Source of the DNA: an uncultured delta proteobacterium
GTDB lineage: Bacteria; Desulfobacterota; Desulfobacteria; Desulfobacterales; JAFDCJ01
Length of the DNA stretch: 64,000 nt
Reading direction: 5' to 3'
NCBI GenBank assembly: GCA_963769935.1
Contig: CAVYNY010000008.1
Coordinates: 64,001 to 128,000 of the forward strand
Shown here: positions 1 to 64,000 of the stretch, piece after piece
Numbering within the stretch: the stretch's first letter is position 1
Layout of the letters: each line of letters begins with the position of its first letter
Translations under genes and position numbers: made by a program
The notes under the pieces: model-generated
The model's input: only the letters and a program-made list of their open reading frames with translations
What the model was told of the DNA's origin: nothing
Database searches by the model: none

Positions 1-651
1 ATGGGTCAGCACGGCGCCTTTGGGAAGGCCCGTGGTGCCGCCGGTGAATTGGATCAGGGCCGGATCTTCCGGCACGACCTGAACCCTGGGAAGTCGGGTG
101 TTCGTGCTGCTCTTCAAAAGCTGTGAAAAATGATGCCAGCCTTCTTCCAGTTCCAATTCCGCCGGGGTGCTCGTCCCGAACCCCTCGATGTAGTCGGTTA
201 CCCGGGTAACAATAACCCGCGGGATGTCCACCTCCCGACACACGGGCCGGATGTTCGGCAGCACCCTGTCGAAGGTGAAAAGGGTGGTTACGCCGGTGTT
301 GGCGGTCAGCTGCTTTAATTCTTCGGCAGTATACATGGGGTTCAGATTGACGCCGATAGCCCCTACGAGACAATGCGGCATAATAGGCAATGATATACTG
401 CGGACTGGTCGGCAGATGCAGGCCCACCCGGTCTCCTTTTTTAACCCCCAGAGCGCCCAGGGCATTGGCCATGCGCAGCACCTGTTGCCGCAGCTCATAA
501 AAGGAGATTTCGGTTCCGTAAAAGTTGGTGGCCGGTTTGTCCGGAAAGTGTTGGCGGGAAGACCGAGCAAATCGTGTGCATTGAGTCTTGGGTAGCGAAT
601 CGTCGTGGGCACATTGTAATCATAATGCCGCAGCCAGGGTTTGTTTTCCAT
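1..651 (-). CDS. Long-chain fatty acid--CoA ligase (FadD-like), 5' part; frameshifted, runs off the window
   Basis: Manual translation: ATG at 651 after GGAGG gives MENKPWLRHYDYNVP; another frame gives GVKKGDRVGLHLP; the window start encodes the AMP-binding motif ALIQFTGGTTGLPKGAVLTH. Confidence 0.88.
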   Translation of the reverse strand, partial: MENKPWLRHYDYNVPTTIRYPRLNAHDLLGLPANTFRTNRPPTFTEPKSPFMSCGNRCCAWPMPWALWGLKKETGWACICRPVRSISLPIMPHCLVGAIGVNLNPMYTAEELKQLTANTGVTTLFTFDRVLPNIRPVCREVDIPRVIVTRVTDYIEGFGTSTPAELELEEGWHHFSQLLKSSTNTRLPRVQVVPEDPALIQFTGGTTGLPKGAVLTH

Positions 652-670
652 ATTGCACCTCCGGTAATTT

Positions 671-877
671 AAAGCTGATAGTGCATAGCTCATAGTTGAT
701 AGTTTATAGCTAACAGCAAAACATCTACAGTTCCGATTAATAGTGTCATCTTACCGCTTGTATAGAACTTCACCTGGACTGAACGGCGAACAAATTAAAC
801 GTCACATCCCGTGGTATCCAAATTCGAAATTTTGTGGGTTATCTTACTATAACTATGAGCTATCAGCTATGGGCTTT
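671..877. repeat. Inverted pair of heptamer tracts (GCTGATA/GCTCATA at 671-717; TATGAGC/TATCAGC at 846-877)
   Basis: 7-bp periodic tract mirrored by its reverse complement about 130 bp downstream. Confidence 0.7.
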
Positions 878-915
878 TCATCTGACACTGCCGACACGTT
901 AAACCTTATCAATTT

Positions 916-2737
916 TTAAATCCCCCCAAATCCCTCATCTGAAATTTCTATGGCAGCGGCACATCCGCCTTGGATGGCCTCCATCTTGCCGGAGGTCAGC
1001 GGAAGCTCGGTACTGATAAAAAATTCGGCGGTTTTGATTTGCCCTTCGTAAAAAGCGATATCCTTTTTCTTGGGCGCCGGCAGCCAGTTTCTCAGATGCA
1101 ACCACCGCCCGCCACAACAGCATCCAGGCCATGATGGTATCGCCCATGGCGTATAAAAACGGCAGGGCATGGGCAAAAGCCACTTTATAATTCGCCGACA
1201 TGGCCATTTTGCCGATATGCAGGGCAATTTCGCCCAGACGGCCGGCGGTGGTTTCCAACTTTAACGCCCAGATCATTCAAGGCCGTCAATCGCTTTGGCC
1301 CGCGCGGCTGTTTGTTGAATTTCCCCCAGAAAATTCATAAAAACCAGCGCCTTTTTTCATGCCGATTTTACGGGCCAGCAGGTCCATGGCCTGGATGCCG
1401 CTGGTGCCTTCATAAATTGAGGTAATTTTGCAATCCCGGGCATATTGTTCCACCAGATAGTCCCTGGTGTAGCCCGCACCGCCAAAAACCTGGATGGCCT
1501 GAATGCACACTTCATGACTTTTTACAGCCATGTAGTCTTTAACGATCGGGGTCAGCATCGAGAAAAGATCGCCGCGGCGTATACGTTCTTCTTCCTTCTC
1601 CGAATTCAGAGCCGCCGTGGCCTGCCGGGTCATGTAGTAAAAGAAGCTGCGCATACCGTCGACAAATGACTTCATCCATAAAAGATTGCGACGCACATCG
1701 GGATGCCTGATAATTGCAACCGAAGGCGCACTGTGATCCATAAAATTTTCAAGGTCACGACCCTGGATGCGCTCACGGGCATAGTTTACCGCCAGCAGGT
1801 AGGCTGAAGACGCATAACTCATGGCCTGCAGTCCCGTACTCATACGGGCCCCATTAATCATGTTGAACATGATCTTCATGCCTGCGCGCTCGTTGCCGAG
1901 CAGATAGCCGATGCACTTGCCTTTAGCGCCCAGCGTCATGCTGCAGGTGGCGCTGGCGTGGATGCCGTGTTTTTCTTCTATCCCGGAACAGACAATATCG
2001 TTGCGTGCTCCCAGGCTGCCGTCTTCCTTGACGAAATATTTGGGGACGATGAAAAGCGATATACCCTTTGTACCGGGTGGGTCGCCCTCGATGCGGGCCA
2101 AAACCGGATGGATAATATTTTCCGCCAGATCATGCTCGCCGTTGGTAATAAAAATTTTATTTCCTGTCAGCAAGAAAGTACCGTCCTCGTTTCTGACTGC
2201 AGTTGTTGTGAGCGCACCGACGTCGGATCCGGCCTCGGATTCGGTCAGCAGCATAGTGCCGCCCCATTCGGCGGCCGTCAACTTTTTAACATAAGTCCTT
2301 TTCTGTTTTTCAGTGCCGTACAGATTGATCAAATGGGCCGTACCGTTGCCCATGCTCGCATAGCAATACAGCGGCCAGTTGGCTCCCAGAAAAATACTCG
2401 GCGGCCGCGGCACCCAAAAAGGCGGGAGCACCCTGACCTCCCATCTCCTCGGGTACACTAAGATTATTCCATTCACCTTCTTTGATCAGTTTAAAAACCC
2501 GGTGGAAACTTTCAGGTACTTTCACCGTACCACTTTCAAATCGGACTCCCTGTTGATCCCCTTCCGCCAGAATCGGAAGCATTTCCCGGATAGCCAGCGT
2601 CCTGGCCTCGCTGACAATCATCTCACAGGTCTTTTTATTGAATTCGGGGTATTTTTCGGGTTCAGGATCTCTTCACAATTCATCTGCTCCCAGATTACAA
2701 AATCCTGGTCTCTTCGGTCTGCTACTTGCTGTGGCAT
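916..2737 (-). CDS. Acyl-CoA dehydrogenase (long, about 600 aa, FadE5-like), several frameshifts
   Basis: ATG at 2737 (MPQQVADRRDQDFV) after GGAG; ORF pieces 2310-2621, 1286-2476, 935-1276 and 916-1227 join into one protein with GTMLLTESEAGSDVG, KIFIT and IYEGTSGIQ; colinear with the intact paralog at 41079-42893. Confidence 0.9.
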
Positions 2738-3063
2738 CGTTTATAACTCCTTGGATTTCGGGTTACGGGCAATTAATCCGCCCGTACGACATTAAAACAA
2801 TTTCATTTGTTTCAAACCGGCCAATATGTTTTGCCGCACCAGACGTTGCTATCTTTCAGGGCGGAGTAATTGCGTGTAACGCATTACATGAATCGTATGC
2901 AATATAGTACACACGAATATCATTTATAATATTATGAATAATTGTCAATAAAAAATTTTTCAAATTTTCGCTTGACAATTTTTCCTACATTGGTTTATGA
3001 AAAAAGTCAGTCATTTGCCGACATCTGACAGTCACTTGCCTCATCAGCCCATCCGAGGAAACA

Positions 3064-3777
3064 ATGAAAATTAGCCAATTGGTCAAGCGAACCGGGGTTC
3101 CTAAAGAAACGATCCATTTTTACATTCGCGAGGGGCTGCTGCGCAAACCGCGCAAATCAGGAGTCAATGCTGCCGAATATAATGAGGGCTACGTGGATCA
3201 GATTCAACTGATCAAAGATCTCAGAGACAATTATTACCTGCCGATACCGGAAATAAAAAAAATTGTTAAAGATTTCAAAAAACTATCGCCTTCCGACCAG
3301 GCTGTATCCCAGTTTTACAGCCGGTTTTACCGGCCCGCAGATCGTCTGCTCAACAGGGAAGTCGTCGGCCGAGATGCGTTCCGGGAGGCAACCGGACTGG
3401 GTTGGAAATGGCTGAATAAAGCTGAAGAATGGGGCGTCATCACGCCTGAAAAAAATGACGGTGAGGTGATTTACTCTCCGGACGACTTGGCCGTCGGCAA
3501 ATTAATGGTCGATATGGATCGGCTTGGCTTTGGTCCTAATGATGGGTTCGATCCCGAAGATCTTCGTCATATCACCGAATTTGTCAAAACATACGTGGTC
3601 ACCGCGTTCAGGAAATACTACCAGAACAACCTGGAAAAATTGACCTCAAAAGAATACGTTGAAAGAGCCACCCAGTTTCACGAAGTCATCAGTTTGTTTT
3701 TCTATCATCTTTATCGCAAATTTGTGCGGCAGGCCACCAGGAGTTTGCTCCAATCAAACGGAAAAGAGAAAGATTAA
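3064..3777 (+). CDS. MerR-family transcriptional regulator
   Basis: N-terminal MKISQLVKRTGVPKETIHFYIREGLL MerR HTH; GAGG RBS. Confidence 0.9.
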   Translation: MKISQLVKRTGVPKETIHFYIREGLLRKPRKSGVNAAEYNEGYVDQIQLIKDLRDNYYLPIPEIKKIVKDFKKLSPSDQAVSQFYSRFYRPADRLLNREVVGRDAFREATGLGWKWLNKAEEWGVITPEKNDGEVIYSPDDLAVGKLMVDMDRLGFGPNDGFDPEDLRHITEFVKTYVVTAFRKYYQNNLEKLTSKEYVERATQFHEVISLFFYHLYRKFVRQATRSLLQSNGKEKD

Positions 3778-3792
3778 CAGGAGTCTTTGGGG

Positions 3793-3888
3793 ATGACACT
3801 TTTTCTTCAGCAAGTAATCAACGGCATCATGCTGGGTTCAGTCTATTCTCTGTTCGATTTTTTGCAGCAAAAGATTTTGGAATATTAA
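3793..3888 (+). pseudogene. N-terminal remnant of a LivH-type ABC permease
   Basis: MTLFLQQVINGIMLGSVYSL matches the typical LivH start, then stops after 31 aa; AGGAG upstream. Confidence 0.6.
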
Positions 3889-3974
3889 AGAAAGTGCCGT
3901 CCGGGATTAAAAAAACACCTTTTGGCGGGGGCAAGTCCCGCCATTTTCGTTCCGTATGAAAGGAAATGATTATA

Positions 3975-5183
3975 ATGTCTGAGCGAGAAGTTGTGATTGT
4001 AGATGCTGTTCGTACCGCATTCGGGCGCATGGGGGGAACTCTGAAAGACATTGTTGCCTCTAAGCTGGCCGGTATCGGAATACGAGGCTTACTGGACAAA
4101 ACCGGCATACAGCAAAAAGCACGTGTGGACAGTGTTTTTTTGGGAACCGCCCTGGGGTGTTCGCAGTCGGGAAATCCGGCCCGCTGGGCAGTGCTGGATT
4201 CAGGTTTGGGTTATGAAACGTCGGCGTCCTACGTGGAAATGCAGTGCGGCAGTGCCATCGACTCCATCAATCATGCAGCCTGGAAGATTCTGGCCGGCCA
4301 GGCCGACATCATTATTGCCGGCGGTATGGAGTCCTACAGCCAGGCCTTCTGTAAATTTTCGATGGCTACCGCTCCCTACCGGCTCAATCCCCCGCGACCG
4401 ATTGCCCAGCAGCTTTCACCGGTCGCCGATGAGCAGATCGGAATGGGACTGACGGCCGAGAATCTGCAACGGATGTATGACATCCCCCGTGAAGAAACAG
4501 ACGAGTTTGCGTATAACAGCCAGATGCGCGCCAAAAAGGCCATGGAAAGCGGCTATTTCAAGGACGAAATCGTACCGGTGACCATTCCGGGAACCCGCAA
4601 AACGCCTGAAATCATATTTGAGGTGGATGAGCATCCGCGGCCCGATACCACCCTGGAAGGGCTTGCCAAACTGCGACCGGCATTTGTCGAAAACGGGACT
4701 GTTACGGCCGGCAATGCCTCCGGGCGCAATGACGGATCGGCTTTCGTTCTCATGATGAGCGTTGTGAAAGCGGCGGAACTCGGGTATCAGCCCATGGCGA
4801 AATGGCTGTCCGGCGCCGATTTCGGCTGTGATCCCAAAATCATGGGCATCGGACCGGCCCATGCCGTGCCGATTGCGATTAAACGCGCCGGCTTGACTCT
4901 CTCTGATATGGATGTCATGGAGTGCAATGAGGCCTTCGCCGTACAGAATATAGCCGTAATCCGAGAACTCGAAAAACAGACCGGCCATAAGATTGACATG
5001 CAAAAATGGAATCCCAACGGCGGGGCCATCGCCTTCGGCCACCCCAACGGCGCTTCGGGTGCCCGCATCTGCATGTTTGCCATGCGCGAGCTGATTCGCA
5101 GGGGCGCCCGGTACGGCTTCTTCTCATCCTGCTGCGGCGGCGGACTGGGGGTTGCGACGGTGATTGAGAATTTGCAGCGCTGA
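3975..5183 (+). CDS. Acetyl-CoA acyltransferase (thiolase)
   Basis: MQCGS catalytic Cys, NEAFA, GGAIAFGHPNGASG, CCGGGLG. Confidence 0.95.
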   Translation: MSEREVVIVDAVRTAFGRMGGTLKDIVASKLAGIGIRGLLDKTGIQQKARVDSVFLGTALGCSQSGNPARWAVLDSGLGYETSASYVEMQCGSAIDSINHAAWKILAGQADIIIAGGMESYSQAFCKFSMATAPYRLNPPRPIAQQLSPVADEQIGMGLTAENLQRMYDIPREETDEFAYNSQMRAKKAMESGYFKDEIVPVTIPGTRKTPEIIFEVDEHPRPDTTLEGLAKLRPAFVENGTVTAGNASGRNDGSAFVLMMSVVKAAELGYQPMAKWLSGADFGCDPKIMGIGPAHAVPIAIKRAGLTLSDMDVMECNEAFAVQNIAVIRELEKQTGHKIDMQKWNPNGGAIAFGHPNGASGARICMFAMRELIRRGARYGFFSSCCGGGLGVATVIENLQR

Positions 5184-5189
5184 ACAGAT

Positions 5190-5260
5190 GGTTTCAGGTG
5201 TCAGATTTCAGGTGTCAGCCTGGCCGCTGGCCCGAAGAGTGGCCAGTTAGATCGAGAAAG
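5190..5260. repeat. GGTTTCAGGTGTCAG-family dispersed repeat
   Basis: Reverse-complement homolog of 16855-16913 and 32987-33045. Confidence 0.75.
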
Positions 5261-5293
5261 TCGCTTTAAAGGTTTCTATGGCAATTATAGATG

Positions 5294-5366
5294 GTGGGAG
5301 CGGTTTTCAACCGCGTTTTAAAATGGATTTTTGCCATTTTTGATCGTGGCTGCAAGCCACTCCCAC
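5294..5366. repeat. REP-like inverted doublet (GTGG family)
   Basis: GTGGGAGCGGTTTTCAACCGCG ... CGTGGCTGCAAGCCACTCCCAC; each arm has a tetranucleotide plus a palindrome. Confidence 0.65.
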
Positions 5367-5410
5367 AAATCCCAAATTGACCATTCTGCCAAAATAATCA
5401 GGAGCGTTAA

Positions 5411-7634
5411 ATGAGCAGCGAAAGGACTACACAAACCGAGAGTATCGTTAAAATTGTCCGCACCACATCGACTTTTGATTGCGGGGGCAGATGCCCGCTG
5501 CGTCTGCATGTCAAGGACAACCGCATCCTGCGCATCGAAGGCGATGATGCCGCGGAATCCGAACAGCTCAGAACCTGCTTAAGGTGCCGGGCACTCAGGC
5601 AATATGTTCATCACCCGTCGCGGCTCATGTATCCCCAGAAACGGGTCGGTAAGCGGGGTGAAGGTAAATTTGAGCGCATATCCTGGGATGAGGCTTACAA
5701 TACCCTGGCCGGCGAATTGAATCGCGTGAAGGAAACTTACGGCAACGAGGGCATCTTTCTGGCCACCGGCGGCGGCTACCTGGCCGGTCTGCACAACGGC
5801 GGGTTTGCGGCTCAGCGTCTCCTGAATCAGTACGGCGGCTGCGTCACCCACTACGGCAATATTTCTTCGGAAGGCGCCGTCTGGGCCTCATTAACCCAGT
5901 ATGGATCCGTCATGGTCGGAAACAGCCGGGAAGACTTGCTCAATTCTAAACTCATTATCTTGTGGGGCTGGGATCCGGCCCGCATGATATCCGGCACCAA
6001 CACCATGTATCACGTTATCAAGGCTAAAGAAAACGGTGCCAAAATCATTGCTGTGGATCCCAGGTACCATGACACCGCCGCCACTGTAGCCGATGAATGG
6101 ATTCCAATCCGACCCGGCACGGATACGGCCGTGTTCGTGGCCATGGCCTATGTGATGATCAAAGAAGAATCTTCACGATCAGGCTTTTTTGGATAAATTC
6201 ACCGTCGGGTTCGATAAATTTAAAGAATATGTTCTCGGCCGGGAGGATGGCGTCGAAAAAACACCGGCCTGGGCGGCTGAAATATCAGGCGTCGACGCGG
6301 CCGTCATCGAACGCCTGGCCCGTGAATATGCCGCTGCCAAGCCGGCCGCCTTGATGGACTGCCAGGGACCGGCCCGCAGCGCCATGGGGGAACAGTTCAA
6401 CCGGTGTGCGGCCACTCTGTGCGCCATGACCGGCAATGTCGGCCGTCCGGGCGGCAGCGCCTGCGGCGGATTGATGGGCATCCCGATCGGGCATATGTTT
6501 CGGATGTCCGCCATACCGCCCGGGAAAAACCCGTTCGAAATGGACGGTCCCAATGTTAAAGGGACCCTGGATATCCGTATGCGCGTGGTCAAGCGGGTCC
6601 ACATCAACAAAATCTTTGATGCCATCCTGGAGGGCAAAAAGAGCGGTTATCCGGCAGACATTAAAATGATGTGGTCCATGTGCAACAACTACTTAAACCA
6701 GACCGGCAACAGCAACAAAGCCGCCGCAGCATTGCAGAAACTTGAATTTTTATGTGTGCAGGAATTGTTCATGACCGCCCAGGCCCGCTTCGCCGATCTG
6801 CTGCTGCCGGTAACCAGCGCCGTCGAACGCAGCGACCTGACCCGTCCCTGGCCGTCGGGCCCCTATTTCACTTTTATGAACCGCGCCCTTCAACCCCTGG
6901 GCGAATGCAAATCCGACTTCGACATCGTCAGTGAACTGGCGCGGCGACTTGGAATCGAAGGATTTAATCCGCACACGGAGGAAGAATGGCTAAAAATGTT
7001 TGTGGATAACAACCCGGAATACCAGCAACACATCAAAGATTACGACAAGTTCCGGGAAGCCGGCATTCACCGGGTAAAGCTGGAGGAACCCATCATTGCG
7101 TTTAAAGAGCAAATCGACGATATTGAAAACAATCCCTTCTCTACTCCGTCCGGCAAAATTGAAATTTTTTCCCAACGGGTAGCTGATTTAAATAAGGCGG
7201 ATACACCGCCCATTCCGAAATATATGGGTACCCCCGAGGATCGCTTTGATCCCCTGATCGCAAAATATCCGTTGCAGCTGATAACGCCGCATCCGAAAAA
7301 CCGGGTGCATTCAGAATTATACGAGGTTGAGTGGCTCAGGGAGGTGGAGCCGCACCGGGCCTGGATCAATCCGATCGATGCCGATCCGCGCAACATTAAG
7401 GACGGAGACGAGATTTATGTTTTCAATGATCGCGGCAAGGTCGCCCTCACCGCCTGGGTGACGGAAAGAATCATTCCCGGAGTGGTCAGCATCTTCGAAG
7501 GCGCGTGGTACAACCCGGACAAAAACGGCATCGACCGAGGCGCGTGCGCCAACACCTTGACGAAGGATGCCTATTCGGGGGGCGGTGCCGCCGTGATGAA
7601 TACGTGCCTGGTGCAAATAGAAAAGACTAATTGA
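5411..7634 (+). CDS. Molybdopterin oxidoreductase catalytic subunit, DMSO reductase family (DmsA-like), no Tat signal; one frameshift near 6167
   Basis: DCGGRCPLRLHV...CLR FeS region, PIRPGTD, TPSGKIEIFS, C-terminal molybdopterin dinucleotide domain; removing one base at aaagaagaat restores KENLHDQAFLDKF. Confidence 0.9.
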
Positions 7635-7640
7635 TATTTA

Positions 7641-7780
7641 ACCGCAGAGTTCGCTGAGGTCGCAGAGCAACTTAACAGTTTTAAATTCCCGAATGACATA
7701 CAGGTTTCGCTTTGCCCACAATCTCATATACAGAGCAAAACATAAAAAGCCGCTGCGCTCTCGGCGAGCTCGGCGGTGAA
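7641..7780. repeat. Inverted nonamer arms (ACCGCAGAG.. / ..CTCGGCGGT)
   Basis: accgcagagttcgctgaggtcgcagag mirrored by ctgcgctctcggcgagctcggcggt. Confidence 0.65.
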
Positions 7781-7807
7781 TAATTCAAAATATAAGGGAG
7801 AAAATCA

Positions 7808-8380
7808 ATGCAAGTAGGATTCTACTTCGACCAGACCAGATGCACCGGCTGCAGTGCCTGCCGCGTGGCCTGCAAGGACTGGAATGATATACCGGCCGGA
7901 CCGGAAAACTGGATGCGAGTGCGCTACACCGAAAAAGGTAGATTCCCGAAACCGTTCGTCAGCTATATGATTGCGCCCTGCTGGCATTGCATTGACCCGG
8001 TTTGTGCCGCGGCCTGTCCGGTGGATGCCATCACCAAACGCGCCGCCGACGGCATCGTGCTGGTGGACAGCAACAAATGTATCGGCAACAGGGAATGCGC
8101 TGAAAAGTGCCTCAAAGCCTGCCCCTACGATGCGCCGCAGTTCGGCCCCGCTGAAGGTGCCAAAATGCGCAAATGCAATTACTGTCTGGATCGACACCTG
8201 GCAGGCAAACTGCCGGACTGTATCGAGGCTTGCCCTGTCCGTGCCCTTGATGCGGGTCCCCTGACCGAACTCGAAATGAAATATGGCAGGAATAGAGAAG
8301 CCGTCGATTTCAAATATTCGCAACGGACGAAACCGGCGGTGGTGATCAAATCGAAATCGATCCCGGACTACCATGAATGA
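7808..8380 (+). CDS. 4Fe-4S electron-transfer subunit (DmsB-like)
   Basis: Four cluster motifs: CTGCSACRVAC, CWHCIDPVC..CP, CIGNREC...CP, KCNYC...C...CP. Confidence 0.92.
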   Translation: MQVGFYFDQTRCTGCSACRVACKDWNDIPAGPENWMRVRYTEKGRFPKPFVSYMIAPCWHCIDPVCAAACPVDAITKRAADGIVLVDSNKCIGNRECAEKCLKACPYDAPQFGPAEGAKMRKCNYCLDRHLAGKLPDCIEACPVRALDAGPLTELEMKYGRNREAVDFKYSQRTKPAVVIKSKSIPDYHE

Positions 8381-8472
8381 GCGGCTATTGTGATTTGTTT
8401 GAAATTTGTGATTTGTTATTTGAAATTGCACAAATCATGAACTTGTGCTCAGATTTAATTGGGAGGTAACCC

Positions 8473-9306
8473 ATGCCGTCTGTCGACCTTAGCGTTATCG
8501 GCACCAAAACAGAGCCGATTGTATTTGAATACACCTGGAAGGATATTGTACTATACAACATCGGCGTCGGCGCCGCTGAAAAAGATCTGGCCTTGGTGTA
8601 TGAAAATGCTCCCGGAGGCCTCAAAGTTCTGCCCAGCTTTTGTGTTGTCCCGGCCATCAAGGCGTTTCCGCGTCTCGGTGACCATCTTGAATGGTCGCGG
8701 ATGCTTCACGGCGAACAGGTTATCCGGCTTTTTCAACCGCTGGCACCCCAAGGCCGGATAATTCAGGTGGGAGAAGTTCTGAACATTTATGACAAGGGCA
8801 AAGGTGCTGTCTATCGGATTCGGATAAAAGGCCGGACGGAGGATAATAGAGATCTGTACGAGGCCGAATGGTCGATCTTTTACGTAGGCGGCGGCGGTTT
8901 CGGCGGAGACCCCGGACCCAAGGCCGGGAAGATCACTCCACCCGCCGGCAGCGAACCGGATTTCAGCATAACCGAGAAGGTCGCTGAAAATCAAGCGGTC
9001 ATCTATCGCCTGAGCGGGGATTACAATCCGCTGCACCTCGATCCGGCAGCCGCCAGACGGGGCGGCTTTGATCGTCCGATTTTGCATGGTCTTTGCACAT
9101 ATGGGTTTGCAGCCCGCGCGATCGTCAACGGAGTGCTGGGCGGGGATGTCGCCCGCTTGAAAGAATTCAGCGCCCGGTTTTCAGATGTCGTTTATCCGGG
9201 TGATAATTTGACGACGGAGGGGTGGAAGTCTGATGACGGGTATATTATTCAGGCCAGAACCGACAGATCCATTGTATTGAGCAATGCCCGGGTGGTGATT
9301 GAATGA
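8473..9306 (+). CDS. (R)-specific enoyl-CoA hydratase 2 (double hotdog, MaoC/MFE-2 type)
   Basis: LHGEQ and YRLSGDYNPLHLDP...PILHGLCTYG motifs. Confidence 0.92.
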   Translation: MPSVDLSVIGTKTEPIVFEYTWKDIVLYNIGVGAAEKDLALVYENAPGGLKVLPSFCVVPAIKAFPRLGDHLEWSRMLHGEQVIRLFQPLAPQGRIIQVGEVLNIYDKGKGAVYRIRIKGRTEDNRDLYEAEWSIFYVGGGGFGGDPGPKAGKITPPAGSEPDFSITEKVAENQAVIYRLSGDYNPLHLDPAAARRGGFDRPILHGLCTYGFAARAIVNGVLGGDVARLKEFSARFSDVVYPGDNLTTEGWKSDDGYIIQARTDRSIVLSNARVVIE

Positions 9307-9344
9307 GCATTTCTGCGAGTCTAAAGGATTAATAAATTATTGTG

Positions 9345-9438
9345 AAACGGATTTTCGTGGATAGACACTGATTATAAGGTATATTATTTCGCGGACAGGA
9401 TTGCCGGCGGTTAAATCCGTGTTCATCCGTGTCCAATT
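9345..9438. repeat. Inverted nonamer arms (ACGGATT.. / ..ATCCGTG)
   Basis: aaacggattttcgtggatagacactgatt mirrored by aatccgtgttcatccgtgtcc. Confidence 0.6.
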
Positions 9439-9465
9439 AAAATAGTAAAAAAGAAAGGAAAAAAA

Positions 9466-10338
9466 ATGAACATCGACGACATTAAAAACATTGCCGTAAT
9501 CGGTGCCGGCAACATGGGCCATCAGATTTCCCTGCTTTGTGCGCTCCACGGCTTTCGGACAACCTGCACCGATGTCAAAGAAGACATTCTAAAAAAAGCC
9601 GAGGCCTTTACCGACTCGTATCTTCCGGGTCGGGTCGAAAAAGGGCGGATGACGGAAGAACAGGCCCTGGCCGCCCGCGAGAGGATTACGTATACTGCCA
9701 GTATGGAAGCAGCGGTAAAAGATGCCGATTATGTCATTGAAGCGGTTTTAGAGGTTTTGAACCTAAAAAGGAAGATTTTTGCCGACCTGGACAAAATGGC
9801 CCCACCGCATGCGATCCTGGCATCCAACAGCTCGGCTATCATCAGCTCCAGAATCGCCGATGCCACCCGGCGCCCGGAAAAAATCCTCAATGTTCATTTC
9901 TTCAACCCCGCCCTGGTGATGAAGCTGGTGGAAGTGGTTCAAGGCCCCCACGTTTCCGACGAAACCCGGGAAATCTCAATGGCACTCTGTGAAAAGCTGG
10001 AAAAGGTGCCGGTTCACCTCAAAAAAGAAGTCGACGGATTCCTGCTCAACCGCATTTTCGCCGCCATCACCCGCGAGGCCCTTTGGCTGCTGGAAATGGG
10101 TGTGGCCAGCATGGAAGACATCGACAAGGCCCAGGCTTACGGCGCCGGGCACCCCATGGGCACCTTTCGTCTGATGGATCTCACCGGCATCGACTTGACC
10201 TACACTATGGGAATGGAGGCCTTCCGGGAAACCGGCGATGTGCGGCATTTACCCAGCCCCAGCGTGGTGGAAAAATATGTCAAGGGAGAGTATGGCCAGA
10301 AGACCGGCAAGGGGTGGTATGATTATAGTAAAAAATAA
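9466..10338 (+). CDS. 3-hydroxyacyl-CoA dehydrogenase
   Basis: GAGNMG NAD motif, EAVLE, HFFNP, GFLLNRI, GQKTGKGWYDY. Confidence 0.95.
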   Translation: MNIDDIKNIAVIGAGNMGHQISLLCALHGFRTTCTDVKEDILKKAEAFTDSYLPGRVEKGRMTEEQALAARERITYTASMEAAVKDADYVIEAVLEVLNLKRKIFADLDKMAPPHAILASNSSAIISSRIADATRRPEKILNVHFFNPALVMKLVEVVQGPHVSDETREISMALCEKLEKVPVHLKKEVDGFLLNRIFAAITREALWLLEMGVASMEDIDKAQAYGAGHPMGTFRLMDLTGIDLTYTMGMEAFRETGDVRHLPSPSVVEKYVKGEYGQKTGKGWYDYSKK

Positions 10339-10371
10339 GACGCAAAGTGCAGAGGATGAAGGACTTAAGAA

Positions 10372-10455
10372 AGGTTTCAGCCCGCCCTGGTGCGACATGA
10401 AGGTTTTTTTTCTGTCAGCCGCAGGAGATGCCGACAATGTTTTATTTTGCAGATT
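10372..10455. repeat. About 84-bp dispersed repeat; inverted copy at 32817-32899
   Basis: Manual alignment shows about 4 differences. Confidence 0.85.
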
Positions 10456-10693
10456 TATACAAAGTTAGGTCTGGGCCAGGGGTGTCAGCTGGCAGAGGAC
10501 AGCGGACCGAAGGTAAGAGGGTGAGAAGGTGCGAGGGTCAGAATATGGGGAAGTTGGGAAGATAAGAAGTTGAGAGGTTGGAAATTTTTCATTCCATACC
10601 ATCAACTCAATCAACTTAATCAACTCCATCATGTCTCTTCTTTCAGCTATCAACTACGATCTATGAACTATCAACTTTTTTGGGGAGGAAATC

Positions 10694-12499
10694 GTGGCAG
10701 CCAAGTTTGTCAGCGAACGCAATATAAAATTTCTGCTTTACGAAGTTTTCGATGTTGAATCTTTGACGCAATACGAATACTACAGCCAGCACAACCGCAA
10801 AATGTTCGACATGGTGCTGAAGGCGGCCCTTAAATTGGGAAAGGATCTGCTTTTTCCCATATTTGAGGAAATGGACCGCAAGCCGCCCGAACTGGTCAAC
10901 GGGGAAGTCAAAGTTCATCCGGCCGTCAAGGCCATCATGAAAGAATTCGGTGAAGGCGGCTGGATCTCCAGCCGGGCAACCTTTGACCAGGACGGCGAGC
11001 AGCTGCCGAGTCTGGTGGCCGACATCGGCGAATTTATTTTTGCCGCCGCCAACTACTCGGCCAACGCCTACGCCGGCTTAACGATCGGCGCATCCCACCT
11101 GATTGAATCTTTCGGCAGCCGGGAATTGTACAATACTTACGTTCCCAGGATGCGCGCCGGAGAGTGGCAGGGTACCATGGCCCTGACCGAACCGGAAGCC
11201 GGCTCCTCCCTGGCGGATATTACCACCATGGCCGAACCCACGGCTGAGGGCTATTACCGCATCAAAGGTCAGAAAATATTTATATCCGCCGGGGACCATG
11301 ATGGGGTTGAAAATGTAGTTCATCTGATGCTGGCCAAAATCGAGGGCGCCCCGGCCGGAGTGAGAGGCATATCGCTGTTTGTCGTGCCCAAGAAACGCCT
11401 CGACGATCAGGGAAGCCTGGTTTCCAATGACGTCGTCGCCTCCGGCGTCTATCACAAACTCGGTTATCGCGGCTGTCCCATCGTGCAGTTGAGCATCGGC
11501 GACAAAAACGATTGCCGCGGGTGGCTGGTCGGTGAACCGCACAGCGGTCTGAAGTACATGTTCCAGATGATGAACGAAGCCCGTATCGGCGTCGGCATGG
11601 GGGCGGCGGCTATGGCTACCGCCGCCTACTACGCGGCGCTGGAGTATTCGAAAACCCGGCGCCAGGGGCGCAGAGTCACCCAAAAAGACCCCAGCCTGCC
11701 GCCGATTGCCATCATAGAACATGCCGATGTCAAGCGCATGCTGCTGTTCCAGCGTGCCGTGATTGAAGGCGCCCAAAGCCTCCTGATGCAATGCAGCAAA
11801 TACGTTGATTTTCAAAAGGTACTGAAAAGCGAGGATCGGGAAAGATATGATCTCCTGCTGGAAATTTTGACGCCGGTTGCCAAAAGCTATCCCTCGGAGA
11901 TGGGTATCCAGGCCATCAGCCAGGGACTGCAATGCCTTGGCGGGTCCGGCTATTGCGAGGACTACCCGCTGGAGCAATATTTTCGTGACTGCCGGATTCA
12001 TCCCATCCATGAAGGCACTACCGGCATTCAGGGAATGGATTTGCTGGGCCGCAAAGTGACAATGAAAAACGGACAGGCGTTTCTGTTATATATCAATGAG
12101 GTGCACGATACTATCGCCGCTGCCAGGGACTTTAAGTTTCTTGAAAAATTCGCCGATGCACTGAACGATTCCCTGACGAAACTGCAGCAGGTAACTCACC
12201 ATCTCATATCGATTGCCGGGCAGGACGGGCCGGAAATTTTTTTGGCCGATGCGACGCTTTATCTTGAATTCTTTGGTATTATCACCATTGCCTGGCAATG
12301 GTTGCTGCAGGGTATTGCGGTCCAAAAAGCGTTAAAAAATGGGGCCGGAAAGAAAGATTCTAATTTTTATGAAGGCAAAATGTTCACTCTGCGATATTTC
12401 TTCAGCTATGAGCTTCCCAAAACACTTGGATTGGCGAAACGGCTCGTGGATGATGACAGACTGACCGTGGAGATGCGAACGGACTTTTTTAGCGATTAA
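10694..12499 (+). CDS. Acyl-CoA dehydrogenase (long type)
   Basis: GTMALTEPEAGSSL, KIFIS, IHEGTTGIQ; GTG start after GGAGG. Confidence 0.95.
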   Translation: MAAKFVSERNIKFLLYEVFDVESLTQYEYYSQHNRKMFDMVLKAALKLGKDLLFPIFEEMDRKPPELVNGEVKVHPAVKAIMKEFGEGGWISSRATFDQDGEQLPSLVADIGEFIFAAANYSANAYAGLTIGASHLIESFGSRELYNTYVPRMRAGEWQGTMALTEPEAGSSLADITTMAEPTAEGYYRIKGQKIFISAGDHDGVENVVHLMLAKIEGAPAGVRGISLFVVPKKRLDDQGSLVSNDVVASGVYHKLGYRGCPIVQLSIGDKNDCRGWLVGEPHSGLKYMFQMMNEARIGVGMGAAAMATAAYYAALEYSKTRRQGRRVTQKDPSLPPIAIIEHADVKRMLLFQRAVIEGAQSLLMQCSKYVDFQKVLKSEDRERYDLLLEILTPVAKSYPSEMGIQAISQGLQCLGGSGYCEDYPLEQYFRDCRIHPIHEGTTGIQGMDLLGRKVTMKNGQAFLLYINEVHDTIAAARDFKFLEKFADALNDSLTKLQQVTHHLISIAGQDGPEIFLADATLYLEFFGIITIAWQWLLQGIAVQKALKNGAGKKDSNFYEGKMFTLRYFFSYELPKTLGLAKRLVDDDRLTVEMRTDFFSD

Positions 12500-12727
12500 G
12501 CTCGTGAGTTGGTGAGCTGTTAAGCTGATGAGTTCGTGAATTCGTGAGCTGGTAAACTGGTGAGTTCATGAGTTGATGAGTTCGTAAGCGTTTGAATTGA
12601 TAAAATTTTGAGCGAAAAAGAAAAATTAGGCGGTTTCATTTGGCAGCTTAACAACTCATTAACTATGAGCATTCGATCTGACAATCTTACGAGCTTATCA
12701 GCTTACGAGCTTATCAGCTTATCAGGT
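12500..12727. repeat. Inverted octamer tracts (11 x GYTSRTRA; mirrored GCTTATCA/GCTTACGA)
   Basis: gctcgtga gttggtga gctgttaa gctgatga gttcgtga... at 12500-12589; reverse-complement units at 12643-12727. Confidence 0.85.
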
Positions 12728-12767
12728 TAATCATTTATAATCGAACGATGAATCAGAGGCTTATTTT

Positions 12768-14609
12768 ATGGGAACTGCTTCCCCAGCTAAAAATGAAGGC
12801 TTAATTTCATTTTTTGATTTTTTAAAGGGCTGGCTGTTCCTGTCGTACCGGATTCCGGGTATATTGCGCACCCAAAAGCAAATTCTCAAGGTCGGTCCTG
12901 AAAATCGCGAATCATGGGGCAGCATGCTGGAGGACAATGCCCGGGAATTTCCGGACAACCCTGCCATTAAATCTGAAGAAGCCTTCCTTAGCTATCGGGA
13001 ATACAATGAGGCCGTAAATCGCTGTGCCAATTACTTTATTGCACGTGGAATGAAAAAAGGTGATGTGGCCTGTATCTTTCTGGAAAATCGTCCTGAACTA
13101 CTGATCGTCTACAGTGCAATGGCCAAGATCGGGGCGATTAACTGCATGATCAACACCAACTTGCGGCAGGAAGCCCTGAAACACTGCCTGGGCTTGCATC
13201 CGGCGAGAATCTTTATCGTCGGCGAGGAAGTCTTAGATGCTTTTGAAGAAGTTAAAGCTGATTTGAGACTGGGGTCGGATCAAGAAATTTATTTCCTGGC
13301 CGACAAGGGTCAAAAGACGGCCCCGGACGGTTTTATTGATTTCAATGAAGCCGCCGGGCATTCTCCGGCCTCGAACCCAACCACCACTGCCGAAGTCAAG
13401 CCGGCGGATACTATCGCCTACGTGTTCACTTCCGGCACCACCGGCGGCATGCCGAAGGCCGCCATCATCCCCCACGGCCGGCTGGTGCGAAGCAGGTATC
13501 TTAATGGAAAAATCGTCTTAAATATGAAACCGGAGGATACCATGTATGTGCCGCTGCCTTTTTTTCATACCAACGCCCTGGCCCTCAGTTGGCCGACGGT
13601 ATTGGCAAATGGGTCGGCCGTCGCCATTCGCCGCAAATTCAGCGTCAGCAACTTCTGGAACGACGTGCGCAAGTACGACGCCACTGCCTGGTGTTACATC
13701 GGGGAACTTTGCCGGTACCTGATGAAACAGCCGCCCCTGCCGGATGACCGCGATAATCCCCTGACAAAAATCATCGGCAACGGCCTGCGTCCGGATATCT
13801 GGCGGGAGTTCAAAAACCGATTCGGCATTTCCAAGGTATATGAGATCTACGGTGCGGCGGAATCCAATCTGTATTTTGTCAACCTTCTTAATCTTGACTG
13901 CACAGTGGGAAGATGCCGGTTGCCTTATGCCATAGTGCAATACGATGTTGAGGAGGACAGGGCAATCCGGGATGGAAATGGATATATGCAAAGGATTGAA
14001 GTCGGTCAAACCGGATTGCTTTTGGGTGAGATTTCGCAGTCCAATCCTTTTCTCGGATACACCAGCGAAGAAGCAACCGAGTCAAAGATTCTGCATAATG
14101 TTTTTGCACAGGGCGATGAATGGTTTAACACCGGCGACCTGGTTCGGGACATCGGTTTCGGCCATATCCAGTTTATTGATCGCACCGGCGACACATTTCG
14201 CTGGAAAGGCGAAAATGTTTCAACCACCGAAGTTGAAGAAGCGGCCAATATCCTCCCCCAAATTTTCTTGGCGACGGTTTACGGCGTAAAAATGCCGGGC
14301 GGCGAGGGACGAGCGGGGATGATTTCGATTATTCCGGAATACAAATATGATGATATTGATCTATCGAGGCTTTATGAACATTTCAAACACGCCCTGCCCT
14401 CTTATGCGATTCCCAAATTTGTGCGGATACAAAAGGATTTTGACTATACCGCGACCCATAAGATTAAAAAAGTAGATCTGAAAAAGGCTGGATTTGATCC
14501 CGGCCTGGTGCCTGATTCCCTGTACGTGCTGCTGCCGGACGCACCCGGATATCGGTCTTTGACAGACGAAATATATGCCGCGATATTGAGTGGAAAATAT
14601 AAGTTTTGA
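12768..14609 (+). CDS. Long-chain acyl-CoA synthetase, FATP/FadD6 type
   Basis: YVFTSGTTGGMPKAA, YIGELCRYL, FIDRTGDTFRWKGENVSTTEVE. Confidence 0.95.
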   Translation: MGTASPAKNEGLISFFDFLKGWLFLSYRIPGILRTQKQILKVGPENRESWGSMLEDNAREFPDNPAIKSEEAFLSYREYNEAVNRCANYFIARGMKKGDVACIFLENRPELLIVYSAMAKIGAINCMINTNLRQEALKHCLGLHPARIFIVGEEVLDAFEEVKADLRLGSDQEIYFLADKGQKTAPDGFIDFNEAAGHSPASNPTTTAEVKPADTIAYVFTSGTTGGMPKAAIIPHGRLVRSRYLNGKIVLNMKPEDTMYVPLPFFHTNALALSWPTVLANGSAVAIRRKFSVSNFWNDVRKYDATAWCYIGELCRYLMKQPPLPDDRDNPLTKIIGNGLRPDIWREFKNRFGISKVYEIYGAAESNLYFVNLLNLDCTVGRCRLPYAIVQYDVEEDRAIRDGNGYMQRIEVGQTGLLLGEISQSNPFLGYTSEEATESKILHNVFAQGDEWFNTGDLVRDIGFGHIQFIDRTGDTFRWKGENVSTTEVEEAANILPQIFLATVYGVKMPGGEGRAGMISIIPEYKYDDIDLSRLYEHFKHALPSYAIPKFVRIQKDFDYTATHKIKKVDLKKAGFDPGLVPDSLYVLLPDAPGYRSLTDEIYAAILSGKYKF

Positions 14610-14739
14610 TTGAAGATGACAGAGGGCAGATGGCAGATGGCAGGAGTTTGGTATGGTAAAAAGATGGAAGCATTCAATGCGGATCGCTAAGGCATAGTGC
14701 ACGGCGCTTGGGGCATAGTTTAGAGAACAAATGATAATC

Positions 14740-15287
14740 ATGAACAAAAAATTGGTATCGATTGTTAAATACGAAAAACCGCTTGAATCTGTCCGAAAAG
14801 CAGTTGACCTCTGCCGCGGGTTGGATCACCTGCCCTCTCAGGCGAAAGTTTTTATCAAACCCAACATCGATATCCCTTCGCGCAAGAAATGTCACAACAC
14901 CCATCCGGAAAAAAATCTGAACTTCTGGGTGTCCCGATTAGCGGACAAAATGCCGCCCATGTTCACGCTCATAGACGGCATCTACACAGCCGAACGCGGC
15001 CCCAATATCGACGGCCAAATGCACCGCAGCAACCTGCTGGTAGCATCGGCCGATGTTCTTTCGGCCGACATGGTCGGCGCCAAAGTGCTCGGCTACGAAC
15101 CCGCGGCGGTGCCCCATCTATGGCATGCCGCCCGGCGACGCCTGATCAAGTGTATAAAGCCCTTCTAAAAGCGGGGATCGAAGTTGACCCGGCAGTGTTT
15201 GAAAACATGGACCTGGCGCCGGGTAAATTTCTGAAGCGGTATGAAGGCAAGCCGGAGTTTGATGAATCATTCTTTAAGATTAGTTAA
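14740..15287 (+). pseudogene. DUF362-family protein remnant with internal deletions and a frameshift
   Basis: KVFIKPNI, TLIDGIY..ERGP and SADMVGAKVLG are present but intervening segments are missing; the C-terminus is in another frame. Confidence 0.7.
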
Positions 15288-15379
15288 TTAATCCGCATTG
15301 AAATATAACTTTTTAAGGTGTGAACGAATTTTTTCGTGAACCCTAAACAGCGATATTGGAATGGTGGAGTGTTGGCGTA

Positions 15380-16450
15380 ATGGAAAAATCAAGCGGCAAA
15401 AATTACATGCTGTCGGCTTTGCGGCGGAAGCGTGCCGATCGGGTTCCGACGACCGTCCTGATAGGCCCTTACTGCTCCCGCCTAACACGATATAGCGTAA
15501 GGGAAATATTGACCGATGCCCGCAAAAGCGCAGAAGCCCATCTGGCTTTTCATGATCGGTTCATGCCGGACAGCCTGATCGTTTACAACGACATCTATCT
15601 TGAAGCGGAAGCTGTCGGCTGTGAGCTGGAATTTCCCGAGAACGGCATTTCGCATCCAAAGTGCGCCCTGCTCGGAGACAAGACAAAACTGGCCCGGCTA
15701 AAGGTTCCCGATCCTCGAAAAGACGGACGAATTCCCTATTTCATTGAAGTTTGTCAACGGGTTTCCGCACAGATTCGTAGGTCGACCGCCCTAGGTCTGG
15801 GACATTCCGGCCCATGGAATATTGCCATGCATCTCAGGGGTGCCGAAGCCCTTCTGATGGACACGGCAACAGATCCCTCCTTCATTCATGAATTGATGAA
15901 ATTCACTACCGAAGTTGTGCGAGCAGTGGGCGATGCATTAATTGAAGTCGGGTTCTCGCCTTCCTTGGGAGAGGCGGCAGCTTCCTGCAGTCTGATTTCA
16001 CCGCGCATCTACCAGGAATTTATCAAGCCCTATCATAAAGAACTCGGTCTCTATTTTAAGTCAAAGAAACGCTACATGTCGCTACATATTTGCGGCAAAA
16101 TCGATCCCATCATGGAAGATATAATCGAAACCGGGATTTTTCTCCTCAGTCTCGATGCCGTCTCATCGCTGCAAAAATGGACCCGCCTGGCGGGCCGCAA
16201 GGTTGTCACCATGGGCAATGTGCCGACAACTCTTTTCAGCAGCGGTACGCGATCTGAAATGGAGGCTTCGATCCGTGCCTGCATTGATACCGCGGCTGCA
16301 GATAGCGGTTATATTCTGGCATCCGGCTGTGAAATTCCATTCGATTCAACCGAAGACCGTATTGCTCATTTTTTTGAATACAGCCGCCAATACGGGCGCA
16401 AATTTATGGAAGGTTTAAATTCCAAATTCCAAGCACCAAATAACAAATAA
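15380..16450 (+). CDS. Uroporphyrinogen decarboxylase-family protein (MtaA/CmuA-like)
   Basis: EAEAVGC, GPWNIA, SLISP..Y.EF, LHICG, GNV, GYILASGCEI. Confidence 0.85.
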   Translation: MEKSSGKNYMLSALRRKRADRVPTTVLIGPYCSRLTRYSVREILTDARKSAEAHLAFHDRFMPDSLIVYNDIYLEAEAVGCELEFPENGISHPKCALLGDKTKLARLKVPDPRKDGRIPYFIEVCQRVSAQIRRSTALGLGHSGPWNIAMHLRGAEALLMDTATDPSFIHELMKFTTEVVRAVGDALIEVGFSPSLGEAAASCSLISPRIYQEFIKPYHKELGLYFKSKKRYMSLHICGKIDPIMEDIIETGIFLLSLDAVSSLQKWTRLAGRKVVTMGNVPTTLFSSGTRSEMEASIRACIDTAAADSGYILASGCEIPFDSTEDRIAHFFEYSRQYGRKFMEGLNSKFQAPNNK

Positions 16451-17090
16451 ATCCCAAAACACAATAGTAAAGATCCGGGTCCAGAGGGCCCGGCTTTGGT
16501 CCACCCCGGAGGGGTGAGATGGGTGATCACGTTTACCAGCAGTTTTCAGGTGTCAGGTGTCAGCAACTGAAGTCGACCCGCTGGGCCGGAGTCCCTCATG
16601 CAATGGACTTTCTTGCAACAGTGTTGATCTTCATTTGCAACCCAATCAGTGTTCAGGATTCAGAATTCGATTTTTACTGACACCTGAGACCTCATATGAA
16701 ACTTCATTAAATTCGATGCCATTTTTACGAAGTGTCTCACCGCCGAAAGCGCCAGAGCGCAGAGATTAATAAAAATTTTCTTTCTCGGCGTTCTCCCACC
16801 GGGGCGTAGGCCCTATGGGCCAGAGGCGGCGGGCTCTGCGGTGAACTATTATGTTTCTTTTTCGATCAGATTGGCCGCTTTTCAGGCCGGCGGATAGGCT
16901 GACACCTGAAACCATGAACAGATTTGGCCTATGGCAAAGCCAATCTCCTCTGACCTGGCCCACAGGACCAGGTTTGCAATTTTGGAATCAACGATCGGAA
17001 CCGGCCAAACCAATGGTGTCCCGTTTGGAATTTTGAATTTTGGGCATTGTAAATTATTTGGGATTTGTTAATTGGAATTTGTGATTTTAA
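16418..17090. repeat. Nested composite of several intergenic repeat families
   Basis: Outer AAATTCC-type arms, inner GGTGTCAG arms, nonamer arms and a 32-bp GTAG module. Confidence 0.75.
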
Positions 17091-17149
17091 TATTACAAAC
17101 CTTGAGAACCGATCCATGCATTTCATAAAAAAACTTTTTCCATGTTTCT

Positions 17150-18343
17150 ATGCTGCCTGATTCCGGTCAAAATCCTTATCGCTGGATGATTCTGGTCCTG
17201 TTGTGGCTGCTTTACGCCGCCTTCGGCATTATCTCCCGCTCAATTTTTCCTCTTGTCACGCCGGTTATTACAGATCTTAACCTCTCTTATTCCCAGATGG
17301 GCCTGATTCTGGGATCATGGCAACTGACGTATATCTTTGCCGCCCTGGTTGCCGGCGCCGTTCTCGACCGCTGGGGGGTCCGTAAATCCATTTTTGCCGG
17401 CGCGCTCGTCATGGGTCTTTCGGCAACTTTGCGCTATTATTCAGTCGGCTTCATATCCATGTTGGCTGCGGTGGCGCTATTCGGTGTCGGCGGACCGATG
17501 ATATCCGTCGGCGGGCCGAAAGCGATTTCATTCTGGTTTCGCGGGCGCAGCCGTGGGATGGCCATGGGCGTCTACACGACCGGCAGCTGGACCGGGGGAC
17601 TGACGGCCCTGGCCCTGACGAACAGCCTGGTCATGCCGCTTGTTGGCCACAGCTGGCGCTTTACTTTTGTTGTCTATGGCATGACGGCATTTGTCGTGGC
17701 ACTGCAATGGCTGCTGTTAACCAGAGGAGACGAATCTGCAGAGCATAAGGAAAGTATCGGCATTATTGAGGTATTCAGCCAACTCATCAAAATAAGAAAT
17801 GTCCGGATATTACTGGCCATGGGCCTGTTTTCGTTTGCGATCATCCATGGATTTTCAAGCTGGCTGCCTAAAATACTGGAAGACTCCGGCCTGTCAGCTG
17901 CCAAGGCCGGCTGGGCCGCGGCCCTTGCGATCGCCACCGGCATTCCTTCCCTCCTGATTCTGCCGAGCGTGGTTCCGCCGCGCTTCAGAGGCCTCATCAT
18001 CGAATGTTTCGCACTTTTGGCGGCCGTTAATCTTTTTCTGGTTTTAAAAACATCCGGAATGATCCTTTACATCGTCCTGGCCGTTTTGGGGTTTGTCATA
18101 GCGCCTTTTATGGCATTGCTGCTTCTGGTTCTGATGGAAATCCCGGGCGTCGAAACTCGACACATGGGATCTGCCGGCGGTATGTTTTTCTGTGTGGCTG
18201 AAATCGGAGGATTTACGGGCCCCCTGACAATGGGAATTCTGGTGGATGCAACCGGTACCTTTATGGCGGGAGCCGTGTTTCTGGCAGCTCTATGTATTGC
18301 AATGGCCGGTTTGACTTTTCTGCTGGATAATAGTTCGAATTAA
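17150..18343 (+). CDS. MFS transporter
   Basis: About 12 hydrophobic segments; motif A GAVLDRWGVR. Confidence 0.9.
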   Translation: MLPDSGQNPYRWMILVLLWLLYAAFGIISRSIFPLVTPVITDLNLSYSQMGLILGSWQLTYIFAALVAGAVLDRWGVRKSIFAGALVMGLSATLRYYSVGFISMLAAVALFGVGGPMISVGGPKAISFWFRGRSRGMAMGVYTTGSWTGGLTALALTNSLVMPLVGHSWRFTFVVYGMTAFVVALQWLLLTRGDESAEHKESIGIIEVFSQLIKIRNVRILLAMGLFSFAIIHGFSSWLPKILEDSGLSAAKAGWAAALAIATGIPSLLILPSVVPPRFRGLIIECFALLAAVNLFLVLKTSGMILYIVLAVLGFVIAPFMALLLLVLMEIPGVETRHMGSAGGMFFCVAEIGGFTGPLTMGILVDATGTFMAGAVFLAALCIAMAGLTFLLDNSSN

Positions 18344-18440
18344 GGGTGTCTGGGTGTTTTGTGTTTTATATTTAATGCCAAATGTTTCGTCCTTCAAGAA
18401 AAAGCTTAAAATGTTTTAAATCACAATAAGGTTTGAAAAT

Positions 18441-18514
18441 GTAGCGGCGGGGTTTATCCCCGCCAATCATAGCTTGTCAAGCCGGCATTAGGCGGGGATA
18501 AACCCCGCCGCTAC
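18441..18514. repeat. GTAG-family REP doublet (REPIN-like)
   Basis: GTAGCGGCGGGGTTTATCCCCGCC and its exact reverse complement, 26 bp apart, between convergent genes. Confidence 0.85.
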
Positions 18515-18579
18515 GAAAAAAAAATCCCGATAGACAGAATACCTTAAATATTCAATCTGCAATCTTCAATATTCAATAC

Positions 18580-20694
18580 TTACAGCAGCTCCAACGGATG
18601 CCACACCTTCAGACCGGTACCTTCCTGCAATTGAATCTTACAAACACTGCTCTCGGTAACAATTGCCTGCAATCCGGAATCCCTGAAAGCCTGAAACAGG
18701 GGTTCGCCGACGGCCTGGGAAAGCTCGTACCCGAGCATGCCCGTCTTCAAGCCGAAGGTTCCGGCCATCCCACAGCAGGTGCCGGTCTCGATCACTTCCA
18801 CCTCGGCGCCGCGTTTTTTCAGATAGGCCATGGCATGCTGGCCGGCCCCCAGTGCACGCTGGTGGCAGGCAATATGAAAACCAAAATGGTTGCCGCTGAG
18901 ATGCAGCCGGCAATCTCTGGGGGTCTCGGATTCCAGTTTCTCCAGATACTCAAAATATTCATAGGTGCGGTTGGCCACATCGACGGCATCCTGGAGGCCA
19001 TCCAGCAATTTAGGATAGGATACTTTGAGGCAGTAAACGGCGGTCGGCTCCGTCGACACGATGTCGTAGCCCTGCTCTGTGTAGTATGTGAGGCTCCTGA
19101 TGTTTTCTTCGGCAACCTTGCGGGCGCGCTTTAAATCTCCGTAGCCGATATACGGGTAGCCGCATCCCTGCTGGGGGGGCATTAAAACCTTGCAGCCACG
19201 GGATTCCAGACGTTCGACGGCCGCCAGGCCCAAATCGGGGGCATTGTAGTTGGCATAGATATCTGCAAAAAAAGCGACCCGGTGCACCGGGTTGGACACC
19301 AGGGTTGCACCCCTTCTATCAAATCGTTTTGCCAGGGTGTTGCGCCTGAAGGGCGGGAGTTCACGGCGGCTGTCTAAACCGACATACTTTTCCATCTTCA
19401 CTCGGAAGAAATGGTTTTTCATAAACCAGTTGGATATCGGCGCGGTGGCACTGCCGATTTTGGCCATGGTTTCGGCGGCCATCAGGACCCGATTGACCAG
19501 CGGACGTTGCTCCAGTCTGCTGTAGCGATCTTTGACTGCTGCAATCATCATCGGAATATCGATCTCGGCCGGACAAATCTCTTTGCAAAGACCGCAGGAA
19601 ACACACAGGTGTGCAAATTCGCCCGCCTTTTCAAGACCATGCACGGATGCCGTCCAGGGGATCCCGATCGGCCCGGGATAGATATAGCCAAAAACGTGCC
19701 CGCCGACCACCCCGTAAGTAGGGCAGATATTCATACAGGCCGCGCATCGTATGCAGTTCAAAGCATCCTGCATCAGGGGATCTTCACGCATCCGGCTGCG
19801 GCCGTTGTCCAGGATAATGATATGCGATTGCCTTTTGCCGCTGCCGTCCCCCTGCCCCAGCGGTGAGCGTCCCCCCATCAGCGTTTCGTAAGTCGTCAGA
19901 TGCTGCCCCACCGCGCTGATGGGATGGGCCAGCATCATCTGCAGGGCATCTTCCACCGTTTCAACGATCTTCTCCCGGCCCATGATGCAGATGTGCACAT
20001 CCGGAATACTCGAGACCAGCCGGGCATTGCCTTCATTGGTTTCAATGACGATGGCGCCGATCTCGGCAATCCCGACGTTGGCACCCGTCATTCCGATATC
20101 GGCATTTAAAAAATAAGGCCGCACGAAGCGGCGCACGGCTTTCATCACCGCATCGGCGTCGTCGGGAATATCCTCACCGGTGGCCTTGCGAAAAATCTCG
20201 GCCACGTCCGCCACGGTTTTGTGAACCGCCGGAAAGACCAGGTGAAACGGCTTCTCGTGAACCTGCTGGATGATCAGCTCGCCTAGATCAGTTTCTATAA
20301 CCTCCAAGCCGGCTGCTTCCAGGGGCTGATTGACTTCTATCTCTTCACTGGTCAGGGATTTGGACTTGGCCACAATCTTGGCATCCCGCTCCCGGGCAAT
20401 TTTCAGAATATAGTCAATGGCGGCTTTCGCATCCTGGGCCAAAAATACCGTAGTGCCGCGCTGCCGCGCCTTATCGGCAAACCGGTCCACCAATTCATCC
20501 TGTTTGGCCAGGCACCGGAGTTTGGTTTCCCGGACTTTTTTGCGGAAGCCTTCGCCGCCGGGCAGCAGCTCTACTGCCTTGCGTCGATTGTCCCGACCTC
20601 GTTTCATGGCGGTATAAAGCGCATCTCTCTTGGATTTTTCGCCTAATGCTTTTTCGATTTTAGCATAAAGTTGCGTTAGGGATGATTGCGGCAT
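18580..20694 (-). CDS. lutB: LutB/LldF (LUD + 4Fe-4S) fused to C-terminal CCG domains
   Basis: KSKSLTSEE, ETDLGE, NEGNAR, CIRCAACMNICP, CVSCGLCKEICP; C-terminal HIACH and CCGMAG. Confidence 0.85.
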   Translation of the reverse strand: MPQSSLTQLYAKIEKALGEKSKRDALYTAMKRGRDNRRKAVELLPGGEGFRKKVRETKLRCLAKQDELVDRFADKARQRGTTVFLAQDAKAAIDYILKIARERDAKIVAKSKSLTSEEIEVNQPLEAAGLEVIETDLGELIIQQVHEKPFHLVFPAVHKTVADVAEIFRKATGEDIPDDADAVMKAVRRFVRPYFLNADIGMTGANVGIAEIGAIVIETNEGNARLVSSIPDVHICIMGREKIVETVEDALQMMLAHPISAVGQHLTTYETLMGGRSPLGQGDGSGKRQSHIIILDNGRSRMREDPLMQDALNCIRCAACMNICPTYGVVGGHVFGYIYPGPIGIPWTASVHGLEKAGEFAHLCVSCGLCKEICPAEIDIPMMIAAVKDRYSRLEQRPLVNRVLMAAETMAKIGSATAPISNWFMKNHFFRVKMEKYVGLDSRRELPPFRRNTLAKRFDRRGATLVSNPVHRVAFFADIYANYNAPDLGLAAVERLESRGCKVLMPPQQGCGYPYIGYGDLKRARKVAEENIRSLTYYTEQGYDIVSTEPTAVYCLKVSYPKLLDGLQDAVDVANRTYEYFEYLEKLESETPRDCRLHLSGNHFGFHIACHQRALGAGQHAMAYLKKRGAEVEVIETGTCCGMAGTFGLKTGMLGYELSQAVGEPLFQAFRDSGLQAIVTESSVCKIQLQEGTGLKVWHPLELL

Positions 20695-20706
20695 AGTTCA
20701 GTTCCT

Positions 20707-21270
20707 TTAATTTATAATAATCGCATGCGTTTCGGCGGGTCCATGGACCCCGAGAATCAGCCGCATCTCAATATCCGCCGTTCGACTGGGGCCGGAGATA
20801 AACGACACCGTGGCGTTGCGGGGATTCTCGATGTAAAAATTACGGATGGGAGCTGCTGCTTCCATTAAATGTTCCACGATATCCGCAGCTCGAAACACGC
20901 CGATGTGCACTATCGGAAGGGCGGAAACCAGACGCTTGGCATCATCGGTGGCAAACTCCACCAGGGCGCCGGTCTCCGCAATGGCAAAGGCGGCCCAGGA
21001 AATCCCCGCCTGGATAGAATCCAGCGCCCCGGGCAGCTCCGCATTGGTAAAGGGTGGTGTCAGCAGATTCATGCCTGCCGCCGCGCAACGCTGTTCGAGG
21101 GTCTGCCGCAATTCATCCGGCAGATCGCTCAGAGCAACCTTTTCGGCTTCTTTTTCCCGCAGGATGGCTACCACTTTATCTGCGGCTTCGTCCATGCCGG
21201 AAACCAGATGCACGATTCCCGCCAGCGATTCATGCTTTTGCCGAAACTGTTCCACAATTTTCTCATTCAT
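20707..21270 (-). CDS. lutC: LutC/LldG (LUD domain) protein
   Basis: IAETGALV, ISGPSRTADIE...GVHGP. Confidence 0.9.
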   Translation of the reverse strand: MNEKIVEQFRQKHESLAGIVHLVSGMDEAADKVVAILREKEAEKVALSDLPDELRQTLEQRCAAAGMNLLTPPFTNAELPGALDSIQAGISWAAFAIAETGALVEFATDDAKRLVSALPIVHIGVFRAADIVEHLMEAAAPIRNFYIENPRNATVSFISGPSRTADIEMRLILGVHGPAETHAIIIN

Positions 21271-21673
21271 GTCGCATGCATCCTTCGTCACAGTTTAACC
21301 GGTGAATCTAAAATTTGTAATATAGCTTTGTATAACTAATGCGAACCGAAAATGAAATCAAGTAGATAATTCATGGTCCGTATCTCGATTTGACGACTGT
21401 AACCGACCCCTGATCCGGGATGGTATATATACAAATCCCCGTATGGATGCGGTCCTTCTCCTGTACCGCCCAGACGTTGATGAAGCGACCGCAGGTTGCC
21501 TGATCCGTTCCCGACCAATAAAGCCACTTCGTCCCTGTGCTGAGTGAGAATTTTTCCAACAATTTTATCTACGGTCGTTTTGCTGATTTAATGATAGTTG
21601 CCGATATACATAGGCCTTCGAAAAGCTTTTTAGACAATATGTTAGCCTTTGTATATGTTTGTGGGACATGACC

Positions 21674-22882
21674 CTATCCTTTATCCCACCCGTGCAGACC
21701 CCAGTGCAGCGATATTAGAGCGAAAACGGTTAAACCCGCCGATATCATCCCCGTCAGAACAATGCCCCCGTTCAACCAGATCGGTCCTCCGATCAGGGCC
21801 CCGACTATTCTTCCCAGGCCGGCGGCTGCAAAGAAGCCGGCGATGATGGTAGCCCGCATTTCGGGCCGCAATTCCGTGCATAGGGCAACGCTGGATATAA
21901 TCGTAAATTCAAATATTAAAAAGTGAACAAACAAAGCAGCCAGTGCCAGATAAAATGATTGACTGACAAACGGCAGCAGACCATAGGTTATGATACAAAA
22001 CATGACCCCGAGGGTAACAACCCGCTTCAGGCCGAATCGATCGGATATCGTGGCGACCATGATCTCCCCCGCCAGTTCGGCGAGCCCAATGACACTGGTT
22101 CCCAGACCCAGCGCAACGATCCCCACATCAAACGCTTTTTCCAGCCAGGCCCCATAAATCACAAAAAGATTGTCGACCGCCGCACTGAAGAAAAGTACAT
22201 AGCCCATTGCACCCAGTGAGGATTTGTCTTTCAGCAGAATTTGCATCATCTTTAGAAAAGGCTGCGCCGCAACCGGCTTTGATTCGAATTTTTCAGTCTT
22301 GGGAAAAAAGATAGCCATAGCGAGAGCACCCAGGATTCCCATAGCCCCCATGGCAAAGAAAGGTGACCGCCAGCCCACATTGTCTATTAGAAGCGCAATT
22401 AATGGTATCCCGAGCAAGGTGCTCCCGGCCCAGCTTATTTCAATAAAACCAATGGCCGTTCCGCGGCGTTGATAAGGCACCCGTTCACTGATATAGGCCT
22501 GAACTGCCGGGTCAAAAATGATTTTTCCCATTCCTGCCAGAAACAAAGCTACTATCATAATGCCGTAGAAAGGCAAAAATCCGCCCGCCAGCATGCCGAC
22601 TGCCAGCAGAACCAAGCCGATAATCATCATCTTGCGGTAGCCGAATCGATCTGCAACCGGACCGAGGACGATGCCCAACAAAGAGGTGGACCAGTTTACC
22701 GCAATCAGGGAGGTAATGGCTGTCAGCGGCACCCCCAGTTCCCGGCTCAGAACGGGTGCAAAGGGATAGGTAAAGCGACGAGCCGTATTCAGGACCAGTC
22801 GGCAGAATACCACGACGCCGATTTTCATTATCAGTCGCGATCGGGGTTCACGTTGAGCGGTATTAGTTTCTGTTTGCGGCAT
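21674..22882 (-). CDS. MFS transporter
   Basis: GPVADRFGYRK and ISDRFGLKR motifs; start codon uncertain. Confidence 0.88.
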   Translation of the reverse strand: MPQTETNTAQREPRSRLIMKIGVVVFCRLVLNTARRFTYPFAPVLSRELGVPLTAITSLIAVNWSTSLLGIVLGPVADRFGYRKMMIIGLVLLAVGMLAGGFLPFYGIMIVALFLAGMGKIIFDPAVQAYISERVPYQRRGTAIGFIEISWAGSTLLGIPLIALLIDNVGWRSPFFAMGAMGILGALAMAIFFPKTEKFESKPVAAQPFLKMMQILLKDKSSLGAMGYVLFFSAAVDNLFVIYGAWLEKAFDVGIVALGLGTSVIGLAELAGEIMVATISDRFGLKRVVTLGVMFCIITYGLLPFVSQSFYLALAALFVHFLIFEFTIISSVALCTELRPEMRATIIAGFFAAAGLGRIVGALIGGPIWLNGGIVLTGMISAGLTVFALISLHWGLHGWDKG

Positions 22883-23153
22883 GTTTGAAGACCGGAACCT
22901 GGCCCAAAATTTTATAGTTTGCCGGGTTCTGCTAAATTGATCGAGTCTGACAAATAGAGAAACTAGTGTCAAGCCGCGATTTAACCATATCGGAGCAACG
23001 TCAATCCGGCATGCACCCGGCTCAGATTTATAATTGCCAATCTACATATTTTCGTGATAAAAAATCTTTGACCTAATCCGATCGATTTCCAGGTATCGAG
23101 ATTCATTTCAGATGCACCGAAATACCAACTAAGATCCAACAGGAGAATCTGTT

Positions 23154-24605
23154 ATGCCAATGATGACCGCTCAACAATATGAAGAAAGCCTCAGGCGCCT
23201 GAATCTGGTCGTCTACATGTTCGGGGAAAAATTAGATAATGTTGTGGATAATCCCATCATCCGCCCCTCCATGCAGGCAGTTGCCAAAACCTACGATCTG
23301 GCGCACCGTCCCGAGCATGAAGATATCATGACCGCCACCTCTCACCTCAGCGGCAATAAAATAAACCGCTTCACCCACATCCATCAAAGCCTCGATGATC
23401 TGGTAAAAAAAAGCAAAATGGGAAGGCTGCTGGGACGGGAAACCGGATGCTGCTTTCAACGCTGTGTGGGGATGGATGCGCTGAATGTGCTGTCTATTGT
23501 CACCTACAATATGGATAAGGAACTGGGCACCGAATACACCCCGCGTTTCCTGAAGTATCTTGGATATGTCCAGGAGAATGATTTTACCTGCGACGGTGCC
23601 ATGACCGACCCGAAGGGAGACCGGAGTCTACCGCCCCACCGGCAGCCTGATCCCGACCACTATCTGCATGTTGTCGCGGAAAGAGAAGACGGCATTGTTG
23701 TCCGGGGCGCCAAGGCCCATCAAACCGGTGCAGTCAATTCCCATGAGATCATCGTAATGCCGACCGTTGCCATGCGCGAGGAAGATAAAGACTACGCCGT
23801 TTCGTTTGCCCTGCCCGCCGATGCCGAGGGAATCGTCTACATTATGGGCCGCCAGTCCTGTGATACCCGCAAACTGGAAGAAGGGGTGCTGGATCGCGGG
23901 AATATCTTTTTCGGCGGGCATGAAGCCCTGGTAATCTTCGACGACGTGTTTGTCCCCTGGGACCGCGTGTTTATGTATAAAGAATATAATTTCGTCGGCC
24001 AGCTGGTTGAAAAATTTGCCGCCTATCACCGGCAAAGCTATGCCTGCAAGGTCGGCGTGGGCGATGTGCTGATCGGTGCCGCCCAGACGGCTGCGGAGTA
24101 CAACAATGTCGCCCAGGCCTCCCATATCAAAGATAAAATTATCGAGATGAATCACCTGAACGAAACCCTGTACTGCGGCTGCATTGCCTGTGCATCGGAA
24201 GGCTTCCGCGAACACTGCGGCACCTATTCCGTGAATTCGCTGCTGGCCAACATTCACAAACAAAATGTAACCCGTTTCCCATATGAAATTTCGCGTCTGG
24301 CGCAGGACATTGCCGGCGGGCTGATGGTCACGCTGCCCTCCGAGCAGGATCTGACGTCGCCGGAAACAGGCAAATGGCTGGAAAAATATTATACGGCCAG
24401 CTGTGATGTGCCGGCCATCAACCGGATGCGCGTATTGAGATTAATCGAAAACATCACCCTGGGAACAGCCGCCGTCGGCTATCTGACGGAATCCATGCAC
24501 GGCGCCGGCTCCCCCCAGGCCCAGCGGATTATGATTTCACGCCTGGTCAATATGGCGGAAAAGAAGAGAGCGGCGAAAAAATTGTGCGGAATTGAGGAAG
24601 AATGA
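23154..24605 (+). CDS. abfD: 4-hydroxybutyryl-CoA dehydratase / vinylacetyl-CoA isomerase
   Basis: CFQRCVGMD, MTDPKGDR, GAKAHQTG, YHRQSYACK, ESMHGAGSPQAQ. Confidence 0.88.
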   Translation: MPMMTAQQYEESLRRLNLVVYMFGEKLDNVVDNPIIRPSMQAVAKTYDLAHRPEHEDIMTATSHLSGNKINRFTHIHQSLDDLVKKSKMGRLLGRETGCCFQRCVGMDALNVLSIVTYNMDKELGTEYTPRFLKYLGYVQENDFTCDGAMTDPKGDRSLPPHRQPDPDHYLHVVAEREDGIVVRGAKAHQTGAVNSHEIIVMPTVAMREEDKDYAVSFALPADAEGIVYIMGRQSCDTRKLEEGVLDRGNIFFGGHEALVIFDDVFVPWDRVFMYKEYNFVGQLVEKFAAYHRQSYACKVGVGDVLIGAAQTAAEYNNVAQASHIKDKIIEMNHLNETLYCGCIACASEGFREHCGTYSVNSLLANIHKQNVTRFPYEISRLAQDIAGGLMVTLPSEQDLTSPETGKWLEKYYTASCDVPAINRMRVLRLIENITLGTAAVGYLTESMHGAGSPQAQRIMISRLVNMAEKKRAAKKLCGIEEE

Positions 24606-24621
24606 ACTCAATAAACTAACA

Positions 24622-24897
24622 ATGCTAAAGGTTGGGCTGAAATACTGCGGGGGGTGCAATCCCGGGTATGATCGGGTTGCGTTGGCAGCGTATATCGAAA
24701 AAAGTCTGCACGGGAGAGCTGAATTCGTGCCCCTGGACCATGAGCATCTCGATTTGGTTCTGGTAGTGGAAGGATGCAAAACCTGCTGCGCCGATTTAAG
24801 CTCATTTGAAGGCAAACAGGTTTTTTTCATCGCTCAAATCCAAGACGCCGGAAAATTTCTGCAAGAATTCTTAAACGAAGAGCTGTTTTTGCGGTAG
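24622..24897 (+). CDS. Small Cys-rich hypothetical protein (KYCGGCNP...GCxxCC)
   Basis: ORF directly after abfD with a probable metal-binding Cys pattern. Confidence 0.7.
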   Translation: MLKVGLKYCGGCNPGYDRVALAAYIEKSLHGRAEFVPLDHEHLDLVLVVEGCKTCCADLSSFEGKQVFFIAQIQDAGKFLQEFLNEELFLR

Positions 24898-24992
24898 CAT
24901 CTGGAAATCGTGAAAAAACAAGTTCATCCCGTAAATCCTATTAGATAAAAAATACATAAAATGAATCCAATCCTTTACTCCGAAATCCGCAA

Positions 24993-26543
24993 TCATAATT
25001 GCATCTCAATCAAATGCGGCCCCGGCTCGGCCAGCGCCCTTTTAAATTCCCTCAGCATTGCTTCACAACTATCCACCGCAGCCGCCGGCACACCCATCCC
25101 TTTGCTGATCTGCACCCAGTCGATGGCCGGATGGCTTAAATCCGTCAAGGTTTGGGCGTAGCGCCCCGGGGAAGTGATGCCGGAGCGGGCGATTTCAATG
25201 TTTAATATGTTATAACTGCGGTTGGAACAGATGAGGGTGGTGATGTTTAACCCTTCGCGTGCCTGCATCCACAGGGCCTGCACGGTGTACATGGCGCTGC
25301 CGTCGGACTGAAAGTCGATTACCGGCCGCTGAGGGCAGGCGATAGCGGCGCCCACGGCGCAGGGCATGCCGTACCCGATGGCGCCCCCGGGAAGCATCAG
25401 CAGTGTGTGGGGCGGCAGACTGGGCCCCAGGGGGAAATAGGCGCCCCCGGATGTAATGGACTCATTGACGATAATTGCATGTTCGGGCTGCAACGCGGCC
25501 AGAATGCGGCAAGCATTCTGCGCCGTCAATTTGCCTTTTGGAAGATTGGGACGCTCAACCTGCGAAAAGCCGGCTGCCGCAGCATCGACCCTGCCGGATG
25601 CCCCCAGCGCCTCGGCCAGATTTTCCAGCGCCTGCGGCAGGTTCTTATCAGCCGCCTTGATTTTACAAATATCCTGCTCATCGTTGAGAAGTCGGCTGGC
25701 ATACCCCTGCCAGCCGAAAAAGGTCACCGGTTCAGGGGCGCCCGCCAGCACGATCGTCTGGTACCTGGACAACAGATCCAGGGCCTGTCGGGGAAAATAG
25801 GGTATGAATTCGGTCGCAGCAATTCCGACACCCCGTTCCATGCGGGCCGGCGCACGTTCCGAAATTAGGTCACAGCCGCTTTTGGCTTTAATGCGGGCGG
25901 CAGCCGCCAGACCTCTTTGACGCAGCGCCCGGCCGCCCAGAATGAGGGCGGCTTTTTGATCGGTGCGCAGCAGATCCGCAGCGCGTTCGATGGAATTGTT
26001 ATCAGTGGAAGCGTCTGCAATCTCCAGCTGGTGGATTTTTTTAACCGAACTTTCTGACCATTGGACATCACTGGGTACGATTAAGGTTGCCACTTTGCCC
26101 TGCAGCGCCGCGGCAATGGCATCGGCGGTATCCCTTGATAAATTTTGAGGAGCGGTGCTGGTACGCTGCCAGCCGGAAACCGTTTCTGCGAGTGTAACAA
26201 TGTCCATACTCAACGGCGCATCCGCCGACCGGTGCCAGCTTGCATGTTCCCCGATCACGTTGAATACCGGTGTACGTGCCCGGCGGGCATTGTGCAAGTT
26301 GGCTATGCCGTTGCCCAAACCCGGTCCCAGATGAAGCAGGGTCATGGCCGGTTTGTCCGCCATCCGGCCATAGCCGTCGGCCGCCCCGGTACAGCAACCT
26401 TCAAATAGGCCCAGAATCGGCCGAATACCGGCAACTGAATCAAATGCGCACACCAGCGGCATTTCGGTGGTGCCCGGATTGGTAAAACAGAATTCGACCC
26501 CGGCGTTTACGGCCGTCTTTAGGAGGATTTCTGCTCCGGTCAT
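24993..26543 (-). CDS. Thiamine pyrophosphate enzyme (acetolactate synthase large-subunit-like)
   Basis: NPGTTE, GAADGY, LHLGPGLGN, SDGSAMY...N TPP motif. Confidence 0.9.
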   Translation of the reverse strand: MTGAEILLKTAVNAGVEFCFTNPGTTEMPLVCAFDSVAGIRPILGLFEGCCTGAADGYGRMADKPAMTLLHLGPGLGNGIANLHNARRARTPVFNVIGEHASWHRSADAPLSMDIVTLAETVSGWQRTSTAPQNLSRDTADAIAAALQGKVATLIVPSDVQWSESSVKKIHQLEIADASTDNNSIERAADLLRTDQKAALILGGRALRQRGLAAAARIKAKSGCDLISERAPARMERGVGIAATEFIPYFPRQALDLLSRYQTIVLAGAPEPVTFFGWQGYASRLLNDEQDICKIKAADKNLPQALENLAEALGASGRVDAAAAGFSQVERPNLPKGKLTAQNACRILAALQPEHAIIVNESITSGGAYFPLGPSLPPHTLLMLPGGAIGYGMPCAVGAAIACPQRPVIDFQSDGSAMYTVQALWMQAREGLNITTLICSNRSYNILNIEIARSGITSPGRYAQTLTDLSHPAIDWVQISKGMGVPAAAVDSCEAMLREFKRALAEPGPHLIEMQL

Positions 26544-26729
26544 AATTGCTCCTTATTTTGAAAAGCCTAACAATACTCTACGTTAAATACATGTTAAGTA
26601 ATTCCGAGATTGTTCGATGACCGTGGCCGTTGTATGTTGTACGTTGTTTGTTGTATGTTGGAAGTTGTTTCATATGCCTGCCCGCAACGCGTAACTCGCG
26701 CCCCGCAACTCGCACCCCGCAGCCCGCCA

Positions 26730-28820
26730 TCATTCCACGATGATCGTCGCATCCACGGCGATCGGAAGACCTTCGCTGACGATCAAAGGATTGATGTCAA
26801 TTTCTTTTATCCGGGGAAAAGAGACTCCCAGATCGCCGAGTCGCACCAGAATATCTGCCAGGGCATCCCGATCGACGGGGGCAAAACCGCGAAAGCCGTT
26901 TAGAATTTTTTGGGTTTTTAAGCGGTCAATCAAGTCAAGGGCTTCCGAATGAGATAATGGCGCTGCGGCAAAGACACTGTCCGCCAATACTTCGGCAAAA
27001 ATACCGCCAAGCCCGCACATGACACACGGACCGAACTGAGGATCACGAATCAAGCCTGCAATTAGTTCCGGGGAACCCTGTATCTGTCTCTGGACGAGTA
27101 CGGTGCCTTTGTCAGCCATTATTTTCTGCAGTTCAATAAATGCAGTTTCAACCTCGGCCTCGGAAGATATGCCCGTGCGGACCAGACCCAATTCGGTTTT
27201 GTGCATTTCTCCCGGTAAAAGCCCCTTTATAACAACCGGGAAACCCAGAGCGCCGGCAATTTCTTTTGCAGCAGCTGCGGAAGCTGCAATCCGCTCTTCG
27301 ACCACAGGAATATTGCACAACGTCAGGATCTGCTTGGAATTATGTTCATCAAGCACCCCGCTCGCATCCTTTAAGCGTTTATTTAATTTTTCCCCGGCTG
27401 CACCATTTGATTCCGTCGAAGACGCCCGGCTGCCACCGAATTCAGATAATTTCCGGTGCAAAATAACTGCTGCCATGCATTCGACCGCCCGGTAGAGTTC
27501 GCCGAATACCGGGAGCCCCACTTGCCGGGCGTGCATCTGAAATTTGTGGGCCGCGTCCCGCGTTCCCATAACCCAGCCGAACAAGGGTTTGCGGGCTCGC
27601 CGGGCCGTTTCAACCATCTTTGGCAGGTCGATACCCGACGCGGAACCGCCGACAAAGCCGTGAAATAAAACCGCATCAACGTTGGGGTCGCTGCAGACAG
27701 CCTGAAAAGCCTCGCTATAAGCCTTTTTGCGTCCGTGAAGTTCGACGGCCGGCCACAGGTCCACAGGATTGGAAACCGGCATCCAGACCGGATATATTCC
27801 CTTGAGTTGCTCAATGGTGACGGCCGAAAGATCGGCCACCGCCAACCCATGCCGTTCGATAAAATCAGCGGAAAGAATCCCGGCGGCTCCGCTCATTGTC
27901 AAAACGGCTACTCGCCGGCTGTTGCGGGGGGAAACTTCCGGATAATTTGCCAGCGAGCGGCACACGTCCATCATCTGTTTGAAATCGTAGGCTTCCACCA
28001 CGCCGACCTGGGCCAGCGCCCCGCCGACAACCGCCCCGTTGCCGGCCAGACTGGCGGTGTGACTGAGAGCCGCTTCAGCGCCCTTTTTACTCTTGCCGCC
28101 TCGCAGGACGACGATCGGTTTTCCAGCGTGCCGGCAAAGATCGATAAACCGCCTCCCGTCCGGTATCGATTCAAGGTAGAGCCCGATGACACCCGTCCCG
28201 GGATCATCAATCAGATACTCCAGCAAATCACATTCATTCACATCGGCTTTGTTTCCGATGGAGCAGGCCTTGCTGATTCCCATGAGGCCATTGGTCATAA
28301 TGTCAATCAGAAATCCGGCCGACAGCATACCGCTTTGCACCACCAAGGACACGCTGCCGGCAATCAGACCCTGCTCCCAGACGGCCGGCAGCACAAAGGA
28401 GAACACCAGATCGTGAACCGCATCGACCAGCCCCATGCAATTGGGTCCCCAGATCCTGATCCCCGTTTCTTTATGTATCTCGATGATACTTTCCTGCAAT
28501 CGCTTACCATCTTCGCCGCTTTCGGCAAATCCTCCGGATTCGATCATAACGCCCGGAATACCGCGTTCGGCGCATTCGCGCAACACCCCGGGAACCAGAG
28601 GTGCCGGCACAAATATAACAGCCAGATCCACCGGATCCGGCACGTCTAAAACCGATGGGTAGCATTTCAATCCGTCTATCTCGGGATAAGCCGGATTTAC
28701 CGGATAGATGCCGCCTTTAAACCCTTTCCTGACATTGTTGAGTATGAAGGATCCTCCTTTGGAGGGATTGGCAGAAGCGCCAATTATGGCGACACCTTTG
28801 GGTTTGAAGAAAAACTCCAT
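26730..28820 (-). CDS. Acetate/acyl--CoA ligase (ADP-forming), fused alpha-beta
   Basis: VAIIGAS, GPNCMG, SHTASLAG phospho-His, ATP-grasp HKTELG and EIDINP. Confidence 0.92.
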   Translation of the reverse strand: MEFFFKPKGVAIIGASANPSKGGSFILNNVRKGFKGGIYPVNPAYPEIDGLKCYPSVLDVPDPVDLAVIFVPAPLVPGVLRECAERGIPGVMIESGGFAESGEDGKRLQESIIEIHKETGIRIWGPNCMGLVDAVHDLVFSFVLPAVWEQGLIAGSVSLVVQSGMLSAGFLIDIMTNGLMGISKACSIGNKADVNECDLLEYLIDDPGTGVIGLYLESIPDGRRFIDLCRHAGKPIVVLRGGKSKKGAEAALSHTASLAGNGAVVGGALAQVGVVEAYDFKQMMDVCRSLANYPEVSPRNSRRVAVLTMSGAAGILSADFIERHGLAVADLSAVTIEQLKGIYPVWMPVSNPVDLWPAVELHGRKKAYSEAFQAVCSDPNVDAVLFHGFVGGSASGIDLPKMVETARRARKPLFGWVMGTRDAAHKFQMHARQVGLPVFGELYRAVECMAAVILHRKLSEFGGSRASSTESNGAAGEKLNKRLKDASGVLDEHNSKQILTLCNIPVVEERIAASAAAAKEIAGALGFPVVIKGLLPGEMHKTELGLVRTGISSEAEVETAFIELQKIMADKGTVLVQRQIQGSPELIAGLIRDPQFGPCVMCGLGGIFAEVLADSVFAAAPLSHSEALDLIDRLKTQKILNGFRGFAPVDRDALADILVRLGDLGVSFPRIKEIDINPLIVSEGLPIAVDATIIVE

Positions 28821-28839
28821 AAATTTCTGCTCCATAAAT

Positions 28840-29625
28840 TTACTTGAATCTGGAAAAATCAGGTTTGCGGCGCTCAAAAAAAGCCGTTAACGCCTCATCA
28901 CATTCGCCGGAATTCAGCCTTTCCGAAAACTGTTTTCTCTCTTCAGTCATAGTATCAACAATGGTTTGGGAAATGGATTTTTTGAGCAGCGCTTTGGTTA
29001 TGCGCACGGACGCCGGCGGCTGTTGGGCCAGGATTACGGCCTGGGCGAGGGCCTTATCGATATACTCCGAATCGGGATAAACAGCGTTTACCAATCCGAT
29101 TTCAAAAGCTTTGGCTGCCGAAAAAGCTTCGCCGAGCAGCAGTAATTCAGATGCCCGCTGGTGTCCGACCAATTTGGGCAACAGGAAACTGGATGCTGCC
29201 TCCGGGCAAAGCCCCAAAGCGACGAACGGCATGCGAAATTGCGCGCCTTCACCGGCATAAACCAGATCACAGTGAAGCAGCATGGTCGTACCCACACCCA
29301 CGGCCACCCCCCCGACAGCAGCCACGATGGGTTTTCTCGCCCGGCTGATGGCCGTTAAAAAATTGCTTACGTCTTTATTATCACCATCCTGACGAAAAGC
29401 TTGGAAATCTTTCAGATCATTGCCGGCAGTGAAACAATCCTGCGAACCGTGCAGAAAAATAACCCGGATATCGCTGTCCTGGTCCGCCCGGAAGATGGCA
29501 TCGGCCATGGCGGCGTACATAGCCCGGGTAAGGGCATTTTTCTTTTGCGGCCGGTTGATCCTGATTCGCAAAATCCGGTCTTGGGTCTCCGTCAATATAT
29601 CGCTAAATGTATCATCAGCAGTCAA
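28840..29625 (-). CDS. Enoyl-CoA hydratase/isomerase (crotonase fold)
   Basis: NRPQKKNAL, FTAGNDL, AVGVG, LGLCPEAAS. Confidence 0.92.
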   Translation of the reverse strand: MTADDTFSDILTETQDRILRIRINRPQKKNALTRAMYAAMADAIFRADQDSDIRVIFLHGSQDCFTAGNDLKDFQAFRQDGDNKDVSNFLTAISRARKPIVAAVGGVAVGVGTTMLLHCDLVYAGEGAQFRMPFVALGLCPEAASSFLLPKLVGHQRASELLLLGEAFSAAKAFEIGLVNAVYPDSEYIDKALAQAVILAQQPPASVRITKALLKKSISQTIVDTMTEERKQFSERLNSGECDEALTAFFERRKPDFSRFK

Positions 29626-29699
29626 TTTGACTCTCCATATGTTTAGTTGATTGAGTTGACTTGATTGATTGGTTGACTGGTTTTTAAGGAAGTAAAAAC

Positions 29700-30294
29700 C
29701 ATTTTATTCCCCCTCCCTCAATCCCTCCCGCAAGGGGAGGGAAGCCATACCGTTCCGGGCGGTTCAACTTTTAATTTATAAATTTCAATCCTGCATAGTT
29801 TTATCTTACCCTCCATCGACGAGAAGGTCTATGGGAGGGGGATAAGTTACTGAAGACATTTTTTCCGTATCACCTCCAAGACGCCTTCCATGTTTTCAAT
29901 TACTTCGTTGTCCCAAAACCTTAACACTGTAAACCCATTTTCAGCAAGAAATCTATCTCTTTTGTTATCTTTCTCCCTATTCATCTTATGCTGGCCACCG
30001 TCCAGTTCAATCACAATTCGTTTTTCAAAACTAACAAAATCTACAATAAGATTTTCTATAGGTTGTTGCCTCCGAAACTTAATTCCCTGAAGCTGCCTCG
30101 CTCTTAGCCTATTCCAGAGTAAAGATTCGACCGCGGTAGAATTTTTTCTTAACTTCTTAGAAAAATGCGTCAGTGCAACTTTCATTATTTTTGGGCCTGG
30201 CATAATTTATAGTCAAGTTACTTGTATAGCTTTAGTAGGAAGCAGTATTGCTTCCCTCCCCTGGCGGGAGGGATTGAGGGAGGGGGATAAAATG
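29700..30294. mobile_element. Putative DUF559 cassette bounded by about 50-bp terminal inverted palindromic repeats
   Basis: 29700-29750 and 30245-30294 are near-perfect reverse complements; a third, degenerate copy lies at 29805-29845. Confidence 0.6.
29847..30203 (-). CDS. DUF559 (Vsr-like PD-(D/E)xK) endonuclease domain protein
   Basis: LRKNST..E..LW, FRRQQPI, IVDF, IELDGGQH, RD..L...G..VLRF. Confidence 0.9.
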   Translation of the reverse strand: MPGPKIMKVALTHFSKKLRKNSTAVESLLWNRLRARQLQGIKFRRQQPIENLIVDFVSFEKRIVIELDGGQHKMNREKDNKRDRFLAENGFTVLRFWDNEVIENMEGVLEVIRKKCLQ

Positions 30295-30334
30295 AAAATC
30301 ACTCCTCTAATTTATTTTATTTGACAACCAGAAT

Positions 30335-31579
30335 TTATTCTTTCCTTTCAAAAACGGCCGCAATCCCCAAACCGCCGCCGCCGCAGATGCATTCCAGGCC
30401 GTAGCGCACCCCCCGCCGTTTCATCTCATGCAGCAAGGTCACCAGCACACGGGTACCGGTGCAGGCAATGGGATGCCCGAGGGATATGCCCGAGCCGTTG
30501 ACGTTAACCTTGCCGTAATCTTGCGGTCCGACTCCCATCTGCTTTAAATCGGCCAATACCTGAGCAGCGAATGCTTCCTGGATTTCGATCAGATCGATCT
30601 GTTCGATGGTGAGCCCCGCCGTGTGCAGCGCTTTTGCTACCGCTTTCGGTACAGTTTGGTAGGTTTTGCGGGGATCATCGCCGACCACGGCACAAGATCT
30701 GACAGCGGCCAGGGGTTCGATGCCCAGCTCAGCCGCCTTGACCGCACCGGCAACAACCACCGCCGCCGCTCCGTCGTTTTCCGTTGATGAATTTCCGGCC
30801 GTGCAGACCCCGCCCAGAACCGGTTTCAGCTTGGCCAATTTTTCCAGGGTCGTATCCGGACGCGGGTTTTCATCCCGCGCGATTACCACCGGATCGCCCT
30901 TGCGCTGCGGCAATGTGACTGGCAGTATTTCATCGTCAAACTTTCCCGCAGCAGCAGCGGCACAAGCTTTCTGATGGCTGGCCAGCGACCACTGGTCGCA
31001 GGCCTCCCGTGATATATTTTCTTCTTGGGCGGCTGTTTCGGCCCACGTCATCATGGCCGGCAGGATCCCGTAGCGTTGCTCGGGTTGGGACATGACCCGG
31101 GCGCGCTGAATTCGATCATAAAACGGCAGCCCCCAGATGGACAGATTTCCGTGCCCCCGGGGCAGGCCTTTGCTTCCCCCCACACCCCACTTGATGCTCC
31201 CCGGCAGGTAGAACTCGGCGTTGCTCATGCTTTCCACCCCGCCGGCCGCAATAATTTCCGCCTGATCCGATAGAATAAGGCCGGCCGCCAGGCGGACCAC
31301 ATCCAACCCCGTGCAGCAGCGCCGATCGATCGTCAAACCCGGAATGGAATCCGGCCAACCGGCTTTCAAAAGGGCCATGCGGGCTATATTTACATATTCG
31401 CCGTTCTGATAGGCTTGGCCCATGATGACTTCATCCACCCGGTCCGGCTGCATTCCGGCCCGTTTGACGGCCTCATTGAGGACCAGGCTTGCAAGGTCAT
31501 AGGCTTCGACATCTTTGAGGGCGCCCATGTATTTGCCCACCGGGGTCCGAACTGCACTGATGATGACGGGTTGATCCAT
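30335..31579 (-). CDS. Thiolase
   Basis: DRRCCTG, QEAFA, GISLGHPIACTG, CGGGGLG. Confidence 0.93.
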   Translation of the reverse strand: MDQPVIISAVRTPVGKYMGALKDVEAYDLASLVLNEAVKRAGMQPDRVDEVIMGQAYQNGEYVNIARMALLKAGWPDSIPGLTIDRRCCTGLDVVRLAAGLILSDQAEIIAAGGVESMSNAEFYLPGSIKWGVGGSKGLPRGHGNLSIWGLPFYDRIQRARVMSQPEQRYGILPAMMTWAETAAQEENISREACDQWSLASHQKACAAAAAGKFDDEILPVTLPQRKGDPVVIARDENPRPDTTLEKLAKLKPVLGGVCTAGNSSTENDGAAAVVVAGAVKAAELGIEPLAAVRSCAVVGDDPRKTYQTVPKAVAKALHTAGLTIEQIDLIEIQEAFAAQVLADLKQMGVGPQDYGKVNVNGSGISLGHPIACTGTRVLVTLLHEMKRRGVRYGLECICGGGGLGIAAVFERKE

Positions 31580-32745
31580 TTAATATCTCCATTCCCTCAA
31601 TAGATTCCTGGAAATCAGCATGCGCTGAATTTCACTGGTGCCTTCAAATATCCGGTACAGCCGGACATCCCTCAGATACATTTCGATCTGAGATTTTTTC
31701 AGATAGCCGGCATCCCCAAGAATATCCATGGCGCGATCGGCGATCCGGCTGGCCATTTCCGTACAAAAGAGTTTCACCATGGAAGCTTCATGGGTGACGT
31801 TGGTGCCGGTGTCCCGCAAACGGGCGGCGTGATGCAAGCCCTGGCGGGCGGTATAGATTTCAGTCGCCATGTCCGCTAAAGCAAACTGAGCCGCCTGCAA
31901 ATCATCTTTAGGCCGGCCGGATTCGATCAGCCGCTTGAGATGATCGGCACACATTTCCAAAAGCTTTTGAGAAGCTCCCAGGGCACAGGCACCCATGGTC
32001 AGGCGTCCTTTATCCAGAACGCGCATGGCCGTCTTAAACCCCTGCCCCACCATTTCCAGGCCGCCGATGACATTGTCTCTGGGAACCCGGCAGTTTCGAA
32101 AAACCAGCTCGTTGGTATGCGAGCCTTTCAACCCCATTTTTTCATCCGGCGGTCCCACAGTAAAGCCCGGGAAAGCCGTTTTCGAGGATAAAGGCGGTGA
32201 ACCCCTCCGCGAACGCGTTTTTTTTCATCGGTTACCGCAATGGTGGTGAAAACCTGCGCGCAATCCCCGTTGGTTATGAATTGTTTGGTGCCGTTCAAGA
32301 TCCAGTGATCGCCGGCTAGCACGGCCGCGGCTTTGATGTTGGCGGCGTCGGATCCGGCATCCGGTTCGGTCAAAGCAAAGGCAGCGGTCCATTCGCCGGA
32401 AGCAATGCGGGGAAGGTAGCGCTGCTTTTGATCGTCAGTCCCGTCAAACAGAATGCCCATGGACCCGATGCTGTTGCTGGTGCCGATCCGGGAGCGAAAG
32501 CAGGCGTTGGTGCGGGTCAATTCTTCATAAACCATGATCTCATCCACGGTCGACAAACCCAACCCGCCGTATTGCTTTGGAATCGAAAGACCAAAGAGAC
32601 CGAGCCCACGCATTTTTTCAACGATTTCTTCCGGAATTTCGCCTGTTTTCTCGACCTGGAGCGAAATGGGGTTCAGATCTTCCGCAACAAAGCGTTTGAC
32701 TTGATCCAGAATTACTTGCGGTTCGTTCGGATTTGAATCTTCCAT
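31580..32745 (-). CDS. Acyl-CoA dehydrogenase (short type), frameshifted near 32160-32210
   Basis: FALTEPDAGSD and KQFITNG in one frame; KMGLKGS and IFEGTSEIQR in another. Confidence 0.88.
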
Positions 32746-32816
32746 AATAAAAAAGTTATTCGTTATTGGTTATTGGCTATGAAATGCCTGAAATTGTAAA
32801 ATGACTAAAATTTATG

Positions 32817-33045
32817 AATCTGCAATATAAAACATTGTCGGCATCTCCTGCAGCTGACAGAAAAAAACCTTCAAGTCGCACCAGGGCGGGCTGAAACCTC
32901 GTATGAAACTTCCTTAATTTCGATGCCATTTTTACGAAGCTGTCTCACCGCTCGGAGGCTGCGGGCTCTGCGGTGAACTATTATGTTTCTTTTTCGATCA
33001 GACCGGCCGTTGTTTTGGCCGGCGGCGGCGCTGACACCTGAAACC
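32817..33045. repeat. Composite repeat: inverted copy of 10372-10455 joined to a shortened copy of 16678-16913
   Basis: Shared blocks tatgaaacttc..ttcgatgccatttttacgaag..tgtctcaccgc and gcgggctctgcggtgaactattatgtttctttttcgatcaga..gctgacacctgaaacc. Confidence 0.85.
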
Positions 33046-33065
33046 TTTTTTCTGTCTTCTGTTAT

Positions 33066-34850
33066 TCAAAACGCCTTCTCCGGCATGTCGACAATCTCGC
33101 GTCCTTCCCGCAGACATGTACTCAGAGCCGCCATCGTGTGCGGCAGCGTGACATCCGACAAAGTAGGTAGCCTGTAAAACCTTACCGCGATAGAAATCAC
33201 TTTTCCTGCCGTTTTCCATGGCCTTGGCGGCAACGGCGGCCATATCCAGCAGGCGCCAGGCCATGGTGACTTCACCAAAACTGATCAGGGCCGGATAGGT
33301 ATAAGACGCCCATTGCAAGGGATCGGATTGCATGCGCCGGCCGAGTTCTTCGGCGACGCTGTCAGCCGCGCGAGGGTCCGTCAAGGTCCTGGGCCTGGGT
33401 GCCGATCTGGGGCATATGGCTGTGATCCTGGAAAATTTCTCAATTTCAGACTTGAAGGCCAGAAACGGTGCGCCGCCGTTGATGCGCATCTTGCGCCCCA
33501 TCAGATCCATCGACTGAATTCCGTTGGTGCCCTCATACAGCGACATGATCTTGGCGTCCCGCAGGTACTGTTCAAGCGGATATTCCTTGCAGTAGCCATA
33601 TCCGCCCAGACACTGGATGGCAGTTTCACACACCCTGAAACCCATATCCGAGCAGTAAGCCTTGATGATCGGGCGTCATGAAATCGACCAGATTCTGATA
33701 GTGTTCTTTCTCCCCACCGGCGGGCAGTTCCAGAGCGTAGTCCTGCCAGAAGGCACCGGTATAGATCATGGAGCGCATCCCGTCCACCATGGCTTTCATC
33801 CATAGCAGCATCCGGCGTACGTCGGGGTGGTCGATGATCGGCACGTCTCCTGGTTTGCGTCCGGCAACATCCCTGCCCTGAGTTCGGGCCCGGCTATATT
33901 CCAGGGCATTCAGATAGGCTGTTGCGGCCAGGCTCATACCGCTGACACCGGTATTGATGCGGGCGGCATTCATCATCTGAAACATGTGCGCCAGCCCCAT
34001 ATTGGCTTCCCCGCACAAGTAGCCGATGCAGTCATCATGGGAGCCGAAGGCCAGGGAGCACGTCGGCGACGCGTGCAGGCCCAGCTTTTGTTCAACCGCC
34101 GTGCAGATCACATCATTGACGTCCCCCAGTGAGCCGTCGGCATTGACCCGCACTTTGGGGACGATAAACAGCGAGATCCCCTTGACCCCGGCCGGAGCAC
34201 CTTCGATGCGAGCCAGAACGAGATGCACGATATTATCGGCCAGATTGTGTTCGCCCCAGGAAATGAAGATTTTTGAGCCTTTAATTTTATAGTGGTCGCC
34301 CTCGGGACAGGCCATGGTTTGAAGCGCAGCCAGATTTGAGCCGGCATCCGGCTCCGTCAGGCACATGGTGCCCGCCCAGCTGCCGTTGAACATATTGGGT
34401 ATAAAGCGCTGTTTCTGTTCCTCGGTGCCGAAGCTTTCGATCAGATGCGCCGCGCCATGAGTCAGGCTGGGAGCCATGTTGAAGGCCTGGCAGGCCCCGT
34501 ACATCAGGTCGTTGACGACAATTCGCATCATGTTGCGGAAACCCCTGTCCCCCGTACTCGGGGTCGCGGGCGGCCGCCGTCCAACCGTCCTCGCCGTATT
34601 TCTTAAACGCATCTCTGAATTCAGGCGGGCAGACAACTTTACCGTTCTCAAATTTGACGCCATGCGCTTCACCGATTTCCTGCAAGGGATCCACCACTCC
34701 CTTGGCAAAACTAATCGCTTCGGTGACCAGCATGTCGAAGGTTTTTTCATTCAGGTCCTTATAGCGATCCAGGGAGCACAGGGCTCCATATTTGAGCTGT
34801 TCCTTTAAAATAAAAAAAATGTCTTTCTGGTTGATTTTAAAATGAGGCAT
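33066..34850 (-). CDS. Acyl-CoA dehydrogenase (long type), several frameshifts
   Basis: Pieces 34287-34850, 33626-34750, 32998-33645 and 33066-33278 carry GTMCLTEPDAGS, KIFIS and LYEGTNGIQ. Confidence 0.88.
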
Positions 34851-34971
34851 TCGTCACTCCTTAATTACGTCCATTGCTTAAACCAAAATCGCTTTTTTTC
34901 TGAAAACCTGAAACCTCAAAATAATCAATGCACTCGGTACATCGACAACAATTTTTCGACACACTAGGCAT

Positions 34972-35946
34972 CTAACTAACTTTTATGACTATCTTGCCGT
35001 AGCTCTGGCGGTTTTCAATTAATTCCAAAGCTTCCGGCAAATCCTTTAAACCGTGCACCGAGTGGATGATCGGCTTAATCGAACTTTCTTCATGCATCCG
35101 ATAAAGCCGCTCCTGGGTCTGTTCCATAAGCAGCGGCTTATGGCTACGGTAACTTCCCCACCACAATCCGACCACGGACATATTTTTCAATAAGGCCCGA
35201 TTGGTGCGGAATTCCGGAATGCGCCCGGAGGTAAAACCAATTACCACAATCCTTCCCTCCCAGGCGATGCACCGGGTACTTTGATCAAATATATCCCCAC
35301 CTACCGGATCGCAGATGACATCAGCCCCCTTTCCGCCGGTAAATTCCTTCACTTTGGCGACAAAATCTTCGGTCCGGTAATTAATCAGATATTCAGCGCC
35401 GCATTGCCGGCAAATTTGAAGCTTTTCAGGCGAGCCGGCTGTGGCGATGACCTTGGCACCCAGGGCCTTGCCGATTTGAATCGCGGCGGTGCCCACACCT
35501 CCGGCACCGCCATGGACCAGAAGAAATTCCGATGGCTTCAAATTCGCTCGGTGAACAAGGGCAAAATAAGCGGTCTGGTAGTTGATCTGAAAGGCAGCGG
35601 CATCCGTGTCGGACATGCTCTCCGGTATCCGGAAGGCAGCCTGCTGCGGGGCAATCATAAATTCGGCGAATGCCCCTGAATGATTCGTCATCACCCGCTC
35701 GCCCACTTTTAAGCCACAGGCATCCCCTGCTTCAACAACTTCGCCGGCAGCCTCTGCACCGGGCACGAAGGGCAGCGGCGCTTTGATCTGATATTTTCCT
35801 GCAATCGCTAGGATATCAAAGAAGTTGACTCCGGCGGCTTTTACTTTGATCAGGGCCTCAGTCCCCCGCACCCGCGGAAGATCGCGCTCCTCAAATTTCA
35901 ATCGGCCTTTATAGTCGCCGAACTCATGGACGGTCCAGGCAAACAT
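34972..35946 (-). CDS. NADPH:quinone oxidoreductase family (zinc-independent MDR)
   Basis: GVNFFD, PGAEAAG, HGGAGGVG. Confidence 0.92.
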   Translation of the reverse strand: MFAWTVHEFGDYKGRLKFEERDLPRVRGTEALIKVKAAGVNFFDILAIAGKYQIKAPLPFVPGAEAAGEVVEAGDACGLKVGERVMTNHSGAFAEFMIAPQQAAFRIPESMSDTDAAAFQINYQTAYFALVHRANLKPSEFLLVHGGAGGVGTAAIQIGKALGAKVIATAGSPEKLQICRQCGAEYLINYRTEDFVAKVKEFTGGKGADVICDPVGGDIFDQSTRCIAWEGRIVVIGFTSGRIPEFRTNRALLKNMSVVGLWWGSYRSHKPLLMEQTQERLYRMHEESSIKPIIHSVHGLKDLPEALELIENRQSYGKIVIKVS

Positions 35947-35959
35947 ATCTGCTCCTTCC

Positions 35960-36218
35960 TTAGTGAAAAATGGTGCCCCCGCAAATATTAAAGGCCTGGC
36001 CGGGTGCGCTATTCTGAATCATCGGCAACAGGGCTTTGGTACACAAGTACACGCCAAAAAGGTTGGTGCGAATGACTTCCTCGGCCACATCTTCAAGCTG
36101 TGCGCGTTCGCGCCGCCAGGACCACAGCCGCGCTTTCTTCGGCAAAGGCCAGGGCAAAGCTGCGGCCGATTTCTTTCCCGGCCCCGGTTATCAGTGCAAT
36201 TTTTTCTTTGGGTTTCAT
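35960..36218 (-). pseudogene. Short-chain dehydrogenase remnant
   Basis: Manual translation across frames: IALITGAGKEIG..LAART..LEDVAEEV | IRTNLFGVYLCTKALLP | GQAFNICGG; core SDR segments including YxxxK are deleted. Confidence 0.75.
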
Positions 36219-36471
36219 GGCAAACCTCTAATTAATCCGGTAACTAGCGCAATTGATCAGACCTCGACCGTAGCGGAGTTATTCGAGCCTGTCAATATTC
36301 TTTTGGCAAAAATCAGAATGGTAATAGAAAAATATTGGGATAATTAAGGTGATGCTCAGAATTTTTGACTTGACATACGAAATTCATTGTTAATATATAC
36401 AAATATTCATAACCGATGTCGTATTATTCCTTCTTCAATTTTATCAACACAACCTATGAGGGCATAGCCCT

Positions 36472-37146
36472 ATGCCGGCCAAACCTGCCAATATAAAGTC
36501 GAACTCCAGAATTTTGAAAAATCCCCGGAAAGGTGCCGCCATTTTAAGGGCCGCCGAACACATTTTTGCCCAAAAAGGTTTCCAGACAGCCACGGTAGCA
36601 GATATTGCCAAAAAGGCCAAGGTTTCCGAAGCGACCATATATGAATATTTCTCGTCCAAAGAAGAGTTGCTGTTTTCAATCCCGGCGGAAGCCATCAGGG
36701 AATATCAGGAAAAAAATCGTGAAATTCTACCCCATATCCAGGGAGCGGCCAACAAACTCCGTTTTTTGATTTATCGCCACCTCGGTTTGTATGCCGACAA
36801 ACCGGACTATGCAACCGTGGTGATGCTGATGCTGAAAGGCAGTCGAAATTTTTTGAAAACCGAGGCCTACAAAATTGTCCAGTCTTCGGCCCGCAATTAC
36901 ATTCAGGTGCTGGAGGAAGGTATGCAGAATGGTGAATTCCGATCCGATATTCAACCCTTTCTCGTGCGGGCGATGATCTGGGGCACCATCGATCACCTGG
37001 TCACCCGTAAAAGTCTGCTTGGCAAACCCGATGATCTTCTGACCCTGGCCGACGACATATTTAATACGATGTTTGCCGGAATCCGGTCATCAAAAAAGGA
37101 CCCCAGCATCCATATCAATGTTAACTTAACGCGAGCTGATTCTTAA
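36472..37146 (+). CDS. TetR/AcrR-family regulator
   Basis: ILRAAEHIFAQKGF...TVADIAKKAKVSEATIYEYFSSKEELL. Confidence 0.95.
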   Translation: MPAKPANIKSNSRILKNPRKGAAILRAAEHIFAQKGFQTATVADIAKKAKVSEATIYEYFSSKEELLFSIPAEAIREYQEKNREILPHIQGAANKLRFLIYRHLGLYADKPDYATVVMLMLKGSRNFLKTEAYKIVQSSARNYIQVLEEGMQNGEFRSDIQPFLVRAMIWGTIDHLVTRKSLLGKPDDLLTLADDIFNTMFAGIRSSKKDPSIHINVNLTRADS

Positions 37147-37151
37147 AAAAA

Positions 37152-37628
37152 ATGAACAATATTGCTCAATCCTTATATTTTGAGGACTTTTCTGTCGGGC
37201 AGAAATTCGTTACCAAAGCGCGCACCATTACCGAAGCCGATATCGTCAATTTCGCGGGCTTGTCCTGGGACCACAATCAGCTGCACACGGATGCCGAATA
37301 TGCGGCGTCAACCGGCTTCGGCAAACGCATTGCACACGGACTTTTAGGCGTTATCGCCCATGCCGGCCTGTCCTACGAACTCACGGAAGACAGTATTATG
37401 GCCCTACTGGAACTCACCTGGCAATTTAAGGCGCCGATTTACATCGGTGATACCATCCATGTGGAGCAGATCGTAAAAAATATGCGCGAAAGCAGTGCCG
37501 GCGACCGGGGGATTTTGACTTTTGAAAAAGAGGTGGTAAACCAAAAAAAAGAAGTTGTACAGACGGGAACCACGACTGTTCTTCTGGCCAAGAGAGTAAA
37601 GATAGAAGGTGAGAAGAGGAGAAGTTAA
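37152..37628 (+). CDS. MaoC-family dehydratase
   Basis: LYFEDF, RTITEADI.NFAGLSWD.N.LH, RIAHG. Confidence 0.9.
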   Translation: MNNIAQSLYFEDFSVGQKFVTKARTITEADIVNFAGLSWDHNQLHTDAEYAASTGFGKRIAHGLLGVIAHAGLSYELTEDSIMALLELTWQFKAPIYIGDTIHVEQIVKNMRESSAGDRGILTFEKEVVNQKKEVVQTGTTTVLLAKRVKIEGEKRRS

Positions 37629-37995
37629 GAAGCGGAGAAGATGAGCGGAGAAGAAACGCAGAGAGCAGAGGGCATAGGGCAAGGGCATAGCGTATAGCGT
37701 GAAGGACTGAGGAAAGGGGATATGGGAAAGGTTTCAGGTGTCAGCAGGCAGGTATACGAGGTCAAGAAGTTGAGAAGTTGAGGCGCTGACGCGCCAGCTC
37801 ATAGATCATAGCTGATAGCTCATAAGGAATACTCAATCAACTTAATGAACTTAATCAACCAGTCAACGATCCAAATTTATCCCGCTTGCCCAATGAAATC
37901 TCTGTTGCTCTTATTTCATCGGGGTTAAACCTTCTTGTCTTTTGTTTAACCGGGACGATCTCAACCATCTAAACCATCTGAAGTAATCTAAACCA
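37610..37995. repeat. Mosaic of 7/8/9-bp periodic tracts plus a GGTTTCAGGTGTCAG copy
   Basis: gaagttaagaagcgga.., gggcatag.., gctcatagatcatagctgatag, ctcaatcaacttaatgaact, accatctaaaccatctgaa. Confidence 0.65.
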
Positions 37996-38010
37996 AGGAG
38001 AACAAGTTAA

Positions 38011-38892
38011 ATGGAAATCAAAAAAATTTTTGTTGCCGGAGCCGGTTTAATGGGCGGCGGGATTGCACAGGTATGTGCCCAAGCCGGCTATGATGTCACC
38101 ATGAGAGATATCAGCGAAGACATTTTGAACAAAACCTTGAAAACCATCAAATGGTCGGTCGGCAAATTCGTGGAGAAAGGCAAAGTTCAGGGCACGGTGG
38201 ATGAAATTTTGGGTAGATTAAAGGCTACCACGGATCTTTCGGCGGCCGCCGATGCGGATTTCGTATTCGAGGCGATCATTGAAAATTTAGAGGCCAAGCG
38301 GACCTTGTTTGCCGAATTGGATAAATTGTGCGCCGCCAATACCATTTTTGCCACCAACACCTCCGCGATCCCGGTAACCGAAATTGCAGAAGCAACGCAA
38401 CGGGTGTCCCGGTTTTGCGGCACCCATTTTTTCAGTCCCGTGCCGCTGATGAAGGCCGTGGAAATCGTCAAAGGTCTGGGAACCTCGCCTGAAACAGTTG
38501 AAATTGCCGACAACTTATGCAAATCCATCGGCAAGGATACCATCCGGGTCAATCTCGACGTGGCCGGCATCGTTCTCAACCGCATCAATTTCCCCAGCAC
38601 CATTGAAGCCATCAAATTGGTCGAGTCGGGGGTGGCCACGGTCGAAGATGTCGATAAAGGCATGCGATTGGGATTTGGCAGACCGATGGGACCTTTTGAA
38701 ACCTCGGATATGGCGGGGCTGGACGTCGGATATAACGCCATGCTGGCCGTTTACAGGGAAACCCGGGATCCCAAGTTTTACCCGCCCATGCTGCTGCAGC
38801 GTAAAGTCAAACTGGGACACCTGGGGCGCAAAACCGGCTTGGGATGGTACAAATATGACGAGAATGGAAAAAAGATAGGTCCGGCGGAGTAA
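38011..38892 (+). CDS. 3-hydroxybutyryl-CoA / 3-hydroxyacyl-CoA dehydrogenase
   Basis: GAGLMG, EAIIE, TNTS, HFFSPVP, PMGPF, LGRKTG.GWY. Confidence 0.95.
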   Translation: MEIKKIFVAGAGLMGGGIAQVCAQAGYDVTMRDISEDILNKTLKTIKWSVGKFVEKGKVQGTVDEILGRLKATTDLSAAADADFVFEAIIENLEAKRTLFAELDKLCAANTIFATNTSAIPVTEIAEATQRVSRFCGTHFFSPVPLMKAVEIVKGLGTSPETVEIADNLCKSIGKDTIRVNLDVAGIVLNRINFPSTIEAIKLVESGVATVEDVDKGMRLGFGRPMGPFETSDMAGLDVGYNAMLAVYRETRDPKFYPPMLLQRKVKLGHLGRKTGLGWYKYDENGKKIGPAE

Positions 38893-39103
38893 AACTCGCC
38901 TGGAGACGCTGTTTTGAACTTTTGAGATAATCTATCATATAGGCTTGTTAAAGCGCAGGGATAGCCGAAGCTGAATTTAATGCATCCGCCACCGTGAGCA
39001 CTATGGCTTCGAAAAGCAGGTTGCGTTCCGCAGCACGGCTGTAATATCCACCGAAGTTCAGGCGTTCGCGGACGGGCAGAGCGATGTTGATATTGGCCAC
39101 GGT

Positions 39104-40288
39104 TCAGAGTTTGTAAGCTTTATTTAACACTTCGAGAGCATCATCATAGGAGACGGAAAGTGGATTTAAGGCAAGGGCCGGATCTTTGACGGTTTTTTGG
39201 GCGATTTCATCGAACGCTGCTTTTGCCACACCGGCTTCGGTTAAGGTTCGGGGAAGCTTCGTGGTTTTATAAAGATCGTCTTTTATTTCCCGCAGGCTCG
39301 CGATGGTTTTTTGCGGCCGATCCTTGGCCGGAGTTTCAATATATTTCTCAGGCCCGGCCAGCGGCAGCAGAAGCTCGCCGATAATTTCTCCCACAGCCGG
39401 CAAGTTATATTCAAGGCCGTGAGGCAGTAAGATATTCATGGCAATGCCATGCGGCACCTGGCAAACGCCTCCCAGGGCGTGACCCAGGGCATGGATCAGT
39501 CCCACGCCCGCGTTGGAAAAAGCAGCACCGGCCATGCAGGCTGCATTGGCCAGGTAAAATCTTGCCTCGCGATCATCGCCGTTATCGAGAACTAGCGGGA
39601 GATATTTGCGAATGAGTTTGATTGCCGCTATCGAATGGGCGTCGCTGAAAGGATTGCGGGGTTTGCAAATACAGGCTTCAATGGCATGGGTCATGGCATC
39701 CATGGCCGTAGCGGCGGTTACCAAGGGGGGCAAAGAAACAGTCATGCGCGGATCGAGAATCGCAGTTTTCGGAAACAGCAGGTAAGAGGCAAACAGCAGC
39801 TTCTTGTTTTGTGCGGCATCTCTGATCATGGCGGCGTAAGTTACCTCAGATCCGGTGCCGGAAGTGGTTGGTATTGCGATAAACGGCCGCATTGGTTTGC
39901 GCAACTTGACGCCGGCCAGCTCCGCCAGGCTGTCGACACCTTCAGTCACAACGATATTGACCGCCTTGCCCGTATCGATGACGGAACCGCCGCCGACGGA
40001 AACAATTGAATCACAATGATGCTCCCGGAACATTTCCGCCGCTTGATCGACAATCGGGGGGGATGAATCCGGCGGAACCCGGTCGAATAAAATATCGCTG
40101 AGAATCCCGGCTTTATTCAAAGCCGCCTTCACGAGCGTGACGAGGCCGGCGGCCGCAACGCCTTGATCGGTGATGATCAGAGGTCGTTTGGCGCCTAGTT
40201 GTTTCAATTCGTACCCCAGAGAATCCAGGGCATTTTCACCGGATATGATTTTGACAGGGTTAAAGAATCGGAATGAAGGTATCGTCAT
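39104..40288 (-). CDS. Iron-containing alcohol dehydrogenase
   Basis: GGGSVID, PTTSGTGSE, DAMTHAIE, HALGH..G...HG. Confidence 0.93.
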   Translation of the reverse strand: MTIPSFRFFNPVKIISGENALDSLGYELKQLGAKRPLIITDQGVAAAGLVTLVKAALNKAGILSDILFDRVPPDSSPPIVDQAAEMFREHHCDSIVSVGGGSVIDTGKAVNIVVTEGVDSLAELAGVKLRKPMRPFIAIPTTSGTGSEVTYAAMIRDAAQNKKLLFASYLLFPKTAILDPRMTVSLPPLVTAATAMDAMTHAIEACICKPRNPFSDAHSIAAIKLIRKYLPLVLDNGDDREARFYLANAACMAGAAFSNAGVGLIHALGHALGGVCQVPHGIAMNILLPHGLEYNLPAVGEIIGELLLPLAGPEKYIETPAKDRPQKTIASLREIKDDLYKTTKLPRTLTEAGVAKAAFDEIAQKTVKDPALALNPLSVSYDDALEVLNKAYKL

Positions 40289-40339
40289 TTTCTGCTCCAG
40301 CAAACGACAATAAATATGGTAGGAAAGGTCGAACTCAAA

Positions 40340-40987
40340 AAATCCCCCCCGACCCCCCTTTAGAAAAGGGGGGAGAAAGAAAAGCCCCAGCCTTCCTTAG
40401 AAACAGGTGGAAGGGAGAAATCAGCTTGGCCTCCTCTAGAAAAGTTCAGGTTTAAAAATATTGGCAACCATAGTTTAGCAAGTAGGGAAAAAGAGATTCC
40501 CGCTGCTAGCCTGTAAAAAAATGCCGAGCTGTTTACTGCTCATAATCTAAAACTCCGGATAGCACCGTTTCCCCCCTTTTTAAAGGGGGGTCAGGGGGGA
40601 TTTTCCAGATGCTTATATATCGTATCGACAACCTCCTCAATATTTTTGAGAGCATCATTATTAGAAAAGCGCAGTACCCTGAAGCCGAGATCGTTCAAAA
40701 ACTTGTCCCTTGCTTTATCCTTTGCGTGGTATTCGTTTGAATAATGCTGGCCGCCGTCTATTTCAACTATTAATTTTGCCGCAGGACAATAAAAATCTAC
40801 AATATATTCACCAATGTTTTTTTGCCTGTAAAATTGATATTGCTTAAGCTGCTTCCTCCTTATCTTTGACCAAAGGCGCCTTTCTGCATCGGTCATGTTT
40901 TTTCTGAGCTCTCTGGCCAATTGCTTGAGGTTTTTATTGTAGGGTAGCGTCGAAATCCCCCCGGCCCCCCTTTAGAAAAGGGGGGAG
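40340..40987. mobile_element. Second putative DUF559 cassette with a different palindromic repeat (AAATCCCCCC..CCCCCCTTTAGAAAAGGGGGGAG)
   Basis: Copies at 40340-40375, 40570-40603 (inverted, overlaps the stop codon) and 40953-40987. Confidence 0.6.
40591..40950 (-). CDS. DUF559 endonuclease domain protein; apparent start is ACG (otherwise TTG at 40920)
   Basis: (T)LPYNKNLKQLARELRKNMTDAE..LW, FYRQK.IG.YIVDFYC, VEIDGGQH, VLRFSN. Confidence 0.88.
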   Translation of the reverse strand, partial: TLPYNKNLKQLARELRKNMTDAERRLWSKIRRKQLKQYQFYRQKNIGEYIVDFYCPAAKLIVEIDGGQHYSNEYHAKDKARDKFLNDLGFRVLRFSNNDALKNIEEVVDTIYKHLENPP

Positions 40988-41078
40988 CAAGAATCCCGCG
41001 GCAGGGTTAGAAAAGCGAGAAATGAAAATTCCCCGGCCGGATCCGAATAACGATTAACTAATAACTATTGCTTATCTC

Positions 41079-42893
41079 CTATCCACCGAATGCCGCTTCT
41101 GAAATTTCCATGGCCGCTCCATTACATTTGACGATGCCGTTCATTTTGCCGAGGGTTGTGGGAAGAATGGTGTGGATGAAAAATTCGGCGGTTTTGAGCT
41201 GGCCCTGGTAAAATTCGATATCCTTGTTTTTGGCCCCGGCCTCGATTTTTTGCTTTGCCAGAGCGGCCCGCCACAACAGCATCCAGGCCATGATGACATC
41301 GCCCATAACTTCCAGGAAAGGAAACGCGAAGGCAAAAGCCACTTTAAACTGGGATGACATGGCGGATTGGCCAAGGTGCATGGCAACCTCACCCAGACGG
41401 CCGACAACCCTTTCGACCTCGTCCGCAATTTCTTCCAATCCCTGGCTCTCCCGGGCCATGGCAATGGTTTTTTGAATTTCCCCCAGAAAACTCATGAAAA
41501 CGCGGCCCTTATCCATTCCCAGTTTACGCCCTAAAAGATCCATGGCCTGGATCCCGTCCGTACCCTCATATATCGAGGTAATCTTGCAATCCCTGACGAG
41601 CTGTTCGACCGGATATTCTTTGATGTAGCCGTATCCGCCGTAAACCTGGACGGCCTGGACGCAGACATCAAAACCGCGCTGGGCGCAATAAGCCTTCACC
41701 AGCGGCGTGAGCAAATCGGCAAATCCCGTATAATAGGCTTTTTCTTCTTCACTGCCGGCCAGGTCTTCCTTTTCGAGGCATTGGCCCACATAATAGACAA
41801 AACTGCGCATGCCGTCCACGAAAGCTTTCATTCCCAGCAGCATCCGACGTATATCCGGATGGCTGATGATAGCGACCTGGGGAGCGTTGGGATCCTTGCC
41901 CGCCGCGAGGTCCCGACCCTGAATACGCTCCCGGGCATAATTCAAGGCATATAAATAAGCCGTCGAAGCGTAATTGAACGCCTGAAAACCGACTCCCAGC
42001 CGGGCCTCATTCATCATGTAGAACATGATATTCATTCCCCGGCAAACTTCACCGAGCAGCCAACCGCGGCATTGCCCCTTGCCGCCCAAGGTTATACTGC
42101 AGGTGGAACTGGCATGGATACCCATCTTTTCCTCGATGCCCGTGCAAACCACATCGTTGGGTTGTCCCAGGCTGCCGTCCTCGTTGACCCAGATTTTGGG
42201 AACGATGAAGATGGAAATACCCTTGGTGCCCGACGGATCCCCTTCAATCCGTGCCAGAACCGGATGAATGATATTTTCCGTCAAATCATGTTCACCGTTG
42301 GTAATAAAGATTTTGTTGCCGGTGATGGAATAGGTGCCGTCGGCATTTTTGACTGCGCTGGTCGTCAGAGCGCCAACATCGGAGCCTGCCTGGGGCTCGG
42401 TCAGCAGCATGGTGCCGCCCCATTTACCGGTATAAAGCTTTTCAAGAAAAAGATCTTTTTGCCGGTCAGTGCCAAAAATCTCAATCATCTTTCCGGTGCC
42501 GTGCCCCATGCCGGCATAGTTGGTTACCGCCCAGTTGCCGCCGAACAGATATTCGCCCACCGCCAGGGAAATATTGACGGGAAGACCCTGCCCTCCCCAT
42601 GCGGGATCCTCCATCAGAGACGTCCATTCGCCTTCCAGAAGCAATTCAAATGCCCGATGAAAACACTCGGGGACCTTGACCTGACCATTTTCAAACTGCA
42701 GCCCGTCGCTGTCACCTTCAGCCGATGTCGGCAGCAGTTCCTTGACGGCAAAATTGCGGGCTTCAGTGATGATCATATCAAAAGTTTTTTTGTTGAAGTC
42801 TTTGTACTTATCGAGTTTCGTCAGCTCATCGACCTTTAACTGTTCGTAGAGCACAAAATCGATGTCCCGTCGATCGGCGATTACCTGAACCAT
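41079..42893 (-). CDS. Acyl-CoA dehydrogenase (long type)
   Basis: GTMLLTEPQAGSDVG, KIFITNGE, IYEGTDGIQ; close paralog of 916-2737. Confidence 0.95.
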   Translation of the reverse strand: MVQVIADRRDIDFVLYEQLKVDELTKLDKYKDFNKKTFDMIITEARNFAVKELLPTSAEGDSDGLQFENGQVKVPECFHRAFELLLEGEWTSLMEDPAWGGQGLPVNISLAVGEYLFGGNWAVTNYAGMGHGTGKMIEIFGTDRQKDLFLEKLYTGKWGGTMLLTEPQAGSDVGALTTSAVKNADGTYSITGNKIFITNGEHDLTENIIHPVLARIEGDPSGTKGISIFIVPKIWVNEDGSLGQPNDVVCTGIEEKMGIHASSTCSITLGGKGQCRGWLLGEVCRGMNIMFYMMNEARLGVGFQAFNYASTAYLYALNYARERIQGRDLAAGKDPNAPQVAIISHPDIRRMLLGMKAFVDGMRSFVYYVGQCLEKEDLAGSEEEKAYYTGFADLLTPLVKAYCAQRGFDVCVQAVQVYGGYGYIKEYPVEQLVRDCKITSIYEGTDGIQAMDLLGRKLGMDKGRVFMSFLGEIQKTIAMARESQGLEEIADEVERVVGRLGEVAMHLGQSAMSSQFKVAFAFAFPFLEVMGDVIMAWMLLWRAALAKQKIEAGAKNKDIEFYQGQLKTAEFFIHTILPTTLGKMNGIVKCNGAAMEISEAAFGG

Positions 42894-42985
42894 GGGTATT
42901 CTCCCTCCCCTTAGATTACTATCCTTTTCTCTCTAAAAATAGATAGCTGATGATGTGAAAAATATCTTCTAAGTGAATATCATGA

Positions 42986-43198
42986 AAATTCCAAGCACTA
43001 AAATCCAAATATCAAACAAATCCCAATGACACAAATTCAAAATTCCAAACAAAAACTTATTTTAAAGTTGTACCCAACGGTATCGTCACCGGTGTATCTA
43101 ATGCTGAGCGATGGGATCTTGCTTGGGTGTATGTTTAGGTCATTGACTATTGGAATTTGAGATTTTTTTGTGATTTGGTGCTTGAGATTTGAAATTTT
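42986..43198. repeat. Inverted heptamer arms (AAATTCC/AAATCCC family)
   Basis: aaattccaagcactaaaatccaaatatcaaac.. mirrored by ..gtgatttggtgcttgagatttgaaatttt. Confidence 0.75.
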
Positions 43199-43265
43199 AT
43201 CGTCTGGTCCTCGAATACAACGGACCGCGAACAACTCAATCGAGTTTATTGTTTCGAATAGCGGG

Positions 43266-44015
43266 TTATAAACCCAGGTAAGTCTTCCGTAAGACCTCAT
43301 CCTTCATCAACTCTTTGCCGGACCCCTCTGCAATGATTTTGCCGGAAGAAAGAACGTAGTTGCGGTCGGCCATGGCAAACACCGCGCTGACTTCCTGTTC
43401 GACAAGCAGCACGGTGATTCCCATCTTGCGAATCTCTTTGATCTTTTTAAAAACCTCATTCTTCATGATCGGCGCCAGGCCGGTAGACGGCTCATCGATA
43501 CACAGCAGTTTGGGGCTGGACATTAACGCCCTGCCGACGGCTAACATCTGCTGCTCGCCGCCCGACAAGGTGCCGGAAATTTGATTGGCCCTTTCTTTTA
43601 AGACGGGAAATAATTTATACACGTTGTCGAGGTTCTGCTGGGTTTCGTTTTTGTCTTTCTGCAAATAAGCGCCGGCATACAAATTTTCCTTGACCGACAT
43701 TTCTCGAAACGGTCTCCTGCGCTCCGGACAATGAATCAGACCTTTCTGGGTAATCTTATGGGCCGGCGTGCGCTCTATGCGCTCCCCTTCAAACATCACA
43801 GTGCCTTCCAATGTGATGTCGCCCCCACGGGTGCCGCGTTTAATGCCTTTCTCCCAGATCACCAGACCGGTGACGGCCCGCAGCAAGGTAGATTTTCCGG
43901 CCCCGTTGGGGCCCACCAGGGCGACGAGCTCCCCCGCTTTAACATGCATGCTGATATCATTGATAATCATGGCCTTATCATAACAGACCGTCAGGTTGGA
44001 TATTTGCAGCAGCAC
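43266..44015 (-). CDS. livF: Liv-type ABC transporter ATPase
   Basis: GPNGAGKS, LSGGEQQMLAVGRALM, DEPSTGLAP. Confidence 0.9.
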   Translation of the reverse strand: MLLQISNLTVCYDKAMIINDISMHVKAGELVALVGPNGAGKSTLLRAVTGLVIWEKGIKRGTRGGDITLEGTVMFEGERIERTPAHKITQKGLIHCPERRRPFREMSVKENLYAGAYLQKDKNETQQNLDNVYKLFPVLKERANQISGTLSGGEQQMLAVGRALMSSPKLLCIDEPSTGLAPIMKNEVFKKIKEIRKMGITVLLVEQEVSAVFAMADRNYVLSSGKIIAEGSGKELMKDEVLRKTYLGL

Positions 44016-44017
44016 GA

Positions 44018-44785
44018 TTATATGCCTCCTTCACCCAGATAGCACTCGATGACCTCCCTGTTCGTCACAACCTCAGCCGGCGGACAGTCCGCCACCAGAG
44101 TCCCATAGTTCAGGACAATGACGCGATCAACAATTTTCATCAGTTGCTGTAGCTTGTGTTCGATGATTATCATGGCGGGCCCTTCGCTGTGCAGTCTGCC
44201 GAAACGGCCGCCCTTGTGGAGGCGTTTGATCGACTTGGCCATCAAATCCGTTTCAGCCGGACTGAGTCCTCCGAAAGGTTCGTCCAGCAGCAGCAGTTCC
44301 GGTTCGGTGGCGATGGCGCGGGCCACCTCGAGCCGCTTGAGATCTCCCTGGGAGAGGGTCGACGCTTTTTCCAGGGCCATATCCGATATGCCGGCAAACT
44401 CAAGCGCATCCATGGCTTTGGCTTCGATGCGCTTGACCCATTCACCGCGTTTCATGGACCTGGGGCACAAACATGGCACCATGACGTTGGCAATGATCGG
44501 CAAGCGCCTGAAGGGCCGCATATTCTGAAATGTGCCGGCCACGCCGAGGTTGACAATATCCCAAATCTTCATCCGGGATATCGTTTGGCCTTTAAACCTG
44601 ACGTTGCCGGAATCCGGTTTTAAAATACCGGTGATCAACCGCAACAGCGTCGTTTTGCCGGCACCGTTGGGTCCGATCAAGCCGACGATTTCATTGCGGT
44701 TCATTTTAAACCTGACATCGCTGACAGCCCTCAATCCGCCAAAGCTCTTGGTAATCCCGTCGACTTCCAGAAAAGTCGCTGCCAT
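44018..44785 (-). CDS. livG: Liv-type ABC transporter ATPase
   Basis: KSFGGLRAV, GPNGAGKTT, LLLLDEP, V..YLG. Confidence 0.9.
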   Translation of the reverse strand: MAATFLEVDGITKSFGGLRAVSDVRFKMNRNEIVGLIGPNGAGKTTLLRLITGILKPDSGNVRFKGQTISRMKIWDIVNLGVAGTFQNMRPFRRLPIIANVMVPCLCPRSMKRGEWVKRIEAKAMDALEFAGISDMALEKASTLSQGDLKRLEVARAIATEPELLLLDEPFGGLSPAETDLMAKSIKRLHKGGRFGRLHSEGPAMIIIEHKLQQLMKIVDRVIVLNYGTLVADCPPAEVVTNREVIECYLGEGGI

Positions 44786-44786
44786 C

Positions 44787-46496
44787 TCAGCTTTCCTCCG
44801 CCTCTTCTCTCAACTCGCGCCTTGAGACCTTGCCGACGTCCGTTTTCGGCAGTTCTCCGCGAAACTCGACAATACCGGGAACCTTGTAATGAGCCAGATT
44901 CTGGCGGCAAAACGCGATGATTTCTTCTTCGGATATTTTGCCCCGGGCTTCGCTTTGCAATACGACATAGGCCTTAATGATGTTGCCTACTTTGGGATCC
45001 GGCACGCCCACCACGCCGGCCGCCTTGACCTGCGGGTGACTGTACAACACTTCCTCCACATGCCGGGCAAAAACCGAATACCCTTTGTGTTTGATTAAAT
45101 CCCGCTTGCGATCAAAAAAGTAAAAATACCCCTCCTCATCCATGCGGACAAGATCTCCGGTCCGCAGCCATTTTTGGCCGTCAATCTCGAGAAATGTCTC
45201 GGAATCCGCTTCCGGGCGTTTCCAGTAGCCCTGCATGATGTTCGCACCGGACAATATTAGCTCACCTTCTTCTCCCACCGGGACAAACTCGCTTTCATCG
45301 ACCCCGATGATGGCGGCCCCCATGTCTGGAATCGGGACGCCGAAGGAACCGGACTTGGGACGCTGATAAGGGCTGGAGTGGCTAACGCCGGTCGTTTCCG
45401 TCATGCCGAATCCCTCCAGTATAATAGTTCCCGTGCGGCGCTCCCAGCCCTCAATGGTGGATTCATGCAGGGTATCCGCCCCGCAAACGATGGCCTTCAG
45501 GCGTTTCCAGTTTACCCGGTCGGTTTTATCGTGCTCTTTCAAATATTCGTAAAGCGTAGGAACCCCGTAAAAGGCGGATGCCTGATAACGCTCGACGGCT
45601 GTCAGAATGTCAGCCAGATCCGGCGTGGTGAACAGCACAATCGTATGGCCTTGGGTCAAACCGCCCAGCATCAAAACCACTTGCCCGTAGATATGAAAAA
45701 ATGGCAAAAACGCGATGACCGTCTCATTGCCTTCTTCCATAAACGGCCAGAAGGACCGCAACTGCTGCTGCAAAGATACCATATTGTAGTGGGTCAGCAT
45801 GGCCGCTTTCGGCAGCCCGGTGGTTCCGCCGGTGTACGGCAGAGCGGCCAGATCCGTCTTTGGATCTATTTTGATGTCCGGCGGCTGCGGCGGATACTTT
45901 CTCAAAAGATTATTGAAACCATGCAGCCCGGCCTGCTTCACCATTTCCGCTGTGGGTGCGCTGTGTCCCTGATACGCTTTGCTCATGGCGGCCTTGCCGA
46001 ATAGCTTTTTCAGCTTGGGGAGAAATTCGCCGATATTCGACAGAATGACCGTGTCCAATTCTACGCCGGATCTTTCGACATTGTCGTACAGTATGTCTTC
46101 GCAAACAACCGTTTTGGCTTCGCTGTCGACCAGCTGATGTTTGACTTCCTTGCTTGTATAAACCGGGCTGATAGGCGTTATCTTGGCTCCCGCCTTTAAA
46201 GCCCCGAAATATGCGATCACGTACTGGGGACTATTCAATAGATACAGGGCTACCGTGTCGCCCTTCTTAACTCCGAGATCGACCAGCGCAGCGGCAAATC
46301 GGTTGGTTAGCTCCTTGAGCTCCCGGTAGCTGATTTTCTTGCCGTAAAAAATCAACGCGGTTTTGCTGCTGTACTTGTCGGCCATCTGCTCGAAGAGCGC
46401 CGGAACAGAAATTGCGGGGACCTCCACTTCCGCCGGAACGCCGTCCGGATAGTACTTCAACCACGGTTTGCTCAGATAATATTCTTTAGGATCCAT
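44787..46496 (-). CDS. Long-chain fatty acid--CoA ligase
   Basis: YTGGTTGLPK, EGFGMTE, TGD, PKTDVGKV. Confidence 0.95.
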   Translation of the reverse strand: MDPKEYYLSKPWLKYYPDGVPAEVEVPAISVPALFEQMADKYSSKTALIFYGKKISYRELKELTNRFAAALVDLGVKKGDTVALYLLNSPQYVIAYFGALKAGAKITPISPVYTSKEVKHQLVDSEAKTVVCEDILYDNVERSGVELDTVILSNIGEFLPKLKKLFGKAAMSKAYQGHSAPTAEMVKQAGLHGFNNLLRKYPPQPPDIKIDPKTDLAALPYTGGTTGLPKAAMLTHYNMVSLQQQLRSFWPFMEEGNETVIAFLPFFHIYGQVVLMLGGLTQGHTIVLFTTPDLADILTAVERYQASAFYGVPTLYEYLKEHDKTDRVNWKRLKAIVCGADTLHESTIEGWERRTGTIILEGFGMTETTGVSHSSPYQRPKSGSFGVPIPDMGAAIIGVDESEFVPVGEEGELILSGANIMQGYWKRPEADSETFLEIDGQKWLRTGDLVRMDEEGYFYFFDRKRDLIKHKGYSVFARHVEEVLYSHPQVKAAGVVGVPDPKVGNIIKAYVVLQSEARGKISEEEIIAFCRQNLAHYKVPGIVEFRGELPKTDVGKVSRRELREEAEES

Positions 46497-46657
46497 ATGG
46501 GTCGAATCTCCTCACTGGTGAACATATCCCTATTTATTTCCCTTTATCCTTTCACCTTTGACCTTTATCCTTTAACCTATTCTGCTATCAGCTGTGAGTC
46601 ATGAGCTATACCCTGTCAACTATGAACCATCAGCTATGTACAATGAACTGCTCTACT

Positions 46658-47698
46658 TCAATGCATCTCCGCAGCGCAAATCCGGCAGGTTTTGCGGGTG
46701 GCAACGTTGCGAACCTTGCACCGCGGGCAGACGTTTTCAATTTTGTCGCGCAGCCACGGCAGCAATCCCTCCGGCATGTACAAAAGGATCAGCAAAATAA
46801 CGAAAGCGAACATAAGCGTACGAAACTGCGGCCAAATGCGGAAGAACTCCAACAATGGAAATAAAATAAACACCGCCCCGACCGGTCCCCAGATGGTAAC
46901 TATCCCGCCGAAGACGGACCAGATCACCACCTGAAACGACATGGACACCTCCAGGGTTGACGGCCCCGCAATACGCATAAAATGGGCATAGAGCCCGCCG
47001 GCTATTCCGGCAAAAAACCCGCTGAGACAAAACGCCAGCAGTTTGTAGCGGGTCGTATTGATGCCGGCCGCCCGCACCGCAACTTCGTCTTCCCGGATGG
47101 AGTGAAAAATAATGCCGATATGAGAATCGGTTATTTTCCACATAACGGTCACCAGCACGAGCATGACCACGACGGTTATGTAGTAGGCGACCACCCGGGA
47201 GTGGACAAGGCGATCCAAACCGGAAATACCCAGTTCGCCGCCGGTTATCCCGGGGATCGCGAACACGATACCCAGCAAAATAATGGGAAATGCCAGGGTG
47301 GTTAATGAAAGGTAGGTGCCCCTTAATCTCAGGCAGGGTATGCCGATAATCAACCCCGCCAGTACGGCCCCCATGGCGCCCAGCGGGATACTGCCCCAGG
47401 GCGGCAGGTGCAGATGCTGGTTCAGCAATGCCGCACCGTAAGCGCCGACGCCGAAGAAAAGGGCATGACCGAAATTCATCTGACCGGTGAAGCCGGATAA
47501 GAGGTCCCAACTGGCCGCCAGAATGGCGAAGATGCTGGTCAAGATCAGGATTCGCAGAAAATACGGATCATCGGTTACGAGAGGCAGTACAAGCAACACT
47601 AAAATGAATAGGGCCACGAAGATTCTGCTCGGCAGAACCAGCACCTCGTTTTTTATAGTGGCAATCAAACTGCGGATGTAAAAACGAATCAGATCCAT
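46658..47698 (-). CDS. livM: Liv-type ABC permease (LivM) with a C-terminal CxxC-x10-CxxC tail
   Basis: GQMNFGHALFFGVGAY, LRLRG.Y, IREDE.A..A.GI, PEGL. Confidence 0.9.
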   Translation of the reverse strand: MDLIRFYIRSLIATIKNEVLVLPSRIFVALFILVLLVLPLVTDDPYFLRILILTSIFAILAASWDLLSGFTGQMNFGHALFFGVGAYGAALLNQHLHLPPWGSIPLGAMGAVLAGLIIGIPCLRLRGTYLSLTTLAFPIILLGIVFAIPGITGGELGISGLDRLVHSRVVAYYITVVVMLVLVTVMWKITDSHIGIIFHSIREDEVAVRAAGINTTRYKLLAFCLSGFFAGIAGGLYAHFMRIAGPSTLEVSMSFQVVIWSVFGGIVTIWGPVGAVFILFPLLEFFRIWPQFRTLMFAFVILLILLYMPEGLLPWLRDKIENVCPRCKVRNVATRKTCRICAAEMH

Positions 47699-47700
47699 AC

Positions 47701-48570
47701 TTATCTCTCTTCTTCAAATGCGATACCGAATAGGCCTTCCGGCCTGATCAACAACACCAAAATCATGATCGAAAGCGCCACCGAACCTTTCAAAAATGCC
47801 CCCATCGGCAAAATAAATACGACCAGTGCTTCAGCAAAGGCAAGGATATAAGCGGCAACAAAGCTGCCTTTGATGCTGCCCAGTCCGCCGAGCACCACCA
47901 CTGCCAACATCATTATCAAAGGCTGCAGCCACATGAAAGGCTCCACGATGGTCAGGGGTACGATGACGGCACCCGTGAAACCGGCCAGCGCGATCGAAAT
48001 GCCCACTGTCACCATTGCCACCCGGCTCTCATTCATGCCCATCAGGTTGGCAACTTCCCGGTCCTGGGCTGTAGCCCTGATGGCCAGACCCAGCCTGGTT
48101 TTCATCAATAACGCCCTCAGAAGGGCCAGTATCAGCAGGGCGGAGGCAACGGTAACCAGCTGCTGATAAAAGGCTTTGACGCCGAAAATCGTAAAATACC
48201 CGGGGACCAGGGGGGGAACGCTCAGGTAATCGCCGGAAAATATCAGCAGCATAACCTCCTGCAGCGCAATTGCCAGGGCAATGGTGGCAATCAGGACCGC
48301 CCCTTCGTGCTCGCGGATCGGATCAATGAATATTTTATAGGCAATCAGGCCTACCAGGGTTGCGACGACGACGCCACTCAACATGCCGATAACCGGATGC
48401 AAGCCTAATTTAACAGTCACGAAATAAATACAATAGGCGGCCACCATGTAAAATGCGGTATGAGCTATGTTGACGATCCGGGCAACACCAAATACAAGCG
48501 AAAATCCGATGGCCAGCAACGCATAGGTGCTGCCGTTGATCAGGGTGGTGATAAGGATGTCCAGTATCAT
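47701..48570 (-). CDS. livH: Liv-type ABC permease (LivH)
   Basis: YALLAIGFSLVFGV, GLAIRA, VVLGGLGS, RPEGLFG. Confidence 0.9.
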   Translation of the reverse strand: MILDILITTLINGSTYALLAIGFSLVFGVARIVNIAHTAFYMVAAYCIYFVTVKLGLHPVIGMLSGVVVATLVGLIAYKIFIDPIREHEGAVLIATIALAIALQEVMLLIFSGDYLSVPPLVPGYFTIFGVKAFYQQLVTVASALLILALLRALLMKTRLGLAIRATAQDREVANLMGMNESRVAMVTVGISIALAGFTGAVIVPLTIVEPFMWLQPLIMMLAVVVLGGLGSIKGSFVAAYILAFAEALVVFILPMGAFLKGSVALSIMILVLLIRPEGLFGIAFEEER

Positions 48571-48598
48571 ATACCCTCGCTGGTTCGACAAAAAACAG

Positions 48599-48650
48599 GG
48601 TTTTGGGTTTGGGGTCGAAGCCCGAAGGGCGTAGCCCCAAACCCAAAACC
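48599..48650. other. Strong intra-operon hairpin between the SBP gene and livH
   Basis: GGTTTTGGGTTTGGGG-N20-CCCCAAACCCAAAACC, with an inner GCCC-GAA-GGGC. Confidence 0.7.
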
Positions 48651-48656
48651 AATTTC

Positions 48657-49973
48657 CTATTTTTTATATTTTTCCACAATCCACGGCGCAATCTTGTAAG
48701 GTACGATTCCCTTGTACGTGACTTCAGGGGCCCCTGGGGCGGCCTTCCATTTATTCGGCCAGACACCTACCTGCTCGCCGTCCTGCCATTGGGTGCCCAG
48801 ACTGGTCAGATAGCCCGGACCCCACTTCAGATCATGCAGCGGCCGGCCCTGCTCGTCTTTGGTATATTCGACCGTCCCCGCCGGCGACTTAAACTTCCGC
48901 GTTTCCATAACCTTGATGAGTCGATCCGCATCAAGGGTCCCGGTCATTTCGATCACCGGCACAATATTGTAAATGATCATCGCATAAGTGTCCGCAGTAT
49001 AAGTCGGTGTCTCGCCAAATTTTTTAACATATGTTTCAACAAAGGGTTTTGTCAGGTCATTGACCTCGACATTTCGGTTATAGGTATTGTCCGTCATGAC
49101 ATAGTTGCCGAAGCCCTGGGTGGCCTGCCAGAAACCGTCCTTTTGCGCTTCGACATTGATACCGACCTGGGCGGCCGGAATTTTGAGTTCGCCGGCCTGC
49201 CGGGCGAAGGGAATACCGACCGAAGATGAAAAGAAGTCTAAAATGACATGGGTATCGGCCCGCTGAATGGCCGAAAGCTCGGCGGTCACATCCGTGGCTA
49301 CGGGGGACGGGCGCCAGACACCGGAAATTTCATAGCCCAGTTTAGGGACGAATCCCTGGGCGGCGGGAATCAAAGGGTCCGCCCACATGGCTTTTTCGGC
49401 CACCACGGCCACCCGCAGCTTGGGAATGTTCAAGGTGGCCTTCATGATGCCGGCCACCGTGGCCATTTGAATGAACGCCGTCTTAACCAGGTAGGTGGAA
49501 TTAAAGGGAGTTCCCCGGAAAAAGTATTTGTAGGTATCATAATCTTTGGCGACCCTCAGGCACAGTTCGGGAGAGGCCGCGCCGCAATCGATAAATATTT
49601 TTTTGTAGTCCATGGCGATATCCTGCATCGCCAGAACCGCCTCACTCCTGAAACCGCCCACCACAAAATCAACCTTTTCCCTAGTCATCAACAGTTCCAT
49701 GGCATTGGTCGCATCGGTGATGCTTAGGAATTCATTGGAGTCGGCTTTCACCACCTCGATTTTCATTTTTTTGTCGCCGACCTTGACGCCGCCTCTGGCA
49801 TTGATCTCCTCGGCTGCCATGACGGCGCCGTTCCATTGGCCTTTGCCCTGTAAGAACTGCATGGGTCCGATGACACCGATTTTAATCGTTTTCGCTCCCA
49901 AGGCCGGAAAGCAGACGGCCATGATTAGAAAACACGATAGGATAATAATCCAAAATGATTTAAAGTATTTCAT
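48657..49973 (-). CDS. Liv-type ABC substrate-binding protein
   Basis: Signal peptide, IKIGVIGP, AAEEINARGG. Confidence 0.92.
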   Translation of the reverse strand: MKYFKSFWIIILSCFLIMAVCFPALGAKTIKIGVIGPMQFLQGKGQWNGAVMAAEEINARGGVKVGDKKMKIEVVKADSNEFLSITDATNAMELLMTREKVDFVVGGFRSEAVLAMQDIAMDYKKIFIDCGAASPELCLRVAKDYDTYKYFFRGTPFNSTYLVKTAFIQMATVAGIMKATLNIPKLRVAVVAEKAMWADPLIPAAQGFVPKLGYEISGVWRPSPVATDVTAELSAIQRADTHVILDFFSSSVGIPFARQAGELKIPAAQVGINVEAQKDGFWQATQGFGNYVMTDNTYNRNVEVNDLTKPFVETYVKKFGETPTYTADTYAMIIYNIVPVIEMTGTLDADRLIKVMETRKFKSPAGTVEYTKDEQGRPLHDLKWGPGYLTSLGTQWQDGEQVGVWPNKWKAAPGAPEVTYKGIVPYKIAPWIVEKYKK

Positions 49974-50366
49974 GACAGCCCTCCTTTTGGTTTAGGTTTG
50001 CAATAAAGTCACCATTTAGATAAGTGAATTCCTCAAGGGTTAATATTACATTATTGGCTGCAAAATGAAGCATTATCATTTGTTCCTCAGGGTGGATGGC
50101 GGGTGAGATAAAAATTATTTCGCAAAAGGGTTGATTCTATACCGTATCGTCATAGTCTAACCGTTCAAATAATGTCAAGTGGAAATTTTATTTTTTTTTA
50201 TTGACAAATATATCTAATATTATAAGTCCTGTTTGTGTGCAACGAGATACACGCTTTTCATGTAATTGATTGCACGCCCAGGAGGATAAATTTTTGCCGA
50301 TCTATAGTTCGAAAGACGGCAACCCAGTTCAATTAACTTGGGAGTAATGGAGTAGTGAAGTAAAAA

Positions 50367-50544
50367 GGTTTCAGGTGTCAGGAACTGAATGTCAAAAGAA
50401 AGAAAAAAGATCGCTATCCATGCGTGCCACCTTCTGAATTTTTAGATCCGTTCTGTAAACCAGGTTTGGGATTTCGAATTTTGTTCATTGTGATTTGTTT
50501 GGAATTTGTTGTTTGATATTTTCTAACTGCTGACACCTGAAACC
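50367..50544. repeat. MITE-like unit with 14-15-bp inverted ends GGTTTCAGGTGTCAG, enclosing a heptamer tract
   Basis: ggtttcaggtgtcag ... ctgacacctgaaacc. Confidence 0.7.
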
Positions 50545-50604
50545 ATAATTTTCTGACAACCTGTTGCCTAGTACAGAAGGTCTATCGGCCTAGGAGGAGA
50601 TACG

Positions 50605-51474
50605 ATGGAAAATGTCATGGTGGTCGGCGCGGGTTTCATGGGTTCCGGTATCGCCCAGGTGTGTGCCCAAAAAGGATTCAAGGTTTATCTGATGGATGTG
50701 AATGAGAATGCACTTGACAAAGCGCTCAGCGCAATCGAGTGGTCCCTGGAGAAATTCTCAGCAAAAGGATTTTTAACAGAACCGCCGACCACGATATTGG
50801 AAAGAATTGCGCCTGTGAATGGTTTGCGCCGGGCTGCCGATGTCGATTGGGTCATCGAAGCGGCCTTTGAAGAGCTGGACCTGAAGAAAAAAATATTCAG
50901 GGAACTCGACAGCCTGGCGCCTGCAGAAACGATCCTGGCCAGCAACACCTCTTCCATTCCGGTTAGCCGCCTAGCCGAAGTAACCCATACCCCGGAAAGA
51001 GTTCTGGGACTTCACTTTTTCGGACCGGTGCCCTTCATGGGTTTAGTGGAGGTGGTCAAAGGAGGAAAAACATCTGAGAAAACCTTTAACCGCGGGGTTG
51101 AATTCGTCAAATCCCTCGGCAAAACACCGGTCAGGGTTCATAAAGATATTCCCGGATTTGTGATGAACCGGATATTTGGAGCTGCATTTCGCGAGTGTGT
51201 GGATCTGGTTGCCGAGGGAGTCACCAGCCCGGAGGACATTGACACCGGCATGCGGCTGGGATACGGCTGGAATATCGGACCATTTGAGATTGCCGACAAT
51301 GCCGGCTTGGACACTTTCGTACGGGTCGGCAAGACCATGCAGGCACTGGGTGAAGATCACCTGGTGGCAAAGTCCGACCTCATGCTGAAGATGGTCGAGC
51401 AGGGCCGGCTGGGCAGAAAGGTGGGCTTTGGATTTTACAGATACGGAAAGGATGGGAAAAAGGTAAGAAGGTGA
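50605..51474 (+). CDS. 3-hydroxyacyl-CoA dehydrogenase
   Basis: GAGFMG, SNTSS, HFFGPVP, PGFVMNR, LGRKVG.GFY. Confidence 0.94.
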   Translation: MENVMVVGAGFMGSGIAQVCAQKGFKVYLMDVNENALDKALSAIEWSLEKFSAKGFLTEPPTTILERIAPVNGLRRAADVDWVIEAAFEELDLKKKIFRELDSLAPAETILASNTSSIPVSRLAEVTHTPERVLGLHFFGPVPFMGLVEVVKGGKTSEKTFNRGVEFVKSLGKTPVRVHKDIPGFVMNRIFGAAFRECVDLVAEGVTSPEDIDTGMRLGYGWNIGPFEIADNAGLDTFVRVGKTMQALGEDHLVAKSDLMLKMVEQGRLGRKVGFGFYRYGKDGKKVRR

Positions 51475-51501
51475 GAAGCAGGGAGGCGAAAGGAAGATAA
51501 A

Positions 51502-53064
51502 ATGGCCTTTGAAAAGGAATTAAAAGAACTTGAACAAAGGCGGGCCAAGGCCCTGCAAATGGGCGGTGCTGCAAAGATTAAGAAGCAGCACGACAAAGGC
51601 CGGTTGACCGCCCGTGAAAGAATTGATCAGCTGTTGGATCCGGAATCATTTCTGGAGGTCGGCATGCTCAATCACTCGGACGTATCGGGCATGGAAGAAA
51701 AAACGCCGGCCGACAGCAAAGTCGGCGGCTATGGTAAAATCGATGGGCGCCGGGTGGTGGTCGTGTCCAATGATTTTACCGTCCTGGCGGCAACCTCCAG
51801 CCGCATCGCCGGGCGCAAAGAAGGGGAACTCAAAGCATTGGCGGCTCGTCGCGGTCACCCGGTGATTTACCTTGGAGAAGCCGGCGGCGCGCGTATGCCC
51901 GATATAATGGGGTCGGCCGGTTTGGCCTCCTACGGCGGCGGCGGTTTCGACAGCTATCTTCAAATAATGAGCCGCGTTCGTCAAACCCCGATGATTACGG
52001 CAATCCTGGGGGAATGCTACGGCATGCCGACCTGGATGGCCTGTTTATCGGATTTTGTGGTCCAGGTAAAAGGCAGCGCCATGGGGGTGTCCGGTCCGCG
52101 GGTGGTTGAACTGGCCCTGGGAGAAATTGTCAGCGACGAGGAGCTGGGCGGTTGGCAGGTGCACGCTGAAATCACCGGCAATGTCGACCGGGTGGCAGAA
52201 AATGAGCAGGAATGCTTTCAACTTCTCCGGCAATACTTGGCTTACATGCCGGACCATTGCGAAGAGCTTCCCCCGACAGCTCCCGTGCCGGAAGACTCCG
52301 GATCCGGCATGCACCAAATTCTAGACTTTCTGCCGGAAAAACGAAATCGCGGTTACGACATGCACCGGATTCTAAAATGCATAGTCGACAGCAGCAGCCT
52401 CTTCCCGATCAAACCTGCCTTTGGGAAGTCGGCGATCACTGCGCTGGCAAGAATTGAGGGTAAGGTGATCGGGATTGTGGCCAATCAACCCATGTTTAAC
52501 GCCGGTGCCATGGATACCGACGGCATCGACAAAGTAATCAGTTTTCTGTGTCTCTGCGACTCGTTTAACATTCCGCTGGTTTTCTTTCACGATATCCCGG
52601 GATTCCTGGTGGGAAAAGCAGCCGAACGCAAGCGCGTGGCCGCCCGCGTCATGAACTACATGAATGCACTGGGCTTGCTGACCGTTCCCAAAATTTCGAT
52701 TATCGTCAGAAAAACCTATGGTATGGCGTTCTGGAATATGTGCGGATCCGGATGCGCGGCCGATTTTCTGGTGGCCTGGCCCTCGGCGGAAATGAGTTTT
52801 GTGGACCCGGCGATTGCCGCCAATGTCGTCTATGGGGGCAAACCGTCTGCGGCCGACAAACAATCCGATGAATGGCAGCGGCTGATCCAGCAGCTCGTCG
52901 ATGATGCATCCCCATACGGTGCCGCGGGCAAACATTACATCCACGATGTGATTGATCCCAGAGAGACGCGGCGCTATATTGTTCAAGCTCTGGAAGTGAG
53001 CTACAACCAGAGGTGCAAAGGAATTAGTGAACATAGACTGGCCAACTGGCCAACCAAATTCTAA
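51502..53064 (+). CDS. Acyl-CoA carboxylase/decarboxylase carboxyltransferase subunit
   Basis: GRLTARERI, GGARM, EELGG..VH, D.PGFLVG, DVIDPRETR. Confidence 0.9.
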   Translation: MAFEKELKELEQRRAKALQMGGAAKIKKQHDKGRLTARERIDQLLDPESFLEVGMLNHSDVSGMEEKTPADSKVGGYGKIDGRRVVVVSNDFTVLAATSSRIAGRKEGELKALAARRGHPVIYLGEAGGARMPDIMGSAGLASYGGGGFDSYLQIMSRVRQTPMITAILGECYGMPTWMACLSDFVVQVKGSAMGVSGPRVVELALGEIVSDEELGGWQVHAEITGNVDRVAENEQECFQLLRQYLAYMPDHCEELPPTAPVPEDSGSGMHQILDFLPEKRNRGYDMHRILKCIVDSSSLFPIKPAFGKSAITALARIEGKVIGIVANQPMFNAGAMDTDGIDKVISFLCLCDSFNIPLVFFHDIPGFLVGKAAERKRVAARVMNYMNALGLLTVPKISIIVRKTYGMAFWNMCGSGCAADFLVAWPSAEMSFVDPAIAANVVYGGKPSAADKQSDEWQRLIQQLVDDASPYGAAGKHYIHDVIDPRETRRYIVQALEVSYNQRCKGISEHRLANWPTKF

Positions 53065-53206
53065 ATTGGCTTCAAAAGCATAATCTCTTGCCCGCTGACT
53101 GCGTTATGCCGCGATCTCAAATGCTCACGTACACTTGTACGCTCCGCTTTAAGATCGCGGCATGCCTTGTGATCAAGCAGGATCTAACGCTTTTGAAGCC
53201 AATTTA
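53062..53206. mobile_element. ERIC-like palindromic MITE (145 bp)
   Basis: 18-bp terminal IR TAAATTGGCTTCAAAAGC; internal TGCGTT..CTCACGTAC-ACTT-GTACGCTCC..GCCTTG; TA ends. Confidence 0.65.
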
Positions 53207-53347
53207 AATATTCTGAAAAAACACGGTTGGGTTAATCCTCGCGGCGAAGAAAGGACCGTTGTTCCAATATCGTTATTGGCATCGCTAATTTTAGGCAACA
53301 ACACACAACTTGCAACACACAACATACACCGACGTTAAGGAGGCATT

Positions 53348-54502
53348 ATGGGCAAGAGAATATTGAAAACCAAACTTTGTGACATGCTGGGGATTGAATA
53401 TCCGATATTAAGCGCCGGAATGGGGCCGACACTGATCGGCGAGAATACCGGAGCACCGGTTGAACTGGTAGTCGCCGTATCGGAAGCCGGGGGTCTGGGA
53501 GTGCTTGGCGGCAGCGGGTACACCGTGGATGAACTCCAGCAGGCCATTCGAGAAATTAAAAAACAAACCGGCAAACCTTATGGCGTCGATCTGCTCTTGC
53601 CGAAATACCTTGATTTCAAAGGCGGCCTCGGGCAAACGGGTGCTGCCGAGCTGTCATTGAACGAAGTGCTCAAAACCATCCCGGCTGCCCACCAGGAATG
53701 GATCAAAAAGATTAAACAGGAAATGGGACTGCCGGACGTTGAGATCAAGGTACGCCGGAACACCACCACCATGTTCCCCAAGGAATCCATCCGGGTGTGC
53801 ATCGAAGAAAAAGTGCCGCTTTTTTGTGCCGGCCTGGGAAATCCGGGTTTTATGGTGCCGGAGGCCCATGCCGTGGGGATGAAAGTGCTGGGAATTACCG
53901 GCAATGCCAAAAATGCCAAACGCATGGCGGATTCGGGCATCGATTTTCTGGTTGCCCAGGGGCACGAAGGCGGCGGGCATACCGGAAGAATAGGCACCAT
54001 GGTGCTGCTGCCGGCGGCAATCGATGCCGCTTACCCGGTTCCGGTCCTGGCAGCCGGCGGCATCGGCGACGGACGCGGCTTGGCGGCCGCACTGGCTATG
54101 GGCTGCGTGGGGGTGTGGGTCGGAACCCGTTTTCTGGCGACCAACGAAGGCGGAGCGCTGGCTGTGAACAAACAAAAAATTGTCCAAGCAACCGATGAAG
54201 GCACCCGCGTCAGCACGGCCTATACCGGCAAGACACTGCGCGCCAGCTATAACAAATTTCACGATCTATGGGATAATTCGGGACTCGACCCCCTGCCCTT
54301 CCCGACCCAGGTATTAATTTCTTCCGCCCTTCTGGCCAGCTTTATTGATGCAGATAAAACCGATTTTGTCGGCGGCCTGGCCGGTCAAGTTTCCGGAATC
54401 ATCAAAGAAATCAAGCCAGCCGCCCAGGTTGTTGAAGAGATGGTTGAAGAAGCAGTGGATATTTTAACGCGAAAATTGCCGGAAAGCGTGGTGGCGAAGT
54501 AG
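53348..54502 (+). CDS. Nitronate monooxygenase / FabK-like flavoprotein
   Basis: AGGLGVL, AQGHEGGGH, AAGGIGDGRG, GTRF. Confidence 0.92.
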   Translation: MGKRILKTKLCDMLGIEYPILSAGMGPTLIGENTGAPVELVVAVSEAGGLGVLGGSGYTVDELQQAIREIKKQTGKPYGVDLLLPKYLDFKGGLGQTGAAELSLNEVLKTIPAAHQEWIKKIKQEMGLPDVEIKVRRNTTTMFPKESIRVCIEEKVPLFCAGLGNPGFMVPEAHAVGMKVLGITGNAKNAKRMADSGIDFLVAQGHEGGGHTGRIGTMVLLPAAIDAAYPVPVLAAGGIGDGRGLAAALAMGCVGVWVGTRFLATNEGGALAVNKQKIVQATDEGTRVSTAYTGKTLRASYNKFHDLWDNSGLDPLPFPTQVLISSALLASFIDADKTDFVGGLAGQVSGIIKEIKPAAQVVEEMVEEAVDILTRKLPESVVAK

Positions 54503-54512
54503 CTTAAAGAGA

Positions 54513-54580
54513 AGGTTTCAGGTTTCAGCCCAGCCGCCGGCCGTTGTTTTGGCCGGCGGCTGGGCTGAAACCTGAAACCT
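54513..54580. terminator. Perfect 30-bp-stem hairpin between convergent genes, derived from the GGTTTCAG repeat family
   Basis: AGGTTTCAGGTTTCAGCCCAGCCGCCGGCC-GTTGTTTT-exact reverse complement; terminator role is inferred. Confidence 0.55.
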
Positions 54581-54587
54581 AAACAGT

Positions 54588-55784
54588 TTACTTATCCGTC
54601 AACGCCGCCACTCCCGGCAGGGTTTTGCCCTCGATGAATTCCAGCGAGGCGCCGCCGCCGGTGGATACGTGGGATACTTTATCGGCCACCCCGGCTTTAT
54701 CCACAGCCGAAGCTGAATCCCCGCCTCCGATAACCGTAGTCGCCCCGGCCGCGGTGGCCTCCGCCAACAGATTGGCGATGGCGTAAGTTCCTTTGGCAGT
54801 CTCGGGAATTTCAAATACACCCATGGGACCGTTCCAGATTACAGTTTGGGCGCCGGACAGTACCGAACGAAATTTTTCAATGGATTTGCTTCCGATGTCA
54901 AGACTTTCCCAGCCTGCGGGTATGGCATCGGCACTGACCTCCTTCAAGGTGCCGATCTTGCGCGCCTTGAAATCAAAAAAGTCGGTGACCATGCAATCAA
55001 CGGGAAAAACCAGTTTGCCGCCGGCCTGCGCCAGAATTTCTGCGGCAATATCGATCTTATCCTCTTCCAGCAGGGAGTTGCCGATTTCCAATCCCTGGGC
55101 TTTAAAAAACGTAAAGGTCATGCCGCCGCCGATAATCACTTTGTCGACTTTGGGCAGCAAATTGGTAATGACATCAATTTTACCGGATATTTTGGCACCG
55201 CCCAGAATGGCTATAAACGGCCTGTCAGGATTTTCGATGACGCTGCCCAGATATTCAAGCTCCTTCATCATAAGGAAGCCGGCAGCACACTGGTCAAAGT
55301 AGTGGGTCACACCCTCGGTGGAGGCATGGGCTCGATGGGCAGTCCCGAAGGCATCATTGACATACAGATTGCCGAACGCGGCAAGTTTTTTGGCAAAAGC
55401 GGCGTCATTAGCCGTTTCTTCTTTGTAGAATCGAAGGTTTTCGAGCAACAGCACATCGCCGTCTGCAAGCCGATTGACCGCAGCTTCAGCCGCTTTGCCG
55501 ATGCAGTCATCAGCAAAGGCGACATCCTGGCCCAACATTTTCTTTAAGACAGCCACGCAGGGCACCAAAGACATCTCCGGCACCCGTTTCCCGTCAGGCC
55601 GGCCGAGATGAGACATCAGGATCAAACGGCCGCCCTTTTCAATGATGTAATTGATGGTCGGTAATGCCGCCCGGATACGCGTGTCATTGGCGACTTTGCC
55701 TTTTTCCAGCGGCACGTTGAAATCAACCCTCATCAGAACCCGTTTACCTCGCACAGATAGATCTTCGACGGTAAGTTTCTTCAT
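54588..55784 (-). CDS. pgk: Phosphoglycerate kinase
   Basis: [43 protein letters not shown]. Confidence 0.98.
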
Positions 55785-55814
55785 GGCCTCCCCCTGATAA
55801 TTGAATAATTTCGA

Positions 55815-56759
55815 TTAAATGTTGTAAAACTCCATTGCGTTGCGCCCCAGAATTCCGGCCAAAGCTTCCTCAGCCAGATTGAGCTGAACAAGACGCTTGA
55901 TCTCGCGGTCCCAGGCATAGGGCAAGTTGGGAAAATCGGTGCCGAAGATGATCCGATCGGTTCGCATTTCAGCAAGCTTCGGAAAGTAGTCCATGGGTAA
56001 ATATTCTGCCAGGGTCATGGTGGTATCGAGCCAGAGATTGTCGTATTTTTCCAGCATTGCCTGGTAAGCATCAAACTCGTCTGCGCCCAGATGCGGGACA
56101 CAGACTTTCAGGCGGGGATAGTCCTTGAGAACCCGCTCCAATTTTTCGGCGCTGCATAATGTATAAGGATCGCACGGGTAAGCCGGACTTTTGGGCTCAC
56201 GGCCGACATGCATGATCAGTGGTTTGCAATTGACGGTGCAGGTTTCATATATTTCATGCAGCGGGGCGCTGTCCATATCAAAACACTGGACATGGCTGTG
56301 GAGCTTTACCCCCTTGAGGCCGTCCTCAAAGGCCTGTTCCAGAATCGCTCCGGCACCTTCTTCACCGGGATAGACGGTCGCCATGGCCGTAACCTGCGGA
56401 TGAAATCGACAGATATTGGCCATATAGGCATTCAGCTCGCGGGCAATGCCCGGTTTATGCGCATAATGAAGGGCAACCAGGTGATCGATGCCGTGGGAGA
56501 GCAGAAACTTTATGATCTCCTCGGATGACAGCTGGTATCTTATCGGCCAGCCGAAATTTTCGAACCATTGCCGGATGGGTGCAAACAGGTAGTCCGGAAA
56601 AAGATGAACATGGGCGTCGACCACGAAAGCGGCTGAATCAGGTATGTAGTCGCCTTCAGGGTCGTTCAGCAAAGGAAGCGGGGCTTTTAATAAGCCGTGT
56701 GCTTTAGGATGGGTAGCCGAATCTTCCATATGACCAAACCGTTTGAGGTTCGCATCCAA
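55815..56759 (-). CDS. Amidohydrolase family 2 protein
   Basis: DAHVH, GVKLH, HVG, PHLG, FGTDFP; start uncertain. Confidence 0.9.
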   Translation of the reverse strand: MDANLKRFGHMEDSATHPKAHGLLKAPLPLLNDPEGDYIPDSAAFVVDAHVHLFPDYLFAPIRQWFENFGWPIRYQLSSEEIIKFLLSHGIDHLVALHYAHKPGIARELNAYMANICRFHPQVTAMATVYPGEEGAGAILEQAFEDGLKGVKLHSHVQCFDMDSAPLHEIYETCTVNCKPLIMHVGREPKSPAYPCDPYTLCSAEKLERVLKDYPRLKVCVPHLGADEFDAYQAMLEKYDNLWLDTTMTLAEYLPMDYFPKLAEMRTDRIIFGTDFPNLPYAWDREIKRLVQLNLAEEALAGILGRNAMEFYNI

Positions 56760-56776
56760 CTATTTCATTTAATTTC

Positions 56777-56851
56777 GGAGTATTGGAGGAATGGAGGAAC
56801 GGTTGAAGGTTTGATATCTTCTTTTTCAGTACTCCAACACTCCATTACTCC
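56777..56851. repeat. Inverted octamer arms (GGAGTATT / TACTCCAA)
   Basis: ggagtattggaggaatggagga mirrored by tactccaacactccattactcc. Confidence 0.7.
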
Positions 56852-57097
56852 CGCACTTATAGATCGAGACTTTCGAAAGCTTCTCGCAATTTTAAATCAC
56901 CTTAATTATGTTCATCGTCCCGTAAAATATGACATTGATATCGGATTTTCAATAAGATTGACAAAATTATAGCAGAATTGGTAAGTCCAGACTAATCGAA
57001 AAAACAGATTCACTGGATCGCGATAATATCGTCAAAATCGTCAATAATTGCCGACGAATCCTTAGACTATCAACCTGGTGATCCGTCAACTATATCA

Positions 57098-58225
57098 ATG
57101 AAAACCGTTCACAAAATCTTTTTTGAAGATTCAAAAAACATGCGTGCGATCCCGGCTTCAAGTGTGCATCTGGTGGTCACCTCACCGCCCTACCCGATGA
57201 TTGAAATGTGGGATGACCTGTTTAGGCGCCGGAACGTAAAGATAGGCCAAGCACTGAAAAGCAAAAATGCTCCCGAGGCATTTGAATTGATGCACCAACA
57301 GCTGGATCCTGTGTGGCATGAAATTTACCGCATCCTGGTAGACGGCGGAATTGGCTGTATCAATATCGGGGATGCCGTCCGGACCATCAACGATAATTTT
57401 ATGTTGTATGCCAATCATGCAAGAATTCTGAAGGCTCTTTTGAAAACCGGCTTCACCACCCTGCCGCTGATATTGTGGCGCAAGCCCACCAATGCGCCCA
57501 ATAAATTTATGGGTTCGGGAATGCTGCCGGCGGGCGCTTATGTGACCCTCGAACATGAATACATTCTCATTGTTCGCAAAGGCGCCAAAAGAGAGTTTAA
57601 AAGCGACGCGGAGAAACAAAACCGGCGGGAAAGCGCCCTTTTCTGGGAAGAAAGAAACAACTGGTTCTCGGACGTGTGGCTGGGGTTGATCGGCACCCAG
57701 CAAAAGATGAAAAAGGATGCCGCCCGCCTGAGAAGCGCGGCGTTCCCTTTTGAGCTGGCCTATCGCCTGGTGAACATGTATTCCGCCAAAGGCGACACGG
57801 TGGTTGATCCGTTTCTGGGAACCGGCACGACCATGCACTCGGCTGTGGCTTCGGGCAGAAACAGTATCGGCTATGAAATAGAAGCCGGTTTTCAAGATGT
57901 TATTGCGGCGGATAAGGATAGGATGCTCGCAGTTTCCCATGACCGAATACGGCAACGAATCCTGTCCCATCTTGGCTACCTGGAAGCGCGTTCGGATGAA
58001 AAGGGCAAATTCAAGTACTTAAACAGGCGTTATAAGTTTCCGGTAATGACCCGCCAGGAAGTTGAGCTTTTTTTTAATCCGCTGGAAAGTATCAACCGAT
58101 TGAACGACAGCACGCTGGAAGCAACGTACGCCGAGCTTCCCGAGCGGGAATTCGAAGGTGATTGGCAGCAACTATTGCCGGCCGACCCGAAGAAATCAAA
58201 ATCCCGCCAGATAGAGCTGTTTTAG
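57098..58225 (+). CDS. Site-specific DNA methyltransferase (N4-C/N6-A, beta class), orphan
   Basis: Catalytic VTSPPY precedes SAM-binding DPFLGTGTT; no adjacent restriction endonuclease. Confidence 0.92.
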   Translation: MKTVHKIFFEDSKNMRAIPASSVHLVVTSPPYPMIEMWDDLFRRRNVKIGQALKSKNAPEAFELMHQQLDPVWHEIYRILVDGGIGCINIGDAVRTINDNFMLYANHARILKALLKTGFTTLPLILWRKPTNAPNKFMGSGMLPAGAYVTLEHEYILIVRKGAKREFKSDAEKQNRRESALFWEERNNWFSDVWLGLIGTQQKMKKDAARLRSAAFPFELAYRLVNMYSAKGDTVVDPFLGTGTTMHSAVASGRNSIGYEIEAGFQDVIAADKDRMLAVSHDRIRQRILSHLGYLEARSDEKGKFKYLNRRYKFPVMTRQEVELFFNPLESINRLNDSTLEATYAELPEREFEGDWQQLLPADPKKSKSRQIELF

Positions 58226-58399
58226 ATGATTAAAATCCGATTACATCTTTTGCTCATGTAACATTTAGCTGGTTTGGATCATTAGAATTTTGAATTTGAA
58301 TATTGTTTGTTATTTGTTTTTTGGTGCTTGGAATTTTCTACCTTAAAAGGGATGAACTCTACCTTGTCTAAAACAGTGTGAAGGCTACTTTCTATTAAT

Positions 58400-59629
58400 C
58401 TACCCTTGGATCGCCTCAATCCTCTCCAACACCGGCGGGTGCGAATAGTTTAAAAATACGTACAGCGGGTGCGGCAAAAGATTGGAAAGATTATTTACGG
58501 AAAGTTTTTTCAGCGCCGCCACCATGGAATTTGGATCATGGGTGGTTTCAACTGAAAATCGATCTGCTTCAGTTTCATTTCTGCGTGAAAGCATCTGCAT
58601 AAAGATACCGAAGATAAAACCGAGCGGTGAATAAAGCATCCCGAAAAATATCAGCCCCGCGTACACGGATTTGTGCGGCATATAAAAGGCATCAAAGAGT
58701 GGCTGATAAGAGAGAAAAATCGACAGCAGGTAGAGCATCATCCCCATTTGCAAAATACCCAGGGCCATGCTTTGGTAAATATGCTTTTTTTTGTAGTGCC
58801 CCATTTCGTGCGCCAATACAGCGAGCAATTCTCCGACCGTGTGTTGTTTAATGAGAGTATCAAACAATACAATGCGTCTGTGCCTGCCGAAGCCGGTAAA
58901 AAAGGCATTGGATTTGCGGGAACGCCGCGAACCGTCCATGACATATACGTTTTCGATCGGAAAATTTATGGAGCCTGCGTAGGACAAAATGGCAGATTTG
59001 AGCTCTCCTTCCTCCAGGGGGGTGAATTTATTGAAAAGCGGCATGATCCAGGTAGGTGCAATAAATTGAACGCCAAGCATGTACGAAGTGACTGCGATCC
59101 AGCAATACCACCAGGCATTTGAGCCGGCATATTCAAAAAAGGCCAGGACACCTGCTAATAGCGGCGTGCCCAGCAGGATTGCCAGAGATACCCCCTTTAG
59201 CATATCCTTCAGGAAAGTAGACCAGGTAGTTTGATTGAACCCGAACCGCTCTTCAATCACAAATGTTGTATAAACACTGAACGGCAGCGACAGCAGCGCT
59301 TTGATTGATATGAGGATGCCCATATAGATTAAACCGGCAATGACGGGTCCGTAGTTAAAGGATCGCACCCATTCATCCAGCAGCGGGAAGCCTCTGCCGA
59401 ACCAGAAGACCAGAATCACGATGATGTTGAAAGTACCGGTCACCCAGCCGAAGCGGGTATTGACTTTTAAATATTGCTGGGATTTACGGTACCGATCGGG
59501 GTCATACACACCCTGAAAGGCATCGGGCAAGCTGTTGCGCAGCATTTTCAGATTGAGGTAATCGGCAACACCGTTCAGGATAAAATCGAAGATGATCGCT
59601 GACAGGATAATGAGGGCGATGGTATTCAT
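58400..59629 (-). CDS. M48 family metallopeptidase (Ste24/CAAX protease-like)
   Basis: DGSRRS..NAFFTG, HEMGH, E.EAD, YSHPP..ERI. Confidence 0.95.
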   Translation of the reverse strand: MNTIALIILSAIIFDFILNGVADYLNLKMLRNSLPDAFQGVYDPDRYRKSQQYLKVNTRFGWVTGTFNIIVILVFWFGRGFPLLDEWVRSFNYGPVIAGLIYMGILISIKALLSLPFSVYTTFVIEERFGFNQTTWSTFLKDMLKGVSLAILLGTPLLAGVLAFFEYAGSNAWWYCWIAVTSYMLGVQFIAPTWIMPLFNKFTPLEEGELKSAILSYAGSINFPIENVYVMDGSRRSRKSNAFFTGFGRHRRIVLFDTLIKQHTVGELLAVLAHEMGHYKKKHIYQSMALGILQMGMMLYLLSIFLSYQPLFDAFYMPHKSVYAGLIFFGMLYSPLGFIFGIFMQMLSRRNETEADRFSVETTHDPNSMVAALKKLSVNNLSNLLPHPLYVFLNYSHPPVLERIEAIQG

Positions 59630-59642
59630 AGAAATCTAACGA

Positions 59643-59819
59643 TTTGTCTATTGTCTGTTGTCAGTTGTATGTTGGTGGGAATTGATTGGCCATGAATTGT
59701 CCTTCCAACCTAAGTTATCATTAGGCAACTTTTAATTGCATCGGCATGCGTATAAAACATTAAAAATGGTATTAATCAATCACTTTTGACAACAGACAAT
59801 CAACAACCGACAACTGACG
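59643..59819. repeat. Inverted heptamer arms (TTGTCWG / GACAAC)
   Basis: ttgtctattgtctgttgtcagttg mirrored by gacaacagacaatcaacaaccgacaactgac. Confidence 0.75.
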
Positions 59820-59880
59820 CGGGGTTATTGCCCAAAGCCATCAATCTTAAAGTATCAGCAGCTTAATTTGATGAACGCAT

Positions 59881-60501
59881 CTAATCACGCTTTTTAACCC
59901 CGCCAGCCTCCATCAATTGAACCAGTTTCTCATGAGGCTGCGCGCCCACCAAAGACAAACCGTTCATCATAAATGTAGGAACGGCAGTGACGCCCATTTG
60001 ATGGGACCGATTCCAATCCTGGTCAACCGCCGCTTTGAAGGTGCGATTCTCAAGCGCATCCTGAACGAGATCGGCAGGCAGACCGACGGAGGTTCCCAGC
60101 TCCATCAACGTCGACTCCAGGCCGATGTTCAATCCATCTGCGAAATAGGCTTTAAATGCGGCCAGGTGGAATTGCCCGCCATGTCCCAGCTTTTCAGCCA
60201 GTTTCCCCAATTCCTGCGCCAGACGGCTGTTATAGGTTTTTTCACGCCTTCCAAAAGGCAACCCCAGCTCGGCGGCCACCCGGGTTAAATGATCGCGCAC
60301 CTGCTCGATATTGAATGGGCGGCCCGCAAACAGCTCTTCCAGTGTCACGCCTTCCCGCGGGGTTTCCGGATGCAAGGGGAAAGCTGTCCAACGGATTTCG
60401 ATGTCAAATTCCTGCTGCAATTTTTCAACACGCCCGGTGATGAAATAACACCAGGGTCAGATGTAATCGGAAAATATTTCCATGATAGTTGGTTTAGACA
60501 T
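59881..60501 (-). CDS. DsbA/FrnE-family thiol-disulfide oxidoreductase, selenoprotein (UxxC)
   Basis: ATG at 60501 after GGGAGG; MSKPTIMEIFSDYI-TGA-PWCY is in frame with the 179-aa ORF (F.LHP, GVTAVPTF, GAQP). Confidence 0.88.
60423..60445 (-). promoter_or_regulatory. Putative bacterial SECIS hairpin
   Basis: UUUCAUCAC-CGGGC-GUGUUGAAA begins 11 nt 3' of the in-frame UGA (60459-60457). Confidence 0.7.
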
Positions 60502-60517
60502 GGTTGCCTCCCAATGA

Positions 60518-60623
60518 ACAAAAAAGGGGTGGTTCATGGGGAATGAACCACCCCGCATAGAGGAAAGTGTTAAGGGTTAGTTTGATAAGTTAACCGTTTA
60601 ACGACTTGGCAGCTAAGCTGCCT
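60518..60623 (-). ncRNA. Candidate small RNA or 5' leader ending in an intrinsic terminator
   Basis: TTGACA-N16-TATAGT (60657-60630) upstream; GGGGTGGTTCAT-TCCCC-ATGAACCACCCC-TTTTTT terminator. Confidence 0.4.
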
Positions 60624-60775
60624 ATCCAAACTATAATACCACTAAGTGACATGTCAATTATAAATTTAAAAAATAAAATTCCTTATAGCCCTTGGTTCGG
60701 TCCTTCAATTCCATTCAGATTCCTATCCGGCGCCAATGAAATGCCCTGATGTTCGGCCTGCCTATTGGGTCGCCC

Positions 60776-61366
60776 TCAAATCGAGCGCTCGAACTTGACC
60801 CCGAACCCTATACGATTAGACCAGGTGACCCTGCCCTGGAGCCTTTTAATTTTACCTTTTTTTTTCACAGGAATATATACTGTGACCTGTTGTCCTACCG
60901 CAACCAGGTCGCGTGTTTTGATAAAAACTCCGCCGCTGCTCACATTGTCCGTAATTCCCTCGTACGTCCGGCTGTCGAATTCATATTTTAACGGAAGGGT
61001 ACACTCGATTCGGGGATGCTCCCTTGAGCCATAATACTGGTCCTGATCTTTGGCTGGGACGCTTTCTTCCAATAGCTCCACGCCATAGCCGTAATAAAAT
61101 GCCGACCGTTTTAAGGGCCGGCACCACTTAATAATACCGCGATAGCTTTCGTATCTATCCGGTTCGGAAGCAAAAGGTGAGTTGGTGATGCCGATTCGAA
61201 CTTCGGTTTCCGGTTCCAGATGGAAATCGGCTTCTATGTACAAACCGAAATCGCTGTAATTGTACATCCGTCCACCACGTAAAACACCAATCTGGTCATT
61301 TTCCAGCGTTACCGGAGACTTGTGATCAAAGCGCGTTTTATCTCTATTCTCGGAATTTGAAATCAT
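60776..61366 (-). CDS. Tandem PilZ-domain protein
   Basis: RDKTR..NYSDFG and REHPR..NVSSGG (RxxxR and D/NxSxxG twice). Confidence 0.88.
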   Translation of the reverse strand: MISNSENRDKTRFDHKSPVTLENDQIGVLRGGRMYNYSDFGLYIEADFHLEPETEVRIGITNSPFASEPDRYESYRGIIKWCRPLKRSAFYYGYGVELLEESVPAKDQDQYYGSREHPRIECTLPLKYEFDSRTYEGITDNVSSGGVFIKTRDLVAVGQQVTVYIPVKKKGKIKRLQGRVTWSNRIGFGVKFERSI

Positions 61367-61449
61367 TTAATTCCCCCTGGTCTGCACACCGCGATCGCCC
61401 TCCCGGCTTTCGAGTCGGATTTTAACAATTCTTTGCAGTGAAATTATGC

Positions 61450-61599
61450 CTAGGCTTTGATTTCATACTTCTTGAGAAGATCCTCGATGGCTTCCTCAAT
61501 TAGATCATTTTGCCGCTTTTCCAGTTGCGCTGCCAGGATCTTGATTTGTCTGATTAAATCCGCGTCTATCGTGGTGTTATACATTTTTCTATTGTTCAT
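61450..61599 (-). CDS. Ribbon-helix-helix domain protein
   Basis: RKMYNTTIDADL...K.LA......NDLIEEAI.DLLKKY. Confidence 0.8.
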   Translation of the reverse strand: MNNRKMYNTTIDADLIRQIKILAAQLEKRQNDLIEEAIEDLLKKYEIKA

Positions 61600-61694
61600 G
61601 GCACCATCTATTGAAATAGGTTTGATAAATCGATTCAAAGGGGTGGATTTCTTAACGGCATACCTGACATCTGTTGAGGCCAGGTATGCTCATT

Positions 61695-62003
61695 TCATTT
61701 GGCGCACCTGTAGGCGGACGCGGCCGAACCGATTGGATAGTTGTACAACCATACAATGTGGGTAGCCTCCATATTATTGGCACGCTGCAGCACTTTTAAT
61801 TCTCCATCAAAATATTCCGCCAAATGATAATCAGTGACAAACTTGCCCGGATCAGAGGTTTCCGAAATTGTGTCTAAATATTGACATTCCCCAACCATTC
61901 CTGTTTCGGCAACGACCAGATTCGGAAATCTGTTTTTGGCACAGGCAAAAAAAATTATGATTATGACAGGAATCATCCATATGGCCGGATTTTTTTTCAG
62001 CAT
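61695..62003 (-). CDS. Putative lipoprotein
   Basis: Hydrophobic signal with lipobox FFAC; GAGG RBS; Cys pair. Confidence 0.7.
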   Translation of the reverse strand: MLKKNPAIWMIPVIIIIFFACAKNRFPNLVVAETGMVGECQYLDTISETSDPGKFVTDYHLAEYFDGELKVLQRANNMEATHIVWLYNYPIGSAASAYRCAK

Positions 62004-62225
62004 CGAAATATGGCCTCATTTTCATAACGGAACCAGTGGTTCGTGTGTTAATTTAACTTTTTCTATTTATTTTAATAAAAATAATCGATTATGTCAAAAA
62101 TTCGGCCGATAATTTATCAATCTTAAATTCAAATTCAATCGAATTTTATATGAATGGCACGGAGCAGAAAATAAAATCAGACCATCATCCGCTTTTGATT
62201 CGCTATATTCAATATTCCATTCTTC

Positions 62226-62405
62226 TCTCCGATCCGTAGGCTCTACGAGCCGGAGGCCAGCATTCGATTATTCCATGGGTTAACTTACGGCTACAACCAC
62301 CCCTCTCTCCGAGCTGTAGGCTCTGCGAGCCGGAAGCTGGGGTGAAGTCAGAGCCGGACCCTCCCTCCGGGCTGTTGGCCTACGGGCAGGAAGCTGGGCC
62401 AGGAT
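62226..62405. repeat. Three copies of a 31-32-bp GTAG hairpin module inserted in other repeats
   Basis: 62226-62257, 62306-62337 and 62364-62394; a fourth copy at 16796-16827. Confidence 0.8.
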
Positions 62406-62496
62406 TATTTGTTCAACTCAGGGAAGAAGTTCATTAAAAATAGGGGAAAATGGTATGATGGCAGAGCGGGGTTAACAGCAAAAACACCGAAAGCCG

Positions 62497-64000
62497 TTAA
62501 AATTGCTCAACAAAATCGCCGATAGCCTGATAGACTTTTTCAGCGCCTTCTCCCAGGAGAATTCCATGGCGATCAAAATTGAACAGAATATATTTTTTTT
62601 CCTGGCTGCCGATTCTTTCGAATATTTTTCTGGATCCTTTCGGATCAACCACCGGATCCCGGCGCGATTGGACAATTAAGGCCGGCATAAGCAAATCGGG
62701 TAATTTGGGTTCGAGATCATCCATCAGGCGTTCGATTTCCTTGACACCGGAGATAGGATTACGCAGATAATTAATATGCGGATTTTCCGGTTTGTTTTCG
62801 ATAAATTCTTTTTTGGGTCCGACTTTATATGTTCGGTCCATGATCCGATTCCACATATCAACGGCCGGCGCAAATTTTGAAGAAAAATCCTTGAGCGTCA
62901 GGGGGGCGGCCACAGCAAACACTCCGGCCACTGCGCCGACCCTCGCGGCCAGATCCAATGCCAGTCCGGCACCGGTTGAAAAGCCGCCCACCACAACTTT
63001 TCGGCAAAGGCTGCTGATGACGGCATATCCGCGGTCAATGGAGGCCATCCAATCCTCATAGGTCCGGATAGCGAGATCATCAGGCGATGTTCCATGGCCT
63101 CTTAAGCGGGGAACATACACCCAAAAGCCCATTTTCCCCAGATAGAGGGCCAGTTTCTTCACTTCAAGCGGCGCCGCCATATAGCCATGTGAGAGCAGGA
63201 CGCCGACATGTTTGGATCTTCCTTTGACCATAAACGGCATACCGACATCCATCGGTTTGGATTCCCCTTGGATGAAAAATTGGTGATAGTCGCTTTCGAA
63301 TTGTTTTACAGCCTCTTCCATGAGGTATTTGGCAACCTTGCGCCTGATCCGGAAGCCCGGCTGAATAGCAAGGCGGCGAACGGTTCGCTGAAACTGGGAG
63401 AGCGGTTCGGCCGTATTGGCAATCACATCGATGGGATTGTCAATGCGGGCACGATGAAACTCGTAGGGGGATGTAAACTTGGCATTGTCCTTTAAATATC
63501 CGTTATCCGTTTTTTTCAGGTTGCCCTTTTCCAATGCCAGCGAGATGAAATCATGCACCTTGCCGTTGCAGTCATCGGTCAGCAAATGAATCTGATCCTC
63601 TCTAAGGCCGGGATGCAGATGCATGGCCGGCAGCTGCTGAATAAGGCAGGCGGCCAAAAATACCCGGCGACGAAAATCCATCTCATCTATTTTCTTAGCA
63701 GGCATCAGTTTGAGCATCGATGCAAAAAGGTGCTCCAGGTTGACAGCCGTCATTCCGTAAATATCGGCCATATAGCGCTGCATCAGTCTAAGCGCTTCTT
63801 TATGCATCGTTTTTTTAGATGCAATCGGGTCATCGAAATTTATTCTGTTTTTAGACTCGATATCCCTTCTGATGGCCGGTTTTTGCAGATAATCATCAAT
63901 GAAAATGGGGTCACCAAAATGAATATCTATATCCACGCCTGAAATCAGCATCGAACCTTCGGTCATGAGTTCTTCGACTAATCGTTCAGGCAAATCGTCC
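62497..64000 (-). CDS. C-terminal part of a probable acyltransferase / alpha-beta hydrolase (carboxylesterase) fusion; 5' end outside the window
   Basis: HGYMAAP, GHGTS, GFSTG nucleophile, DPVV, HGI; the upstream region (IHFGDPI) resembles the end of a PlsC-type domain. Confidence 0.8.
   Translation of the reverse strand, partial: DDLPERLVEELMTEGSMLISGVDIDIHFGDPIFIDDYLQKPAIRRDIESKNRINFDDPIASKKTMHKEALRLMQRYMADIYGMTAVNLEHLFASMLKLMPAKKIDEMDFRRRVFLAACLIQQLPAMHLHPGLREDQIHLLTDDCNGKVHDFISLALEKGNLKKTDNGYLKDNAKFTSPYEFHRARIDNPIDVIANTAEPLSQFQRTVRRLAIQPGFRIRRKVAKYLMEEAVKQFESDYHQFFIQGESKPMDVGMPFMVKGRSKHVGVLLSHGYMAAPLEVKKLALYLGKMGFWVYVPRLRGHGTSPDDLAIRTYEDWMASIDRGYAVISSLCRKVVVGGFSTGAGLALDLAARVGAVAGVFAVAAPLTLKDFSSKFAPAVDMWNRIMDRTYKVGPKKEFIENKPENPHINYLRNPISGVKEIERLMDDLEPKLPDLLMPALIVQSRRDPVVDPKGSRKIFERIGSQEKKYILFNFDRHGILLGEGAEKVYQAIGDFVEQF

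Follow-up and report, generated by a model that had tools for sequence, protein, structure and literature searches.

What is a small, AT-rich gene of the DUF559 family, lying between inverted repeats, doing in the middle of a run of beta-oxidation genes, and what are the repeats to it? The gene occupies 29847–30203 (minus strand) in the window, by which we mean the whole 64,000-nucleotide stretch analysed here (positions 64001–128000 of contig C8 of genome G000), and encodes a protein of 118 aa (Pfam DUF559, E=1.5e-39), or of 112 aa if it starts at M7 as most of its relatives do. Its GC content is 38.1%, compared to 51.1% for the window and 51.2% for the genome, and it is flanked on the same strand by a thiolase gene (30335–31579) and an enoyl-CoA hydratase (crotonase) gene (28840–29625), both host genes lying outside the cassette, so that the AT-rich interruption of a co-oriented gene run described in the original prediction is borne out. 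Both neighbours are metabolic and there is thus no adjacent transposase, methylase or antitoxin, again as predicted; the Pfam search of the cassette gene returned DUF559 only and no transposase domain, no terminator-like site was found in 29600–30400, and no C5-methyltransferase (PF00145) was found in this genome (96.7% complete) by a search that was positive in 9 of 14 genomes. Upstream of the thiolase gene, at 31580–34850, two acyl-CoA dehydrogenase-like genes each seem to be broken into several ORFs, by frameshifts or errors of assembly.

The near-perfect inverted repeats of about 50 bp that had been predicted around the gene are present as two arms of 48 nt (29703–29750 and 30245–30292), 92% complementary and spaced 494 nt apart, with outer ends CATTTTAT and ATAAAATG at 29700 and 30294. 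Each contains the expected internal hairpin, of 8 bp and about -9 kcal/mol as DNA (ViennaRNA, a value covering the hairpin only). The 34-nt core of the arms is intact only at these two places in the 7.99 Mb genome, the two remaining copies being degenerate (6–7 mismatches) and on other contigs, and the arms are therefore not a chance pairing. No clean target-site duplication was found at the ends of the cassette.

These repeats were initially described as palindromic, which is accurate as to the inverted hairpins but misses their main feature, a third, mirrored tract. The purine strand of each arm reads as a pyrimidine arm, a loop, a purine arm, a 3-nt linker and a purine tail that mirrors the stem. 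In the outer downstream repeat (29700–29751) this is the minus strand, so that in plus-strand reading the tail CCCCCTCCCT (29709–29718) comes first, followed by linker CAA, stem 29722–29729, a 5-nt loop and stem 29735–29742; in the outer upstream repeat (30245–30294, plus strand) the order is stem 30253–30260, loop, stem 30266–30273, linker TTG and purine tail 30277–30286. Both tails are directed away from the gene, and both copies pass the class II test (pyrimidine arm, loop, complementary purine arm, short linker and a tail obeying the G-G, A-A and T-A rules). By their sequence architecture the window repeats are thus members of the BoxC/PIT/TM class of class II intrastrand-triplex repeats, with the limit that, judged by eye, their purine arm GGGAGGGA and tail AGGGAGGGGG depart from the strict TM(ECO) consensus CCCTCNCCC-N3-6-GGGNGAGGG-N3-GGGNGAGGG.

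Hairpins near DUF559 genes were picked without regard to the tail, and tails were then shuffled among loci 1000 times. Of the 158 copies found next to DUF559 genes, 128 had a tail that mirrored its stem perfectly under the three pairing rules, compared to a shuffled mean of 21 and maximum of 36, these 158 being copies rather than independent events since related loci share repeat types. The position of A differs by stem type and the tail tracks it, the tail base opposite a stem A being A in 137 cases, T in 77, G in 22 and C in 2. We also considered a pyrimidine-motif triplex on the C-rich strand, which is disfavoured because on the purine strand T is frequent opposite stem A (77/238). The loop on the purine strand is conserved, commonly TTGAC, TTGAT or CTTGC. 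Such covariation is evolutionary evidence for selection on an intrastrand purine-motif DNA triplex. Oligonucleotides of the E. coli TMs fold into a triplex; Holder et al. report in the same work no in vivo protection matching a stable triplex and state that mobility functions were never found near TMs (PMC4666352).

In relatives (G002, G019) this repeat also forms solo doublets, in which a copy with a TTG linker is joined to a copy with a CCG linker, tails outward, just as type A is described as paired with type B in the E. coli TM doublets (PMC4666352), and an intact doublet-gene-doublet arrangement is found in Sphingomonas. The closest homologue of the window protein (82% identical) is encoded on a metagenome contig, L086, in which the inner downstream repeat is intact. 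The element at about 29808–29842 (plus strand), whose tail points toward the DUF559 stop codon, is homologous to and aligns with that repeat; the original prediction was therefore correct that a decayed element abuts the stop codon, but it is an inner-type repeat of the same class rather than one more outer arm. On the other side, an 8-nt stretch at 30238–30245 (minus strand; CTGCTTCC on the gene strand) is possibly the stub of a lost inner upstream repeat, as suggested by the doublets in relatives, although it is too short for certainty. The window is the sole locus of 90 compared in which the nearest detected copies point outward on both sides, an arrangement that loci in Deinococcus and Synechocystis resemble. 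The best reading of the window locus is as a doublet-gene-doublet remnant whose inner repeats have decayed or been lost, leaving the outer ones, and the insertion looks old, partly decayed and not active. The repeats do flank the gene as first described, but they are the outer pair, whereas the usual ends are inner copies with tails directed inward (the nearest copies in 60 of the 90 loci).

The pool from which these 90 loci derive comprised loci of the genus, 29 of 85 phylum matches, the 80 best among 556 metagenome matches, one genome-contig locus (the only one given by a single-protein scan of genome contigs) and E. coli ycjD; 119 loci had a match of at least 80 aa, dereplication at 90% brought these down to 111, and 90 of them were flanked by 250 bp on each side. 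Among these, the motif lies within 250 bp of DUF559 in 88 and on both sides in 65, and its density is 195 in 45 kb near DUF559 compared to 20 in 174 kb far from it, which confirms the enrichment looked for as a check on the original prediction. A detector based on the purine rule gave 85/90 on any side, 61/90 on both sides and 57/90 with inward tails, and fired on 0.17% of shuffled flanks; as loci and genomes are related, p-values for such comparisons are overstated. Six further DUF559 loci, from genomes missing the repeat pattern, all have triplex motifs, the majority of them belonging to the second repeat type. Y1 transposases and GIY-YIG proteins were also considered as partners of the repeats in repeat-rich genomes and were rejected, motif flanks being found at none of 30 Y1_Tnp loci (scored from 37 matches) and at none of 4 short GIY-YIG loci (the shorter-frame ones of 8 matches).

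Outside the phylum, six of seven plasmid-collection loci (chosen from 29) pass the detector, in Deinococcus, Synechocystis, Azospirillum, Sinorhizobium, Sphingomonas and Photobacterium; the seventh, on a Pseudanabaena plasmid, fails it, and similar repeats are visible there. The linkage holds across several phyla and across proteins ~40–45% identical while the sequence of the repeat changes. Upstream and downstream stem patterns match in just 16 of 44 loci, shuffling giving a mean of 5, so that strict cognate sequence specificity is weak, and repeat type follows the DUF559 protein tree loosely; as 63 of the 108 inner branches of that tree are unresolved, we make no formal claim of co-evolution. 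The co-occurrence of DUF559 and the triplex repeat across so many bacteria suggests that the enzyme is likely to be the missing partner that spreads the repeats.

The window holds a second cassette at 40341–40986 (minus strand), with a gene at about 40597–40950 from another DUF559 clade (42% identical) and repeats of its own poly-C/poly-G type at 40341–40374, 40571–40601 and 40954–40986. Its first codon is ACG where relatives have GTG or TTG, hence the start may be damaged. Elsewhere in this genome we observed solo or decayed triplex-type repeats at C9:8657–8736 (a decayed doublet of the two types), C11:465372, C11:493056, C21:3660 and C35:15627. Two other dispersed repeat families were seen in the window. 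One is a low-complexity family, AAAT(T)CCAAAT/ATTTG, unrelated to the triplex repeat and forming inverted pairs at 8387–8427, 16417–16471, 17023–17091, 42982–43197, 50464–50521 and 58272–58338; the other is a MITE-like family, GCTGA(C/A)ACCTGAAACC with GGCCGGCGG hairpins, whose copies are 82–100% alike (5203–5260, 10372–10459, 16684–16914, 32813–33047 and 54512–54580).

At the level of whole genomes, the repeat pattern was found in 49 of 55 DUF559-positive compared to 75 of 195 DUF559-negative genomes among 250 of the phylum, and at least 10 matches in 34/55 compared to 34/195, counts that take in overlapping duplicates and the gene's own flanks and come from mostly fragmented genomes whose kin are not independent. 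At least 30 matches were present in 12 of the 195 negative genomes; of five repeat-rich negatives examined, two (G055 and G204) hold pieces of DUF559 at an assembly gap or contig end and no DUF559 was seen in three (G195, G066 and G261). G019 has 248 matches to the repeat class of the window cassette and only a DUF559 of the other clade. The genome of the window itself has two DUF559 genes and only 11 motifs in 8 Mb, five of them at the two genes. The idea of a minimal mobile or repeat-propagating unit is favoured in part, as repeats are denser near DUF559 and the gene is not fixed, but this genome gave no sign of current mobility or repeat amplification.

In E. coli, the DUF559 gene ycjD is present in 3378 of 5426 genomes, nearly always single and at one place, a site described as otherwise occupied by eefRABCD (PMC12817139). 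Downstream of ycjD, 168 nt away, is the published TM no. 9, which is present in the printed sequence and escaped our detector because of its mismatch; neither ycjD nor the word 'endonuclease' is mentioned in the main text of PMC4666352. We counted 23 TMs in the ycjD-positive K-12 and 1, 7 and 7 in three ycjD-less strains, a comparison of four genomes in which the strains were chosen for missing one doublet and the counts are biased low. At the one site where a filled and an empty allele were compared, hrpB-mrcB, the empty allele differs by ~10 unrelated bases and has no clean junction or duplication. In L222 (E. coli O145) the IS110-family element ISEc20 lies at this site in place of the first TM of the doublet, which is missing, and IS110 elements may thus target such repeats.

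The predicted structure of the window protein (pLDDT 82) matches 3HRL (Z 14.1), I-Bth0305I (Z 11.9) and Vsr bound to DNA (Z 10.7). None of the residues E26, D55, H72, D79 and D83 varies among 23 close homologues, and the spacing of D55 and H72 equals that of D196 and H213 in I-Bth0305I (PMC3239194), giving, by spacing and conservation rather than residue-level superposition, a Vsr-like catalytic domain with the conserved E, D, H and D of the EDxHD group. Weak PDB sequence matches to unrelated proteins (E 0.17–1.3) were taken as chance. The protein is a predicted Vsr-fold nickase. With dN/dS of about 0.13 against L086, its gene is under purifying selection.

Among 22 relatives in the genus, 13 have the orthologous thiolase gene and 12 of these have sequence downstream of it, none of which (0/12) contains DUF559; what follows the thiolase gene is unrelated sequence, another thiolase gene or an interval of only 149 bp (G021), and a check for syntenic fixation accordingly showed the gene not to be fixed. 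At the same intergenic position downstream of the thiolase gene in three relatives, L017, L018 and L021, we noted another inverted-repeat element, CACCGCAGAG-CGCAAAGG-CGCAGAG, the site evidently gathering unrelated repeats. L086 carries DUF559 at this thiolase site too, again followed downstream by the same doublet, and L092 has the gene and that doublet at a different site. The thiolase of L086 clusters with those of G013 and G015, both without the DUF559 gene. Compared with L086, pS is lower for the gene than for the thiolase (0.48 vs 0.66), as are third-position differences (25/89 vs 156/331, p=0.0016), which hinted at recent re-insertion by homing; this is unsupported at fourfold sites (15/27 vs 109/183, p=0.68), and no gradient of co-conversion was found along the thiolase gene. 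Since divergence at fourfold sites is equal, an old insertion with subsequent losses fits as well as re-insertion.

G053, G123 and G206 carry a repeat-gene-repeat unit inserted in frame into the same loop of a DUF1156 protein; the loop is empty in G263, retains one repeat in G120 and is short and unrelated in G059. We also observed DUF559 cassettes in or beside DUF1156 genes in L244 (a Synechocystis plasmid), L045, L048 and L063, in two phyla, and one, read from the translation of L061, in frame in an apparent type I restriction specificity subunit. In the second clade, G001, G007 and G019 carry the gene after another thiolase gene, where G016 has only repeat remnants.

Three other explanations for these observations bear weighing. 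An autonomous mobile element, the strong form of the original prediction, in which the cassette would move by its own transposition or homing and end at the outer arms (29700 and 30294), would account for the repeat-bounded in-frame insertions, for the many different neighbour genes around close homologues, for as many as six DUF559 matches in one genome (G045) and for the occupied thiolase site in L086, a contig with a thiolase that clusters with those of gene-less genomes; the same fold, moreover, acts as a homing endonuclease in I-Bth0305I. We nevertheless think it unlikely, as the usual ends are the inward-tailed inner copies and not the outer ones, the equal fourfold divergence of gene and thiolase fits old vertical descent with losses, ycjD sits at one place in almost all of the positive E. 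coli genomes, neither the window ends nor the E. coli filled/empty pair has a clean target duplication, and matches are rare on plasmids (29 of 72,556 records) and phages (1 of 50,697). We give a similarly low weight to DUF559 being a passenger, a cargo captured once between two copies of a repeat that spreads by other means, either an enzyme acting in trans or triplex-induced stalling followed by recombination. Repeat-rich genomes without DUF559 exist, the loose agreement of repeat type with a poorly resolved protein tree is what a passenger might leave, and Holder et al. associate instability with TM sites and refer to the blocking of polymerase in vitro (PMC4666352). A gene captured once is hard to reconcile, however, with linkage kept across divergent proteins and several phyla while the repeats change, with the unflanked state of both other candidate enzyme families (0/34), or with purifying selection and the retention of predicted catalytic residues.

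The least probable of the three is a host repair enzyme, a T:G mismatch nickase of Vsr type or an SOS nuclease, beside which the repeats would serve as a ribosome-binding tail, mRNA stabiliser or terminator. The Vsr fold is in its favour, the purine tail often stops just ahead of the start of the gene match, and the DUF559 protein VsrA of Caulobacter, proposed to be Vsr-like, is needed for an SOS response in a cytosine-methyltransferase mutant (PMC12907096), the single in vivo study of a DUF559 protein that we came across. Against it stand the negative searches for a C5-methyltransferase and a terminator in this genome and locus; the T-opposite-A triads, which indicate a purine motif that cannot form in RNA according to Holder et al., who also cite PIT elements as having neither promoter nor terminator activity (PMC4666352); and the solo repeats and in-frame insertions, which a housekeeping role leaves unexplained.

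We regard as probable a unit resembling REPIN-RAYT systems, in which a predicted Vsr-fold nickase binds and cuts its folded, flanking BoxC-class repeats and host repair copies the doublets or, rarely, the cassette. The purine strand would fold into a hairpin with a reverse-Hoogsteen tail when transiently single-stranded in replication or transcription, and the enzyme would recognise the folded repeat with its conserved loop and nick it. Recombination or template-switching repair could then duplicate repeat doublets without a target-site duplication, while the whole cassette, in its full form a doublet-gene-doublet, would be copied to new sites only rarely. We infer every step here, from folding in vivo through to cutting. 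A stronger version, that DUF559 cassettes make up a novel kind of selfish element with intrastrand-triplex ends, in which the lone Vsr-fold nuclease recognises and cuts the triplex and moves both the cassette and non-autonomous BoxC repeats, is one we hold only tentatively and somewhat doubt; if true, it would mean that nature has an enzyme acting on a DNA triplex, and it would say where a repeat family that has lacked an explanation since the 1990s came from. To our knowledge, BoxC/PIT/TM repeats have been on record since that time without a partner protein, and the pairing gives them a candidate enzyme that is present in E. coli K-12 as ycjD. A full-text search, lying mostly outside the subscription literature, returned no work that connects BoxC or triplex repeats with DUF559 or ycjD. 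Each partner is known separately, and the novelty rests on an action of the enzyme on the repeat that we infer, and were DUF559 merely cargo it would shrink to a variant within a known repeat class. The window locus is a decayed example, and other loci are better test material.

The proposed unit can be set beside several known systems. It shares with Vsr and Caulobacter VsrA (PMC12907096) the fold and a predicted nickase active site, but differs from very-short-patch repair in having no partner cytosine methyltransferase found in the genome and in its frame of triplex repeats. With the EDxHD homing endonucleases (I-Bth0305I, PDB 3R3P; PMC3239194) it has in common the catalytic fold, the D-H spacing and the context of a selfish element, whereas the window gene is free-standing, intergenic and only 118 aa long, with no intron or intein and no N-terminal DNA-binding region, and has structured repeats as its ends. 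An IS element or MITE donor would be expected to show a DDE, HUH, serine or DEDD transposase, of which the cassette gene has no domain, and precise ends or a target duplication, the latter not seen in clean form at the ends of the cassette or in the single E. coli pair. The analogy with RAYT/REP made in the original prediction fits: as in REPIN-RAYT systems or REPtrons (10.1101/2021.07.10.451892; PMC3733652), a small, low-copy enzyme gene is flanked by structured repeats, which are found as solo doublets too, is patchily distributed and mostly chromosomal, and tends to be accompanied by more repeats where it is present. Dispersed doublets are seen in G002 and G019 and, as one decayed example on contig C9, in the genome of the window, and ycjD has its single place in E. 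coli. Unlike those systems, the enzyme has a Vsr-like PD-(D/E)xK fold and not that of an HUH tyrosine (Y1) transposase, the repeat is of the three-tract triplex type rather than a palindromic REP tagged by a GTAG or CGTC foot, and the cassette as a whole is also found in frame within other genes. The closest likeness in the repeats is to BoxC/PIT/TM(ECO), from which the window copies differ in stem sequence and in departing from the strict consensus, and with which they share the succession of pyrimidine arm, short loop, purine arm, 3-nt linker and purine or T tail, an intergenic and strain-variable distribution, inverted doublets combining TTA-type and CCG-type linkers (PMC4666352), and, in the case of TM no. 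9, a position adjoining a DUF559 gene, the ycjD of E. coli.

Follow-up and report, generated by a model that had tools for sequence, protein, structure and literature searches.

To our knowledge, no substrate has been assigned to the DUF559 proteins, and we know of no strand-transfer step for a hydrolytic enzyme of the Vsr type. As for the enzymes, a DUF559 protein has been found to trigger the SOS response in vivo, and for the VsrA from Caulobacter a role in T:G repair has been put forward, its methylase being unlinked (PMC12907096). As for the repeats, those of the BoxC/PIT type, which are capable of forming triplexes, have been known since the 1990s and have been assigned neither a function nor a partner enzyme (Holder et al. 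2015; PMC4666352). According to the same paper, PIT elements block the polymerase in vitro and have no promoter or terminator activity, TM motifs are tied to instability with no enzyme being invoked, purine-motif triplexes do not form in RNA, and no stable triplex was observed in vivo. The words 'nuclease', 'DUF' and 'vsr' are absent from the main text of that paper, and no associated mobility gene is named there; a literature search confined mostly to journals free of subscription turned up no publication in which DUF559 is connected with these repeats. Repeats and enzyme fold have each been described already; what is new here is the match between protein clade and repeat type, the covariation of the three strands and a candidate specificity residue, as well as the finding that the ACG start is peculiar to one assembly.

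Architecture of the two cassettes

The window, i.e. the whole stretch of 64,000 nucleotides analysed, contains two DUF559 genes accompanied by repeats, designated here as cassette 1 and cassette 2. The gene of cassette 2 (40591..40950, minus strand; PF04480) consists of 119 codons and a stop; its frame reads TLPYNKNLKQLARELRKNMT...ENPP-stop, from ACG at 40950-40948 to TGA at 40593-40591, and the product matches PF04480 with an E-value of 5e-41 and 139 bits, the curated cut-off being 20.6 (Pfam). The frame, this match and the coordinates confirm the preliminary description of a second, diverged DUF559 gene with three repeat copies. The gene is bordered by an acyl-CoA dehydrogenase on one side and an iron alcohol dehydrogenase on the other (Pfam), there being no methylase among these two adjoining genes. 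Pfam also revealed no transposase domain in cassette 2, the DDE domain of a classical insertion sequence included.

The first repeat, R1 (40953..40985), lies upstream of the gene and has its triplex motif on the minus strand—the gene's sense strand—according to both the sequence and the triplex scan. It is composed, in this order, of a pyrimidine stem, a loop, a purine stem, a 2-nt loop and a mirror third strand; its hairpin amounts to -9.7 kcal/mol, ViennaRNA giving the hairpin alone. As described previously, R1 ends 2 bp from the ACG, with the G-run of its third strand at ribosome-binding distance. The second repeat, R2 (40571..40603; triplex motif on the plus strand), is inverted to R1 and overlaps the last codons, its second loop—a 3-nt spacer—being exactly the TGA stop codon, so the earlier observation that one repeat overlaps the C-terminus and gives the stop holds for this middle copy. 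The spacer of three to four nucleotides originally ascribed to the repeats had to be corrected to 2-3 nt. The third repeat, R3 (40340..40373; triplex motif on the minus strand, triplex scan), is inverted to R2 and forms with it an inverted pair having 34-nt arms that are 91% complementary and 198 nt apart. As read, the orientations of the three copies are (+) for 40340-40373, (-) for 40571-40603 and (+) for 40953-40985. The repeats are not a product of chance: their leader pattern has 2 matches in the window versus 0.00 expected, and of the 4 hairpin cores present in the 8.0-Mb genome, 3 belong to cassette 2. The sole dispersed copy of this repeat type in the genome, an orphan at G000:C11:493058-493084, is surrounded by tandem 7-mers within an AT-rich region between genes.

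Between R3 and R2, four decayed tandem copies were recognized (40377..40528, plus strand), starting near 40377, 40418, 40455 and 40494 with a spacing of 37-41 nt, and one further, weak copy (40987..41022, plus strand; score 6.1) lies beyond R1. They are weak singly, with alignment scores of 6.1-11.2 against a window background in which 146 of 62,516 35-mers reach a score of 6 and 3 reach 10, and they are jointly in register. The decayed units reported earlier for 40381-40490 are therefore present, but they occupy four slots from 40377 to about 40528, plus one near 40990. A search of the region 29000-42000 with Rfam gave two chance-level matches below the gathering score and none on the cassette 2 repeats.

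Cassette 1 harbours a DUF559 gene (29847..30203, minus strand) whose product is 42% identical to that of cassette 2, has R41 and belongs to the clade with GGGAG repeats. Its repeats (29703..30292) display the same triplex architecture with a different stem sequence; they comprise an inverted pair at 30245-30292 and 29703-29750 (92%) and a decayed copy at 29809-29845. The layout of one repeat upstream and an inverted pair downstream, proposed for both cassettes, was found in both, but the orientation of the upstream copy in cassette 1 is the opposite one. The assignment of the cassette 2 repeat to a different family was rejected, the repeats of both cassettes being sequence variants of one triplex architecture; judged by sequence, the published class II intrastrand-triplex motif of the BoxC/PIT type underlies both.

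The DUF559 protein

The catalytic residues E23, D52, E63, D65, H69 and D78 are intact in the cassette 2 protein, which also bears the clade marks Y41 and S96. In the alignment of 87 sequences, E23, E63, D65, H69 and D78 are invariant and D52 is conserved in at least 90%; by their spacing, E23, D52, D65, H69 and D78 match the residues of the EDxHD/Vsr enzymes (PMC3239194). Since the single-sequence model (pLDDT 59) gave no Foldseek match at E ≤ 0.001, the alignment-based model (pLDDT 90) was used instead; it is similar to 3hrl (Z 16.6), I-Bth0305I (Z 11.6) and the Vsr-DNA complex 1cw0 (Z 10.2). With respect to the congeners, the dN/dS of the gene is 0.06-0.11, i.e. it is under purifying selection. 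The cassette 2 protein is thus predicted from its model to be a DUF559/Vsr-like nuclease of the EDxHD type with the Vsr fold. Matches to enterotoxin B were discarded as being at chance level (E ≥ 0.21).

Triplex geometry and covariation of the three strands

The G-rich strand of each cassette 2 copy reads as a pyrimidine stem, a loop, a purine stem, 2-3 nt and a mirrored purine stem, the mirror strand having G for G and either A or T for A. With the stem CCCCCCTTT/AAAGGGGGG and the third strand GGGGGGATT, the triplex scan predicts nine perfect triads for each of R1, R2 and R3 in the geometry of a class II purine-motif intrastrand triplex.

For the covariation test, hairpins were chosen by Watson-Crick pairing alone and the third strand was scored afterwards, a perfect mirror being found in 337 of 774 strand readings (approximately 387 hairpins, both strands read). 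Among motifs with at least 7/9 matches, the third-strand mirror is perfect in 88% (251 motifs) and 96% (121 motifs), compared with 44% and 34%, respectively, when the third strands were shuffled within their class; moreover, the shift of the stem's internal A is mirrored in the third strand in 22, 18 and 10 concordant cases. It should be noted that these figures are not p-values, since the sequences include relatives, which do not count as independent. Third strand and hairpin stem covary, which indicates, at the level of sequence comparison, that the triplex structure is under selection; as purine-motif triplexes are absent in RNA (PMC4666352), the structure selected for is probably one of DNA. 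Symmetric forms, with a third strand on both sides of the hairpin, were seen at G158:C2:3491-3532 and G275:C4:96092-96132, and these could in principle fold a triplex on either DNA strand.

Occurrence of triplex repeats at DUF559 genes

A class II triplex motif is located within 400 bp of the DUF559 match in 169 of 180 loci, compared with none of 150 windows placed at random in the own genome, the 180 loci remaining from 187 after 7 without a tblastn hit were dropped. Since 80 of the loci had been picked by their similarity to cassette 2, the fairer figure is that of the phylum sample, drawn blind to repeats, in which 93 of all 102 DUF559 matches have the motif. In the Pseudomonadota sample, where 30 of 67 matches were taken in, it is present at 22 of the 30 loci. 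The commonest of the eight arrangements, G-upstream/C-downstream, accounts for 93 of 187 loci. Across many phyla, the repeats are near-perfect and fixed in their orientation beside proteins that are 40-60% identical, while extra copies lying a few bases outwards decay. The DUF559 gene of Escherichia coli, ycjD, carries two BoxC copies in inverted orientation at its 3' end; the TMECO pattern, when run on MG1655, returned the 23 copies published, one of them 170 bp downstream of ycjD.

At some loci (L246, L248, L249, L250, L253, L027, L032, L195 and L200), DUF559 domains with triplex flanks reside within long open frames of up to about 1,300 codons, where the repeats are read as proline/glycine-rich linkers; in L249 and L250, both repeats are in the reverse arrangement.

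The start codon and the repeats as possible expression signals

The ACG in the start position (40948..40950, minus strand) is private to the source assembly. Two contigs of other runs differ here: the one from run X1 matches the window without any difference over 40767-40948 and then reads GTG, and the one from run X5, with 1 difference in 89 nt, has an ATG start, the spacer to the repeat being 3 nt in both. Among the 54 alignable starts in the cassette 2 repeat class—39 of the 93 rows being dropped as having no alignable start motif—ATG, GTG or TTG is found in 48 and ACG only in cassette 2. No contig was found that spans the ACG and extends 31 letters to either side of it. The frequency of CTAG in the genome is not below that of the congener loci, which lends no support to a motif-specific base-calling error at the ACG. 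In the contigs of the other runs, the positions 40948-40950 do not read ACG, and its interpretation as an attenuating start is supported neither by these contigs nor by the starts of the homologues; the codon most probably reflects either a lesion private to this assembly or an error in it, and would play no role in the mechanism. Two acyl-CoA dehydrogenase genes in the window, one with two frameshifts (33157-34850, 6 kb from the cassette) and a second one split into two ORFs (31580-32745), reflect assembly error or decay.

The closeness of the repeats to the ends of the gene recurs at other loci. The end of the third strand is at most 12 nt from the first codon in 30 of the 52 GATT-type loci with a G-oriented upstream copy, and at 114 of 136 loci the DUF559 frame extends into the downstream repeat, which makes the stop-supplying repeat a family trait. 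Both counts would also be expected if the repeats were kept mainly as RNA signals—G-run, hairpin and stop—for an unrelated gene, with the ACG attenuating a toxic nuclease. Such an explanation is, however, very improbable, since the distance from the third strand to the start ranges from 1 to 78 nt, near-identical strains are without the ACG, the mirrored changes of the third strand are in keeping with purine-motif triplexes, a structure not formed in RNA, and PIT elements have no promoter or terminator activity (PMC4666352).

Protein clade and repeat type

The evolutionary tree, obtained by a quick IQ-TREE search, is based on 119 columns and 207 proteins, from which 4 duplicates had been removed, with 104 of its 204 forks left open; a motif was detected for all but 20 of the proteins, leaving 187 typed rows. 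The four repeat types require 16 changes on the tree against a shuffled mean of 77, and the GATT type, to which cassette 2 belongs, requires 6 against 63; as the shuffles show clustering only, these counts are to be read in this weaker sense. All 93 GATT rows are positioned on one side of a branch with an SH-aLRT of 83, together with 9 rows of other types and 5 without a motif, this side covering about a dozen phylum-level groups. A row and the nearest protein from another host family have their type in common in 168 of 187 cases (39% expected). In the 20 genomes with several cassettes, the type of the nearest foreign protein is matched by 40 of 47 rows and that of the genome-mates by about 18, which means that the host does not set the repeat type. 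The expected association between DUF559 clade and flanking repeat class has thus proved strong, within single genomes too, the repeat type following, on this tree, the protein and not the host.

Residue 41 is Tyr in 89 of the 93 GATT rows and Arg in 63 of the 68 GGG rows, and Trp96 is found in 58 of the latter and in no GATT row. The rows within the clade of cassette 2 that have an altered repeat end (L062, L080, L157 and others) are also altered at residue 41, and none of 11 further loci has either Tyr41 or a GATT motif. This position may be considered a candidate for the specificity of the enzyme. L106 was rejected as an exception to the pattern, having been mislabelled by the typing rule.

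It should be pointed out here that a cassette inherited as a linked block would be expected to show the match between clade and repeat without any specificity, and that the main clade split may be one old event. The independent-pairs test gave p = 1 and is underpowered, with 1-3 pairs on well-supported branches of a tree built without the columns of these residues. The earlier proposal that each nuclease variant co-evolves with its own repeat therefore stands as far as the clade match is concerned, and strict co-evolution of an enzyme-substrate pair would go beyond this match; the covariation of clade and repeat is a matter of observation, whereas its being driven by specificity would be our interpretation.

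Dispersed copies

Counts in trans were made for 301 genomes of the phylum, with overlapping and cassette-flanking matches included and with kin that are not independent. At least 10 matches to either repeat pattern were present in 51 of 67 genomes with DUF559 and in 49 of 234 without it, and at least 10 T-type matches in 15 of 20 genomes with a gene of the cassette 2 clade, 14 of 47 with another DUF559 and 21 of 234 with none. The type of the dispersed repeats leans to the resident clade, the median T fraction being 0.64 versus 0.10. Five of five repeat-rich genomes without a DUF559 match stayed negative with a protein query, indicating that the repeats outlast the gene, that the assemblies miss DUF559 or that another enzyme is at work. 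G131 has 728 T-type matches, yet its DUF559 genes are only of other clades; this genome and G080, G096, G204, G268 and G290, in which 150-900 repeat matches occur and the corresponding DUF559 clade is missing, are candidates for another partner enzyme or for a recent loss of the gene. In E. coli, the TMECO copies number 23, 23 and 16 in records with ycjD and 12, 3 and 1 in those without it (six records, three further ones being left out; kin not independent).

The repeat-rich genomes lacking DUF559 can also be taken, together with the non-significant independent-pairs test, to mean that another enzyme, or replication slippage and recombination, spreads the repeats, DUF559 being a Vsr-type repair enzyme or a general nuclease that was captured once and is matched to them by descent. 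The literature offers some ground for this, a T:G repair function having been suggested for VsrA, which is not linked to its methylase (PMC12907096), and the instability of TM motifs having been described with no enzyme invoked (PMC4666352). We nevertheless regard it as unlikely: repeats that are near-perfect and of fixed orientation beside proteins of 40-60% identity, with decaying outer copies, the leaning of the dispersed type to the resident clade and the lack of a methylase among the two neighbours of cassette 2 all speak against it.

Presence, absence and genomic context of the cassettes

The congeners G008 and G018 possess the same two flanking genes with cassette 2 absent between them; conversely, the own genome, G000, is empty at the thiolase locus, at which G002, G003 and G013 carry copies that are 76-80% identical. 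The presence and absence of the cassettes are therefore reciprocal at two loci within the genus. Neither a clean empty allele nor a target duplication was found, the empty sites being too diverged or containing other inserts. In G002 and G003 (L005, about 1195-1215; L004), a repeat copy lies immediately against the TAA with which the upstream thiolase gene ends. The site of the congeners' cassette in the own genome (G000:C16:241549-241766) holds a different inverted repeat with short CACGAAA-like units and their complements. The cassette-free intergenic regions L220:2668-2967 (G008) and L221:2688-2889 (G018) both exhibit 7-mer tandem runs, the former also having a palindrome that ends in CCTAC and presumably resembles a GTAG-type REP. 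The orthologous site of cassette 2 looks like a hotspot for small repeat elements. In E. coli without ycjD, the site of this gene is occupied by a TetR gene block.

The flanking contexts differ among lineages, with 8 of them in 9 Smithellaceae loci, many in the own genus, and 3 in 24 Acinetobacter loci, 21 of these in a single one. Of 5,426 E. coli genomes, 3,378 have ycjD as a single chromosomal copy at one site; the number of divergent cassettes in one genome can reach six, and matches are rare on plasmids (29 records, many of them megabase-sized) and phages (3 records). The one-site copy in E. coli, the one dominant context in Acinetobacter and the rarity on plasmids and phages, as well as the purifying selection on DUF559 and the blocking of the polymerase by PIT elements in vitro (PMC4666352), would suit a nuclease that recognizes its own triplex and resolves, on behalf of the host, triplexes stalling replication or transcription, the repeats multiplying as a by-product or otherwise. 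A housekeeping role of this kind is difficult to reconcile with up to six divergent cassettes per genome, with the many contexts in Smithellaceae and the own genus, with cassette units inside long open frames of other genes and with genomes that manage hundreds of repeats without DUF559, so that we consider it quite unlikely.

Proposed mechanism and significance

Based on the above results, the Vsr-fold DUF559 gene lying between inverted repeats predicted to fold into triplexes constitutes a three-part cassette. Its product may nick the cognate triplex-capable repeat while the DNA is transiently single-stranded, and host repair would then copy the repeats or, more rarely, the whole cassette. 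On balance, it seems probable that DUF559 recognizes and nicks its own variant of the triplex repeat, with host repair doing the copying, and the comparisons suggest that these long-orphaned triplex repeats are likely cut and spread by DUF559. A broader version is offered tentatively and may well prove wrong: DUF559 could be a nuclease specific for both the structure and the sequence of intrastrand triplexes, in which the residue within F-x-R-Q reads the repeat end (Tyr for GATT, Arg for GGG), driving minimal, transposase-free nick-and-repair elements and non-autonomous repeats, the BoxC/ycjD pair of E. coli included.

The pairing of BoxC/PIT with DUF559 makes both the function of the repeats and the substrate of the enzyme directly testable in E. 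coli K-12, with its ycjD and 23 TMECO copies, and the own genome, having two cassettes with different repeats, provides a ready-made cross-test. The covariation of the three strands represents comparative evidence for selection on a DNA triplex in bacteria; a small nuclease with a switchable triplex specificity would, if real, be a useful reagent.

Comparison with known systems

Of the repeats described, those of the BoxC/PIT/TMECO type (Holder et al. 2015; PMC4666352) have in common with the cassette repeats the class II purine-motif geometry with 9-nt stems, a short first loop and a second loop of about 3 nt, the triads G:G-C, A:A-T and T:A-T, the intergenic position, the inverted pairs and the patchy copy number. 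The cassette 2 stem departs, by inspection, from the TMECO consensus, its inner stem being TTT/AAA and not CCC/GGG.

With regard to the enzyme, I-Bth0305I, an EDxHD homing endonuclease (PMC3239194), has the fold (Z 11.6, rmsd 2.9 over 94 residues) and the catalytic set in common with the cassette 2 protein and is an earlier example of a Vsr-type domain that mobilizes the gene encoding it. In contrast to it, cassette 2 has no NUMOD DNA-binding region, intron or intein, its protein has 119 residues, and its gene is free-standing, intergenic, chromosomal and bounded by repeats. The fold is also that of Vsr (1cw0, Z 10.2), and the spacing of E73/D102/D115/H119 in the Caulobacter VsrA equals that of E23/D52/D65/H69 in cassette 2 (PMC12907096); the cassette 2 gene has no adjoining methylase and is flanked by triplex repeats.

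The REPIN-RAYT system (10.1101/2021.07.10.451892; PMC3733652) likewise unites a small enzyme gene with its own short structured repeats on its flanks, inverted doublets dispersed in the chromosome, an enzyme lineage matched to the repeat type, and rarity on plasmids. Despite REPIN-like doublets in other genomes, the own genome has one dispersed copy of the cassette 2 repeat type. A fixed single-copy locus with vertical inheritance, as for RAYT, fits E. coli and most Acinetobacter and does not fit Smithellaceae or the own genus. The differences concern the enzyme, RAYT being an HUH (Y1) tyrosine transposase and the DUF559 cassette having a Vsr-fold PD-(D/E)xK nuclease instead; the repeats, the GTAG/CGTC tag of REP being absent from the three cassette 2 copies and a mirror third strand being present in the cassette repeats; and the genomic behaviour, since several DUF559 clades coexist per genome and the locus changes in some lineages. 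By analogy, the best reading of the DUF559-repeat pair is that of a RAYT/REPIN-like arrangement built on a hydrolytic nuclease, i.e. not of a member of the REPIN-RAYT system itself.

What the first reader, a model, noticed from the sequence alone, without database searches (positions are those of the whole stretch)
62226..62405. A 32-bp mobile GTAG hairpin module with both empty and filled target sites in the window
Seen: four copies of YCWCCG-N4-GTAG-GCYC-TAY-GRGC-CGGARGC at 16796-16827, 62226-62257, 62306-62337 and 62364-62394 (the last is 31 bp). Each follows a YTC. Removing it restores the host exactly: nonamers ctcggcgtt/ctc|ggcggg/ctctgcggt at 16784-16842, and octamers ttccattc/ttc|cagca at 62215-62270. 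With its two modules removed, 62298-62405 matches the reverse complement of the uninterrupted sequence at 16471-16516 (CACCCCTC|CGGGGTG...GGGCCCTC|TGGACCCGGAT). The inner stem covaries (GCTC/GAGC versus GCCC/GGGC). No clear target duplication (at most one C). Known: GTAG plus hairpin is the signature of REPs handled by HUH (RAYT/IS200-like) tyrosine transposases, which insert without duplication. Inference: an ultra-short, single-unit non-autonomous element that targets other repeats.
Basis: partly seen in the sequence, partly recalled or inferred. Interest (0 to 1): 0.85.

Follow-up and report, generated by a model that had tools for sequence, protein, structure and literature searches.

The report
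Widespread 32-base two-halved jumping DNA
This 32-base DNA unit, built from two near-identical 16-base halves, has inserted cleanly after a C at over a hundred different sites in sediment bacteria, including the same codon of unrelated copies of one transposase gene, and it likely moves as a tiny single-stranded circle made by a still unidentified enzyme.

Summary
Confirmed and extended. The four copies are real. The genome holds about 130-150 copies (null 0-1), with gap-free empty sites in at least seven unrelated host repeats. Near-identical copies occur across Desulfobacterota and in genome bins of several other phyla. Across 122 site clusters the only fixed target base is the preceding C (118/122); YTC holds in 54/122. 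New anatomy: the unit is two 16-nt halves. Joining its ends completes a second hairpin that mirrors the inner one, and positions 0-6 and 9-29 covary as base pairs; a 33-nt variant changes base 7 and its last base together. Copies nest in each other and sit in mobile genes. Seven divergent TIRYT-type Y1 genes carry it at exactly the same codon (F|Q); an eighth shows the right junction. IS91-type and integrase genes are also hit. No REPtron, no inverted doublets, no transcription-orientation bias. Best reading: a non-autonomous ssDNA element moved as a self-aligning 32-nt circle by an HUH transposase acting in trans. Neither circle nor enzyme is shown. It works like REP/IS200-605 elements but fails REPIN membership. 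I found no description in print.

The parts
62226..62257 (+). 32-nt element, T0/A6 lineage (variant with T at position 7), inserted at TTC|CA in the octamer array of host H
62306..62337 (+). 32-nt element, T0/A6 lineage, inserted at CTC|TG in a hairpin loop of host H
62364..62394 (+). 31-nt form of the element (one C fewer in the inner stem), C0/G6 lineage, in the loop of the right-end hairpin of host H; 11 such forms in the genome
16796..16827 (+). 32-nt element, C0/G6 lineage, inserted at CTC|GG in the nonamer repeat (host A)
   Evidence: contigs of 3 of 4 public runs skip exactly these 32 bases, probably paralogous empty copies
16471..16516 (-). Empty copy of the two host-H sites that are filled at 62306 and 62364
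   Evidence: 37/47 columns, no gap at the junctions; one public contig carries the 31-nt form at position 16484 (table 5c)
16466..16988 (-). Host H: IS200/IS605-like non-coding element of about 520 bp with a hairpin near each end, carrying nested heptamer and nonamer repeats and the copy at 16796
   Evidence: loose ends at 16466 and 16988 and a joint that skips 528 bases
62144..62410 (+). Right part of a host H element that carries three copies of the unit; absent from the orthologous intergenic region of 13 same-genus genomes
   Evidence: (loose ends at 62144 and 62410)
16784..16842 (+). Nonamer array (host A) interrupted by the unit; 24 empty copies of this site in the genome

Best explanation
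This is a non-coding 32-base mobile unit made of two similar 16-base halves that inserts precisely after a C without duplicating the target, and it likely travels as a single-stranded DNA circle cut and joined by an HUH-type tyrosine transposase acting in trans. Shown: fixed ends, precise insertion, C target, nesting, wide spread, covariation between the two ends and bases 5-9. Inferred: in single-stranded form, bases 5-9 pair with both the first two and the last three bases, so the ends are held together and base 7 marks the right-end cut. Excision would give a circle of two equivalent guide-plus-hairpin units. Re-cutting at the junction and at a target C would give insertion, with a 3'-C as attacking end on both sides. 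It accumulates in other mobile DNA because that DNA is dispensable and probably often single-stranded; host repeats then multiply it. The enzyme is unidentified; class-2 Y1 proteins (TIRYT first) are the lead candidates.
For: Copies: 113 at <=3 mismatches; the <=4-mismatch pattern gives 124 vs 0 in a shuffled genome; 146 vs 1 by nhmmer at >=14 bits. Gap-free empty sites in at least 7 host families. Insertion of exactly 32 nt inside a codon of conserved genes. C before the site in 118 of 122 clusters. PMC8266576 (passage, section 11) reports cleavage at C|T and that the attacking 3' base must be C; section 20 shows guide positions 3-4 select the cut dinucleotide (GTAG->CT, GTGG->CC). Bases 6-7 predict the joined-end dinucleotide in three forms (AG->C|T, GG->C|C, GC->G|C). 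Halves match at 11-14 of 16 positions (p<=0.0013). The rotated sequence folds into the two matching hairpins in 6 of the 8 commonest variants. Position 9-29 is Watson-Crick in 133 of 145 distinct sequences against 0-81 when slid by one, and covaries within both lineages. C at base 7 is followed by an extra G in 62 of 63 copies. No bias to transcription direction (33:30 and 23:25). Same-codon insertion in 7 TIRYT genes that are 30-75% identical around the site and scattered on a tree, lying between the HuH and Tyr motifs as REPs do in subclass 2.4 genes (PMC6006769, section 13).
Against: No circle and no enzyme were observed. The 7-9/29-31 pairs can also form in the linear state. The 0/6/16/22 block may be one lineage split rather than four pairings, and pair 8-30 is G-G in 46 of 140 sequences. 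The proposed fold is the circular minimum-energy fold in only 1 of 7 variants, and window copies fold no better than shuffles. The right junction usually does not match the guide: +1 is C in 71 of 89 T0/A6 sites, which I cannot explain. No Y1 gene flanked by the unit was found. TIRYT genes occur in 48 of 61 relatives, many without the unit, and the hot codon shows no extra synonymous conservation in 41 intact genes. Replication-strand bias (45:17) comes from host H; in other hosts it is 20:13. The tree of filled genes is poorly resolved and does not strictly exclude one origin.
Confidence: 0.6

Rival explanations
1. The unit is mobile and precise, but the enzyme is not an HUH protein: for example an IS110/IS1111 recombinase, a tyrosine recombinase acting on folded ssDNA, an Ssn-like GIY-YIG nuclease with host repair, or an undescribed strand transferase.
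For: No HUH gene is linked in cis. These systems also leave no duplication (my knowledge). An IS1111-type element in the same genome is reported by an earlier AI note (e1-9864088, unchecked). Other micro-elements reportedly hit fixed codons of IS3 genes (e1-7599273, unchecked), so a same-codon hot spot need not name the enzyme.
Against: A shared CT core is absent: +1 is T in only 9 of 89 T0/A6 sites. The SRM motif of PMC11893778 matches 0 of 419 copies, and none of 18 GIY-YIG loci carries the unit. The invariant C on both attacking ends matches published RAYT chemistry.
Confidence: 0.2
2. HUH-moved, but without a free 32-nt circle: the linear hairpin is copied or transferred in one concerted step, or travels inside larger circles of its hosts, and the two-halved look is only a relic of an ancient duplication.
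For: Pairs 7-9/29-31 can form without a circle. Permuted free-standing copies were not found in this genome or in 52 genomes of a carrier family (3 hits, all tandem, nested or partial). A 32-nt circle is strained.
Against: Both halves change together (TATA 240 and CGCG 150 of 419 copies), which needs ongoing selection or conversion between halves. Ends are constant at unrelated sites.
Confidence: 0.12
3. Passive passenger: a few old insertions were spread by the host repeats and by gene conversion; the unit is no longer independently mobile.
For: Most copies in this genome sit in a few amplified host sites. The orthologous region in relatives lacks the whole host, not just the unit. No clean orthologous empty/filled pair at a unique site was obtained.
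Against: 122 distinct site clusters; identical copies in unrelated hosts and in bins of different phyla; the same host hit on opposite strands in different genomes; nested insertions; synonymous bases next to the junction differ among filled TIRYT genes, which excludes one converted donor.
Confidence: 0.05
4. An RNA-level element (micro-intron or retro-element), spliced out of transcripts and re-inserted through RNA.
For: It interrupts genes at fixed positions; two TIRYT genes (L321, L371) look otherwise intact over the stretch seen.
Against: No orientation bias to transcription; it sits antisense in an IS91-type and an integrase gene; no Rfam match in the window; most interrupted TIRYT genes carry further lesions.
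Confidence: 0.03

Closest known systems
REP/BIME and REPIN elements with RAYT (TnpA-REP) enzymes (PMC8266576, PMC3333891, PMC3116915, PMC3733652)
   Same: Short, high-copy, mostly intergenic; GTAG 5' of a hairpin; cut after C; excision as an ssDNA circle is the published model for BIMEs; REPs lie inside their own tnpA genes between the HuH and Tyr motifs in subclass 2.4 (PMC6006769).
   Different: Here the mobile unit is one fixed-ended 32-mer. In PMC3116915 singlets are called defunct remnants and the inverted doublet is the mobile unit; I found 0 inverted neighbours among 127 copies. The halves are head-to-tail and the cut lies inside the second hairpin. No REPtron was found. Insertions in Y1 genes shift the frame. 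The same sequence crosses phyla.
IS200/IS605 elements and their non-autonomous derivatives
   Same: No target duplication, precise insertion 3' of the target, hairpin plus DNA guide, proposed ssDNA circle.
   Different: Target is a single C, not a 4-5-base word. One hairpin in the integrated state. The IS608 guide rule (recalled, not read here) does not fit. Far shorter.
TIRYT / TnpA-Y1 subclass 2.1 (PMC3733652, PMC6006769)
   Same: Its genes are the recurrent coding target and it is the lead candidate enzyme; PMC6006769 found no REP-like substrate for this subclass.
   Different: TIRYT genes are flanked by terminal inverted repeats unrelated to this unit; no functional link is shown.
Ssn nucleases with NTS/SRM repeats (PMC11893778)
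   Same: Short ssDNA hairpin repeats in high copy across phyla.
   Different: The SRM motif matches 0 of 419 copies; no flanked GIY-YIG gene among 18 loci.
Other ultra-short hairpin inserts noted earlier in this scan (e1-7599273, e1-6683751, e1-7598609; unchecked AI notes)
   Same: 20-45-nt precise insertions, fixed codons of transposase genes, enzyme unknown.
   Different: Descriptions differ (palindromes, other targets); none mentions a two-halved design or covariation across the joined ends.

Membership tests
REP/REPIN-RAYT | GTAG tetranucleotide 5' of a short hairpin | tested here: met
   GTAG in 315 of 419 copies, GTAA in 73; stem 13-17/21-25 covaries
REP/REPIN-RAYT | High copy number, mostly extragenic | tested here: met
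   About 130-150 copies; 101 of 107 lie between predicted genes in this genome
REP/REPIN-RAYT | Mobile unit is an inverted doublet (REPIN/BIME) | tested here: not met
   0 of 127 copies have an inverted neighbour within 200 nt; single units have empty sites
REP/REPIN-RAYT | Cognate RAYT gene flanked by the repeat (REPtron) | tested here: not met
   None in the Y1/RAYT loci fetched from 8 genomes or in 30 loci of TIRYT best matches; none in 304 element loci except genes it interrupts or that lie nearby. Bins are incomplete, so absence is not proven.
REP/REPIN-RAYT | Cleavage at C|T guided by GTAG | tested here: inconclusive
   C is invariant (118/122). Left and joined-end junctions are C|T only in the T0/A6 lineage; right junctions are mostly C|C. 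Biochemistry not testable.
IS200/IS605 non-autonomous element | Precise insertion without target duplication | tested here: met
IS200/IS605 non-autonomous element | Fixed 4-5-base target read by a guide at a hairpin foot | tested here: not met
   Only the C at -1 is fixed; -2 is T in 66 of 122; no covariation of base 29 with -3. Pairing rule recalled.
IS200/IS605 non-autonomous element | Active strand on the lagging-strand template | tested here: inconclusive
   45:17 overall, but carried by host H; 20:13 in hosts A, E, F; GC skew is a weak proxy
IS200/IS605 non-autonomous element | ssDNA circular intermediate made by TnpA | not testable with these tools
   Only indirect: covariation across the joined ends
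MITE | Terminal inverted repeats and target duplication | tested here: not met
   No duplication; ends are not inverted repeats
IS110/IS1111-mobilised element | Shared CT core at both junctions and a defined target sequence | tested here: not met
   +1 is T in 9 of 89 T0/A6 sites; no target consensus beyond C. The core rule is recalled.
Ssn/SRM repeat | SRM consensus and flanked small GIY-YIG gene | tested here: not met
   0 of 419 match; 0 of 18 GIY-YIG loci carry the unit
Known structured RNA | Rfam family match | tested here: not met
   0 matches in the window at gathering threshold

The most novel reading that the evidence does not exclude
A new kind of minimal replicator: a 32-nt single-stranded DNA circle with two-fold symmetry that aligns its own ends through an internal guide, is bound by a dimeric HUH enzyme of the orphan TIRYT (Y1 subclass 2.1) family, spreads across phyla unchanged, and homes into one codon of that enzyme's own gene, switching it off until precise excision restores the frame.
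Probability: 0.2. Interest if true: 0.93.

Novelty: new variant of a known kind. Interest (0 to 1): 0.76.

Why it matters
How REP-like hairpins spread is still open: the papers read say the dissemination mechanism is unresolved and treat single REPs as dead remnants. This family gives a fixed-ended single unit with over a hundred independent insertion sites, natural variants that change guide and junction together, and a recurrent target codon. That makes the question testable with short oligonucleotides and a handful of candidate enzymes. If the circle model holds, it is among the smallest mobile DNAs, may supply a substrate for a large orphan HUH subclass, and suggests a scar-free way to insert 32 bases after almost any C in single-stranded DNA.

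Tried and rejected
1) RAYT next to a copy: the nearest of 11 PF01797 hits in the genome is 5.8 kb away, and ORF clustering around 231 loci showed no transposase. That clustering missed the TIRYT genes because the unit breaks them; a home-built Y1 profile found them. 2) Target read by the GGAR linker: no covariation of base 29 with target -3. 3) Hairpin-loop targeting as a rule: strong enclosure at 22 of 77 sites vs 2 in shuffles, but only 34 of 77 exceed their shuffle; true for some hosts only. 4) Permuted free copies: none; the two viral hits had no element context and look like chance. 5) A DNA-level signal at the TIRYT hot codon: no extra synonymous conservation, no shared fold. 6) TIRYT presence as predictor: too widespread. 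7) Orthologous empty sites at two unique loci: relatives too distant or lacking a larger segment. 8) Public runs: only assembled contigs were served, so excision within a strain cannot be told from paralogues; RNA depth over the repeat is uninformative. 9) Junction-pattern search in 401 phylum genomes: 10 of 12 hits were unrelated sequence. 10) Plasmids: no match. 11) Ssn/SRM, IS110 core and Rfam: not met. 12) Literature searches found no description; the exact core string gave 0 papers. Figure 1 of PMC3733652, which lists the GTAG family consensus sequences, is not held, so identity with one of those families is not excluded by direct comparison; its four text supplements lack both core 7-mers.

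Full report
Observation. Positions in the unit are counted from 0. In the window's genome (G000, 7.99 Mb) the pattern gives 113 hits at up to 3 mismatches, and 124 at up to 4 against 0 in a shuffled genome. A weight matrix gives 131 above score 20 with a reversed-genome maximum of 15; nhmmer gives 146 vs 1 at 14 bits. There are 11 copies of the 31-nt form and 6 of a 33-nt form.

Precise insertion. Joining the flanks of each copy and searching the genome gave gap-free empty versions in unrelated hosts: nonamer arrays (two sites), octamer arrays, heptamer arrays, a GCGGT...ACCGC hairpin family, and three hairpin sites of a larger repeat. Empty counts per site motif were 11-87 (two of those motifs overlap). 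Copies also nest in each other at several internal positions. The clearest proof is in genes, where exactly 32 nt sit inside a codon and the protein alignment resumes at the next residue. The orthologous intergenic region was recovered with both flanks from 13 of 17 same-genus loci; by eye none has the unit, most lack the whole host repeat, and one has an independent host cluster without it. Contigs of 3 of 4 public runs skip exactly the 32 bases at 16796, most likely paralogues.

Spread. The unit is in 18 of 22 same-genus genomes and 3 of 38 others of the order, and in 21 of 300 class genomes, 14 of them in one other family. Named carriers are mostly Desulfobacterota bins; identical or near-identical copies lie in bins labelled Verrucomicrobia, Planctomycetota, Acidobacteriota, Lentisphaerae, Fermentibacteria, Bacteroidota and Chloroflexota. 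Labels of bins can be wrong; the Nitrospinaceae bin shares host repeats with Desulfobacterota, whereas the Verrucomicrobia copies sit in different flanking repeats.

Target. After collapsing duplicates and dropping copies with under 40 nt of flank or a displaced start, 419 copies fall into 122 site clusters. The base before the site is C in 118; YTC occurs in 54. The base after the site depends on lineage: C in 71 of 89 T0/A6 sites and 12 of 33 C0/G6 sites (Fisher p 1.6e-5; sites are not fully independent). Copies with C at base 7 are followed by an extra G in 62 of 63 cases; they are 33 nt long and mostly target the TAC loop of other copies.

Anatomy. The unit is a head-to-tail pair of 16-mers matching at 11-14 of 16 positions. 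Written as a circle it reads linker GTA, hairpin 13-17/21-25 with loop TAC, linker GGA, hairpin 29-31,0,1/5-9 with loop TCC; the second hairpin spans the joined ends. The rotated sequence folds this way in 6 of the 8 commonest variants. Positions 9 and 29 are Watson-Crick in 133 of 145 distinct sequences, against 0-81 when either is slid by one, and they covary inside both lineages. The search patterns allowed either base at these positions independently. Positions 0, 6, 16 and 22 change as a block (TATA 240, CGCG 150 of 419), which fits both hairpins, an alternative symmetric fold (6-16, 22-0), or a single lineage split. The 33-nt form restores the base-7 pair with its extra G. Against this: pair 8-30 is G-G in 46 of 140 sequences, the proposed fold is the circular minimum in 1 of 7 variants, and window copies are no more stable than shuffles. 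One head-to-tail dimer was seen (L195), and 16-nt expansions and lone 16-mers occur. Free permuted copies were not found, so only one of the two symmetric bonds is used.

What it lands in. Host H, which carries three of the window's copies, looks like an IS200/IS605-type non-coding element: TTAT before its left end, TTAC at its right end, AAAA or AAAG at the hairpin feet (the pairing rule is recalled), and a 64:13 bias to the G-rich strand. The unit's own bias, 45:17, comes from H; in hosts A, E and F it is 20:13. Orientation to transcription is even (33:30; 23:25). Of 345 insertions in fetched loci, 43 reading frames stayed open across the site, and Pfam scans of their two sides with the sequences identified as truly interrupted Y1 genes, IS91-type Y2 genes (L437, L105) and an integrase (L280); the other Pfam hits (L443, L036, L107, L311) matched one side only and were not followed up. 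In seven long Y1 genes (L371, L130, L047, L321, L337, L399, G000:C11:108323) it sits at the same base of the motif G-x-L-F|Q-x-R; an eighth contig (L404) starts at that right junction. These genes score below the RAYT cut-off; one shows a DnaA-like tail, and intact relatives have terminal inverted repeats, as described for TIRYT/subclass 2.1. They are 30-75% identical over 69 nt around the site; six placed on a tree need 5 changes (shuffled mean 5.5; tree weakly resolved; L399 left out). I read this as repeated independent insertion. Its cause is not shown: the codon has no extra synonymous conservation, TIRYT genes are in 48 of 61 relatives, and other small elements sit at their own recurring spots in these genes.

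Mechanism. Shown: fixed ends, precise insertion after C, nesting, spread, covariation. Inferred: an HUH tyrosine transposase cuts ssDNA after C, leaving 3'-C ends that attack the tyrosine-linked 5' ends. This matches the statement in PMC8266576 that the attacking 3' base must be C, and its finding that guide positions 3-4 choose the cut dinucleotide; bases 6-7 predict the joined-end dinucleotide in all three forms. Bases 5-9 would hold both ends, giving a 32-nt circle with two equivalent hairpins for a dimeric enzyme. I put 0.92 on a precisely inserting mobile unit, 0.7 on an HUH enzyme, 0.6 on HUH plus circle, and about 0.25 on TIRYT being the enzyme. Unexplained: why the base after the site tends not to match the guide, and why the 33-nt form still inserts after C.

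Comparison. It works like REP/BIME and IS200/IS605 elements but is not a REPIN (0 of 127 inverted neighbours, no REPtron), not a MITE, and fails the IS110 core and Ssn/SRM tests. Papers seen: PMC8266576 (abstract, introduction, sections 20 and 23, passages); PMC3733652 (part 2 of the text, passages, search of 4 text supplements; Figure 1 not held); PMC6006769 (sections 13 and 20, passages); PMC3116915, PMC3337134, PMC3333891 and 10.1101/2024.07.17.603846 (passages; bioRxiv supplements closed); PMC11893778 (abstract, passages). Ten searches found no description of this unit; the library lacks most subscription papers. Earlier notes of this scan describe other ultra-short inserts with unknown enzymes; they are unchecked, and they lowered my weight on TIRYT.

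Verdict. A real, widespread, apparently undescribed micro-element with unusually specific mechanistic clues. New variant of a known kind; interest 0.76.

Noticed in passing
window 16466-16988 (-) and 62144-62410 (+); genome-wide, e.g. G000:C39:24244: Host H is an IS200/IS605-like non-coding element. Its commonest form is a single-hairpin unit of about 42 nt (53 matches; TTAT before 26 of them, TTAC at the end), itself a candidate ultra-short element. No strong IS200-type TnpA hit was found in this genome (best PF01797 score 53 bits).
   Followed up: partly
L047 (after the Y1 Tyr motif and in the first codons), L414:315-342, L321, G000:C11:108364: TIRYT genes carry other 25-45-nt inserts at their own recurring positions (an inverted-repeat type beginning CCCTGTTAAAT at the same codon in L047 and L414; other palindromes), suggesting several further micro-element families.
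   Followed up: no
G007 loci L437, L442, L446, L450, L454, L456; L105 and L112: An IS91-type element with the unit in its transposase gene exists in a form joined at the unit to a different right flank (5 copies), probably a deletion between two copies of the unit that was then amplified. L105/L112 show a similar swap. The unit may cause adjacent deletions.
   Followed up: partly
L437, upstream of the Y2 gene: Octamer arrays flank a small gene that looks like a four-helix-bundle protein (recalled, not tested), itself interrupted by a variant of the unit.
   Followed up: no
window 15346-16424: A public contig skips 1077 bases, almost the whole uroporphyrinogen-decarboxylase-family gene, next to the heptamer arrays: possibly a mobile cargo gene.
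   Followed up: no
G000:C8:62712-62891 (about 1.1 kb before the window start): A truncated RAYT fragment over the NCBIfam cut-off, beside a GTAGGGTGGGC REP-like remnant unrelated to the unit.
   Followed up: partly
window 29847-30203 (-) and 57098-58225 (+): A stand-alone DUF559 nuclease-like gene and an N6/N4 DNA methylase gene.
   Followed up: no
G000:C13:467437-467484 and C22:601151-601214: Expansions of the 16-nt first half (two and three copies) inside the unit, likely slippage between the halves.
   Followed up: partly
L013, L014, L016: The unit lies between head genes of Mu-like phage contigs inside a heptamer repeat, a possible route for transfer between hosts.
   Followed up: no
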